Virus record (IMG/VR): IMGVR_UViG_3300016476_000286
Span: 1 to 32,888 of that record
Source of the DNA: a virus
Lineage: Duplodnaviria; Caudoviricetes
Length of the DNA: 32,888 bases
Reading direction: 5' to 3' (one strand)
Shown in pieces: positions 1 through 32,888 of this stretch (within the stretch, counting starts at the first letter, position 1; the number at the start of each line of letters is the position of its first letter). The translations under genes and the position numbers were made by a program. The notes beneath the pieces are model-generated. The model saw only the letters and a program-made list of their open reading frames with translations, searched no databases and was not told the origin of the DNA.

Positions 1-1489
1 GATATTGTGGCTATAAATAGAACTTCGTTAAGAACTTCAACGAGAAAGGCAAGAGGTGTAAATTTTGAGCAAGAGCAGTTAGACCCAAAGCAATACAATA
101 CAACTACTGCAACAAATTTCGGGTTTATTAATGCCGTTGGTTATCCAGATGCTAATTATGTAACACCAAAAGCCGAAAGTATTAATTTCGATGCACCAAA
201 TGTAGTTGCTGATTTGTTTTTTACAATTTACGGCACTCCGTTTAATGCGGCATCGACTACGCACCAAGTTCAATTAACGGCAACTTTGCGTTCAATGTTT
301 TTTCAAGACTTCACAGGTAGCTATACTTATGAAGAAATAACAATACCATATTCGCAAGCAAATCCTTATCAATGGATTTGTGATTTGACTACGAATGGAG
401 GGAATTTTTTAGCGAAATCATTTAGGACTATTTTGCAAACAAATGCAAAAATATGGTTCTTTAATTTCGAGAATTTCACTATTGTACAAGGGGATGTAAT
501 TGCAAAAAAGGCAATTTTGGAATGCTTTAAAGTCGCTAAACTTGATTTAATTGCTAACAATCTTTTGCCTGTTGATGTTAAGATAATTTGGTATGCTGGG
601 GCAAAGTCAATTTATTTTTCAGATGGTGGATTTGAAGACCAATTTGGAGGACAACCAACACCAGCCAACTATTTAAGTTCGCCATATTACAACGATTACC
701 ACAACTATTACATAGGCAACCAAAACAAATCTGTCTTACAAAGACCATTCGACCAATCGGTTTATGATTATTGTGAATTATATCAAGGATTAGCCGTAAC
801 GAATTATTTTAATTCATATAATACGACTACCTATTGGCATAAAATGGCACACCATTACGATATTAATAACAAATTGGTAAAAGAAAGATTAGGCAATAAT
901 CATCAAGTCAATTTGATGTTCTTAATGTTTGAATATTTTGAAATTGTAAGTGGGTCTAATTGGATTACAGGAGTAAGGAAAGCTGCAAATACAAGTGGAC
1001 AAGCAGAAGGTGCAAAGCCAGATATTCCGCCAGATGTAATGCAGTCAATCGGGGCATGGGCATTCGGTTTTGCTGATGGTAATTTGTGGTGGAATTTCAA
1101 TGATTGGGTTATGGAGTTTTACGAAAACTATACCTATCCAACAGGTTATCCTCCAGAGAATTTTAGAAACAATTTTAGCGGAATTGATTGGTATTATTCA
1201 TCTATTGCACAAATGTATCAGAATAGAGATATTTTATCGGCTAATACTGAATGGCAATATGTTCCACAAAGTAAAGGAGGTGGTCAATTTACAAGTGGAA
1301 ATGAAAACTATCCATTTGTTGGATGGGTATTCCAAAGACCTTTGATTTGTGCAAAGTTTAATGTTGCTGGAACGGAAGCATTAGTTTTGGCTATTAATCC
1401 GTTCAATAATGGATATACAAAGACAACTACACAAGTTCAATTAGTTGCTGGGCAAACAATGAGTATCGATATGTTTGGAACGTACACTA
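1..1489 (+). repeat. Terminal direct repeat, copy A (diverged from 31400-32888)
   Basis: Colinear with 31400-32888 at constant offset 31399, no indels; first 77 nt identical; ~125 substitutions by hand count. Confidence 0.97.
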
Positions 1490-1515
1490 CAATAATGCGA
1501 GTTAAAATTAATTAA
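1..1515 (+). CDS. C-terminal part (allele A) of the ~752-aa tail-tip/receptor-binding protein that starts at 30656
   Basis: Frame open from the window edge; matches the 30656 ORF through the repeat, so the GTG at 7 is internal. Confidence 0.8.
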   Translation, partial: DIVAINRTSLRTSTRKARGVNFEQEQLDPKQYNTTTATNFGFINAVGYPDANYVTPKAESINFDAPNVVADLFFTIYGTPFNAASTTHQVQLTATLRSMFFQDFTGSYTYEEITIPYSQANPYQWICDLTTNGGNFLAKSFRTILQTNAKIWFFNFENFTIVQGDVIAKKAILECFKVAKLDLIANNLLPVDVKIIWYAGAKSIYFSDGGFEDQFGGQPTPANYLSSPYYNDYHNYYIGNQNKSVLQRPFDQSVYDYCELYQGLAVTNYFNSYNTTTYWHKMAHHYDINNKLVKERLGNNHQVNLMFLMFEYFEIVSGSNWITGVRKAANTSGQAEGAKPDIPPDVMQSIGAWAFGFADGNLWWNFNDWVMEFYENYTYPTGYPPENFRNNFSGIDWYYSSIAQMYQNRDILSANTEWQYVPQSKGGGQFTSGNENYPFVGWVFQRPLICAKFNVAGTEALVLAINPFNNGYTKTTTQVQLVAGQTMSIDMFGTYTTIMRVKIN

Positions 1516-1516
1516 A

Positions 1517-1675
1517 ATGATAAAACCTATTTTAGATTTATTGATGCAAAATGAGCATTACAATCAAAGCGAATTGATTGAATTTGCAAAGGGGAAGCAA
1601 GAGATTCCGACAACTTGGAAAAAAGGATTTAAACAAATAAAAAGAGAGTTAAAATGGCGAAAACGTACGATGTAA
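1517..1675 (+). CDS. Small 52-aa protein (MIKPILDLLMQNEHY...AKGKQEIPTTWKKGFKQIKR), not in ORF track
   Basis: ATG just after the upstream stop; fills the gap and overlaps the tape-measure start. Confidence 0.7.
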   Translation: MIKPILDLLMQNEHYNQSELIEFAKGKQEIPTTWKKGFKQIKRELKWRKRTM

Positions 1676-3081
1676 ATTTAAATGTTGAAACAAACATTGA
1701 GCCAACTATTGCAAATCTAAAGGCACTCAAAAGGCAGTTGAAGGAAACGGCTGCTGGTAGTGAGGAGTTCAATAGATTGCAAAAGCAAATTCGGGATTTA
1801 GATGATGCGATTAGTGATGCAGCAAAAACATCCGATGACTTCCTTGGTTATTTGGAAAATGCACCCGGCTTACTTGGAGTATTTGGTCAAGGCATACGTT
1901 CGGCTGAAAGAACATTCAGTTCATTTAATGCCGTTTTAAAGGCTTCTGTTATCGGTGCATTGGTTGGTATTATTGGAGGATTAGCAAGAGCATTTTATCA
2001 ATCAGAGGATGCTGCTAAAAGATTCGGTAAATTAACGCAAGGATTAGAAAAGATTTTTAATGGTGTATTCCGTGCCATTGAACCATTATTTAATATTTTG
2101 GTTGATATGGCTATTTCTGCCTTGCCTATGGTATCAAAGGCATTTGAGGTGGTTTATGGTTCGGTTACTGCCGTTCTTCAATCCTTTGGTTATTTAGGAA
2201 GTGCAATCGGTAAACTAATAAGAGGGGATTTTTCTGGTGCTTGGGATGAAGCTAAAAAATCGGTAACAAACTTTTCTACAAATTACGATTCAGCAGTAAA
2301 ACGATTTACGGCTGGAACGCAAGAGATGACCAAAGTACAAAAGGAGGAAGCTAAAAAACGTAGAGAGGAAAGACAAAAAGAATTAGATGAGGAATTAGCT
2401 GCCTTAACTGCTGCCAATGACAAAATCAGACAAGCCGATAAAGAGGAAAGAGAAAAGCGATTCAAAGAATTAACTGCCGATTTACGTTATGCCAAAAAAC
2501 TTCAAACTGATTTCGAAGAGGACAAGACAAAGACAGATAAAAAGTATGCCGAGCAAAGAATCAATCTAATCAAAGTTGAAAACAAAACTAAAGAGGATTT
2601 AACACAGGATTATGTAAATACTGCAATGCGAATCGGTCAAGGATTAAGACAAATCGCTGGGCAGAACAAAGAATTGGCTATTGCTGGAATCGTTTTGGAA
2701 CAAGCGGCTGCGATTGCTTCGATTGCTATTAATACTCAAAAGAATGCGGCGAAATATGGCTATTTATCTCCTTTAGGTATTGCCGAACTTGCTGCTGGTG
2801 CTTTGGGTGTTGCTTCGGCTATTGCTGCTGCTAAAAAAGGTATTCAAGAGATTCGTTCTGGCAATACATCCGCAAGCCAAATGAGTTTTGGAAATCCTCA
2901 AATGGTTTCGACATATTCGGCAGCACCTATCTTTAATGTAGTTGGAACTTCGCCAATAAATCAAGCTGCAATGGCAATGAATAATTCAGCTAATCAGCCT
3001 ATAAAAGCCTATGTGGTAAGCAAGGATATTAGTACTGCACAAGAACTTGATAGAAATAAAATTTCAGCAATCGGACTTTGA
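1654..3081 (+). CDS. Tail tape measure protein (short, 475 aa)
   Basis: Helical Ala/Gly-rich amphipathic segments, GDFSGAWDEAKK motif, charged coiled coil, C-terminal IKAYVVSKDI. Confidence 0.75.
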   Translation: MAKTYDVNLNVETNIEPTIANLKALKRQLKETAAGSEEFNRLQKQIRDLDDAISDAAKTSDDFLGYLENAPGLLGVFGQGIRSAERTFSSFNAVLKASVIGALVGIIGGLARAFYQSEDAAKRFGKLTQGLEKIFNGVFRAIEPLFNILVDMAISALPMVSKAFEVVYGSVTAVLQSFGYLGSAIGKLIRGDFSGAWDEAKKSVTNFSTNYDSAVKRFTAGTQEMTKVQKEEAKKRREERQKELDEELAALTAANDKIRQADKEEREKRFKELTADLRYAKKLQTDFEEDKTKTDKKYAEQRINLIKVENKTKEDLTQDYVNTAMRIGQGLRQIAGQNKELAIAGIVLEQAAAIASIAINTQKNAAKYGYLSPLGIAELAAGALGVASAIAAAKKGIQEIRSGNTSASQMSFGNPQMVSTYSAAPIFNVVGTSPINQAAMAMNNSANQPIKAYVVSKDISTAQELDRNKISAIGL

Positions 3082-3088
3082 AAATAAA

Positions 3089-3120
3089 ACAAAATGCAAA
3101 AAAATAGTTTAAAGGGTATG
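3089..3120 (+). promoter_or_regulatory. Putative phage late promoter (ACAAAA-N12-GTTTA-N6-ATG)
   Basis: Same motif and spacing as at 6320-6351 and 25245-25277. Confidence 0.6.
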
Positions 3121-3969
3121 CAAATCGTTGAACTTGTAATTAAAGATGAAGAGGATGGTCAAGAAGCCATTGCGTTGGTAGATAGACCAGCGATTCAGCG
3201 TAATTTTGTTGCTTTTGTAGATGAATCATTTAACAATTATCCAGAGGCAGTTAAAAACAATGCAAAACGTGCATTAGATTGGGCGGATAAAAATGGATGG
3301 GGGTCTTGTGGTACACCTGTTGGGAAAACAAGAGCCAATCAATTAGCTAATGGCGAAAATATTTCGTTTGATACCGTTCAGCGAATGTATAGCTATTTAT
3401 CAAGGCACAAAAGAGATTTGGAAACGTCTAAATCTTACGAAGATGGATGTGGTAAACTAATGTGGGATGCTTGGGGTGGCGATGAGGCTTTGCGTTGGTC
3501 GGAAAGAATCGTAAATAAATATTCTTTCAGAATTGAAAACGAAGAGCAAAGAATCATTAGTGGTGCATTACTTTTAGCAGATACTCCTATTTACCGAAAG
3601 GATGGAGATAAAGAATTTTACGTTATGTTTTCAAAAGATACTATCAAAAAAATAGCTATCAAATACTTCAAGGAAGGGAAACACAACAACGTAAATGAGA
3701 TGCACAATCCGAAAAAGGCATTACAAAATATTACTTTGTTTGAATCGTGGATTAGCGACAAGGAAAGAGGTATCAAGCCAATGGAAGGATTTGAGGATGT
3801 TCCAGATGGTTCATGGTTTGGCTCAATGAAAATCGAAGATGATGAAACTTGGGCAAAAGTAAAAGAAGGTAAATTTAAAGGATTTTCTATCGAAGGATAT
3901 TTCAGCAATAAAGGACAAGAGTTTATTACTGATGAGGAATTGGTAGATGAAATTTGTAAAGTAATATGA
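3118..3969 (+). CDS. Prohead protease, XkdF-like putative serine protease, with ~100-aa inserted domain
   Basis: AIALVDRPAI, RIISGALL, NEMH, ESWI, GSWFGSMK, FKGFSIEG motifs; precedes scaffold and capsid; start 3118 chosen from promoter motif. Confidence 0.85.
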   Translation: MQIVELVIKDEEDGQEAIALVDRPAIQRNFVAFVDESFNNYPEAVKNNAKRALDWADKNGWGSCGTPVGKTRANQLANGENISFDTVQRMYSYLSRHKRDLETSKSYEDGCGKLMWDAWGGDEALRWSERIVNKYSFRIENEEQRIISGALLLADTPIYRKDGDKEFYVMFSKDTIKKIAIKYFKEGKHNNVNEMHNPKKALQNITLFESWISDKERGIKPMEGFEDVPDGSWFGSMKIEDDETWAKVKEGKFKGFSIEGYFSNKGQEFITDEELVDEICKVI

Positions 3970-4148
3970 GCAAAACAACAAGCCCAAAAGGTGGCAAAAG
4001 AGGATGTTTGTGCAAAGATGGCACTTATTCATCTAAATGTTGCGATGGAGAATTACAAAGTCAAGGAATTGGCTCATTAGTTCAACAGGAAACAAGCAAC
4101 GTAGTAAACGTAAACCAAGAAAGAGTAATTACAAACGTTTCACAATAA
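3966..4148 (+). CDS. Small Cys-rich protein (GCLCKDGTYSSKCCDG)
   Basis: Overlaps the protease stop; stop is 2 nt before the scaffold ATG. Confidence 0.7.
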   Translation: MSKTTSPKGGKRGCLCKDGTYSSKCCDGELQSQGIGSLVQQETSNVVNVNQERVITNVSQ

Positions 4149-4150
4149 AT

Positions 4151-4720
4151 ATGGATTACAAATTAAAAGCTAACAAAGTTCGTGCAGCTTTAGGCTTTGA
4201 AATCAAATTAGCACAAATGATGCTTGCAGATGGTATTACCGTTTTGGAAGCAGAAGCATTTGAGGCTGGTTTTTCAGTTGGTATCGTAACAGAAGATGGC
4301 ATTGTGCCTTTACCTGTTGGCGATTATCAATTAGAGGATGGAAAAGTTTTAAAGGTAGAACAAGAGGGTGTAATTGCTTCGATTGAAGATGCACCAATGG
4401 CAGAAGAGCCAGAGCAAGAAGCAACCGTTGAGGTAGAGGTAGAAGCACAAGCAGAGCCACAGCCAAAGCGTGTTGTTGAATCAATTAGCAAGGAAACATT
4501 CTTTGCAGAAATTGAAAAAGTAAGAGCCGAATTGATGGCACAAATCGAGGAGTTAAAAGCCGAGAAAGCCGTTAAAGAGGAAGTACAACTTTCAGATGAT
4601 GAGCCAGCAGTTGAGCCAATCGTTTCCAATCCAGAGAAAGAGCAAAACGAGATGTTTAACTTCGGGCAATCGAGAGTTCAAACAATTCAAGATAAAGTAT
4701 TCGAGAAATTATTTAATTAA
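4151..4720 (+). CDS. Capsid scaffolding protein
   Basis: Very acidic, coiled-coil C-terminal half, between protease and capsid; ATG 4151 preferred to 4037. Confidence 0.7.
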   Translation: MDYKLKANKVRAALGFEIKLAQMMLADGITVLEAEAFEAGFSVGIVTEDGIVPLPVGDYQLEDGKVLKVEQEGVIASIEDAPMAEEPEQEATVEVEVEAQAEPQPKRVVESISKETFFAEIEKVRAELMAQIEELKAEKAVKEEVQLSDDEPAVEPIVSNPEKEQNEMFNFGQSRVQTIQDKVFEKLFN

Positions 4721-4728
4721 CAAACAAA

Positions 4729-5682
4729 ATGCCAACAACAACTTCAATTACCACAACTTATGCTGGTAAATATGCTGGAAAAATTATTGCAGCATCATTA
4801 TTGTCTTCTCCTACCATCGACAGAGGTGGTATCGAGGTAAAACCAAATGTTCAATTTAAAGAGGTAATCAAGCGTGTAGCTACTGATGACATCTTAAAGG
4901 ATGGTTCTTGCGATTTTACTGCAACTTCTACCGTTACATTGACCGAGAAAATTTTACAACCAAAAGAATTACAAGTGAACTTGCAACTTTGCAAAAAAGA
5001 CTTCACTTCTGATTGGTTGGCAGTTGAGCAAGGATTTTCAGCTTTCAAAACTTTGCCTTCATCATTCCAAGATTTCTTAATCGCTCACGTTGCTGCTAAA
5101 GTTGCCGCAAAGAACGAGACTAACATCTGGCAAGGTGCTGCCGCTAACTCTGGCGAGTTCAACGGATTTGAGGCTTTATTAGCTGCCGATGCTGCTTTAC
5201 CTTCGGGTCAAGAGATTACAGGTACTACCGTAACTGCTTCAAACGTAATTACCGAGCTTGGTAAAATCGTTGATGCTTTACCATCTTCATTGTACACTAA
5301 AGAAGATTTGCATATCTACGTTTCTCAAAACATCGCTCGTGCTTACGTTCGTGCTTTGGGTGGTTTCGGTGCTTCTGGTTTAGGTGCAAACGGTACAAAT
5401 TCATTGGGTACTCAATGGTACAATAACGGTTCATTATCTTTCGATGGTGTTAAGTTATTCGTAGCCGATGGTATGAGTTCAAATAAAGCAATCGCTACTT
5501 TAAAATCAAACTTATTCTTCGGAACAGGATTGGTTAGCGATATGAACGAGGTTAAAGTAATTGACATGGCTGACATCGATGGTTCACAAAACGTAAGAAT
5601 TGTGATGCGAATGAGTGCTGGTGTACAATACGGATTTGCTTCTGATGTTGTTACTTACGGTATCACTAATTCAGCTAACTAA
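4729..5682 (+). CDS. Major capsid protein
   Basis: 317 aa after protease/scaffold, followed by terminator; TTTYAG..AG, LQVNLQLCKKDF, NLFFGTGL motifs typical of this phage type. Confidence 0.85.
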   Translation: MPTTTSITTTYAGKYAGKIIAASLLSSPTIDRGGIEVKPNVQFKEVIKRVATDDILKDGSCDFTATSTVTLTEKILQPKELQVNLQLCKKDFTSDWLAVEQGFSAFKTLPSSFQDFLIAHVAAKVAAKNETNIWQGAAANSGEFNGFEALLAADAALPSGQEITGTTVTASNVITELGKIVDALPSSLYTKEDLHIYVSQNIARAYVRALGGFGASGLGANGTNSLGTQWYNNGSLSFDGVKLFVADGMSSNKAIATLKSNLFFGTGLVSDMNEVKVIDMADIDGSQNVRIVMRMSAGVQYGFASDVVTYGITNSAN

Positions 5683-5687
5683 TTTAG

Positions 5688-5714
5688 TGGGGGAGTAACA
5701 TCCCCCATATTTTT
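5688..5714 (+). terminator. Intrinsic terminator after capsid gene (probably partial)
   Basis: TGGGGGA-gtaaca-TCCCCCA then TATTTTT. Confidence 0.75.
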
Positions 5715-5736
5715 CCAACACTTTAAATAATTCATA

Positions 5737-6264
5737 ATGGCTTGTGATATTTCATTAGGTAGATTAGAACCGTGCAAAACGGGTGTTGGTGGTTTAAAAG
5801 CCGTTTATTTTGTGAATTGGGGGGATGCAACAGGGTACACTTATGACGGTACAAATACTGATGCAATTACTGCCGTAGCTGGCACTCCAACTGCCTACAA
5901 ATATGAAGTAAAAGGTGCTTCATCTTTTGAGCAAACAATCAATTCAAACAGAGATACAGGAACTACGTTCTTTACTCAAACTTTGAATTTAACACTTAAA
6001 AAATTAACGGTCGCAGACCACAAACAAATTAAACTTTTAGCATACGGAAGACCGCAAGTTATCATTGAGGATAACAATGGCAACTTATTCTATGCTGGTT
6101 TATTGCGTGGTATGGAGGTAACAGGTGGCACTATCGTAACAGGTACTGCATTGGGCGATTTGTCTGGTTATACTTTGGTATTAACAGGAGAAGAGCCAAC
6201 ACCAGCGAACTTCATTACAACTACTTTGACAACTGCTGGATTTACAATAGTTCAAGGTTCATAG
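5737..6264 (+). CDS. Major tail tube protein (putative)
   Basis: 175-aa beta-rich Thr/Gly protein after capsid; MACD...PCK..VGGLKAVYF, GTTFFTQTLNL, GYTLVLTGEE. Confidence 0.7.
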   Translation: MACDISLGRLEPCKTGVGGLKAVYFVNWGDATGYTYDGTNTDAITAVAGTPTAYKYEVKGASSFEQTINSNRDTGTTFFTQTLNLTLKKLTVADHKQIKLLAYGRPQVIIEDNNGNLFYAGLLRGMEVTGGTIVTGTALGDLSGYTLVLTGEEPTPANFITTTLTTAGFTIVQGS

Positions 6265-6316
6265 ATTGAATTTGGGGTTCAATCGGGGGAAGTCTAAACG
6301 GCTTCCCTTTTTTTTT
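6264..6316 (+). terminator. Strong intrinsic terminator preceded by a second hairpin
   Basis: GGGAAGTC-taaac-GGCTTCCC plus T9 (6287-6316); upstream GATTGAA-tttgggg-TTCAATC (6264-6284). Confidence 0.85.
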
Positions 6317-6319
6317 AAA

Positions 6320-6351
6320 ACAAAATTGAATTTTGTGGTTTATATAGTATG
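6320..6351 (+). promoter_or_regulatory. Putative phage late promoter (ACAAAA-N12-GTTTA-N6-ATG)
   Basis: Directly after a strong terminator, where a new promoter is needed; spacing identical to the 3089 copy. Confidence 0.65.
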
Positions 6352-6771
6352 ATTATCTTAAAACAATTAAATACGGCACAGGAAGTAAAATTTATTCCTA
6401 CAAGAGTGAGCCAATTAGGCGATGATGTGCAATATTTAATTAATAGAATAAATGTAGAGGGTGCAAGTTTAGAAGCATTACAATGCTTACAACAAAATAT
6501 TGATTACTTGCCTAATATTTTACGTTTAAGAAACGAAACGACAAACGAGGTAATTACTCAAACGATTACTTGTAGTTTAGAACGATTCTATTTTAAGTTT
6601 TCAGCTATTTTGAATTTAGAGCAAGGGCATTTCTATTCAATGGAAGTTTTTGCTAATCAGAATTTAATACATAGAGATAAAATATTTTGCACTAATCAAG
6701 ATGTTGAAACCTATTCGGTAAATAAAGATGAATATGTGCCAAAAGGCGATACGATAATTTTCTATGAATAA
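6349..6771 (+). CDS. Hypothetical virion protein
   Basis: 140-aa ORF overlapping the portal start; carries the shared RxxxxG..E...CL motif. Confidence 0.7.
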   Translation: MIILKQLNTAQEVKFIPTRVSQLGDDVQYLINRINVEGASLEALQCLQQNIDYLPNILRLRNETTNEVITQTITCSLERFYFKFSAILNLEQGHFYSMEVFANQNLIHRDKIFCTNQDVETYSVNKDEYVPKGDTIIFYE

Positions 6772-8515
6772 GAGAAGCAGTAATTTATACTCGTTCCAAA
6801 TGGAACAATACAAAGCACCCATTTTGAAAGAATCAAAAAACGGGGAGTATGTAGAGTATGGGGAAAACAACAATTACTTCCAATTTTTGTTGGATAGATA
6901 TAACAATTCTACCACAAACAACGCAGTAATAAACAACGTTATTAAATTGATTTATGGTCGTGGCTTGGATGCAACAGATTCCAATAAGAAGCCAAATGAC
7001 TATGCTCAAATGATGATGTTGCTACGTAAAGATGTTGTCAAAAAGTGTGTTTCTGATTTAAAGATGCTTGGGCAATTTGTGCTTCAAGTAATTTACAATA
7101 AAAAGGGAGATAAAATTGTCAAGGTCGAACATTCTCCGATTCAAAATTGGAGGGCTGGAAAATGTAATGAGAAGGGAGAAATTTACCAGTATTTTTATTC
7201 GGATAATTGGGCAGATGTGCAACATTACAAGCCAACTGCATACCCAGCATTTGGGATGGGAGATAAAAAATTGGAGATTCTTTGGGTAGGTAATTACACG
7301 GTCGGGCAGAAGTACTATTCAAACGTTGATTATTTAGGTGCTTTGCCTTATGCTAAATTAGAAGAGGAGATTGCCGACTACTTGATAAATGAGGTGCAAA
7401 ATTCATTTAGTGGTACAACCGTTGTTAACTTTAACAATGGTATTCCCGATGAGGAAAAAAGAAGGGAGATTGCCGATGATGTAAAGTCTAAATTGACAGG
7501 TTCAAAAGGTCAAAAGGTAATCGTTTCGTTTAACAATGATGACACCAAAAAAACAACGGTTGATTCAATTTCTTTAAACGATGCCCCAGACCATTACACC
7601 TATTTAAGTGAGGAATCAAGAAGTAAGATTTTATTGGCTCATGGTGTAGTAAGTGGTTTGCAATTTGGCATTCCTTCAAACAATGGATTTAGTTCAAATG
7701 CCGATGAGTTAAAAAATGCGTTTACGTTGTTTGATAATTTAGTTATTCGACCGTTCCAAGATACATTAATTGATGCGTTCCAAAAGATATTAGAATACAA
7801 TGGTGTTGCGTTAAATCTTTATTTTAAGACATTGCAACCATTGGAGTTTACTGATTTAAATCCGATTGTGGACAAGGAAACGGCAGAAGAGGAAACGGGA
7901 GTTAAGTTATCAAGCCATTTAGATGAAATGGATTTGGAGGAGTATGGCGAGGATGTTGATTTAAACGAATGGGAACTAATTGATAGCAGAAGAGTTGATT
8001 CGATTGAGGAAGATGAAGCGATGGATGTGGAATTAGAACTTTTGAACAACCCAAAGAAAGGTATTATGGAAAAGTTTTGGGAGTTCGTTACGACAGGGAT
8101 TGCAAGACCAGATTTGAAATCAGAGCAAGATGGCAAATTATTTATGAGCCGTTATCGTTATGCTGGCGAAACAACTGAAAAGTCAAGACCATTTTGTCAA
8201 AGAATGATTGCGAGAAACAAATTGTATCGCAAGGAGGACATTGAAAGAATGAGCCAAAACGCAAGTACAAATCCGGGATGGGGGCCGGGTGGAACCGATA
8301 CATACAATATCTTTTTTTACAAAGGAGGAGGCAACTGCCACCATTATTGGGTTCGTGAAACTTATAGAAGATTTACATATAACGTAAGAGGTGGCAATGC
8401 ACCAACTATTACACCAGCACAGGCAAGAAAAGAAGGCGAAATTTTGCCAACTAATAATAAATTGGTTTATACAAAACCGATTGACATGCCAAATAGAGGA
8501 TTTTTAAATAAGTAA
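6764..8515 (+). CDS. Portal protein with C-terminal MuF-like extension
   Basis: N-terminal ~370 aa portal-like (YGENNNYFQFLLDRYNNSTTNNAVIN, ILLAHGVVSGLQFGI, VIRPFQ); C-terminus SRPFC..M...GGGNCHHYW. Confidence 0.8.
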   Translation: MNKRSSNLYSFQMEQYKAPILKESKNGEYVEYGENNNYFQFLLDRYNNSTTNNAVINNVIKLIYGRGLDATDSNKKPNDYAQMMMLLRKDVVKKCVSDLKMLGQFVLQVIYNKKGDKIVKVEHSPIQNWRAGKCNEKGEIYQYFYSDNWADVQHYKPTAYPAFGMGDKKLEILWVGNYTVGQKYYSNVDYLGALPYAKLEEEIADYLINEVQNSFSGTTVVNFNNGIPDEEKRREIADDVKSKLTGSKGQKVIVSFNNDDTKKTTVDSISLNDAPDHYTYLSEESRSKILLAHGVVSGLQFGIPSNNGFSSNADELKNAFTLFDNLVIRPFQDTLIDAFQKILEYNGVALNLYFKTLQPLEFTDLNPIVDKETAEEETGVKLSSHLDEMDLEEYGEDVDLNEWELIDSRRVDSIEEDEAMDVELELLNNPKKGIMEKFWEFVTTGIARPDLKSEQDGKLFMSRYRYAGETTEKSRPFCQRMIARNKLYRKEDIERMSQNASTNPGWGPGGTDTYNIFFYKGGGNCHHYWVRETYRRFTYNVRGGNAPTITPAQARKEGEILPTNNKLVYTKPIDMPNRGFLNK

Positions 8516-8516
8516 G

Positions 8517-9017
8517 ATGGCACAAGCATTATTTGTAACAAGGGATGAACTTGTAAAATTTACGGCATTGAACGGTAATATTGACACTGACAATTTTATT
8601 CAGTGGGTTAAGGTTGCACAAGATATTCATATTCAAAGCTATTTGGGTACTCGTTTGTTCAAAAAGATAAACGATGATATTGTCGCTGGCACGTTGTCGG
8701 GGAACTATTTGATGTTACTTAATACTTATATAAAGCCGATGCTTATTCATTGGTCGCTTGTGGAATACTTACCATTCGCTGCCTATACAATCGCTAACAA
8801 AGGAGTTTACAAGCATAGTTCTGAAAATAGCGAGAATGTAGATAAGAATGAGGTGGATTTTTTAGTAGAAAAAGAAAGAAGCATTGCTCAAAACTATACC
8901 CGTAGATTTGTGGATTATATGAGTTTTAATCAGTCATTATTTCCAGAATATACGGCAAATTCGAACGGCGATGTTTATCCAGATTTTGAATCAAACTTTG
9001 GTGGATGGGTACTATGA
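8517..9017 (+). CDS. Head-tail adaptor/connector (putative)
   Basis: Helical 166 aa directly after portal; AQDIHIQSYLGTRLF motif. Confidence 0.65.
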   Translation: MAQALFVTRDELVKFTALNGNIDTDNFIQWVKVAQDIHIQSYLGTRLFKKINDDIVAGTLSGNYLMLLNTYIKPMLIHWSLVEYLPFAAYTIANKGVYKHSSENSENVDKNEVDFLVEKERSIAQNYTRRFVDYMSFNQSLFPEYTANSNGDVYPDFESNFGGWVL

Positions 9018-9100
9018 AAAAAAGAGGTAACTATAAAGTAAAAGAACAGAACGTTCAAAAGTTAAGAATTTATTTAGCAAAATTAGAAGATGGCAAATAA
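9014..9100 (+). CDS. 28-aa basic peptide MKKRGNYKVKEQNVQKLRIYLAKLEDGK, not in ORF track
   Basis: ATGA overlap with upstream stop; overlaps next start and fills the gap. Confidence 0.55.
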   Translation: MKKRGNYKVKEQNVQKLRIYLAKLEDGK

Positions 9101-9323
9101 TATCGGATGGGGGCAAGGTGCTGATAACAATCTAATCGGTTGGGGGCAAGGTGCTTTGAATGCAATAGGATGGGGTTCATCTTATTTGAATAGTAATTCG
9201 GGAGGGACGAATATTTATCCTGTTACTTATAAATTATCAACTGATTTCAAGAGTAGAGTAGAAACGGATTCTGCTACCTTTGAAAGTATTTTATGTTTAA
9301 TTTCAACACTTAATAAAATATGA
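9090..9323 (+). CDS. Small virion protein with three IGWG repeats
   Basis: NNIGWGQG/NLIGWGQG/NAIGWGSS; C-terminal FKSRVETDSATFESILCL; ATGA overlap with next gene. Confidence 0.75.
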   Translation: MANNIGWGQGADNNLIGWGQGALNAIGWGSSYLNSNSGGTNIYPVTYKLSTDFKSRVETDSATFESILCLISTLNKI

Positions 9324-10585
9324 GTTTATTAGATTCGGCTTCATTGGTAGTAACTCCAAACGGCTATAAAGCAACAAAATTATATTCTATTGTTCCAAGC
9401 GATGGAACAGGAGATATGACATTTTCGAGGGCTGGCAATACGGCTACTCGTGTCAATTCATCTGGCTTGATTGAGGCAGTAAATGCTGATATTCCACGAC
9501 TTGATTATTTAGGTGGTGGATGTCCTAAACTATTATTAGAGCCACAAAGGACTAATTTGGTTCTACAAAGCAATGATTTAACGACTACTTGGTACAATGC
9601 TAATGCTTCCTTATTAAGTAATAATATAATCTCACCAGATGGTACTCAAAATGCTGATAAAATTTTAGCAAATACAACAAATGATTTTCACGTTTATCAA
9701 CAAACTATAACAGTTTCTTCTGGAATTGAACATACAATGTCCCTATTTGTTAAATCTGGCGAATATACAAATATTGAGTTAAGTGATTCAAGTAGTGGAA
9801 AGGGAAATGTCTTTAATTTAACTAATAAAACTATTTCTAATCCACAAACGGGAGGAATAACATCTGCTACATCGTCAAAAATAGAAGAATACTCAAATGG
9901 TTGGTTGAAATGTTCTATAACTTATACAACAGCTTCAACAACTGCATTTTTTAGAATTTCAATAAGCAACGGAACAACTACAAGTTTTAGTGGGAGTGCA
10001 TCATCTGGAATTTATGTTTACGGTGCTCAATTAGAAGCTGGTTCTTACTCAACTTCTTACATTCCAACTACTTCTGCAAGTGTTACAAGGAATGCGGATA
10101 ATTGCTATAAAAATTCTGCAACTGCATTAATTGGGCAAACTGAAGGAACTTTATTTGTTGATGAGATTCATGATGCTGGAGTTTTAAATAATAGTGGATT
10201 TGATGACACATTAGTAGCGATAACAGATGGAACGGCAGCAAATATGGTTGCAATATTCCATTATGGTTCAGGCGGTGGGGCAGCTTCTGTGGTTGTTTTT
10301 TTTGTAAGAGTAAGTAATACAACTCAAGCGGTTATTTTTTCAGACCCTTTACCTTCTGGAAGGTATAAGGTTGCTATTGGATATAAAGCAAATGACATTG
10401 TTGGATATATTAATGGAGTTCAAATTGGTTCGGATTCGATTGCAACAATCCCAGCTTGTTCAACAATTACATTAGTTGACCCAATTACAAATAATGTTGC
10501 AACGAAAACAATAAAAGATTCAACGATTGCAATTTGGAAAACACGTTTATCAAATAACGATTTAGCCGCATTAACATCTTTATAA
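9320..10585 (+). CDS. Fibre/spike protein with lectin-like (concanavalin/LamG-type) beta-sandwich domains
   Basis: Ser/Thr-rich; ATRVNSSGLIE, PRLDY, LLLEPQRTNL, GAQLEAGSYSTSYIPT, TRNAD motifs seen in phage fibre proteins. Confidence 0.7.
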   Translation: MSLLDSASLVVTPNGYKATKLYSIVPSDGTGDMTFSRAGNTATRVNSSGLIEAVNADIPRLDYLGGGCPKLLLEPQRTNLVLQSNDLTTTWYNANASLLSNNIISPDGTQNADKILANTTNDFHVYQQTITVSSGIEHTMSLFVKSGEYTNIELSDSSSGKGNVFNLTNKTISNPQTGGITSATSSKIEEYSNGWLKCSITYTTASTTAFFRISISNGTTTSFSGSASSGIYVYGAQLEAGSYSTSYIPTTSASVTRNADNCYKNSATALIGQTEGTLFVDEIHDAGVLNNSGFDDTLVAITDGTAANMVAIFHYGSGGGAASVVVFFVRVSNTTQAVIFSDPLPSGRYKVAIGYKANDIVGYINGVQIGSDSIATIPACSTITLVDPITNNVATKTIKDSTIAIWKTRLSNNDLAALTSL

Positions 10586-10586
10586 T

Positions 10587-10937
10587 ATGAAATTTAGAAA
10601 ATACGAATTTTTGCCAGAGGAATGGGCAACATTAAAAGATTCGATTCAAGTAAATAATTTATTTGATAAAAAAGAATTGGTTTCTTACAATCAAGATTTA
10701 ATCGTTTCGGTTGTTGAGATTGGGCATATCATGATAACGCCTCCTGTTATTGGAGAAGATTTAGAAGTTATTGAAAATGCAGTTTTGTCCGACAAATATT
10801 CGGTAGATATTTTGTGGAAGGATGAGCCATTGGAATCTTTTGAATCTTACGAAATTTGGTGTGAGCCAATCGGAACACATAGCTTTGGTTCAGACATTGA
10901 TGCAGATTACATTAACGAATATAAAGCAAGACAATGA
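10587..10937 (+). CDS. Hypothetical acidic protein (possible fibre chaperone)
   Basis: 116 aa, coupled between fibre and lysis genes. Confidence 0.65.
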   Translation: MKFRKYEFLPEEWATLKDSIQVNNLFDKKELVSYNQDLIVSVVEIGHIMITPPVIGEDLEVIENAVLSDKYSVDILWKDEPLESFESYEIWCEPIGTHSFGSDIDADYINEYKARQ

Positions 10938-11236
10938 ATTTAGATGATATTATTTTGCCTTCTGCGACAGGTGCATTAGGTGCTTTTATAAGCTGGATAT
11001 TCGGGAAACGTAAGGAAGATGTAGAGGTAAAGGGAAGCGAATTAGACAACACCGAAAAAGCCGTTAAACTTTGGAGAGAAATGGCAGAGGAACTAAAGAA
11101 ACAAGTTGATGAACTATCTGGTAAGGTCGATACCTTGATGCAAGAAGTTCACAATTTACGTTTAGAGAATGCCGAATTAAGACAAAACATCGATGCGAAT
11201 AAGCGAAAAGGGAATCAATCTAATAAAAAAGTATGA
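10934..11236 (+). CDS. Putative holin-like protein (one N-terminal hydrophobic helix plus coiled coil)
   Basis: IILPSATGALGAFISWIFG; directly upstream of endolysin. Confidence 0.5.
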   Translation: MNLDDIILPSATGALGAFISWIFGKRKEDVEVKGSELDNTEKAVKLWREMAEELKKQVDELSGKVDTLMQEVHNLRLENAELRQNIDANKRKGNQSNKKV

Positions 11237-11639
11237 GGCGTTTAGTTCCGTGCCTTATGTTTGCCCAGCTGGTCTGCCAACCATAGGGTACGGGAACACC
11301 TATTATCCAAATATGCAAAAGGTCAAAATGACCGACAAAGCAATAACAAAAGATGAGGCAGATGTTATTTTTAAAAAGGTATTATCGTACTTTGAAACGG
11401 ATGTTAACGTTTACGTTATTCCAAATCTTAAACAACAACAATTTGATGCACTTTGTTCGTTTGCTTACAATGTAGGTATCGGCAATTTTAAAAGTTCAAC
11501 ATTGCTAAAGAAGGTAAATGCTAATCCAAATGACCCAACTATTAAAGCAGAATTTCTAAAATGGAACAAGTCAAAAGGCAGAGTATTAAATGGATTAACC
11601 AAACGAAGAAATGAAGAAGCTAATTTATATTTTAGTTAG
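11193..11639 (+). CDS. Endolysin, GH24 phage lysozyme
   Basis: LIKKYE, CPAGLPTIGYGNT, QQFDALCSFAYNVG, GLTKRRNEEA. Confidence 0.93.
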   Translation: MRISEKGINLIKKYEAFSSVPYVCPAGLPTIGYGNTYYPNMQKVKMTDKAITKDEADVIFKKVLSYFETDVNVYVIPNLKQQQFDALCSFAYNVGIGNFKSSTLLKKVNANPNDPTIKAEFLKWNKSKGRVLNGLTKRRNEEANLYFS

Positions 11640-12066
11640 TATTTCAATTTTGGCTTGTAAGCCACAAAAATCAGTTACAGAGTATAAATATATTAGCAAG
11701 ACTGATACGTTGATTAGAAGCGAAATAAACACTATCTACAAAGGTGTTACCGATACAATCACGATTGAAAATCCTTGCGATTCGGTTGGTATTATAAATT
11801 CATTCTATACAAAACTTGTTTTGCCTAATGGTATCATTGAAATCAAATCGAATAAAAAGAACAATCAGCTTACAGGGATTGTTAGGATTAATGATATTGT
11901 ATCAAGTAATAAATCACAAAAGCAATCAAGCAATGCAGAAAGCATTACTACAAAGACAAAAGAAGTAATCAAATATCGAATACCTTCATGGCTAATCATT
12001 GCACTTATGATAGAAACATTTATTATAATTGCATATTTATATCTCAAATATGGATTTAAAAGATAA
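11611..12066 (+). CDS. Putative unimolecular spanin
   Basis: Lipoprotein signal MKKLIYILVSISILA-C, beta-rich middle, C-terminal TM helix; follows endolysin. Confidence 0.7.
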   Translation: MKKLIYILVSISILACKPQKSVTEYKYISKTDTLIRSEINTIYKGVTDTITIENPCDSVGIINSFYTKLVLPNGIIEIKSNKKNNQLTGIVRINDIVSSNKSQKQSSNAESITTKTKEVIKYRIPSWLIIALMIETFIIIAYLYLKYGFKR

Positions 12067-13042
12067 AATTGATGTAATTAAGCAACATTTTAATTCCACG
12101 AATCTCGGAATTACAAAATTTTGTTCAGATTTCTTTGATGTGTATGGTTTTAACCAGCCCGAATCAATGAGGAGATGGATGAATAAAAACGATTTGGGAA
12201 ACAAGGCAAGGGTAGAACAAACCGCAAAACCTATTTCAAAAGGCAAAATACAATCATTTGATGTACATTTGCTTGAAAATTACGGCATCCTTGATTCAAT
12301 CGGGCAAGAATATACAAGCTACAAATTACCGCCAGAGTTTAAACGAATTGGAGTTTTATCAGATATTCACTTCCCATTTCATTCGATGGAGGCTTTAATC
12401 CCAGCGATTAAATACCTAAAAGAAAAAGAGATTGATTGCCTTTATTTGAACGGAGATATATTTGATTTTTATTCTATTAGCAGACATGAGAAAGACCCAG
12501 ACCTACGAGATTTTAAGAGAGAGGTTGAAATGTGTAGGGATTTCGTTCAAAAGCTAAAAGATATTTTCCCTAATTGCTTACTTGTTTACAAATTAGGAAA
12601 CCACGAGGATAGGTATGCAAGAAGCTTACAAGTACAAGCCGAAGAGTTTGCCCAGCTTCACGATTTGCAGTTCCATGTTTTCTTTCACTTGGATAGATTA
12701 GGTTATCAAATAGTTGATTCGTGGAGAGGTTGCGAGATTGGCGATTTGTTGGTTATTCATGGACACGAGGGTTTTGGAACAGGTGGTGTAAACCCAAGTC
12801 AAAGTTTATTTAATAAAATGTATTGTAATACTTTAATGGGTCATGTTCATAGGACTACTAATACAATGAAGAAAACAGGTTTTAATAAAGTTATAAATAC
12901 ATATAGTACGGGTTGTTTAACTACATTGACACCTAAATATATGCCTTATAACAACCACAATCACGGGTTCGCATATTTAGAAGTTAACAATGGAATTACA
13001 AAAGTTGAAAATATTATTATTAAAGACGGGAAAATAGTGTAA
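12050..13042 (+). CDS. Calcineurin-like metallophosphoesterase
   Basis: SDIH, NGDIFD, GNHE, HGH, GHVH motifs in order. Confidence 0.88.
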   Translation: MDLKDKIDVIKQHFNSTNLGITKFCSDFFDVYGFNQPESMRRWMNKNDLGNKARVEQTAKPISKGKIQSFDVHLLENYGILDSIGQEYTSYKLPPEFKRIGVLSDIHFPFHSMEALIPAIKYLKEKEIDCLYLNGDIFDFYSISRHEKDPDLRDFKREVEMCRDFVQKLKDIFPNCLLVYKLGNHEDRYARSLQVQAEEFAQLHDLQFHVFFHLDRLGYQIVDSWRGCEIGDLLVIHGHEGFGTGGVNPSQSLFNKMYCNTLMGHVHRTTNTMKKTGFNKVINTYSTGCLTTLTPKYMPYNNHNHGFAYLEVNNGITKVENIIIKDGKIV

Positions 13043-13047
13043 ATTTG
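13040..13047 (+). promoter_or_regulatory. Bacteroidota housekeeping -7 element
   Basis: TAAATTTG matches TAnnTTTG; predicted +1 near 13051. Confidence 0.6.
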
Positions 13048-13050
13048 TAT

Positions 13051-13142
13051 TAGCAACTGCAACTGCTATTTCAAAACATTAACGGCACATCTTATTTATA
13101 AATGGTTGCAGATTTATATTTAATTTGTGCCTTTATTATTTT
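13051..13142 (+). ncRNA. Structured 5' leader: two hairpins with complementary loops (kissing loop)
   Basis: TAGCA/TGCTA stem with loop CTGCAAC; GGCACA/TGTGCC and TATAAAT/ATTTATA stems with loop GTTGCAG. Confidence 0.65.
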
Positions 13143-13637
13143 ATGGAAATTTATGTTAAAGCAAATTGTGAATTTGAGAATTACTTGATAAGCAATTTAA
13201 CAAATGTAAAAAATGAAATTACAGGTAGGATACTTAAACCACAATTAGATAGATATGGTTACAATTATGTAACTTTAAATAAAAATGGCAAGTCGAAAAA
13301 ATTCAAATTGCATAGATTAATGGCAATGACATTTATTAAAAATTTTGAAAATAAAAAAGAAGTAAATCACATCAATGGCATAAAAACTGATAATAGGATT
13401 GAAAATTTAGAATGGGTTACACATTTTGAAAATCAAATGCACAAAACTCTAATGATGAAAAAAACAAGCAAATACATAGGTGTTTGTTTTTATAAGCAAA
13501 CAAAAAAATGGAAATCCCAAATTCAGATTAATAATAAAAAAATCTCTATTGGTTATTTTGATACTGAAATAGAAGCATATAATGCAAGATTAAAATTCGA
13601 AAAAAATAATAGCATTATTAACAAATATATTGTTTAA
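13143..13637 (+). CDS. HNH homing endonuclease (NUMOD4-like N-terminus, HNH, AP2 domain)
   Basis: LHRLMAMTFI, VNHINGIKTDNRIENLEWVT, SKYIGV...KWKSQI...IGYFDTEIEA; very AT-rich. Confidence 0.92.
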   Translation: MEIYVKANCEFENYLISNLTNVKNEITGRILKPQLDRYGYNYVTLNKNGKSKKFKLHRLMAMTFIKNFENKKEVNHINGIKTDNRIENLEWVTHFENQMHKTLMMKKTSKYIGVCFYKQTKKWKSQIQINNKKISIGYFDTEIEAYNARLKFEKNNSIINKYIV

Positions 13638-13642
13638 ATTTG
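13635..13642 (+). promoter_or_regulatory. Bacteroidota -7 element upstream of a short non-coding transcript
   Basis: TAAATTTG; no credible + strand ORF between it and the terminator at 13697. Confidence 0.55.
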
Positions 13643-13645
13643 AGT

Positions 13646-13728
13646 GTGAGTAAATAGTGTGATGATTTTTTCATAATAGTTAGGTTTTTCTATTTTAAAG
13701 GCAGTTTGTATTTCATTCTGCCTTTTTT
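13646..13728 (+). ncRNA. Candidate antisense small RNA against early-gene start regions
   Basis: Bounded by -7 element and terminator; complementary to start regions of genes at 13811, 14016, 14165 and 14695. Confidence 0.55.
13697..13728 (+). terminator. Intrinsic terminator at late/early junction
   Basis: AAAGGCAG-13 nt-CTGCCTTT followed by more T. Confidence 0.75.
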
Positions 13729-13736
13729 GTAAATTG

Positions 13737-13790
13737 TTATAAAATTTTTTATAAATAATTTTTTAATTCAAAAACTTTGTGTAATTTTAC
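13737..13790 (+). promoter_or_regulatory. Putative early promoter region with AT-only palindrome
   Basis: TAATTTTA (13782-13789) is one mismatch from TAnnTTTG; TTATAAAA-tt-TTTTATAA at 13737-13754. Confidence 0.45.
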
Positions 13791-13810
13791 ATCAACAAAA
13801 CGAAACTATT

Positions 13811-14029
13811 ATGAAAAATCTATTAGAATGCTTAAAACCAGAACACAGAGATTCTATTACAAAAAATGCTTATCAAAGCATGGCAAATCAAGTTTTCCAA
13901 GATTTACAAAATAACTATTCAATTCTTGACTTAAAATTTGAAACCATTATTCATCTTGGTATGTTGCTTGACATTTATCCAATTTTATTTACCGAAATCG
14001 ACAATTTATTCAATTATGAAACTAATTAA
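13811..14029 (+). CDS. Hypothetical protein, first early gene
   Basis: A-rich leader, 72 aa. Confidence 0.7.
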   Translation: MKNLLECLKPEHRDSITKNAYQSMANQVFQDLQNNYSILDLKFETIIHLGMLLDIYPILFTEIDNLFNYETN

Positions 14030-14168
14030 AAAACTATTTACGTTCACAGGGGAGGAAAGTGATAACGTAATCATCGGCAAAGCTGCCTTAATTGCAATGG
14101 TAATTTTCCCATTTGCTTATTTACTTGGACATTTATTTATTGAACTTTTAGCTTATATTGTAAAATGA
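14016..14168 (+). CDS. Small membrane protein
   Basis: Hydrophobic C-terminal segment; ATG 14016 preferred; overlaps next start. Confidence 0.6.
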   Translation: MKLIKKLFTFTGEESDNVIIGKAALIAMVIFPFAYLLGHLFIELLAYIVK

Positions 14169-14698
14169 AAAACCTAATTAAAATTCAGAGAGAGTTAAAC
14201 TGCCCAAAGAATCAGTTTAACAAATTTGGTGGTTACAACTACCGAAACCAAGAGGACATCCTCGAAGCAGTTAAGCCATTGCTTGGCGATTCAATACTAA
14301 TCGTTTCAGATGAGATTGTGGAGATTGGTGGAAGGGTTTACGTTAAGGCAACTGCTACCTTTGTGGAAGGAGAGCATACAGTTTCGACTACTGCATTCGC
14401 AAGAGAGCCAGAAAGCCAAAAGGGAATGAACGATTCGCAAATCACAGGAAGTGCATCAAGCTATGCTCGGAAGTATGCTTTGAATGGATTGTTCTTAATC
14501 GATGATGTAAAGGATGCGGATTCGACCAACACACACGACAAGCCTATTTCAATGAATGGTCAATGGTGGCAACAAGAACTTGCCAAGATAGATAACTTGG
14601 AAGATTTAGGTTTGTTCTATACCAACAATAAATCGAAAATCGATGGTAAGCAAGAGTTGATACAATTATTCACTAAACGCAAATTAGAACTACAATGA
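14165..14698 (+). CDS. erf: ERF-family ssDNA annealing protein
   Basis: PKNQFNKFGGYNYR..EDILEAVKP, QITGSASSYARKYALNGLFLID. Confidence 0.92.
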   Translation: MKNLIKIQRELNCPKNQFNKFGGYNYRNQEDILEAVKPLLGDSILIVSDEIVEIGGRVYVKATATFVEGEHTVSTTAFAREPESQKGMNDSQITGSASSYARKYALNGLFLIDDVKDADSTNTHDKPISMNGQWWQQELAKIDNLEDLGLFYTNNKSKIDGKQELIQLFTKRKLELQ

Positions 14699-15162
14699 AC
14701 CTAATTAACATAGGAAGCGATTTGGATGTTTTAGAAATGAACAAATCGGATTTAATAAGAATTTCTGAATCACTTGTGAATAACTTTGACGAATCAATTA
14801 AAAGCCCATTGAAAATGTTAGCATTTGTTTCCAAGATGAAAACGATGTTAGAAACAATCGAATCTGGATTGACTGCTAAATCAATGACCGAACTTGAATC
14901 GTACAATGGCAAACATTTTGCCTTTGGTATTGAGTTTCAATTATCAGAGGCTGGAGTAAAATACGATTATTCAGCTAATAAGAAATGGGTTGAATTAAAC
15001 GACCAAATTAAATCTTTAGAGGAGAAACGTAAAGCAATGGAGGCATTCATTAAGTCTTTAAAGCAATCGATTACCGAAGTAGATGAAGAGACAGGAGAAG
15101 CGATTAAATGGTTTCCTCCAGCTAAATCAAGTACAACAACAATTAAAAAACGCATAGTATGA
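14695..15162 (+). CDS. Hypothetical protein in recombination module
   Basis: 155 aa, coupled on both sides; GVKYDYS plus coiled coil. Confidence 0.75.
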   Translation: MNLINIGSDLDVLEMNKSDLIRISESLVNNFDESIKSPLKMLAFVSKMKTMLETIESGLTAKSMTELESYNGKHFAFGIEFQLSEAGVKYDYSANKKWVELNDQIKSLEEKRKAMEAFIKSLKQSITEVDEETGEAIKWFPPAKSSTTTIKKRIV

Positions 15163-15446
15163 CAACTGAAAAAAAATTCGCAAATGGCATTTTATTTAAG
15201 AGAAATGAAAATGCACCAGATTTCGTAATCGGTAAACTATCCTTCAAGGTAGATGAAGCCGTAAAGTTTTTAGAGGAAAATTCAGAAAATGGCTGGGTAA
15301 ATTTAAACATTAACAAAAGCCAAAATGGAAAGTTTTATATCGAATTGGATGAGTGGAAGCCTACGCAAAAAAGTGTTTCAACACAAATGCCAACCGAACA
15401 AGTTAAGCTAATCAATACAGGAATAGAAAGTAGTTTACCGTTCTAA
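15159..15446 (+). CDS. Putative small ssDNA-binding protein
   Basis: Beta-rich core, flexible tail ending LPF; near ERF. Confidence 0.55.
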   Translation: MTTEKKFANGILFKRNENAPDFVIGKLSFKVDEAVKFLEENSENGWVNLNINKSQNGKFYIELDEWKPTQKSVSTQMPTEQVKLINTGIESSLPF

Positions 15447-15450
15447 AATT

Positions 15451-15657
15451 ATGAAAGTAAGAAAGATGAGTTTTTATGCCCAAGTGGCTCAAAGATTAAA
15501 CGAGAGGGGTATCTTGCCCTTCTCGGCAAGAGAATGGAATGTACCATTAGTTCAACGTGTTATCTATGGAAAATCGAAAGACCTTGATGCGATTAAAGCG
15601 ATACAGGAAGTCGCAAAAGAATTCGCAGAAGCTGGGATTCAAATCCCACAACTATGA
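15451..15657 (+). CDS. Small HTH-like DNA-binding protein
   Basis: VAQRLNERGI...WNVPLVQRVI resembles the serine-recombinase 'recombinase' DNA-binding motif. Confidence 0.55.
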   Translation: MKVRKMSFYAQVAQRLNERGILPFSAREWNVPLVQRVIYGKSKDLDAIKAIQEVAKEFAEAGIQIPQL

Positions 15658-15723
15658 CCAAGCCGTGTTACATTACTCAATTATAGGAGTAATCATTTGT
15701 TTAATCATTATTATTTGCAACCA

Positions 15724-15891
15724 ATGGATAAAAAGCTAACATACACCGAATGGCATCAACATTTGGCAAAAGAATTAGAAAAGGATTATAGAAAACTTAA
15801 ACTAAAAAGAAATGAAAACATTCAGAGAGTACTTCAACCAAAACCCACAGATATATGTGGAGTACAAGAAGGTAGCATACAACCTAATTAA
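15724..15891 (+). CDS. Hypothetical protein
   Basis: ATG 15724; long overlap with next gene. Confidence 0.45.
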   Translation: MDKKLTYTEWHQHLAKELEKDYRKLKLKRNENIQRVLQPKPTDICGVQEGSIQPN

Positions 15892-16084
15892 TCGTGGATA
15901 CAAGCGATTGTCAAGCAAGTTTATTTTTGAAATTGTACGTTACAATACAAACGTTTCTGGTAATGATGGCTTCAAGATTAACAACATTTACACTGCTGAT
16001 TATGCAAGGCAGTTTGAAAAAGACCACCAACAATATGCTGGATATTTTACCAAAAGATTTGTAAAAGACAAAGAAATTGTTTAA
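15812..16084 (+). CDS. Conserved phage hypothetical protein
   Basis: F..YFNQNP.IY, IFEIVRY, FKINN.YTA.YAR pattern. Confidence 0.7.
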   Translation: MKTFREYFNQNPQIYVEYKKVAYNLINRGYKRLSSKFIFEIVRYNTNVSGNDGFKINNIYTADYARQFEKDHQQYAGYFTKRFVKDKEIV

Positions 16085-16089
16085 TATTG
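16058..16089 (+). promoter_or_regulatory. Bacteroidota-type promoter for replication gene
   Basis: TTTG (16058-16061), 20-nt spacer, TAATATTG (one mismatch to TAnnTTTG). Confidence 0.5.
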
Positions 16090-16096
16090 TAATGTA

Positions 16097-16194
16097 GATG
16101 CCTTCTCACATTATAGCATCAAAGGACTTAAAATGCCTTCATTCAATGAAATCGAAGTGAGAAGCGATGGATTTGTTTGGAGGCTTTTTTATTT
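16097..16194 (+). ncRNA. Structured 5' leader: two hairpins with complementary loops (kissing loop)
   Basis: GATGC/GCATC stem with loop CTTCTCAC; GCCTTCA/TGGAGGC and ATCG/CGAT stems with loop GTGAGAAG. Confidence 0.65.
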
Positions 16195-16977
16195 ATGGAA
16201 AAGGAAGGATTTTATTTCCCACATTTTAGCAACGCAAGGCACGACAGGAAAATTCGCAGATTGCGTTTAGAACTTGGCATTGAAGGATATGGCATTTATT
16301 TTATGCTATTAGAAACACTTCGAGACCAACACGATTTGTCTTATCCATTAGGAGATTTGGACTTGTTAGCCGATGAATTTGGAACAAGTGAGCAAAAAGT
16401 AAGGGTGGTAGTATGCAATTACAATTTGTTTGATGTTGATGAAGACCAAAAGTTTTTTAGTCCTAAATTACTTTTGTATTTAGAACCGTACTTTAGAAGC
16501 AAACAACAACGCATTGAGGCTGGTAAAGCAAGTGCTTTGAAACGAAAGTTAAACGAAAGTTCAACGACCGTTGGAACGACCGTTCAACAAAGTAAAGTAA
16601 AAGAAAGTAAAGTAAATGAAAAAAAAGAAAATGAAAGTAAATCAAATAAAAGTAAATTAAATGATTTTCTTTCAAGTGAGTTTTTTCAGAATCAATTTGA
16701 AAAACTTTGGATTTCTTATGGTCGTAAAGGCTCAAAGCAAAAAGCACTTTTAGAAGTTAAAAAATTAAACGAGGAAGATTTAAAAAACTTTTGCGAATCA
16801 GAGGAACATATTTTAGCTTACGTTGAAAATACAAAGGATGAACCGAAATATCGCAAAGACTTTGAAAGATACATATCCAATAAATATTGGGAATCAGATA
16901 TTTTCAGAAGTCAAAAAGTTGGTAAAATTGGAAAAACTATGCAACTTTACAACAACCTAATTAATAAAGATTTCTAA
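16195..16977 (+). CDS. Replication initiator, DUF4373 (Lin1244/Lin1753-like) N-terminus
   Basis: YFPHFSNARHDRKI..LR..LGIEGYGIYFMLLE; internal iterons; C-terminal FEKLW..Y.RKGSKQKA...YRKDFERYI. Confidence 0.8.
   Translation: MEKEGFYFPHFSNARHDRKIRRLRLELGIEGYGIYFMLLETLRDQHDLSYPLGDLDLLADEFGTSEQKVRVVVCNYNLFDVDEDQKFFSPKLLLYLEPYFRSKQQRIEAGKASALKRKLNESSTTVGTTVQQSKVKESKVNEKKENESKSNKSKLNDFLSSEFFQNQFEKLWISYGRKGSKQKALLEVKKLNEEDLKNFCESEEHILAYVENTKDEPKYRKDFERYISNKYWESDIFRSQKVGKIGKTMQLYNNLINKDF
16541..16662 (+). repeat. Probable replication origin: four AAC-N4-GTT iterons then A-rich AAAGT repeats
   Basis: AACGAAAGTT at 16541 and 16552, AACGACCGTT at 16563 and 16575. Confidence 0.7.
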
Positions 16978-17693
16978 TGGAACTAATCAAGCACGAATTT
17001 GTTGGTCAAGACCAGCTAATACACCAAGCATCATTTAGCCGTAAACTTTCAGAATTTGATTCTAACGGCTTAAAAAATCTCTTGACATCCGAATACCTTA
17101 AATTTAATTTAAAGTCTGGCAGAGAGCCAAAAAAAGAGGATGAAGCAGTATTTGAAATAACTTTGTTTCGTGAGGAAATTCTGGAATATAAATGGATGAC
17201 CGAAGAGCAATTAAAATTGATTTTTGCAAAGGCATTAAAAGGGGAGTTTGGAGATGAAGTAATTTACTTTTCGATTGCAAATTTTCACAAATGGGCAAAA
17301 AAGTTTTACCAAGAAATTCAGAGGGTAGAATTAAAAGCTATTGAAGCAGAACGAAAGGAGGAAACAAAGCCAATGCCAACCGATGATGAATTGAAAGCAC
17401 ACGCAATTCAAACGATTAATGATTACGTTCATTCGGTTAAAAAATATAGGGATAGAGCAAGGGAATATCAATTTCCGTTTGGTGGCTTACATCACTTATT
17501 CGATTATGCACAAAAGTTTGGTATTATCAATTTAACAAAAGAGCAAAAGCTGAAATTATTAGATGAAATTAATCCAAAGTTGCCACAGGAGGCAAGAGTT
17601 CAAATGGCAAAAGGTCAAGCATATAAGAACTTTATTTACGAACTTGTTGATTTAGATACACATTTAAACGAGGAAGGAAAGCCGATTGTATGA
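16977..17693 (+). CDS. Hypothetical protein, possible helicase loader
   Basis: Coupled directly after the initiator (position only). Confidence 0.6.
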   Translation: MELIKHEFVGQDQLIHQASFSRKLSEFDSNGLKNLLTSEYLKFNLKSGREPKKEDEAVFEITLFREEILEYKWMTEEQLKLIFAKALKGEFGDEVIYFSIANFHKWAKKFYQEIQRVELKAIEAERKEETKPMPTDDELKAHAIQTINDYVHSVKKYRDRAREYQFPFGGLHHLFDYAQKFGIINLTKEQKLKLLDEINPKLPQEARVQMAKGQAYKNFIYELVDLDTHLNEEGKPIV

Positions 17694-18022
17694 GAAACGA
17701 GGAACACAAACTACAAGTTACATTAGTCAAATATTTGCGATACAATGGCATTCTATGCTTTTCGGTTCCTAATCACGGGATTCGTTCCCCAAGAATGGGG
17801 GCATATTACAAAGAGGAAGGAATGTTGGCTGGTGTGGCTGATTTAGTTTTGTTATTCGAAAAAAGATGTATATTTGTGGAGGTAAAAATAGAAAAACAAA
17901 AACAATCTGAAAGCCAAAAAAAGTTCCAAAATTATGTAGAATCTTTGGGATTTGAATATTGGGTAATTAGAAATTTAGAAAACCTAATTGAAAAAATAAA
18001 TGAGAAACGACAATTATCTTGA
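17690..18022 (+). CDS. VRR-NUC domain nuclease
   Basis: EHKLQ, VPN, GMLAGVADL, FVEVK, QSESQKKFQ. Confidence 0.9.
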   Translation: MRNEEHKLQVTLVKYLRYNGILCFSVPNHGIRSPRMGAYYKEEGMLAGVADLVLLFEKRCIFVEVKIEKQKQSESQKKFQNYVESLGFEYWVIRNLENLIEKINEKRQLS

Positions 18023-18308
18023 AAATGGGTGTGGATGGTGCAAGGATTTAGGCATTATGAAACACGAATCTTTTTTTCGTAAAAGATTAATAAATCAAAC
18101 GAGAGTATCGGTAACATGCGACAAGTGCAAATTTTCCAACCAAGTTTGGTTAGACAAAGATTTTTACCTTCGGGTTTATCCTTCCGATACTACTTATTTC
18201 CGAAAACTTTTTAAACAAAAGCCTAATTATGTTGCTACTATCAGAAATCTTGATGCACATCCTAACATTTTGGATATGCTCAATGCCGAGCCAAGAAACA
18301 AAAGTTAA
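18000..18308 (+). CDS. Hypothetical zinc-binding protein
   Basis: CGWC...CDKC. Confidence 0.65.
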   Translation: MRNDNYLENGCGWCKDLGIMKHESFFRKRLINQTRVSVTCDKCKFSNQVWLDKDFYLRVYPSDTTYFRKLFKQKPNYVATIRNLDAHPNILDMLNAEPRNKS

Positions 18309-18394
18309 AGATGACTTTTTTTGCGAGCCAGATTCTACTTATGTAGTTGATGGCATTCAAACTATTACATACAAATCAAAACATTTTTTACAAG

Positions 18395-18613
18395 ATGAAC
18401 ACATCAAATAGATACCAATACAAAATCAGAACAGGAAAGCAAATTGCAATCCTTATGACATCGACATTAGTGTTTGGAATAGCATTAATGGTTTTTGTTC
18501 CATTTACATTTTACTTAATGGATAGAAAAATTGAAAGCAAAGTTAAAATTGAACCTACTATTAAAATCACATACAAAAATGGGAAAGCAGATACTACCTA
18601 CATTTACAGATAG
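18395..18613 (+). CDS. Small membrane protein
   Basis: One TM segment; ATG 18395 preferred. Confidence 0.55.
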   Translation: MNTSNRYQYKIRTGKQIAILMTSTLVFGIALMVFVPFTFYLMDRKIESKVKIEPTIKITYKNGKADTTYIYR

Positions 18614-18656
18614 CAGACAACTTGGTAAATTTTTATATGAGGTCAATCCAAAAACA

Positions 18657-18860
18657 TTGACTGCCGTTGAATGGTTAAATCAAAAAATCCTTCAATCTAC
18701 ACCACAGGAATTTGCAGAGAATTACGAGAAATGGGTTGAAATTGCCAAGCTGATTGAAAATAAACATTTAGGCGATTTTTATGCAAATGGTTTTGATTTT
18801 GGATGGGAACAAAAGCATTACGATTTTGAAATATTTTACGATGAGTATTATATAAAATAG
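18657..18860 (+). CDS. Small 'TAVEWL' family protein
   Basis: In-frame TTG at 18657 after A-rich leader; similar to 19360 protein. Confidence 0.6.
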   Translation: MTAVEWLNQKILQSTPQEFAENYEKWVEIAKLIENKHLGDFYANGFDFGWEQKHYDFEIFYDEYYIK

Positions 18861-18864
18861 ACAA

Positions 18865-19119
18865 ATGAAACTTTATACAGAAAAGCAAGTAAGGGAAATG
18901 TTACTTAAAGCCGATGATTATATTTATCCTGATTTTGCACACGATGAAATTTTATCAGAACATATACCTATCGAACTACCAAGTGAAAATGATTTCAAAA
19001 AAATTATAGATGAAATAGTTAAATCAAAAAATGATTTTGATGAGAAAATAGCAATTTCATCAGGTGCAAATTTAGGTTATTTGTGGGTAATCGAACAAAT
19101 TAAACAACAAGCAGAATGA
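18865..19119 (+). CDS. Hypothetical protein
   Basis: 84 aa, tightly packed. Confidence 0.7.
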   Translation: MKLYTEKQVREMLLKADDYIYPDFAHDEILSEHIPIELPSENDFKKIIDEIVKSKNDFDEKIAISSGANLGYLWVIEQIKQQAE

Positions 19120-19343
19120 AAGCAAAAGAAATAGAAAATAAACTAAAAAGTGGCTGTAAGTTAATACATAAGCATAATAATTATTTTGATGATTGGTATT
19201 TTATTGATTCAGTAGAGATTAAAAATAGGTTACGTGAAGACCAATTTTTAAAATATAAAGCACAATGTAGCAATAAAGATGAAAGCCAAAGCCAAATAAA
19301 TTTTATTAGGGGGCAGAGTTATTATCATTATTATTGGATTTAA
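19116..19343 (+). CDS. Hypothetical protein flanked by 14-bp direct repeats
   Basis: ATGA overlap; AAACAACAAGCAGA at 19102 and 19347. Confidence 0.65.
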   Translation: MKAKEIENKLKSGCKLIHKHNNYFDDWYFIDSVEIKNRLREDQFLKYKAQCSNKDESQSQINFIRGQSYYHYYWI

Positions 19344-19359
19344 ATCAAACAACAAGCAG

Positions 19360-19635
19360 ATGGAAAATAAACAAACACCTGTTGAATATCTCTTAAAAGA
19401 ATTATGGGATAATATTATTTCAGATGAATATTTACAAAATTTATCTTTTGAAAAAACGCAATTAGCAAAAGAAATTGCAAGATTTGCTAAACATTGTGAA
19501 AAGCAATTAATTATAAATGCTTTTGATGAAGGAACAGAAAACAATAATTTTTGGTCAAAAAAATATAAAAATGGAGAAGATTTTTACAATAAATTTATAA
19601 AAACTTATGAACGAGAATCAAAAGAAAGCCATTGA
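19360..19635 (+). CDS. Small 'TPVEYL' family protein
   Basis: KQTPVEYL...AK..EKQLII.AF..G...EDFYN. Confidence 0.7.
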   Translation: MENKQTPVEYLLKELWDNIISDEYLQNLSFEKTQLAKEIARFAKHCEKQLIINAFDEGTENNNFWSKKYKNGEDFYNKFIKTYERESKESH

Positions 19636-19813
19636 ATGGATTGACCAACAATTAGCAAAGCCAGATTTTAGCTTTAAAATTTCGGCTTCGGTAATATTGT
19701 CCGTGCATCACTTTTTAGAAGTTCAAAAGGAAAGAATTTTAAATGGTGCTGGAGTAGAACAAGTTGCAGCATACAGGAGAACTAAAAAACTAAAAGATGA
19801 AACTATCAGATAA
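19607..19813 (+). CDS. Hypothetical protein
   Basis: 68 aa overlapping neighbours. Confidence 0.6.
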   Translation: MNENQKKAIEWIDQQLAKPDFSFKISASVILSVHHFLEVQKERILNGAGVEQVAAYRRTKKLKDETIR

Positions 19814-20138
19814 AGATTCACTAATTGCATTTGCTGGATTGACAAATGCCTTGACAGACCTAATAGAAAACGATGTAAAACATTCAGCTTTATTTAGGCG
19901 AGAGATTAAATACCACGCAAATCATTTGCTAAAAGAATTGCTAAAGGTAACGGATAAGATTTACGATGGATGTGATGACCCTAATGTAGTTGAGCAACAT
20001 ATTGAAGCTGGGGAGGCAATGTTAAAGTTTTTTGTTCTTGGCTTACGAATGATTGATATGGATTCTACCAAACAACAGGGATTAAACACCCAGATAAACA
20101 TTCTTTTGAAAAATTACGATATAGATTTGGATTTTTGA
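19797..20138 (+). CDS. Hypothetical protein
   Basis: 113-aa helical ORF. Confidence 0.7.
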   Translation: MKLSDKDSLIAFAGLTNALTDLIENDVKHSALFRREIKYHANHLLKELLKVTDKIYDGCDDPNVVEQHIEAGEAMLKFFVLGLRMIDMDSTKQQGLNTQINILLKNYDIDLDF

Positions 20139-20159
20139 AATAAAAAGTTTATAACTTTG
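20135..20159 (+). promoter_or_regulatory. Bacteroidota-type promoter
   Basis: TAACTTTG at 20152-20159, upstream of the DUF3310/sigma genes. Confidence 0.55.
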
Positions 20160-20170
20160 TAAAAAAAACT

Positions 20171-20440
20171 ATGGAGTACATTAATCATCCCATTCACTAT
20201 CAAGGCAAAAGCATCGAGGTAATTGAAATTATTGATGAGTTTGATTTGTCTTTCTCACTTGGTAACGTAATCAAATACATTTTAAGATCCAAAAAGAAAG
20301 GCAATATGGTTCAAGACCTTGAAAAAGCCAAATGGTATCTGGAACACGAAATCAATAAGCACAAGCCAATCGTTGAAAAGCCTATGGCTATACCATCCCT
20401 CCCAATCGATGAGAATTTCATAGCTGAATTGAACGGATGA
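20171..20440 (+). CDS. DUF3310 family protein
   Basis: INHPIHY..KSIEVIEII, FSLGNVIKYILR..KK..VQDLEKAKWYL. Confidence 0.88.
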   Translation: MEYINHPIHYQGKSIEVIEIIDEFDLSFSLGNVIKYILRSKKKGNMVQDLEKAKWYLEHEINKHKPIVEKPMAIPSLPIDENFIAELNG

Positions 20441-20619
20441 AACCAGATTTAAAAGCCAAAAGTATTTACAGAAATGCAATCTTTTTTACAAAAGAACATA
20501 AAATGGCTTATGAGTTATGTTTGTTCATTATCAATTCACACATCAATTATTGTAGAAAGATGGATGACAAAGCATATTGGATAGAAGTCAAAATGGCATT
20601 AGATGCAAACAATAACTGA
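20437..20619 (+). CDS. Small hypothetical protein
   Basis: 60 aa, coupled; weakly resembles 25051 protein. Confidence 0.6.
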   Translation: MKPDLKAKSIYRNAIFFTKEHKMAYELCLFIINSHINYCRKMDDKAYWIEVKMALDANNN

Positions 20620-21073
20620 ACTTGTAGCACTCCATAAGCATTGGATTAAAATTGTCCGAAAATTCGGGGAGTGGCATTATGCCGAAGATATAGTACAAGA
20701 AGCATATCTAAAAGCGTTGAGTTCAAAAAAAGAGATTAATTATGCCTATTTTTACCTAATACTTCGTTCCTTAACGATGAACTTACATAAAGCGAAGGTT
20801 GATAAGGTCGAGATAGAAAACATTCCTGACATCGAAGATATTGAGGAAATAGACATCGAGGAATATACGAAGCCGATAATGGATTTCATTAACACTTGGG
20901 AGGACTATGACAGACTTATGTTTTTGATTTGGGTAAACAAAGGTATCTCAATGCGTAAAATGGCAAGGGAATCTGGCATACCATTTATGAGCATATACAA
21001 CACAATTAGAAATTGTAAAGAAAAAATAAAGCAATGGCAAAAAGAAAATCAAAAGGTCTTGGCGACACGTTAG
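20603..21073 (+). CDS. ECF-like sigma-70 family factor (probable late transcription regulator)
   Basis: Region 2 AEDIVQEAYLK; region 4 HTH ISMRKMARESGIPFMSIYNTIRNCKEKIK. Confidence 0.8.
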   Translation: MQTITELVALHKHWIKIVRKFGEWHYAEDIVQEAYLKALSSKKEINYAYFYLILRSLTMNLHKAKVDKVEIENIPDIEDIEEIDIEEYTKPIMDFINTWEDYDRLMFLIWVNKGISMRKMARESGIPFMSIYNTIRNCKEKIKQWQKENQKVLATR

Positions 21074-21399
21074 AGAAAATCACGGAAGCCACAGGAATTA
21101 AATCAGCAGTTAAATTGTTTACTGATATTACAGGCATAGATTGTGGATGCGATGAACGAAAAGCAAAGCTAAACGCAATGTTTCCTTATCGTGCAACTAA
21201 TTGCTTAAATGAAACCGATTATAACTACCTTAAACAATTTTTTAGCGAAACACATAACGAGTTATCCATACAAAAACAAATGGAACTTGGAGAGGTTTAT
21301 AAGAATGTATTCGGTCAAGATTTAACGTATAGTTCTTGTCCGAGTTGCTGGAGGGATTACATTAGTCAATTACGCAAAGTTTACGAGACTTATCTTTGA
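21034..21399 (+). CDS. Conserved phage hypothetical protein
   Basis: SKGLGDTLEKITEATGIK, DCGCDERK, SSCPSCW. Confidence 0.75.
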   Translation: MAKRKSKGLGDTLEKITEATGIKSAVKLFTDITGIDCGCDERKAKLNAMFPYRATNCLNETDYNYLKQFFSETHNELSIQKQMELGEVYKNVFGQDLTYSSCPSCWRDYISQLRKVYETYL

Positions 21400-21659
21400 A
21401 AAAGCATACTAAAATTTATTTAGAGTATTTTAAATTTTGCGAATCGGATTATATCCCTTGTGAGATATGCAAAAGACAAGCCGTAGACATCCATCACATA
21501 AACGCAAGAGGAATGGGAGGAAGTAAATCGGCTGACAAAATAGAAAATTTGATGGCAGTATGTAGGCAATGCCATATAGAGTTCGGGGATAAAAAACAAT
21601 ACAAAGAGGAATTAAAACAAATTCACAATGAATATTTAAAGAGACATTTACGCAAATAA
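21396..21659 (+). CDS. Small HNH endonuclease
   Basis: CEIC...DIHHI..RGMGGS...ENLMAVCRQCH. Confidence 0.85.
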   Translation: MKKHTKIYLEYFKFCESDYIPCEICKRQAVDIHHINARGMGGSKSADKIENLMAVCRQCHIEFGDKKQYKEELKQIHNEYLKRHLRK

Positions 21660-21674
21660 ATGGAAATTATTTTA

Positions 21675-21682
21675 TATATTTG
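21675..21682 (+). promoter_or_regulatory. Bacteroidota -7 element abutting ATG 21686
   Basis: TATATTTG, then 3 nt, then ATG. Confidence 0.5.
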
Positions 21683-21685
21683 AAT

Positions 21686-22273
21686 ATGAAAAAATTTATT
21701 TGCAAAAATTGTAATATTGAATTTGAATCAAAAAAATTATGTAAAAGCAGAATACCAAAATTCTGCTCAAAAAAATGTTCTGCAATTTATAATTGTTCAA
21801 AAGCAGAAACTAAAAATAAAATGTCTATTGCTAAAATAGGGAAAGAGCCTTATAATAAGTTAAAAAGATATTTTAGTGAATGTCTTGAATGTAATTGTAA
21901 GATTGAAAATAAATTGAATGCAAAATATATTAAAAAGTTTTGCTCAATGAAATGCAGAAATTTAAATTACAAAAAAAGAGATTATTCGCATATAAGTGGT
22001 ATAAATAGCCATTTGTATATTCACGGTAAATGTACTCAAAATGAAAAAGATAGAAAATCGTCAAAATATAAAGAATGGAGATTAAACGTTTTTTATAGAG
22101 ATAGCTTTACTTGCGTTATTTGTAATAAAAAAGGAGGAGTTTTAAATGCTGACCATATATTATCATTTGCTCATTATCCAGAATTAAGATTTGATATTAA
22201 CAATGGAAGGACTTTGTGTTATGAATGCCATAAACAAACAGATAATTTTGGAGTTAAAAATATAAAAAAATGA
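21686..22273 (+). CDS. HNH endonuclease with two N-terminal Cys4 zinc-finger repeats
   Basis: CxxC...KFCSxKC twice; WRLNVFYRDSFTCVIC..LNADHI...NGRTLCYECH; very AT-rich. Confidence 0.88.
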   Translation: MKKFICKNCNIEFESKKLCKSRIPKFCSKKCSAIYNCSKAETKNKMSIAKIGKEPYNKLKRYFSECLECNCKIENKLNAKYIKKFCSMKCRNLNYKKRDYSHISGINSHLYIHGKCTQNEKDRKSSKYKEWRLNVFYRDSFTCVICNKKGGVLNADHILSFAHYPELRFDINNGRTLCYECHKQTDNFGVKNIKK

Positions 22274-23460
22274 AAATTGAAAAAATTAAAATTTCAAGAC
22301 TCAAATCAAACAAAGGTCAAATTGATGGATTGCCAACAAATCCAAGATTGATTAAAGATGACAAGTTTAAGAAATTAAAAAAATCCATTGAAGACCATCC
22401 AGAGATGTTGGCTTTGCGTGAGTTAATTGTATATCCTTTAAAAGATGATTACATCGTTATTGCTGGTAATATGAGATTGGCGGCAATGAAGGATTTAGGA
22501 TATAAAGAAGCTATTTGTAAAATACTTGATGTTGATGTTTCAGTTGAACAATTAAGAGCATATACAATAAAAGATAACATTGGATATGGCGAACACGATT
22601 GGGATGCTTTGGCTAATGAATGGGATGAGAATGATTTAGTTGAATGGGGTTTAGATGTGCCTGTCTTTGATGTGGAAGATTTAGGCGAAGCAGAGGAAGA
22701 CAATTACGAGATGCCAGATGAAATTAAAACCGATATTGTTTTAGGAGATTTAATTGAAATTGGAGAACATCGTTTGCTTTGTGGGGATTCAACGGATAGC
22801 GACCAAGTTGCAAAGCTGATGAATGGGGAAAAAGCTGATATGGTTTTTACAGACCCTCCTTATGGAATATCGCATAGTGGCAAAGGAATTACTGCACCTA
22901 CAAAAAGTGGAAGAATTGTTCAAGGAAATAATTTTGGAGAAATTTTAGGAGATAGTAATGTAAATGTTGCAATAGATACTTTTAATTTAATTTATTCACT
23001 ATATCCAAATGCAACTCATATATGGTGGGGTGCAAATTATTATTCATCTATTTTACCAAATGGATATGGTTGGCTTGTATGGGATAAGGAAAGAGTAGGA
23101 GATACATTTAGTGGTGCTGAATTAGCATTTGTTAATAAAGGAATTAAAGTAGATGTTTTCCGCCATATGTGGCATGGAATAGCAAAGGCATCAGAATCAG
23201 GAGAAAAAAGATTACATCCTACACAAAAACCAGTTGCATTAGTAAATTGGGCGTTTCAAAATTATAAAGCAGGAAATTTAATTTTAGATTTATTTCTTGG
23301 TTCTGGTTCTACAATGGTAGCATCACATCAATTAAAACGTAAATGCTATGGGATGGAACTTGACCCGAAATATTGCCAAGTAATAGTAGACCGAATGCGT
23401 AAACTTGACCCAACATTAGTAATCAAAACAAACGGAGAAATATGGAATACGACAGAGTAA
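22270..23460 (+). CDS. ParB-like domain fused to beta-class N6A/N4C DNA methyltransferase
   Basis: NPR.IK...IAGNMRLAA; HRLLCGDS, TDPPY, HPTQKP, LDLFLGSGST, GMELDPKY. Confidence 0.92.
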   Translation: MKIEKIKISRLKSNKGQIDGLPTNPRLIKDDKFKKLKKSIEDHPEMLALRELIVYPLKDDYIVIAGNMRLAAMKDLGYKEAICKILDVDVSVEQLRAYTIKDNIGYGEHDWDALANEWDENDLVEWGLDVPVFDVEDLGEAEEDNYEMPDEIKTDIVLGDLIEIGEHRLLCGDSTDSDQVAKLMNGEKADMVFTDPPYGISHSGKGITAPTKSGRIVQGNNFGEILGDSNVNVAIDTFNLIYSLYPNATHIWWGANYYSSILPNGYGWLVWDKERVGDTFSGAELAFVNKGIKVDVFRHMWHGIAKASESGEKRLHPTQKPVALVNWAFQNYKAGNLILDLFLGSGSTMVASHQLKRKCYGMELDPKYCQVIVDRMRKLDPTLVIKTNGEIWNTTE

Positions 23461-23834
23461 AAATATTAGAGCAAGCAAAAGAAGCTATTGTTAAACATAA
23501 GCTATTTTTTATTGATGACATTGTGGCTTATTTGCCAATTAGCAGAGGTACTTTTTATAATTGGGGATTCGACAAATTGGATGACCTAAAAGAATTGCTC
23601 ACGCAAAATCGTGTTGAGTTAAAGGTATCAATGCGTTCAAAATGGTACAAGTCAAATAGCCCAGCATTACAAATGGCACTAATGAAATTAATTGCATCCG
23701 ATGAGGAATTGCGTAAACTTGCAATGAATTACCAAGATGTAACAAGTGGTGGCGAAAAGATTAATTTCAATATTAATGATGTGATTAAGTTCGATGATAA
23801 AGCTGAATCCGAAGTGGCGGAATCTATGGAGTAA
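23442..23834 (+). CDS. terS: Terminase small subunit (putative)
   Basis: HTH-like ISRGTFYNW, C-terminal DVTSGGEKI, directly before terL. Confidence 0.75.
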   Translation: MEYDRVKILEQAKEAIVKHKLFFIDDIVAYLPISRGTFYNWGFDKLDDLKELLTQNRVELKVSMRSKWYKSNSPALQMALMKLIASDEELRKLAMNYQDVTSGGEKINFNINDVIKFDDKAESEVAESME

Positions 23835-24996
23835 TACACGTTACTTTATTGTAACAGGAGGTCGTGGGAGTTCTAAATCATTTGCAGTTGGAACTTTTGC
23901 GACCTTACTATCTTTTGAGCAAGATGAAAAGATTTTGTTTACAAGGCAAACAATGACTTCGGCACATTTGTCGATTATTCCAGAGTTCAAGGAAAAGATT
24001 GAGCTAATGAATTTCGATGACAAGTTTGAGGTATTGAAAACCGAAATCACTAATAAGCTATCTGATTCACAAATTTTATTTAGAGGGATTAAGACATCAA
24101 GCGGAGACCAAACGGCAAATTTAAAATCTTTGCAAGGTGTTACCACTTGGATAGTAGATGAAGCGGAGGAACTAACTGATGAAGCCACATTTGATAAGAT
24201 TAACCTATCAATCCGTTCAAGCAAAAAACAAAACAGGGTAATTCTGATTCTGAATCCAAGCACCAAAGAGCATTGGATTTACAAACGATTCTTTGAGGGT
24301 ATGGGTGTGGAAGCTGGGTTCAATGGAACAAAGGAAGATGTAACCTATATTCACACGACCTACCAAGATAATCTCGAAAACTTACCAAAATCATTCCTTG
24401 ATGAAATTGAACGTATTAAGCAAAACAATCCAAGCAAATACCAACACGCAATAAAAGGAGGATGGCTCGATAAACAAGAAGGGGTAGTATTTACAAATTG
24501 GAAGTTTGGTAAGTTTAATCCAGATGGATTACAAGAATCATTTGGAATGGACTTCGGCTTTGCAGTAGACCCAGATGCTTTAGTTCGGGTAGCTATTGAC
24601 AAGGCAAAGCAAACGATTTACGTTAAACAAGAGATTTACCAAAAAGGATTAAAAACACACGAACTTTCAAAGCTGATGAAGGGAATCGTTGGCAATGGTT
24701 TTGTAATTGCCGATTCAGCAGAACCAAGACTAATCGATGATTTAAAGTTTGCTGGAATTAATATCGAAGGAGTTAAAAAGGGAACGATTGAAAGTGGTAT
24801 TGTTCGAATGCAAGATTACCTAATTATTGTTGAGGAAAATAGCCAAGACATTGCGAAAGAATTTAACAATTTTGTATATTTGAATAAGGCTTCCAAGTTA
24901 TATGTAGATGATTGGAATCACTTAATAGATGCAATTCGTTATAACCTAATTTATCATTTAGACAATCCAAATCAAGGCAATTACTTTATTCATTAA
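23794..24996 (+). CDS. terL: Terminase large subunit, PBSX-type
   Basis: GGRGSSKS Walker A, WIVDEAEE Walker B, LNP, GMDFGF..DP, ADSAEP, NHLIDAIRY. Confidence 0.95.
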   Translation: MIKLNPKWRNLWSNTRYFIVTGGRGSSKSFAVGTFATLLSFEQDEKILFTRQTMTSAHLSIIPEFKEKIELMNFDDKFEVLKTEITNKLSDSQILFRGIKTSSGDQTANLKSLQGVTTWIVDEAEELTDEATFDKINLSIRSSKKQNRVILILNPSTKEHWIYKRFFEGMGVEAGFNGTKEDVTYIHTTYQDNLENLPKSFLDEIERIKQNNPSKYQHAIKGGWLDKQEGVVFTNWKFGKFNPDGLQESFGMDFGFAVDPDALVRVAIDKAKQTIYVKQEIYQKGLKTHELSKLMKGIVGNGFVIADSAEPRLIDDLKFAGINIEGVKKGTIESGIVRMQDYLIIVEENSQDIAKEFNNFVYLNKASKLYVDDWNHLIDAIRYNLIYHLDNPNQGNYFIH

Positions 24997-25050
24997 TTAT
25001 ATTCACATTATCAGCTTAATTCTGACATTTAACCTACAAAAACAATTATT

Positions 25051-25257
25051 ATGACACCGAGAGAAAAAGCCATTGAATTAATTGCAAAGTTTGATGATTC
25101 TATGGAATATTCAACTCCGTCAAGATTTGCTAAAAAATCTGCATTAGTTGCATTAAATGAAATGCACGAATTTGCCGTTGAATATATGAGCCACGAAAAT
25201 CTTATTTTAGCATTGGCAGATATAGAAGAGATAAGGCAAGAAATACAAAAACTATAA
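25051..25257 (+). CDS. Small 'MTPREKA' protein between terL and tail genes
   Basis: A-rich leader; 68 aa. Confidence 0.7.
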   Translation: MTPREKAIELIAKFDDSMEYSTPSRFAKKSALVALNEMHEFAVEYMSHENLILALADIEEIRQEIQKL

Positions 25258-25277
25258 AATTAAGTTTATACAATATG
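25245..25277 (+). promoter_or_regulatory. Putative phage late promoter (ACAAAA-N13-GTTTA-N6-ATG)
   Basis: Third copy of motif, heads the tail gene block. Confidence 0.55.
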
Positions 25278-25946
25278 AAGGTAACTATACCAACCGAATT
25301 GAGTGAAATCACTTTGAAGCAATATCAAAAGTTTGTTAAGATTCTGAATGAAAACGAGGAATCAGAATTTTTGAGTTTAAAGATGATTGAAATTTTTTGT
25401 GGTGTTTCCTTGAAGGTAGCGAGTTCGATGCGTAAGAAGGATTTAGAGGAAGCTACAAGCATAATTGGCGGTTTATTTACAAAGATTCCGCCATTGATTA
25501 AAAAGTTTGAAATGGATGGCATTGAGTTCGGTTTTTGTCCAAATCTCGATGAGTTAAGCTGGGGGGAGTATGTTGATATTGACACCTATTCAACGACAAA
25601 GGATTGGCAAGATATGCACAAATGTTTAGCCGTGTTGTATCGACCAATCAAACGAAAAATGGGAGATAAATATCAGCTTGAACCATACGAATCAAGTTTG
25701 AAATATTCCGACCAGATGCTTAATATGCCTTTGGATGTTGCATTAAGTGCCATTGTTTTTTTTTATCGTTTAGGGAACGACTTATTAATATCTACGATGG
25801 ATTATTTAATGCAGAAGGTGGAGAACTCACAGAAACAGGGCAATTTGGAAAGCGATGGGGATGGTATTCAAGTATCTACGGACTTGCTCAAGGGGATGTT
25901 AGGCGATTTGATGAAGTTACAAAATTACCAATTCATCAATGCTTAA
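25275..25946 (+). CDS. Tail assembly chaperone-like protein (zero-frame product, 223 aa)
   Basis: Contains T9 slippery run at 25756-25764; first gene of tail block. Confidence 0.7.
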   Translation: MKVTIPTELSEITLKQYQKFVKILNENEESEFLSLKMIEIFCGVSLKVASSMRKKDLEEATSIIGGLFTKIPPLIKKFEMDGIEFGFCPNLDELSWGEYVDIDTYSTTKDWQDMHKCLAVLYRPIKRKMGDKYQLEPYESSLKYSDQMLNMPLDVALSAIVFFYRLGNDLLISTMDYLMQKVENSQKQGNLESDGDGIQVSTDLLKGMLGDLMKLQNYQFINA

Positions 25947-26005
25947 CTTACCTAATGTTTGAAAAGCAAAAGAACGAATTAGAAGCAAAATTGATAAATA
26001 AATGA
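25275..26005 (+). CDS. -1 frameshift product (~243 aa) ending ...KRWGWYSSIYGLAQGDVRRFDEVTKLPIHQCLTYLMFEKQKNELEAKLINK
   Basis: -1 frame open 25724-26005 with no early start; its TGA overlaps the next ATG. Confidence 0.7.
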
Positions 26006-26457
26006 CAGGATTTTATTATGTAATCAACGCAATAAGAAACCATTTGAAAAACAATGGGTTCATAAACACGGTTACGACAGGAGATATTTTTGAGGTAGAT
26101 TTAGCAAAGCAAACAATCTATCCGTATTGCCATATAATCGTAAATTCTGCCATTCCAAGAGAGCAAACAATTACCACAAATTTATCGGTAATATTTATGG
26201 ACATTGTAGACATTTCCAAATTGGAAAGTACTGATGTTTTTGATGGTAACGATAATTTGTTGGATGTGCTAAATACGCAATTAGATTTAGCAAATAAGCT
26301 AATTATGGATTTGAGAAGAGGGGATATGTTTGAGAATCTTTTGCAATTAGAAGGGGATGCAAATTGTGAGCCGTTTACTGATAGGTTTGAGAATAAGGTA
26401 GCTGGATGGACGGTTACTTTTGATTTAAACATTCCGAACACAATGACAATATGCTAA
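26002..26457 (+). CDS. Tail terminator/completion protein (putative)
   Basis: 151 aa; TVTTGDIFEVDLAKQTIYPYCHI, CEPFTDRFEN.VAGW. Confidence 0.6.
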   Translation: MTGFYYVINAIRNHLKNNGFINTVTTGDIFEVDLAKQTIYPYCHIIVNSAIPREQTITTNLSVIFMDIVDISKLESTDVFDGNDNLLDVLNTQLDLANKLIMDLRRGDMFENLLQLEGDANCEPFTDRFENKVAGWTVTFDLNIPNTMTIC

Positions 26458-26984
26458 AGAATACGGTTGAAGTTGCTGAAAAGTTTAAGAAGTACGTTTT
26501 ACAACAAGCTAAAAGTAATTTAACCAAAGGCAGAAGTAACGTATCTCGTAAGCTATACAATTCACTAAAAGCCGAAACGATTGTTGAAAATAATTACGCA
26601 ATCGTTGGGTTTAAAATGGAAGAGTATGGGCAATTTTTGGATGAAGGTGTAAAAGGTGCATTCCCAAGTTTAGTTAAAAACGGAAAGCAAAAAGCACCTA
26701 ATTCGAAATTTAAGTTTACAAATAAAATGCCACCTGTTGAGCCATTGATACAATGGGCAAAGGCAAGGAAGATTAGATTGAGAAACGAAGATGGCACATA
26801 TAAAAAAGGCAATTATCGTTCACTTGGGTTTATATTACAAAAGCGAATTTATGCACAAGGGATTAAGCCGACATTGTTTTTTACCAAGCCATTTGAAATG
26901 GCATTAAATAAATTTGTAAATCAAGAGATGCAAGATGGATTTGTTTCAGATATTGATGTAATAGTAGATTTGAATTTAAAATGA
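26451..26984 (+). CDS. Neck/tail completion protein (putative)
   Basis: Basic 177 aa; LYNSL, YGQFLDEGV, GIKPTLFFTKPF. Confidence 0.6.
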   Translation: MLKNTVEVAEKFKKYVLQQAKSNLTKGRSNVSRKLYNSLKAETIVENNYAIVGFKMEEYGQFLDEGVKGAFPSLVKNGKQKAPNSKFKFTNKMPPVEPLIQWAKARKIRLRNEDGTYKKGNYRSLGFILQKRIYAQGIKPTLFFTKPFEMALNKFVNQEMQDGFVSDIDVIVDLNLK

Positions 26985-28099
26985 GATTAATAAACGCAAG
27001 AACACCGTATTTTATTGAAGTAAGTGGTTCATCAACTACTTCGATTCAGCTATACATTTGGAACGGAACAACCGAGCCAGCATCTCCGACATATACGTTT
27101 ACAAAGCCATCGCCAAGCGTATCGCAGACAACAAGTAATTATAATGTAAGTCCGTATATTGAAGAATTTATTGAGAATATTTACCCAATCTATACTTCAA
27201 CACCTTCGGCAGAAAATACTTCATCATTTTGCCAATTTAAAGTAATTAAATTTTCGAATGGTGTAAATAGAACGTTAGCATTTAAAACAAGAGTGTTGGC
27301 TGATGGTGGCACGTTTGAATCTATTAATTGTGTAGGTACATTAATGGAAGATTTTATTATGGGTGTTGCGGTTGATGGTTATAATGACTACATGGGTGGA
27401 TATAATCAACAAAGAACAGGTTCGGTTATTCCATTAAATTCAAATTCAATTAGATACAACTATCAAGAGGGAACGGATAAGACTTATCTTAACGTTTTGA
27501 TTGAACACACAGGTCAAAATATTACTGCCGAATATGTGCATCAAAATACCATTTACACTTCAAATCTTGCTACTTCTGCGTTGGCTAATGGATATTACAA
27601 CATAAAAGTTCCATTTAAACTTTCTGGATTTACTTCCAATAACACATTAGCTATAAAACAAAACGGAACAACATTGTTTACCTATAATGTTTCTCCAATT
27701 TGTGAGCCAAAATATACTCCTGTTCTATGTTCATTTATAAATAGGTACGGTGGTTGGTCTTTCCTTACGTTCTACAAAGCAAAAAGTACTTCGTTGAATG
27801 TTTCATCTGAACAAGCAAAAACTTTGTCTGAATCGCCAGCCTACGTGCCACAACTTGGGCAAATTCAATCGTTCAATCTTAACGGAAGCAAATCGGTTGT
27901 TTTAAATACAGGCTTTATAGATGAAAGCTATAACGAAATGATTGAAGACCTAATGGTTTCAAAACGAGTGCTATTAGATAATGTTCCTGTTCAAGTAAAA
28001 ACAAATTCTACGGAATTAAAAACTAACTTGCGAGATAAGAATATTAATTATTCGATTGAGTTCGTTTATTCGTTTGATTTGATAAACAAGGCAATATGA
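26981..28099 (+). CDS. Tail-tip structural protein (distal-tail-like)
   Basis: Beta-rich; FINRYGGW, LNTGFIDE; precedes hub-like gene. Confidence 0.6.
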   Translation: MRLINARTPYFIEVSGSSTTSIQLYIWNGTTEPASPTYTFTKPSPSVSQTTSNYNVSPYIEEFIENIYPIYTSTPSAENTSSFCQFKVIKFSNGVNRTLAFKTRVLADGGTFESINCVGTLMEDFIMGVAVDGYNDYMGGYNQQRTGSVIPLNSNSIRYNYQEGTDKTYLNVLIEHTGQNITAEYVHQNTIYTSNLATSALANGYYNIKVPFKLSGFTSNNTLAIKQNGTTLFTYNVSPICEPKYTPVLCSFINRYGGWSFLTFYKAKSTSLNVSSEQAKTLSESPAYVPQLGQIQSFNLNGSKSVVLNTGFIDESYNEMIEDLMVSKRVLLDNVPVQVKTNSTELKTNLRDKNINYSIEFVYSFDLINKAI

Positions 28100-30654
28100 T
28101 AGAAGTTGGTTTATATATTTTCGATTCTGATGGAGTATCTCGAAGGATTGAACTTTACAAAGATGAAACTATTTCGGTAACTTCATCTGTTCAAAACGTA
28201 AATGATATTTCTAAAATCTTTACGGATTTTTCACAAAGTTTTACAATCCCAGCAACTGCATCTAATAATGCTATTTTTCAGCATTGGTACGAAAATAGTA
28301 TTGATGGGGGATTTGATGCAAGAACAAGGAAGAACGGATATATTGAATTAAATACGATTCGATTCAGAACAGGTAAAATACAACTTGAAAAGGCTACATT
28401 AAAGAATGGTCAAATATCTAATTACACCATTAGCTTTGTTGGCTCATTGGTTTCGTTAAAAGATTTATTTGCAGACAGGTATTTGCGTGATTTTGATTTC
28501 TCTGCGTTTGATTTTGTTTACAATGGTGCTAACGTAAAGAATGCTGTTACAGGAGGAGTTACAAATGACATTAAATGGCCGTTGATTTCATCCAATAATG
28601 TTTGGCAATGGGGAACAAATGGAGGTACAAGAGAAAATTGGGATATTAATAAAACATCGCATCCTGTTTATTATTACGATTTATTCCCAGCGATAAGAAT
28701 ATCGAAAATATTCGAAATATTCGAAACGCAAATGGGCATAGATTTTCAAGGTTCATTTTTAGCTTCTGATAGATTTAAACGAGCATTTTTATGGCTGAAA
28801 AATACGGATTCCTTCAAGGTCAAATCTACACCGAACTTATTAGCTTTCGATACGGTTACAAGTACGGTTGGAACGCAAGGTATCTTTAATCTTGCCGACA
28901 ACTATTTAGATTTTGTTAAGCCTACAAGTCCGAACAGGGTGGCTGAAAGTTATTTGTCTATTGCATTTGCAACGGCTGGAGTGGAGTACACGATATTTAC
29001 ATACTTGGATGGAATTAGCGTATCACAACAGACCTATACAAGTGCGACAACATCGACAAACATTCCAATTCCATTAACAGATTCTGGAAGGTATAGTTTT
29101 TACATTGCAAGTACTTCGGCATTGACATTGTCGGCAAACTTTACTTATTATTTTGAGGCAAGGGATGGAAGTAACAATATTTACCAAAATGTAACGGCTA
29201 CAAATACGGAAGGTCAAGCAGTTACAACGACTTTAGATGTTGGCTCATATATGCCTAATATTAAGGCACAAGATTTTTTTGCTGGCATTTTAAAAATGTT
29301 CAATTTGGTTTGTTATTCAGTTGAGGACAATATTTATAAATTAGAGCAGTTAGATGATTGGTACGATTCTGGTTCTATTATTCCAATCGATGAATATGTA
29401 TTGCTTGATGAAATAGGTATTGAAAGAGTAAAGCCATATAAAGCCGTAAATTTTAATTATCAGCCAAGCGAGAATTTATTAGCTACTGAATTTCTTTCGC
29501 GTTCATCAATACCATACGGAGATTTAAAATATGCTACGAATAATGATGGCGAGGAATTTACAATAGAATTACCATTTGAGAATTTATTGTTTAATAAAAT
29601 TGATACAAATGTTCAAGTATCATACTGCATTCGTGCTGATTATTCGACATACATTCCAAAGCCTGTTGTTTTATACGATTGGGGAACTATTGTAACGACA
29701 GGAGATTGGCATTTTAACGATGGTACATCTACTACCATTGAAAATTCAATGAACGTATTTGGGCAAGATACTTCAATTTCTGGCTCAAAATTTACCTTGA
29801 ATTGGAATGCAGAACAATCAACATTTACCGAACAGTTAGAGCAAAATTCTCTATTTAATACATATTACATTGAGTACATTTCTAACCTATTTACCGATAA
29901 GGCAAGGATAGTAAAAATTAAAGCAAAATTACCTTTGCGTTTATTGAATAGCTTAAAGCTAAACGACAGAGTTGTAATAAGAGATAAAAGATACTTGATT
30001 AATTCATTCAGCACTAATCTTACAACAGGGATGGCTGACTTTGAATTGATAAATGACTTTAGGATTCCAACAAATATCCCAGAGCCACAAGTTGCTTATA
30101 GCTTTAACGTAACAAATAGTAATAGCACTTCGAGTTCATCCGTTTGTGGTCTTACTTCTTATCCGTTAGTAATTTATGGCAATAATGCAGTATTTGAAAA
30201 TAACACGGTTTTCTATACAAATGCAACATTGACTGATGCAGTTCGATTTAATGGAGGCAACTATTATTTTAAAAATCCATTAGGCAAATGGGTAGTAATT
30301 GATGCGAGTGGAAATGTAACAAGCAATGGGGTTTGTTCTACACCACCACCACCTACATTGTATGCGTTTAGTGTAACAAATGCAAATAGTATTGCTTCTG
30401 CCGATGCTTGTCCTATTACTGATTTCAATTTAACGATTTATGGTTTACAACCTGTCTTTGTCAATAATATCACATTCTATTCAAATACATCTTTGACACC
30501 ATTTAACGGAGGAAATTACTACTATCATTGCAATGATGATACATTTGCGAAAATAGGTGTAGATGGGTCAAGATTAGAGTTCGGAACTTGTTCGTTTGTT
30601 CCTCCAGCTTCAATCCCTTACTATGTTCCACCAACAAATTCAATTTTAGGCTAA
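28096..30654 (+). CDS. Large tail-tip/hub protein with two C-terminal 88-aa repeats
   Basis: FSQSFTIPA..NNAIF, ILKMFNL, LNDRVVI...YLINS; Pro-linked tandem repeats. Confidence 0.7.
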   Translation: MIEVGLYIFDSDGVSRRIELYKDETISVTSSVQNVNDISKIFTDFSQSFTIPATASNNAIFQHWYENSIDGGFDARTRKNGYIELNTIRFRTGKIQLEKATLKNGQISNYTISFVGSLVSLKDLFADRYLRDFDFSAFDFVYNGANVKNAVTGGVTNDIKWPLISSNNVWQWGTNGGTRENWDINKTSHPVYYYDLFPAIRISKIFEIFETQMGIDFQGSFLASDRFKRAFLWLKNTDSFKVKSTPNLLAFDTVTSTVGTQGIFNLADNYLDFVKPTSPNRVAESYLSIAFATAGVEYTIFTYLDGISVSQQTYTSATTSTNIPIPLTDSGRYSFYIASTSALTLSANFTYYFEARDGSNNIYQNVTATNTEGQAVTTTLDVGSYMPNIKAQDFFAGILKMFNLVCYSVEDNIYKLEQLDDWYDSGSIIPIDEYVLLDEIGIERVKPYKAVNFNYQPSENLLATEFLSRSSIPYGDLKYATNNDGEEFTIELPFENLLFNKIDTNVQVSYCIRADYSTYIPKPVVLYDWGTIVTTGDWHFNDGTSTTIENSMNVFGQDTSISGSKFTLNWNAEQSTFTEQLEQNSLFNTYYIEYISNLFTDKARIVKIKAKLPLRLLNSLKLNDRVVIRDKRYLINSFSTNLTTGMADFELINDFRIPTNIPEPQVAYSFNVTNSNSTSSSSVCGLTSYPLVIYGNNAVFENNTVFYTNATLTDAVRFNGGNYYFKNPLGKWVVIDASGNVTSNGVCSTPPPPTLYAFSVTNANSIASADACPITDFNLTIYGLQPVFVNNITFYSNTSLTPFNGGNYYYHCNDDTFAKIGVDGSRLEFGTCSFVPPASIPYYVPPTNSILG

Positions 30655-30655
30655 T

Positions 30656-32888
30656 ATGGCATATTTATCAAAATCAGATGCAATAAATAAGTTGAGCAAC
30701 GGACTAATAGATAACGATTCATTTGCTATCTATACATCTGACAATAACTTTAATAATAACACGATATTTTATACTAATTCGGCAAAGACAATTTTATTGC
30801 CACAAGGGAACTATGTTATCCCTTCAAATTATCGTTCAATTTATATTCAGATTGGCTCAAATGGTAAATTTTCAGCCAATCCAGAATTTTTATTTGCAGC
30901 TACTCCAGATGTTTCATTTGTAGACCAATCGATTTTCAATTATCAAACAAAGACAAGGCAGTCAAGTTTTTCTATAACCAACTGTTCACTTTCAAACGAT
31001 GTTTTGACTGATTCAAATTGGTCGACACCATCTCCTTCGGGTAATCCAAAGCAATGGGTAGTAAACAATGGATTCAGAAATACTTCGGCTTTGACAAATA
31101 TAAATTTGTCGGAAATGAAAGGATTTGATTTAATGATTTATGTTGGTGGTAATACAAGTGGGTATTTTAACGATTTCTTTTCAACCTCTTGCTTTGTTCA
31201 TATTGCCCAAGACCTTAATAGGCAGACAATATTTGTAGAAGGGATTTACAATAAAACGTATTTTTTTAAGCAAGATTATTGGTTTGCAAAACAAAACATA
31301 AATTCGCCAACTTTTTACCGAAGGAATTTAAACATTTTGCCAATAACAAATCAAAGAGGTGCTACGAAGTTTAATGCACATATGAGCCAATATATCCACG
31401 ATATTGTGGCTATAAATAGAACTTCGTTAAGAACTTCAACGAGAAAGGCAAGAGGTGTAAATTTTGAGCAAGAGCAATTAGACCCAAAGCAATACAACAC
31501 AACTACCGCAACAAATTTTGGGTTTATTAATGCCGTTGGTTATCCAGATGCTAATTATGTAACACCAAAAGCCGAAAGTATTAATTTCGATGCACCAAAT
31601 GTAGTTGCTGATTTGTTTTTTACAATTTACGGCACTCCGTTTAATACGGCATCGACTACACACCAAGTTCAATTAACGGCAACTTTGCGTTCAATGTTTT
31701 TTCAAGACTTCACAGGTAGCTATACTTATGGAGAAATTACCGTACAATATTCACAAGCTAATCCTTTTCAATGGATTTGTGATTTAACTACAAATGGAGG
31801 TAATTACTTGGCAAAGGCATTTAGAACAAATTTGCAAACAAATGCAAAGATTTGGTTTTTTAACTTTGAATTATTTACGATTGTACAAGATGATGTAATT
31901 GCAAAAAAAGCAATTTTGGAATGCTTTAAAGTCGCTAAACTTGATTTAATTGCTAATAATCTTTTACCTATTGATGTTAAGATAATTTGGTATGCTGGGG
32001 CAAAGTCAATTTATTTTTCAGATGGTGGATTTGAAGACCAATTTGGAGGACAACCAACACCTGCCAATTATTTAAGTTCGCCATATTACAACGATTACCA
32101 CAATTACTACATAGGCAATCAAAACAAATCGGTTCTACAAAGACCATTTGACCAAGCCGTGTACGATTATTGCGAGTTATATCAAGGTATTGCCGTTTCG
32201 AATTACATTAATTCGTACAATACGACTACCTATTTCCATAAAATGGCACACCATTACGACATTAATAACAAATTGATTAAAGAAAGATTAGGCAATAATC
32301 ATCAAGTCAATTTGATGTTCTTAATGTTTGAATATTTTGAAACAGTTGCTGGTTCTAATTGGCTTACAGGAGTAAGAAAAGCTGCCAATGCAAGTGGACA
32401 ACCAGAAGGTGCAAAGCCTGATATTCCACCAGACATATTGCAATCGGTAGGTGCTTGGGCATTCGGTTTTGCCGATGGTAACTTATGGTGGAACTTTAAT
32501 GATTGGGTAATGGAGTTCTACGAGAATTACGCATATCCAACTGCTTATCCGCCAGAAAACTTTAGAAACAATTTTAGTGCAATGGATTGGTATTATTCAT
32601 CTATTGCACAAATGTACCAAAATAGAGATATTTTATCGGCTAATACTGAATGGCAATATGTTCCACAAAGTAAAGGAGGTGGTCAATTTACAAGTGGAAC
32701 GGAAAACTATCCATTTGTTGGATGGGTATTTCAGAGACCTTTGATTTGTGCAAAGTTTAATGTTGCTGGAACGGAAGCATTAGTTTTAGCAATAAATCCG
32801 TTCAATAATGGATATACAAAGACAACTACACAAGTTCAATTAGTTGCTGGTCAAACAATGAGTATTGATATGTTTGGAACGTACACTA
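30656..32888 (+). CDS. Tail-tip/receptor-binding protein (allele B), runs off the window end; ~752 aa when closed; absent from ORF track
   Basis: ATG 1 nt after upstream stop; open to the end (MAYLSKSDAINKLSNG...); continues as the 1-1515 frame. Confidence 0.88.
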   Translation, partial: MAYLSKSDAINKLSNGLIDNDSFAIYTSDNNFNNNTIFYTNSAKTILLPQGNYVIPSNYRSIYIQIGSNGKFSANPEFLFAATPDVSFVDQSIFNYQTKTRQSSFSITNCSLSNDVLTDSNWSTPSPSGNPKQWVVNNGFRNTSALTNINLSEMKGFDLMIYVGGNTSGYFNDFFSTSCFVHIAQDLNRQTIFVEGIYNKTYFFKQDYWFAKQNINSPTFYRRNLNILPITNQRGATKFNAHMSQYIHDIVAINRTSLRTSTRKARGVNFEQEQLDPKQYNTTTATNFGFINAVGYPDANYVTPKAESINFDAPNVVADLFFTIYGTPFNTASTTHQVQLTATLRSMFFQDFTGSYTYGEITVQYSQANPFQWICDLTTNGGNYLAKAFRTNLQTNAKIWFFNFELFTIVQDDVIAKKAILECFKVAKLDLIANNLLPIDVKIIWYAGAKSIYFSDGGFEDQFGGQPTPANYLSSPYYNDYHNYYIGNQNKSVLQRPFDQAVYDYCELYQGIAVSNYINSYNTTTYFHKMAHHYDINNKLIKERLGNNHQVNLMFLMFEYFETVAGSNWLTGVRKAANASGQPEGAKPDIPPDILQSVGAWAFGFADGNLWWNFNDWVMEFYENYAYPTAYPPENFRNNFSAMDWYYSSIAQMYQNRDILSANTEWQYVPQSKGGGQFTSGTENYPFVGWVFQRPLICAKFNVAGTEALVLAINPFNNGYTKTTTQVQLVAGQTMSIDMFGTYT
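31400..32888 (+). repeat. Terminal direct repeat, copy B
   Basis: Colinear with 1-1489. Confidence 0.97.

What the first reader, a model, noticed from the sequence alone, without database searches (positions are those of the whole stretch)
13051..13142. Kissing-loop 5' leader before the HNH-AP2 endonuclease
Seen: just after TAAATTTG, hairpin 1 TAGCA(13051-55)/TGCTA(13064-68) displays CTGCAAC. Hairpin 2 (GGCACA 13084-89/TGTGCC 13126-31, inner TATAAAT/ATTTATA) displays GTTGCAG (13105-11), its exact complement. A U-rich 11-nt spacer then leads to ATGGAA. The same architecture with different sequence recurs at 16097-16194, which amounts to covariation within one genome. Inference: a cis-regulatory RNA family (attenuator or translational switch) limiting DNA-acting proteins. 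I cannot name a matching Rfam family.
Basis: partly seen in the sequence, partly recalled or inferred. Interest (0 to 1): 0.8.

Follow-up and report, generated by a model that had tools for sequence, protein, structure and literature searches.

The report
Kissing-loop leader RNA of phage nuclease
In front of this phage's DNA-cutting-enzyme gene lies a roughly 90-base stretch with no Rfam match, predicted to fold into two RNA hairpins whose tips carry complementary 7-letter words; related phages keep those words complementary while the letters change, and the pairing likely sets how much transcription passes a probable stop signal into the gene.

Summary
The leader belongs to a family in likely Bacteroidota phages: TAnnTTTG box, hairpin 1, terminator-like hairpin 2 with U-tract, AUG.

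Found by protein homology, 11 of 11 close HNH homologues and 78 of 80 replication-initiator loci carry it, with loops complementary in all (10 words in the latter; order can swap). A scan blind to the three variable letters gave 30 of 113 complementary (shuffles: mean 3.1). Leader and HNH gene form one cassette: 18 of 20 records with the same upstream gene lack both, 2 have both.

There is no Rfam hit. The topology matches the guanidine-IV riboswitch. The loop words resemble C4/CI 'a' boxes, and P4's word equals the window's second leader, but both memberships fail.

Best reading (0.55): a kinetic attenuator in which the kiss forms first and delays the terminator. Direction, trigger and transcription are untested. 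This scan noted the family on other genomes before, and unnamed candidates of Fremin 2023 may overlap it.

The parts
12029..13042 (+). Upstream metallophosphoesterase gene; its stop codon TAA overlaps the promoter-like box and marks the insertion site
   Evidence: Pfam PF00149, phrog_221; ORF as listed
13040..13047 (+). TAAATTTG, match to the Bacteroidota sigmaA -7 box TAnnTTTG; predicts +1 at about 13052. No TTTG at the -33 spacing (element recalled)
   Evidence: box consensus and -12..-5 position from PMC9723704 passages; the 8-mer is common in the window (70 matches, 54.7 expected)
13051..13068 (+). Hairpin P1 (5 bp; the 4-bp core 13052-13067 is conserved), 8-nt loop ACUGCAAC showing word CUGCAAC 13057-13063
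13069..13083 (+). 15-nt unpaired A/U-rich linker
13084..13131 (+). Hairpin P2, terminator-like (6+3+7 bp, two 2x2 internal loops), loop GGUUGCAG showing word GUUGCAG 13105-13111
   Evidence: (7 of 15 P2 pairs change on both sides in 8 sequences)
13132..13142 (+). U-rich tract (6 U in first 8 nt) that is also the 11-nt spacer to the start codon
13143..13637 (+). NUMOD4-HNH_3-AP2 putative homing endonuclease, 164 aa; inserted together with the leader
13635..13642 (+). Second TAAATTTG overlapping the HNH stop; restores the stop+TTTG junction seen at empty alleles
16082..16089 (+). TAATATTG, -7 box with one mismatch (TTTG 16058-61 lies 20 nt upstream) for the second leader
16097..16194 (+). Second leader of the same design: P1 16097-16120 (word CUUCUCAC 16102-09), P2 16135-16184 (word GUGAGAAG 16157-64), U6 tract, 10-nt spacer
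16195..16977 (+). Lin1244_N (DUF4373) protein, putative replication initiator, 260 aa
   Evidence: Pfam PF14297, phrog_2562

Best explanation
This is a conserved two-hairpin leader with complementary loop words that likely works as a kinetic transcription attenuator: a promoter would start the RNA at hairpin 1, the word in its loop would pair with the matching word as that emerges from RNA polymerase, and this kiss would delay closure of the probable terminator so that only part of the transcripts run into the nuclease gene. Shown: sequence, conservation, matched changes in stems and loop words, strand, and co-mobility with the HNH gene. Inferred: promoter use, termination, the ON direction of the kiss, and that no small ligand is involved. 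What tips the balance in the cell is open; an RNA with the same word blocking loop 1 in trans is my first candidate.
For: (1) Loops stay complementary in loci chosen by protein only: 11 of 11 close HNH homologues and 78 of 78 leaders found among 80 initiator loci, 10 words. (2) Blind scan: 30 of 113 complementary, 23 of 28 where both stems exist, 11 words; shuffles mean 3.1, max 13 of 10,000. (3) Stems covary: 17 of 22 stem pairs change on both sides in 38 leaders. G-U cells 46 versus A-C 5 favour + strand RNA. (4) P1 starts at a median of +2 from the start site predicted by the -7 box; a median of 6-7 U follow P2 in the first 8 nt in all three sub-lineages, while the spacer to AUG mostly spans 7-25 nt. 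(5) Fold snapshots: up to 13125 the predicted best structure is the word-word helix; the full terminator wins by about 11 kcal/mol only once 13126-31 are made. (6) P1+P2 height has a median of 26 nt in two sub-lineages with opposite split (about 14+12 and 5+21), with linkers of 15-20 nt; the guanidine-IV riboswitch has this topology, with kiss = antiterminator limited by linker length.
Against: No expression or termination data. The simple terminator scan does not call either P2 (it needs an uninterrupted stem), and this leader's tract UUUAUUAU is interrupted. The -7 box exists at many empty alleles too and lacks a -33 element here, so the leader may be read from upstream transcription. In the HNH sub-lineage the 7 kissing pairs never vary, so their covariation is borrowed from the wider family. 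The snapshots cannot model pseudoknots, and the geometric argument is rough; a kiss might instead stabilise the terminated RNA. In this sub-lineage P2 ends 9-11 nt from AUG, which also fits a translational role.
Confidence: 0.55

Rival explanations
1. Minimal C4/CI-like RNA immunity or timer: the terminated ~88-nt RNA accumulates and its P2 loop binds loop 1 of nascent transcripts in trans, forcing termination. The variable word is an address that sets self-shut-off and incompatibility between phages. This is compatible with the best explanation and would supply its trigger.
For: Loop grammar resembles C4 'a' boxes: 13 of 31 c4-a1b1 loci show a [G/U]U-NNN-A[A/G] word with its complement downstream; P4's word GUGAGAA/UUCUCAC equals the window's second leader and occurs in 3 of 31. 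Words switch between close relatives (20 parsimony changes, minimum 9; polarity 5 changes). Words differ between the two leaders in each of the 7 genomes where I saw two (window, G306, G309, G317, G323, G327, L402). IsrK is a precedent for a terminated leader acting on its own read-through RNA.
Against: No C4 cloverleaf, b box or a2 repeat. No third copy of the word is enriched in 21 genomes. The two-leader difference reflects two lineages, not independent cases. Paired changes can also arise by drift plus module exchange. The HNH word is constant.
Confidence: 0.2
2. Translational gate: P2 sits at the edge of the ribosome landing site, and the kiss holds it open or shut without termination.
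For: Spacer of 9-11 nt in the HNH sub-lineage with an interrupted U-tract. Flavobacterial initiation does not rely on Shine-Dalgarno pairing.
Against: The spacer has a median of 16-18 nt and reaches 25 nt in the other sub-lineages, and U residues cluster at the stem rather than at the AUG. The leader stays at the operon head in front of unrelated first genes.
Confidence: 0.13
3. Protein- or ligand-binding switch: the kissed structure binds a phage or host protein, or a small ion or metabolite as in guanidine-IV, through the fixed GU..AG / CU..AC flanks.
For: Four of seven kissing pairs never vary in 38 leaders; topology shared with guanidine-IV.
Against: Downstream proteins are unrelated (HNH, Lin1244_N, DUF6291, HTH_36, helicase), which argues against autoregulation by the gene product. 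There are no transporter or metabolic genes among them. The Watson-Crick kiss is predicted stable unaided (word duplexes about -7 to -12 kcal/mol).
Confidence: 0.1
4. Plain terminator or DNA-level feature with accidental complementarity.
For: AT-rich DNA; the second leader folds no better than its shuffles; the polarity-B blind scan showed no enrichment (2 of 120, shuffle mean 2.7).
Against: Matched changes across about 17 words, G-U bias and a fixed position behind a -7 box.
Confidence: 0.02

Closest known systems
Guanidine-IV riboswitch (mepA motif; bioRxiv 10.1101/2020.10.21.349134; PMC11611296)
   Same: P1 loop pairs with the loop of an intrinsic terminator across a short linker; the kiss competes with terminator closure (passages).
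   Different: Here the central letters vary and the loop order can swap; genes are phage nucleases and replication proteins, not efflux pumps; Bacteroidota is not among the six phyla listed; no Rfam hit; no ligand known.
P4 CI / seqA and P1 C4 / a1 antisense switches (Rfam RF01695, RF03163, isrK RF01394)
   Same: 8-nt loop showing a 7-nt variable word near the 5' end of a phage leader, complementary word downstream, in front of harmful or replication genes. P4's word is identical to the window's second leader; CI-seqA pairing controls early termination.
   Different: No cloverleaf, no b box, no a2 copy before the start codon. The complement sits in the terminator loop itself, the element is about 90 nt rather than about 300, and it has no hit to these models.
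IsrK of Gifsy-1 (PMC4825925)
   Same: Terminated leader sRNA and read-through mRNA come from one promoter, tuning a toxic gene (abstract and passages).
   Different: IsrK acts by extended pairing on a downstream ORF and activates translation; its terminator loop is not the partner.
Plasmid rep-leader pseudoknots under antisense control
   Same: Loop-mediated long-range pairing in front of a replication initiator, with variable specificity.
   Different: Those need a counter-transcript; no conserved antisense -7 box was found here. No paper on them was read.
Unnamed candidates DNAVirus_8377, 4859, 187, 704 of Fremin et al. 2023 (PMC10690425)
   Same: Freshwater phage csRNAs within 25 nt of the same gene families. 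8377: 105 nt, terminator called, Bacteroidetes host, HNH_3/NUMOD4/AP2. 4859: 106 nt, HTH_36/DUF4373.
   Different: Identity unproven: alignments and diagrams could not be read. The main text has no occurrence of 'kissing' or 'HNH'.

Membership tests
C4/CI antisense system | Match to the C4, c4-a1b1 or isrK models | tested here: not met
   No hit in the window region at E<=10 or in 9 leader loci at E<=1, while the P1 and P4 controls hit strongly
C4/CI antisense system | a/a' word pair: 7-nt word in an 8-nt loop with a downstream complement | tested here: met
   identical word in P4 and the second leader
C4/CI antisense system | Second target copy (a2/seqC) before the start codon, and a b/b' pair | tested here: not met
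   No further CTGCAAC or TTCTCAC near either leader; no third-site excess in 21 genomes; no second pair in alignments
C4/CI antisense system | Processed stable RNA acting in trans | not testable with these tools
   Needs RNA data or a bench test
Guanidine-IV riboswitch | P1 loop pairs with the loop of a terminator-like hairpin followed by U | tested here: met
   (topology only; termination is inferred)
Guanidine-IV riboswitch | Rfam match and association with guanidine efflux genes | tested here: not met
   No Rfam match; downstream genes. I did not check which accession holds this family
Guanidine-IV riboswitch | Ligand binding | not testable with these tools
   Needs in-line probing
Counter-transcript-controlled plasmid rep leaders | Conserved antisense promoter across the leader | tested here: not met
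   Reverse-strand TAnnTTTG within -20..+250 of AUG: 0 of 9 HNH homologues; 8 and 15 of 80 initiator loci at two offsets. Only this promoter type and range were tested
Intrinsic terminator (P2) | G+C-closed stem directly followed by a U-tract, with an RNA 3' end there | tested here: inconclusive
   6 U of 8 here, median 6-7 in the family; not called by the simple scan; 3' end untested
Free-standing homing endonuclease cassette | Optional insert at a fixed site with empty alleles in relatives | tested here: met
   18 of 20 records with the upstream gene are empty, 2 carry leader plus HNH; cleavage and homing not tested

The most novel reading that the evidence does not exclude
A one-piece, ~90-nt RNA switch with an exchangeable 7-letter address: in cis the kiss opens the terminator, and in trans the terminated RNA closes it. 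Bacteroidota phages and their homing endonucleases would get a protein-free expression pulse and an RNA-coded incompatibility system, a minimal relative of C4/CI that phages swap as a module.
Probability: 0.27. Interest if true: 0.85.

Novelty: new variant of a known kind. Interest (0 to 1): 0.66.

Why it matters
It is a compact, well-covarying RNA family at the head of replication operons and of mobile nuclease cassettes in common freshwater phages, absent from Rfam and not described in the searches that ran. It would explain how these phages dose replication initiators and nucleases. It would extend the kiss-versus-terminator switch beyond ligand-binding riboswitches and link it to C4/CI immunity. 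About 17 natural word pairs make cis rescue and trans specificity directly testable, and could give orthogonal control parts for Bacteroidota.

Tried and rejected
- Single-protein locus search for the HNH in viral contigs: 0 confirmed of 52 stretches.
- Fixed-word scans: mostly chance; I kept L048, L109 and L197 of 240 loci, and these were selected for complementarity.
- Polarity-B blind scan: 2 of 120 complementary, one a real leader, no enrichment.
- 77 more distant HNH loci: only L262 passed the descriptor.
- Model R1 on about 300 cellular genomes of the family and phylum of G002: of 20 hits inspected, 19 show no kissing words (many are plain terminators) and one is a cut-off half leader on a short contig. 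Only 24 candidates per genome were scored in the two large searches, so this is 'not found', not 'absent'.
- GenBank phages: no match to a leader; only distant homologues of the proteins.
- Third-site and antisense-promoter ideas: not supported.
- RNA runs: no RNA holder listed.
- One search used a structure shifted by one column and is replaced. The 100% kissing pairing is by construction, as most rows were picked for complementarity.
- L384 and L389 have no leader within the 1.5 kb held. L375 was mis-parsed and is complementary.
- Two literature searches timed out. The supplement of PMC5737381 and the alignments of PMC10690425 could not be read and may hold this motif.

Full report
1. Observation. 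The window is a phage-like contig of about 31.4 kb plus a 92%-identical end repeat. RNAfold returns both hairpins with z about -3.2. The gene behind starts at 13143 and encodes a 164-aa NUMOD4-HNH_3-AP2 protein; the second leader precedes a Lin1244_N protein that PHROGs calls a replication initiator. Rfam has no match in the window, none over the leaders at E up to 10, none in 9 homologous leader loci while P1 and P4 controls hit, and none in 51 kb of three relatives. A descriptor written afterwards finds only these two leaders and a mirror image in the window, against 0.1 hits per shuffle.

2. Family. I collected loci by protein so that the RNA played no part in the choice. All 11 close HNH homologues (58-64% identity; some are near-duplicates) carry the leader. 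Ten have the window's order CUGCAAC then GUUGCAG; L247 has a different scaffold and the reverse order with the same word. In 8 aligned sequences 99.5% of cells pair and 8 stem pairs change on both sides, but the 7 kissing pairs never vary. Of 77 more distant HNH loci one passed the descriptor.

For the initiator, 80 of 230 confirmed loci were returned. With the variable letters masked, 78 of 80 have a leader within the DNA held: 59 with the GU..AG loop first and 19 with the CU..AC loop first. The loops are complementary in 77 by script and in the mis-parsed L375, over 10 words. Where other genes intervene, the leader stays at the head of the operon. A collection scan that left the three central letters free gave 30 complementary pairs of 113, 23 of 28 with both stems, 11 words, against a shuffle mean of 3.1 and a maximum of 13. 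The scan for the window's own polarity gave 2 of 120, which is chance level.

In 38 leaders 17 of 22 stem pairs change on both sides, and G-U outnumbers A-C 46 to 5, which favours RNA of the + strand. Genes behind scan hits include Lin1244_N, DUF6291, HTH_36, HNH and a helicase; 5 of 19 had no family. Host assignment to Bacteroidota rests on the promoter box and on leaders or half leaders in a Bacteroidota and a Flavobacterium MAG. On a quick tree of 75 initiator genes the word changes 20 times (minimum 9, shuffled mean 38.7) and the polarity 5 times (no support values examined). Leaders are therefore probably exchanged as modules, and the number of independent compensatory events is nearer 9 than 78.

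3. Mobility. Of 30 records searched, 20 have the same upstream phosphoesterase. Eighteen lack both leader and HNH and run from the stop codon into the 3' element; two have both. Leader and gene are thus one cassette of about 595 bp. The same CUGCAAC leader precedes other HNH-like genes at other sites in G306 and G323 (recognised by motif) and probably G317. The -7-like box is present at many empty alleles, so it need not belong to the cassette. The window's third HNH gene (21686) has a box but no such leader.

4. Mechanism. PMC9723704 (passages) places TAnnTTTG at -12 to -5, which puts +1 at 13052, the first base of the conserved P1 core; the family median is +2. P2 is followed by 6-7 U in 8 nt in all sub-lineages, while the spacer to AUG varies. 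In fold snapshots the word-word helix is the best structure until the last six stem bases are made, after which the terminator wins. The combined stem height has a median of 26 nt in two sub-lineages with opposite proportions. This is the topology of the guanidine-IV riboswitch, where the kiss blocks terminator completion and depends on linker length (passages of bioRxiv 10.1101/2020.10.21.349134 and PMC11611296). I therefore commit to a kinetic attenuator with kiss = read-through (0.55). All functional steps are inferred. Against it: an interrupted U-tract, no call by the simple terminator scan, no -33 element (recalled) for this leader, and a short spacer that also fits translational control.

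5. Comparison. The words resemble C4/CI 'a' boxes. P4 shows GUGAGAA in both target loops and UUCUCAC in CI, identical to the window's second leader. Of 31 c4-a1b1 loci (16 from one genome), 13 have a [G/U]U-NNN-A[A/G] word with its complement downstream. In 15 of 18 words that I tallied by hand the fourth letter is a purine, as in U-turn recognition loops (recalled), so convergence is possible. Membership in C4 fails (no model hit, no b box, no a2). Membership in guanidine-IV fails on sequence and gene context, and there is no conserved counter-transcript promoter. For CI and IsrK I saw passages of PMC10111431 and the abstract and passages of PMC4825925. In PMC2864571 and PMC5737381 I saw passages only and found no such motif; the supplement of the latter was unreadable. 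PMC10690425 (passages and two supplementary tables) lists unnamed candidates of matching length, habitat and downstream genes, so the family may already be catalogued anonymously. Searches (listings only) returned no description; the library lacks most subscription papers.

6. Earlier notes and verdict. Eight earlier notes of this scan describe the same design on other genomes; none concerns this genome or sequence. They gave me the guanidine-IV, third-site and plasmid-pseudoknot leads, which I checked; the C4 link I had found before reading them. Verdict: a real RNA family not in Rfam and a new variant of kiss-controlled terminator leaders, with mechanism unproven. Interest 0.66; 0.85 if the word proves to be a trans-acting address.

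Noticed in passing
window:13635-13728: Behind the HNH stop lie a TAnnTTTG box, a TTTTCATA..AGGTTT motif and a G+C hairpin with U-tract; similar elements follow the stop codon in HNH-bearing and most empty alleles. Possibly a separate small RNA. In the window it has a 15-nt perfect complement over the start codon at 13811, but 8 relatives show only 8-12 nt, no better than other genomes.
   Followed up: partly
window:21675-22273: Third HNH gene with TATATTTG only 3 nt before its ATG (21686) and no kissing leader; possibly a leaderless transcript.
   Followed up: no
window:1-1489 and 31399-32888: The two ends are 91.8% identical over 1493 nt rather than an exact repeat: a merged strain variant or a diverged terminal repeat.
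   Followed up: partly
L331, L333-L336, L338, L349, L357, L358, L372, L388, L393, L398: Small genes, some methyltransferase-like or HNH-like by eye, sit between the leader and the initiator gene, so this position looks like an insertion hotspot.
   Followed up: partly
alignment A5 columns 63-76 (e.g. L331:1217-1333): Leaders with the GU..AG loop first have a small GGUU..AACC hairpin in the linker whose 5' side could also pair with the terminator's AAGCC strand; absent from the window's leaders.
   Followed up: no
G307, G312-G314, G319, G320, G324: Genomes using the word GUAGGAG carry fewer extra copies of it (mean 1.1, n=7) than other genomes (3.6, n=14); may be relatedness or decoy avoidance.
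   Followed up: no
G395 (L775, L783, L786 and others): One Pseudomonadota genome holds 16 c4-a1b1 matches with many different loop words.
   Followed up: no

Follow-up and report, generated by a model that had tools for sequence, protein, structure and literature searches.

Positions 13635 to 13729 (+ strand) of the window, by which we mean the whole stretch of 32,888 nucleotides analyzed here, contain a real, conserved and co-evolving element, which probably encodes a trans-acting small RNA of ~80 nt that would block the translation of early gene 1 and of erf and, less firmly, that of gene 2. Shut-off of the early genes by a small RNA is likely because the tract in the 5′ half of the element is complementary to early start sites, and from one relative to another the two vary together. 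To our knowledge, early-gene shut-off in small Bacteroidota phages is largely unexplained, as are persistence and kin exclusion without a repressor.

Genome context and host

The window is a virus record graded complete; its period is 31,399 bases, and its terminal overlap is mismatched at ~10% of positions; its ends likely reflect a strain mixture or two variants assembled together. In the overlapping ends (1 to 1489 and 31400 to 32888), a 502-codon frame is open at the start, and none is listed at the end. Every long gene of the window is carried on the + strand, and the comparison with PHROGs, Pfam and NCBIfam assigned structural, lysis, phosphoesterase, HNH, Erf, replication-initiator, VRR-NUC, ECF-like sigma and terminase proteins. 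Scans of 51, 30 and 23 proteins revealed no integrase, repressor or antirepressor family, in agreement with an earlier sequence-only reading of this DNA, which had seen no repressor in this phage. A cryptic regulator may be present among the many small family-less ORFs of the window. As regards the host, a member of the Bacteroidota can be inferred from the relatives of the capsid protein, from the three best matches of the phosphoesterase in genome contigs, and from A-rich leaders that lack a Shine-Dalgarno (SD) sequence. In particular, the sole cultured relatives of the capsid protein are the Nonlabens phages P12024L/S (33% identity).

The unit (13635 to 13729) is placed at the boundary between late and early genes. 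The last conserved late gene, which served as an anchor for collecting relatives, encodes a metallo-phosphoesterase (12029 to 13042, +), and an optional gene for a NUMOD4-HNH-AP2 endonuclease (13143 to 13637, +) is inserted between it and the unit, whose promoter-like box is provided by the 3′ end of this HNH gene. A second TAnnTTTG box (13040 to 13047) is found at the phosphoesterase stop and is followed by a structured leader, which travels with the HNH gene (13040 to 13142 with the box, +). This leader, which begins with GCAACT, forms nested hairpins between the box and the HNH start and is kept with divergent HNH genes in the window and in loci L003, L009, L089, L102, L113 and L294; it may serve to control how the homing endonuclease is translated.

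Downstream of the unit, an early promoter box of the TAnnTTTA variant (13782 to 13789, +) lies behind an AT-rich spacer, and a rightward box precedes gene 1 in most relatives. The early genes, all on the + strand, are gene 1 (13811 to 14029; 72 aa), for which, as for gene 6, the family search yielded no usable family, gene 2 (14016 to 14168; 50 aa, with a hydrophobic C-terminal part), erf (14165 to 14698; ERF, PF04404) and gene 4 (14695 to 15162). Two side observations concern this region. The early leaders often open with a small hairpin (AGCAAC..GCT) right after the early promoter (L085 to L090, L106, L144, L147, L156, L157 and L166), and the N-terminal motif of a 68-aa ORF without a family (15451 to 15657), which may be a small DNA-binding protein, recurs in the early operons of many relatives.

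Architecture of the unit

The promoter-like TAnnTTTG (−7) box of the unit (13635 to 13642, +) overlaps the stop codon of the HNH gene and is not accompanied by a TTG at −33. We take TAnnTTTG to be the promoter consensus, and the spacing between the box and the start site is likewise our assumption. The predicted small RNA (13646 to 13729, +; ~82 to 84 nt from a putative start site) consists of a weakly structured 5′ tract and an intrinsic terminator (13697 to 13729, +), with a hairpin at 13697 to 13725 and six U residues at 13723 to 13728. The terminator also closes the late transcription unit, and it is one of just three hairpin/U-tract sites on the + strand of the window at −12 kcal/mol or better. 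The unit folds into the terminator and a weakly structured 5′ half, and the GC content of the region is 24%.

The sequence-only reading had described an ORF-less unit of ~83 nt between the TAnnTTTG element and a terminator. Both positions were verified, and the + strand is indeed devoid of an ORF, but the minus strand carries an 18-codon leftward ORF that starts from the CAT of the tract (13618 to 13674) and is not conserved. A predicted promoter of its own and an intrinsic terminator, with no ORF in between, are at the sequence level what would be expected of a trans-acting small RNA. In the Rfam search, nothing reached the gathering score in the window, and the three sub-threshold matches in 13000 to 13850 were unrelated. 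The sigma-70 scan was unsuited to the promoter type found here, and it missed the terminator.

Complementarity to the early start sites

Within the tract, the segment at 13667 to 13681 is the exact 15-nt complement of 13804 to 13818 at the AUG of gene 1, and the segment at 13680 to 13697, which holds the GGTTT element of the family, forms 17 pairs with one bulge with 14161 to 14177 at the AUG of erf. Furthermore, the segments at 13669 to 13677 and 13646 to 13658 match 14013 to 14021 and 14033 to 14047, in the region of the AUG and the early codons of gene 2 (14013 to 14047), a target with moderate support; the latter segment is included in the RNA only if transcription begins at about 13646. 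All of these positions, on the + strand, coincide with those given by the sequence-only reading, which had proposed a small RNA against the first four early genes.

The observed energy was reached by 10 of the 2000 dinucleotide shuffles for gene 1, by 3 for gene 2 and by 11 for erf; when the anti-AUG core (a heptamer) was held fixed, the corresponding counts were 26, 5 and 22 of 2000. The comparison with dinucleotide-shuffled controls at the phage start regions, which had been suggested as a check, is thus exceeded by these three genes. Gene 4 was rejected as a target: its proposed complementarity (13677 to 13686 with 14698 to 14707, +) does exist, but it was equaled by 976 of the 2000 free shuffles and by 702 of the 2000 core-fixed ones. 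None of the 2000 core-fixed shuffles matched the energy summed over the other three genes, and the length of the perfect run at gene 1 was attained in 3 of 2000 core-kept shuffles. The complementarity to all three genes is above chance, that to gene 2 less robustly so.

Once the costs of opening had been subtracted, net binding amounted to −9.6 kcal/mol for gene 1, −9.7 kcal/mol for erf and −4.8 kcal/mol for gene 4, while the two gene 2 segments gave −6.3 kcal/mol (13646 to 13658) and −1.6 kcal/mol. Gene 2 ranked 2nd among 46 starts when the region from −25 to +35 was used and 27th with that from −20 to +20. Both rankings are topped by gene 17690 through a loose duplex, the longest perfect run of which is 5 nt, an example of how noisy RNAduplex energies are for G/U-rich tracts. 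Four positions of the ranking set were misplaced in the −25 to +35 run and two (lysin and phosphoesterase) in the −20 to +20 run, and no claimed target is among them. At the genome-wide level, four of the five best windows contain a listed start codon, and the top one has the AUG of the sigma gene at its 3′ edge. As a separate observation, this best window (20549 to 20608) lies just upstream of the ECF-like sigma gene (20603 to 21073), which precedes the terminase gene. There are two perfect 15-nt inverted pairs in the genome, one of which sits exactly on the gene 1 AUG; since another such pair exists, a single 15-nt inverted match is near the chance level. The sequence from 13646 to 13830 folds as a long-range helix that brings the tract onto the start of gene 1 (z of −4.7; 0 of 200 shuffles).

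Conservation of the unit

Relatives were gathered via erf and the upstream phosphoesterase. A total of 101 loci were examined, 6 were dropped as short or cut, and the removal of many duplicates left 61 distinct tracts. At a lenient detection threshold, a hairpin and a U-tract were present at most 150 nt from the last late gene in 95 of 95 loci, although one of the loci, L126, later proved to have a different layout and was excluded; L010, L027 and L042 have no phosphoesterase match. The U-tract faces rightward in all units. An anti-AUG (TCAT) occurs in 58 of the 61 distinct tracts, and two others (L091 and L124) belong to a real unit without CAT, where pairing is found upstream of the AUG only. 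The TAnn[T/A]TTG box at the end of the upstream gene accompanies 57 of 61 tracts, compared to 81 of 784 control gene ends. Among 21 cluster representatives, the length of the unit ranges from 53 to 90 nt, and the mean unpaired probability of the tract is 0.62 (21 tracts). The sequences of the terminators vary while the stem is kept, with double-sided changes at 11 of 13 consensus pairs in 13 hand-picked aligned units, the consensus structure of which is the terminator alone.

Clade by clade, corresponding tags could be recognized by eye in the tract and in the leader: GGTTTAGATG versus CATCTAAAC, and in other clades GTTGTTG versus CAACAAC and GGTTTAAG versus CTTAAAC. In the tracts of L085, L151, L134, L136, L141 to L143 and L147, two tandem anti-AUG modules resemble a two-slot array. 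In two other Bacteroidota phages (L342 and L343), an anti-start tail lies near position 1501, before a terminator at a gene 3′ end, and faces a convergent operon.

The genome contigs contributed 15 phosphoesterase loci, in short metagenome bins, and L293 carries the unit; the 8 of these loci with downstream sequence inspected gave no evidence of an integrated prophage. P12024L, the nearest cultured phage according to the capsid protein, has no such unit after its phosphoesterase, from which it follows that the unit is not universal, and no cultured phage carrying it was found. No close relatives of gene 1 were retrieved from viral contigs, nor of the terminator of the window from metagenome contigs. 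Gene 4 relatives gave two uninformative loci, the terminator pattern gave six unrelated ones, and the leader-pattern search in five records gave no matches. A loose motif scan (~46,000 stretches) lacked specificity, and the 122 loci that it yielded were left aside. For one relative from the largest clade (L109, 600 to 4600), the search for RNA runs listed none, which bears on expression in neither direction.

Co-variation of the tract with its own start sites

For the comparison of own and foreign tracts, 86 of the 95 loci (5 being left out for their layout and 4 having no downstream gene) were grouped into 21 clusters. On the gene 1 starts, own tracts gave −16.6 kcal/mol versus −11.7 kcal/mol for foreign tracts, a difference reached by none of 20,000 permutations after the removal of tract and target effects. 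For the best of genes 2 to 4, the count over the same 21 clusters was 2 of 20,000, and for the late genes used as a control it was 866 of 20,000. Since the clusters are kin, one locus was redrawn per clade. With six clades, p was below 0.05 in 59 of 60 draws for gene 1, in 20 of 60 for genes 2 to 4 and in 0 of 60 for late genes; with four clades, the figures were 45, 25 and 0 of 60, respectively. Thus, the tract is firmly matched to its own gene 1 start across six clades, whereas family-wide targeting beyond gene 1 is suggestive.

The co-variation of the small RNA with its targets in relatives, which the sequence-only reading had named as a check, is therefore found at gene 1, where the tract changes with its own start. 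The further proposal of several early targets holds across the family for gene 1, but it finds weak support for genes 2 to 4 when kinship is allowed for; L082, like the window, has separate matches to downstream genes. In the wobble test, the ratio of G-U to A-C was 74:36 in own duplexes and 1499:1015 in foreign ones, so that the excess in own duplexes is only slightly higher. Overall, an accessible, co-varying seed faces initiation regions above chance, as would be expected of a trans-acting small RNA.

HNH insertions and the inverted clade

In eleven loci, an HNH gene is located between the phosphoesterase gene and the tract. These genes fall into five types with 28 to 62% identity. In every type, the 3′ end of the gene forms a box that immediately precedes the tract, and the original box is retained upstream. 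The restoration of the box by five HNH ends favors an own promoter rather than a mere 3′ tail, and the unit is likely transcribed from its own promoter of the host type. Arguing against such a promoter, the TA of the box coincides with the upstream stop codon in most relatives, the TTG at −33 is missing, and the first transcribed base of several units would be a U.

In L105, L118, L119 and L123, the unit is still found after the phosphoesterase gene, and the early and replication genes are oppositely oriented. For this inverted clade, the terminator pattern retrieved 28 loci, 9 of which were long and were scanned. The best opposite-strand duplex coincides with a start codon in five of the nine, at a distance of 7.2 to 8.0 kb in L310, L311, L312 and L320 and of 2.5 kb in L314; in L329 the start codon is the second-best duplex, and the sequences of L313, L324 and L333 end short of the main target gene. 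The energies at the far targets of L311, L312 and L329 (−38.8, −33.1 and −27.2 kcal/mol) were reached by none of 1000 shuffles in the first two loci and by 4 of 1000 in the third, and in L310, L311 and L312, none of 30 shuffles equaled the own tract anywhere in 8 kb. On the same targets, the tract of the sister sub-clade gave −20 to −26 kcal/mol, compared to −26 to −40 kcal/mol for that of the own sub-clade. The strong far matches represent about two independent lineages. Such start-codon matches, 7 to 8 kb away and on the other strand, favor an action in trans.

Against this, a 13-nt match to the promoter-proximal leader in this clade mostly failed the shuffles (10 to 305 of 1000 in 8 loci), and for one tract type it showed no sub-clade specificity. 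The CGT of the L293 and L311 tracts pairs in Watson-Crick fashion with the second and third codons of the target, which rules out its reading as a G-U pair on the AUG. The box of the inverted clade is entirely intergenic, with a TTG 19 nt upstream in 3 of 28 loci, and the unit of L310 is able to close the tract in a loop. We also observed a second anti-start tract with a terminator ~7.8 kb from the first unit of L310, on the early strand, and, by eye, tRNA-like intergenic sequences at the far end of the early strand in L312 and L329.

Alternative explanations

The main alternative, which we consider unlikely, is that the late (lysis-phosphoesterase-HNH) mRNA carries the tract as its 3′ tail, possibly released by processing, and that early translation is shut once late transcription arrives, the box being incidental or weak. 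The terminator closes the late unit as well and is the sole strong one on the + strand beyond 6309, the box overlaps a stop codon and lacks a −33 element, and other Bacteroidota phages (L342 and L343) likewise have anti-start tails ahead of terminators, all of which fits such a tail. However, a box in 57 of 61 tracts versus ~10% of other gene ends, its restoration by five different HNH ends and its free-standing position in the inverted clade argue for a dedicated unit. It is quite improbable, on the other hand, that the tract works solely as a silencer in cis, with read-through late transcripts folding it onto the gene 1 start 137 nt downstream so that gene 1 would not be re-expressed late and no free RNA would be made. 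Exactly such a long-range helix is seen in the fold of 13646 to 13830, and gene 1 gives the strongest and most robust own-phage signal; nevertheless, the inverted clade retains the unit, which there matches starts 7 to 8 kb away on the opposite strand and cannot be explained by pairing in cis, since the read-through RNA would be without targets, and both the window and L082 have separate matches to downstream genes. A cis fold onto gene 1 may act in addition to the trans-acting RNA.

We give similarly little credence to a reading without any antisense RNA, according to which the tract would be a leftward start site (of a mini-gene or of what is left of a former divergent gene) or else the repeated leader motif copied in inverted orientation into the DNA, kept alike by recombination or by a DNA-binding protein. 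In its favor, the minus strand of the tract resembles the phage's own A-rich leader followed by ATG, real leftward genes with such leaders are present in other phages (L064 and L344), and the G-U strand test is weak. However, the first leftward ORFs of 58 tracts are 3 to 48 codons long, occupy all three frames and share no product, and just 5 of 61 spacers have a leftward box, which in part overlaps other motifs. The U-tracts are all rightward, some tracts without CAT or with CGT still match their own targets, and the spacing of the matched blocks in the tract is unlike that of the targets. Finally, it is hardly credible that a T-rich 3′ region and A-rich starts are complementary by chance. 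The 24% GC, the second perfect 15-nt inverted pair in the genome and the gene 4 match, which is of this kind, are compatible with this, but chance is largely refuted by the effect-corrected comparison of own and foreign tracts with its late-gene control, by the clade-level draws, by the core-kept shuffles and by the inverted clade.

Proposed role

For the trans-acting small RNA, the following course can be hypothesized. After infection, the host RNA polymerase would fire the promoter of the unit and the early promoter together, and the terminator-capped RNA would accumulate with a lag. Its U/G-rich tract would then cover the AUG and the upstream adenines of the A-rich starts and block translation, so that the early phase would be ended by a delayed negative feedback; as early translation falls, the phage sigma-like protein (20603 to 21073) would presumably drive later genes. 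Initiation in Flavobacterium is driven by adenines at −3, −6, −12 and −13 and by low structure (PMC6847099), and the upstream adenines presumably serve the ribosomes of Bacteroidota in place of a Shine-Dalgarno sequence.

Between the shut-off and the immunity switch that the sequence-only reading had offered, a shut-off within the lytic cycle is favored, since genes for integration or partition were not detected. Immunity is still considered because tag and tract diverge in lockstep. It is possible, though doubtful, that the unit is an RNA-only immunity determinant of Bacteroidota phages without recognizable repressor and integrase, in which a phage-specific start-site tag would allow kin silencing or a carrier state; a new immunity group would then arise whenever tag and tract are re-coded.

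If the proposed role is true, an RNA of 55 to 90 nt that co-evolves with its own starts would be a compact master switch, and programmable knock-down could be modeled on it in a phylum that has neither SD sequences nor Hfq. Comparative evidence beyond the reach of one genome comes from the inversion, for trans action, and from the HNH cases, for an own promoter. Our search of the open-access literature yielded no report of this kind of unit in a Bacteroidota phage.

Comparison with known RNAs

The antisense RNA sar overlaps its target on the opposite strand, whereas the unit and its targets are non-overlapping and lie 7 to 8 kb apart in the inverted clade, which sets the unit apart from cis-encoded RNAs of this class. 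The same opposite-strand overlap is described for OOP, and P22 sar and lambda OOP are phage antisense RNAs of 68 to 77 nt that inhibit a phage regulatory gene (PMC12197685). These have single targets (ant and cII, respectively), whereas the unit would pair imperfectly with several. In a comparison with type I toxin-antitoxin systems, the 50-aa ORF of gene 2 is hydrophobic, but among the three targets this one is the weakest, and the best matches are with gene 1 and erf.

The c4 RNA of phages P1/P7 is described as a small phage RNA acting near the ribosome-binding site of a phage mRNA, and the differences between P1 and P7 track their own targets (heteroimmunity), as the tract does here (PMC12197685). 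The c4 RNA acts on one antirepressor operon in repressor-based immunity, whereas the unit faces early and recombination genes, with no antirepressor or repressor found. In particular, the unit is not located in an antirepressor or immunity operon; downstream of it lie family-less ORFs, erf and replication genes. Its tract is predicted to be largely unstructured, and neither the Rfam C4 model nor, more generally, the Rfam covariance models of the C4/CI class gave a match.

With the CI RNA of the satellite phage P4, the unit shares a position beside the operon that would be silenced and an RNA-only control of replication genes. CI is processed from the leader of its target and causes premature transcription termination via seqA/seqC (PMC4825925); the unit, instead, has its own box and terminator, and its matches cover AUGs, which points to translation. 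The GibS RNA of Bacteroides thetaiotaomicron, which belongs to a phylum without SD sequences and Hfq/ProQ, is described as repressing via pairing over start codons, and it resembles the unit in its AT-rich, single-stranded 5′ seed of 30 to 50 nt over start codons (PMC7366714). GibS is encoded by the host chromosome and has metabolic targets and a conserved seed, whereas the unit is phage encoded and its seed changes with its own leaders. The unit would work like c4, CI and GibS but stands outside the C4/CI class and that of the cis-encoded sar and OOP RNAs.

Follow-up and report, generated by a model that had tools for sequence, protein, structure and literature searches.

The stretch analysed here, hereafter the window, is 32,888 nucleotides long and represents a near-complete ~33-kb tailed phage in which all genes are oriented on a single strand. 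Its gene content includes portal, terminase, endolysin, ERF recombinase, a sigma-like protein and a replication-initiator-like gene. The host is likely a member of the Bacteroidota, judging from the TAnnTTTG-type boxes found at operon starts and from the closest cellular-genome matches of the initiator, which are records titled Bacteroidota bacterium and Flavobacterium sp. To our knowledge, the timing of replication-gene expression in non-integrating Bacteroidota phages is little understood. No tyrosine integrase was found in 30 records (the window and 29 related ones; 14 of 14 controls were detected), so that, as far as this class of integrase goes, nothing points to a lysogenic state that would require immunity; no recognisable repressor is annotated in the window phage. 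Among annotated phages the initiator matched only distant Firmicutes sequences at 33-35% identity and DNA matches were those expected by chance, hence no cultured model phage was found.

Elsewhere in the window, a sigma-factor-like gene lies at 20603-21073 (PHROG 1740), and a 68-aa protein is encoded at 15451-15657, with relatives in most of the related records and no Pfam match. The two ends of the window (1-1489 and 31400-32888) are 91.8% identical over 1493 nt, a diverged repeat of one gene; mixed strains where a circular genome overlaps itself would explain it, as would duplication of a tail-type gene.

Anatomy of the two leaders

The subject of this analysis is the leader that precedes the initiator; a sister leader precedes an HNH gene. 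The relevant features are as follows.

13040-13142, plus strand: sister leader, with an exact box TAAATTTG at 13040-13047, hairpin 1 at 13051-13068 and hairpin 2 at 13084-13131
13143-13637, plus strand: NUMOD4-HNH-AP2 endonuclease gene, behind the sister leader
15812-16084, plus strand: upstream gene for a 90-aa protein (PHROG 13625), with the promoter region lying in its 3' end
16082-16089, plus strand: promoter-like -7 box TAATATTG, one mismatch against TAnnTTTG, sharing bases with the stop codon of the gene before it
16097-16120, plus strand: hairpin 1, 5 bp (GATGC 16097-16101 / GCATC 16116-16120) with a 14-nt loop
16102-16109, plus strand: loop-1 kissing strand CTTCTCAC, complementary at 8/8 positions to 16157-16164
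16121-16134, plus strand: A-rich linker of 14 nt, unpaired yet highly conserved, with invariant alignment columns, ending in the AT of a conserved ATG
16133-16270, plus strand: upstream start codon, placed at the hairpin 2 base, with a frame of 45 codons that runs into the initiator gene in a different reading frame; a lead only
16135-16184, plus strand: hairpin 2, terminator-type, -15.3 kcal/mol, with covariation in relatives
16157-16164, plus strand: loop-2 kissing strand GTGAGAAG, with covariation and perfect pairing in relatives
16185-16194, plus strand: U tract T6ATTT (TTTTTTATTT), the 10 nt before the initiator ATG at 16195
16195-16977, plus strand: replication initiator-like protein of 260 aa (PF14297 Lin1244_N, formerly DUF4373; PHROG 2562, replication initiation protein)

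The preliminary description of this DNA had located both hairpins, both loops, the U tract and the ATG, and all of its coordinates proved exact; the 8-bp complement that it claimed between the loops is likewise confirmed at every position. Loop 1 comprises 14 nt (the 8-nt kissing sequence, here termed the code, and ATTATA) and loop 2 comprises 10 nt (AA and the code), with a kissing duplex energy of -10.1 kcal/mol. Hairpin 2 is built of a 7-bp base (GCCTTCA 16135-16141 / TGGAGGC 16178-16184, with one G-U pair, 16139-16180), a 3-bp middle, a purine-rich internal loop, a 4-bp inner stem (ATCG 16151-16154 / CGAT 16165-16168) and the 10-nt loop. As T6 follows the base directly, the anatomy is that of an intrinsic terminator, and the earlier remark that hairpin 2 plus U6 resembles one appears sound on the evidence of a GC-rich base with an adjoining U tract. 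A simple terminator scanner missed this hairpin because it allowed loops of 3-8 nt only. The internal loop (16142-16150 / 16169-16177, UGAA opposite GGAU) is nearly invariant in leaders of the window's type, layout B as defined below, and it is possible that tandem G-A pairs within it bend the hairpin. A mini-hairpin in the 5' arm (TTCAT-TCA-ATGAA) was considered as an antiterminator and not adopted, being absent from L170 and the L051 group.

Taken as a nested fold by itself the leader is unexceptional (MFE z = -1.35), because folding programs leave out the loop-loop helix. A two-hairpin descriptor that demands loop complementarity gave one match in the window, the 16097 leader, against a mean of 0.03 in 30 shuffled windows and 0 matches in 3000 shuffles of the intergenic stretch, but it was designed with the finding already known, so the case for the leader rests on covariation among relatives. 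This strict descriptor missed the 13051 leader, and a relaxed form caught both leaders of the window.

In Flavobacterium the -7 box extends from -12 to -5, according to passages of PMC9723704. Of 65 leaders, 60 have a sense-strand -7 box upstream of loop 1 at a constant distance, where 0.12 would be expected per 45 nt; the window's own box has one mismatch and falls outside this pattern. Read with the span given above, the window's box predicts a transcription start at ~16094-16096, just upstream of hairpin 1.

The sister leader carries the code CTGCAAC/GTTGCAG and a weak, broken U tract. The preliminary description had held that the two leaders match in size, linker and position, which stands for the layout and for the near-equal sizes (linkers of 15 and 14 nt, second hairpins of 48 and 50 nt in the 13051 and 16097 leaders respectively). 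The likeness of their sequences is near nil; a sequence model search between the two returned E = 4.1 (R1 model). CTGCAAC recurs in 10/10 distinct copies of the HNH-type leader (21 matches), each upstream of a similar nuclease-like gene, and this leader type co-occurs with replication leaders of either layout in six records. Its kiss shows conservation only, with no covariation in this sub-family. A search of viral contigs with the HNH protein gave no confirmed relative, and the family was recovered by DNA pattern instead. The idea that different loop sequences keep the two leaders from cross-pairing holds in so far as possible pairing between them is limited to 2-3 bp; selection for such insulation is unsupported, since CTGCAAC stays constant whatever the code of the replication leader, and cassette inheritance explains the difference without it. 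One 59-kb record (G017, loci L281-L283) combines G018 (100% identity) with a related phage (~78%). It is probably, on this identity pattern, a chimeric assembly, and as joined phages its two same-code leaders are no evidence of coexistence.

Conservation, covariation and gene neighbours

The search for initiator homologues returned 1343, and 162 loci around such homologues were scanned along with the window. The scan gave 107 descriptor matches on the initiator strand and 0 on the opposite strand, in 51 distinct sequences, compared with 1 match in one shuffle of 1.10 Mb. The leaders fall into two main layouts. In layout B, the type of the window, loop 1 has 14 nt and holds the pyrimidine-rich strand, and loop 2, at the tip of a long hairpin, holds the purine-rich one. 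Layout A is its mirror: the polarity is reversed, hairpin 1 is long and hairpin 2 is short.

The loop pairing proposed from the window in the preliminary description covaries once leaders from relatives are aligned. In the alignment of 12 layout-B leaders, 323 of 323 cells across 27 pairs are paired and 14 pairs show two-sided change; 0/500 shuffles reached this level, and slid controls paired at 34-44%. Two-sided changes are seen at 4 of the 8 pairs of the kissing helix and at 4 of the 5 pairs of hairpin 1, the latter being 100% paired in the 12 sequences. This alignment covers 12 of 19 leaders, the 7 of L051 type having been left out (MAFFT misaligned their second hairpin and the anchor missed them), and these 7 are included in the later pairing count. 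In that count, for which leaders were picked without regard to loop complementarity, 20/20 distinct layout-B leaders outside the window pair at 8/8 positions, with 8 codes among them. Locus L130 was set aside as a false anchor, and 5 of 25 DNA-pattern matches lacked the structure. Layout A behaves in the same manner: 46/46 leaders pair 7/7 with the middle 3 nt left unconstrained, one code being common to 25 of the 46, and in an alignment of 27 sequences every kissing position is paired.

At least 14 codes occur across the two layouts, including the natural pair CTCCTTAC/GTAAGGAG. In all 51 distinct descriptor sequences the purine-rich strand opens the helix with GU, and apart from this GU/AC end the loops have few invariant bases. 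Cells with G-U outnumber those with A-C by 14:0 and 36:9, which places the structure in RNA of the sense strand and makes a DNA cruciform unlikely. Every one of the 30 records, the window included, has the leader, 26 by descriptor and the other 4, of layout A, by pattern or by eye. For these whole or near-whole records the descriptor count of 26 compares with 2, 0 and 0 in shuffles, and 5 of the matches in the record scan were of other kinds (4 reverse-strand mirrors of layout-A leaders and 1 low-complexity match on the minus strand of G026). Comparative evidence of this kind supports selection on the loop-loop pairing, and on it we conclude that a conserved kissing-loop leader RNA is real. 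It belongs to no tested family.

When layout-B and layout-A models were run on 151 genomes of the genus of G031 (Flavobacterium sp., L189), a weak test with only 27-28 candidates scored per genome, layout B gave 0 matches; the layout-A model picked out a phage-like contig and 4 plain terminators without a kiss. A third layout was seen upstream of the initiator in L133, L142, L144, L153 and L157, with a short GATG...CATC hairpin 1, an 8-9-nt loop and a long hairpin 2, and its codes include GTCGCAC, GTAGCCG and GTAACGG. Tandem leaders occur in L042, where a layout-B leader (code GCTCTGAC, ~5226-5325) precedes a gene similar to those for HNH proteins in L054 and L071, and a layout-A leader (GTAGGAG, ~5903-5984) precedes the initiator. 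Most layout-A leaders also hold a small GGTT-AAAA-AACC hairpin between the kissing hairpins, for example at ~520-535 of L001.

The 90-aa gene lies upstream of 51 of the 62 loci with a descriptor-called leader. It was not found in four leader-bearing complete records (G003, G008, G019 and G021), and near-identical copies (93-99%) adjoin different codes and layouts; on both counts its product was rejected as an obligatory partner of the leader. A structural model of the protein (pLDDT 87) has its best match, a weak one at Z 5.5, among nucleic-acid-binding helical or helix-turn-helix-like domains; Foldseek returned no match for the model, and an Atlas search gave unnamed viral clusters only. Downstream, the first gene behind layout-B leaders may be the DUF4373 initiator, an HTH_36 protein, an HNH nuclease or a methylase, and among 9 loci traced beyond the first gene, 5 have the DUF4373 initiator in second place. 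This variation fits control of the operon's transcription, and as judged from gene order the leader heads the replication operon and not one particular gene.

Proposed action of the leader

The preliminary description had proposed that the kiss toggles termination or translation of the initiator, and both variants are candidates here, with termination preferred. To the reading that we favour we give an even chance: the leader would be a promoter-proximal attenuator RNA in which the loop kiss delays closure of the terminator and sets read-through into the replication operon. The GC-rich base, the U6, the T-rich tails and the variable distance to the ATG point to an intrinsic terminator at the operon head. 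Tails with at least 7 T in 8 nt are present in 47/51 leaders, in part a product of how the descriptor was constructed, and the distance from stem to ATG spans 10-22 nt, with at least 14 nt in 43/51. For the guanidine-IV (mepA) riboswitch, the sections of PMC11611296 that deal with it describe a 5' loop that kisses the loop of the terminator hairpin, with linker strain opposing completion of the stem. The direction proposed for the attenuator follows from this precedent together with the borderline geometry set out below.

Transcription would start near 16095, making hairpin 1 the first to fold. Loop 2 would emerge from the polymerase ~20 nt ahead of the 3' arm of the terminator, so that the kiss may precede closure. 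Using customary rise-per-base values, a stacked rod of hairpin 1, kiss and hairpin 2 (~33 steps, ~92 A) would be about as long as the 14-nt linker at full stretch (~89-98 A), and with rod length so near the linker's reach the kiss and the closed base would strain each other. Where the base prevails, polymerase would stop in the U tract and an RNA of ~95 nt would be released; the closed base would also cover -11 to -17 of the initiator start region and damp translation. In layout B a ribosome at the conserved stem-base start codon is a candidate for shifting the balance. Were hairpin 2 to bend at its purine-rich internal loop, kiss and full hairpin could coexist and the kiss would then be a stabiliser. 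Against the attenuator reading, the catalogued candidate of Fremin et al. 2023 that likely matches the leader is flagged by RNIE as not a terminator in a table of PMC10690425.

Unlikely, although foremost among the alternatives, is a translation-coupled switch of the IncI/repY kind, in which a closed hairpin 2 base would hide both the start region of the initiator and the start codon at 16133; the kiss would keep that base open, and a ribosome would load there, unfold the hairpin and license translation or read-through. It would account for the ATG or GTG that stands exactly at the base of hairpin 2 in 26/27 layout-B leaders (16133 in the window) behind the invariant A-rich linker, which places A at -3 and at -12, both among the four positions that act positively in F. 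johnsoniae according to PMC6847099. The same source gives the F. johnsoniae start region from -20 to +20 as normally low in structure, with A-12/-13 as determinants; in the window the hairpin 2 base, once closed, overlies -17 to -11, including those positions, and the context of the initiator start lies at the 1.8th percentile of 659 starts from related phages. The upstream frame overlaps the main gene stop-to-start in 2 leaders and is fused to it in frame in 4, and the HNH-type leader, with its broken U tract and 9-11 nt to the ATG, appears to fit translation control better. Taken as a lead, the conserved upstream start codon points to a ribosome-coupled, repY-like variant. The frame itself argues otherwise, being unconserved in length (6 to >100 codons), and so does the middling context of its start, which among true starts ranks only at the 19th percentile for the window's copy and between the 6th and 64th across leaders. 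Of the layout-A leaders only 6/46 show any ATG at the stem base, the stem-to-ATG distances given above speak against a universal role, and no conserved position for an antisense -7 box was found among 65 leaders (20 of 65 have one in ~250 nt, 0.64 being expected per region). Ranked after this, and unlikely as well, is a fixed structure without a switch: the kiss would lock a compact fold that stabilises the ~95-nt RNA or the mRNA 5' end, or would set a constant terminator leak, the RNA perhaps serving as a protein decoy. An intact kiss in every copy read of both layouts, which in layout A turns over more slowly than other stems, is what such a structure would show, as is the lack of an antisense box or third site to compete with the kiss and the identical architecture ahead of unrelated genes. 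What the two layouts of opposite polarity share, on the other hand, is only the kiss-to-terminator geometry and the GU/AC end, which leaves little common surface for a ligand or protein, and the linker reach is borderline for coexistence of kiss and hairpin.

Two further readings bring in action in trans. The broader one, which we hold to be doubtful, is a ligand-free kissing antiterminator that counts its own transcripts: Bacteroidota phages lacking a recognisable repressor would use it to time replication, with terminated ~95-nt copies acting in trans, interchangeable modules defining exclusion groups among co-infecting phages and, in layout B, a ribosome at the stem base locking read-through. 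About as doubtful is a minimal P4-like self-counting RNA, in which the released leader would use its exposed loop 2 to capture loop 1 of new transcripts, block their kiss and increase termination, giving an early burst of replication genes and shutting out later phages of the same code. For P4, PMC4825925 reports that a leader-derived RNA, CI RNA (seqA/seqC), prematurely terminates the replication genes. Among 27 pairs of loci with identical first 118 initiator residues, 7 share the code and 18 the layout (the pairs are not independent), so the code is decoupled from the initiator in the manner of module exchange; ordinary phage mosaicism would explain such exchange equally well. Self-counting further conflicts with the pace of change of the kiss, as turnover of the layout-A kissing pairs was below that of the other stems in all three divergence bins (0 vs 0.079, 0.061 vs 0.175, 0.195 vs 0.289). 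There is accordingly no sign of a fast-evolving address, and a hypervariable code was rejected for layout A. The predominance of one code in layout A and the lack of a tyrosine integrase in the 30 records weigh against self-counting too, as does the absence of a third complementary site, for which 32 leaders gave 84 observed against 88 expected in the same record (4 against 7.6 within 1.5 kb). Highly improbable, finally, is a switch in which a small molecule, an ion or a phage protein such as the 90-aa protein or the initiator stabilises the kiss. The guanidine-IV precedent (PMC11611296), the conserved internal loop and linker of layout B, and the frequent adjacency of the 90-aa gene with its weak nucleic-acid-binding likeness all invite it; the leader-bearing records in which that gene was not found, the near-identical 90-aa copies and identical initiator N-termini beside different codes and layouts, and the near lack of sequence common to both layouts tell against it.

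The attenuator reading lends itself to simple loop-swap designs, the leader being short and furnished with natural code variants. If it is true, such leaders would offer programmable parts for the control of expression in Flavobacterium or Bacteroides.

Comparison with known systems

Rfam 15 gave no match at the window leader (E <= 1) and 0 matches in 18 related loci. In the full-text literature outside subscription papers no paper on this kissing leader was found, and nothing like it is described where Weinberg 2010 (PMC2864571) treats c4 and Bacteroidetes motifs. The leader may nevertheless already be listed anonymously in a published catalogue (PMC10690425), whose tables include DNAVirus_4859, a candidate of 106 nt with 40 sequences (37 from freshwater) lying within 25 nt of HTH_36 (13), Phage_rep_O (7) and DUF4373 (7) genes. 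A single covarying base pair is tabulated for it, without a terminator call; the word 'kissing' does not occur in the catalogue's main text, and neither pairing between loops nor a mechanism is described there. Layout B, at ~97 nt and ahead of DUF4373 and HTH_36 genes, agrees with it in length, habitat and neighbours as far as these are listed; on a comparison by description only, our leader may be this candidate, and DNAVirus_704 is a further one to compare. DNAVirus_187 (49 nt, 122 sequences, 105 from freshwater; PMC10690425) may, on the same partial record, be the second hairpin alone.

A leader without an Rfam c4 family match is also one of the differences from P4 CI and P1/P7 c4, whose likeness to our case consists in RNA-RNA pairing within the leader of a phage, where premature termination controls entry into replication or early genes. 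Here there are only two complementary sites, both within one ~90-nt leader, and none of the 30 records has a tyrosine integrase.

In IncI plasmids an upstream leader-peptide start, repY, is coupled to the initiator. The upstream start of layout B recalls it, and long-range loop pairing in an initiator leader is a further likeness to the IncI/IncB systems. Translation of IncI-alpha/IncB repZ needs a pseudoknot upstream of the ribosome-binding site and is blocked by Inc RNA (passages of PMC8383071). The analogy with IncB/IncI drawn in the preliminary description is partial: no conserved antisense box was found, the distance from stem to ATG varies over 10-22 nt, the second hairpin here is terminator-like and the upstream frame is unconserved.

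The guanidine-IV riboswitch shares with our leader, for which the pairing is read from covariation, a 5' hairpin loop that kisses the loop of a terminator-type hairpin. If it is true that the kiss gates termination without a ligand, the principle would widen beyond guanidine-IV. The leader described here differs from that riboswitch in its freely varying kissing sequence and in its phage replication context, the genes downstream being initiators, HNH nucleases and methylases and in no case a mepA-type exporter.
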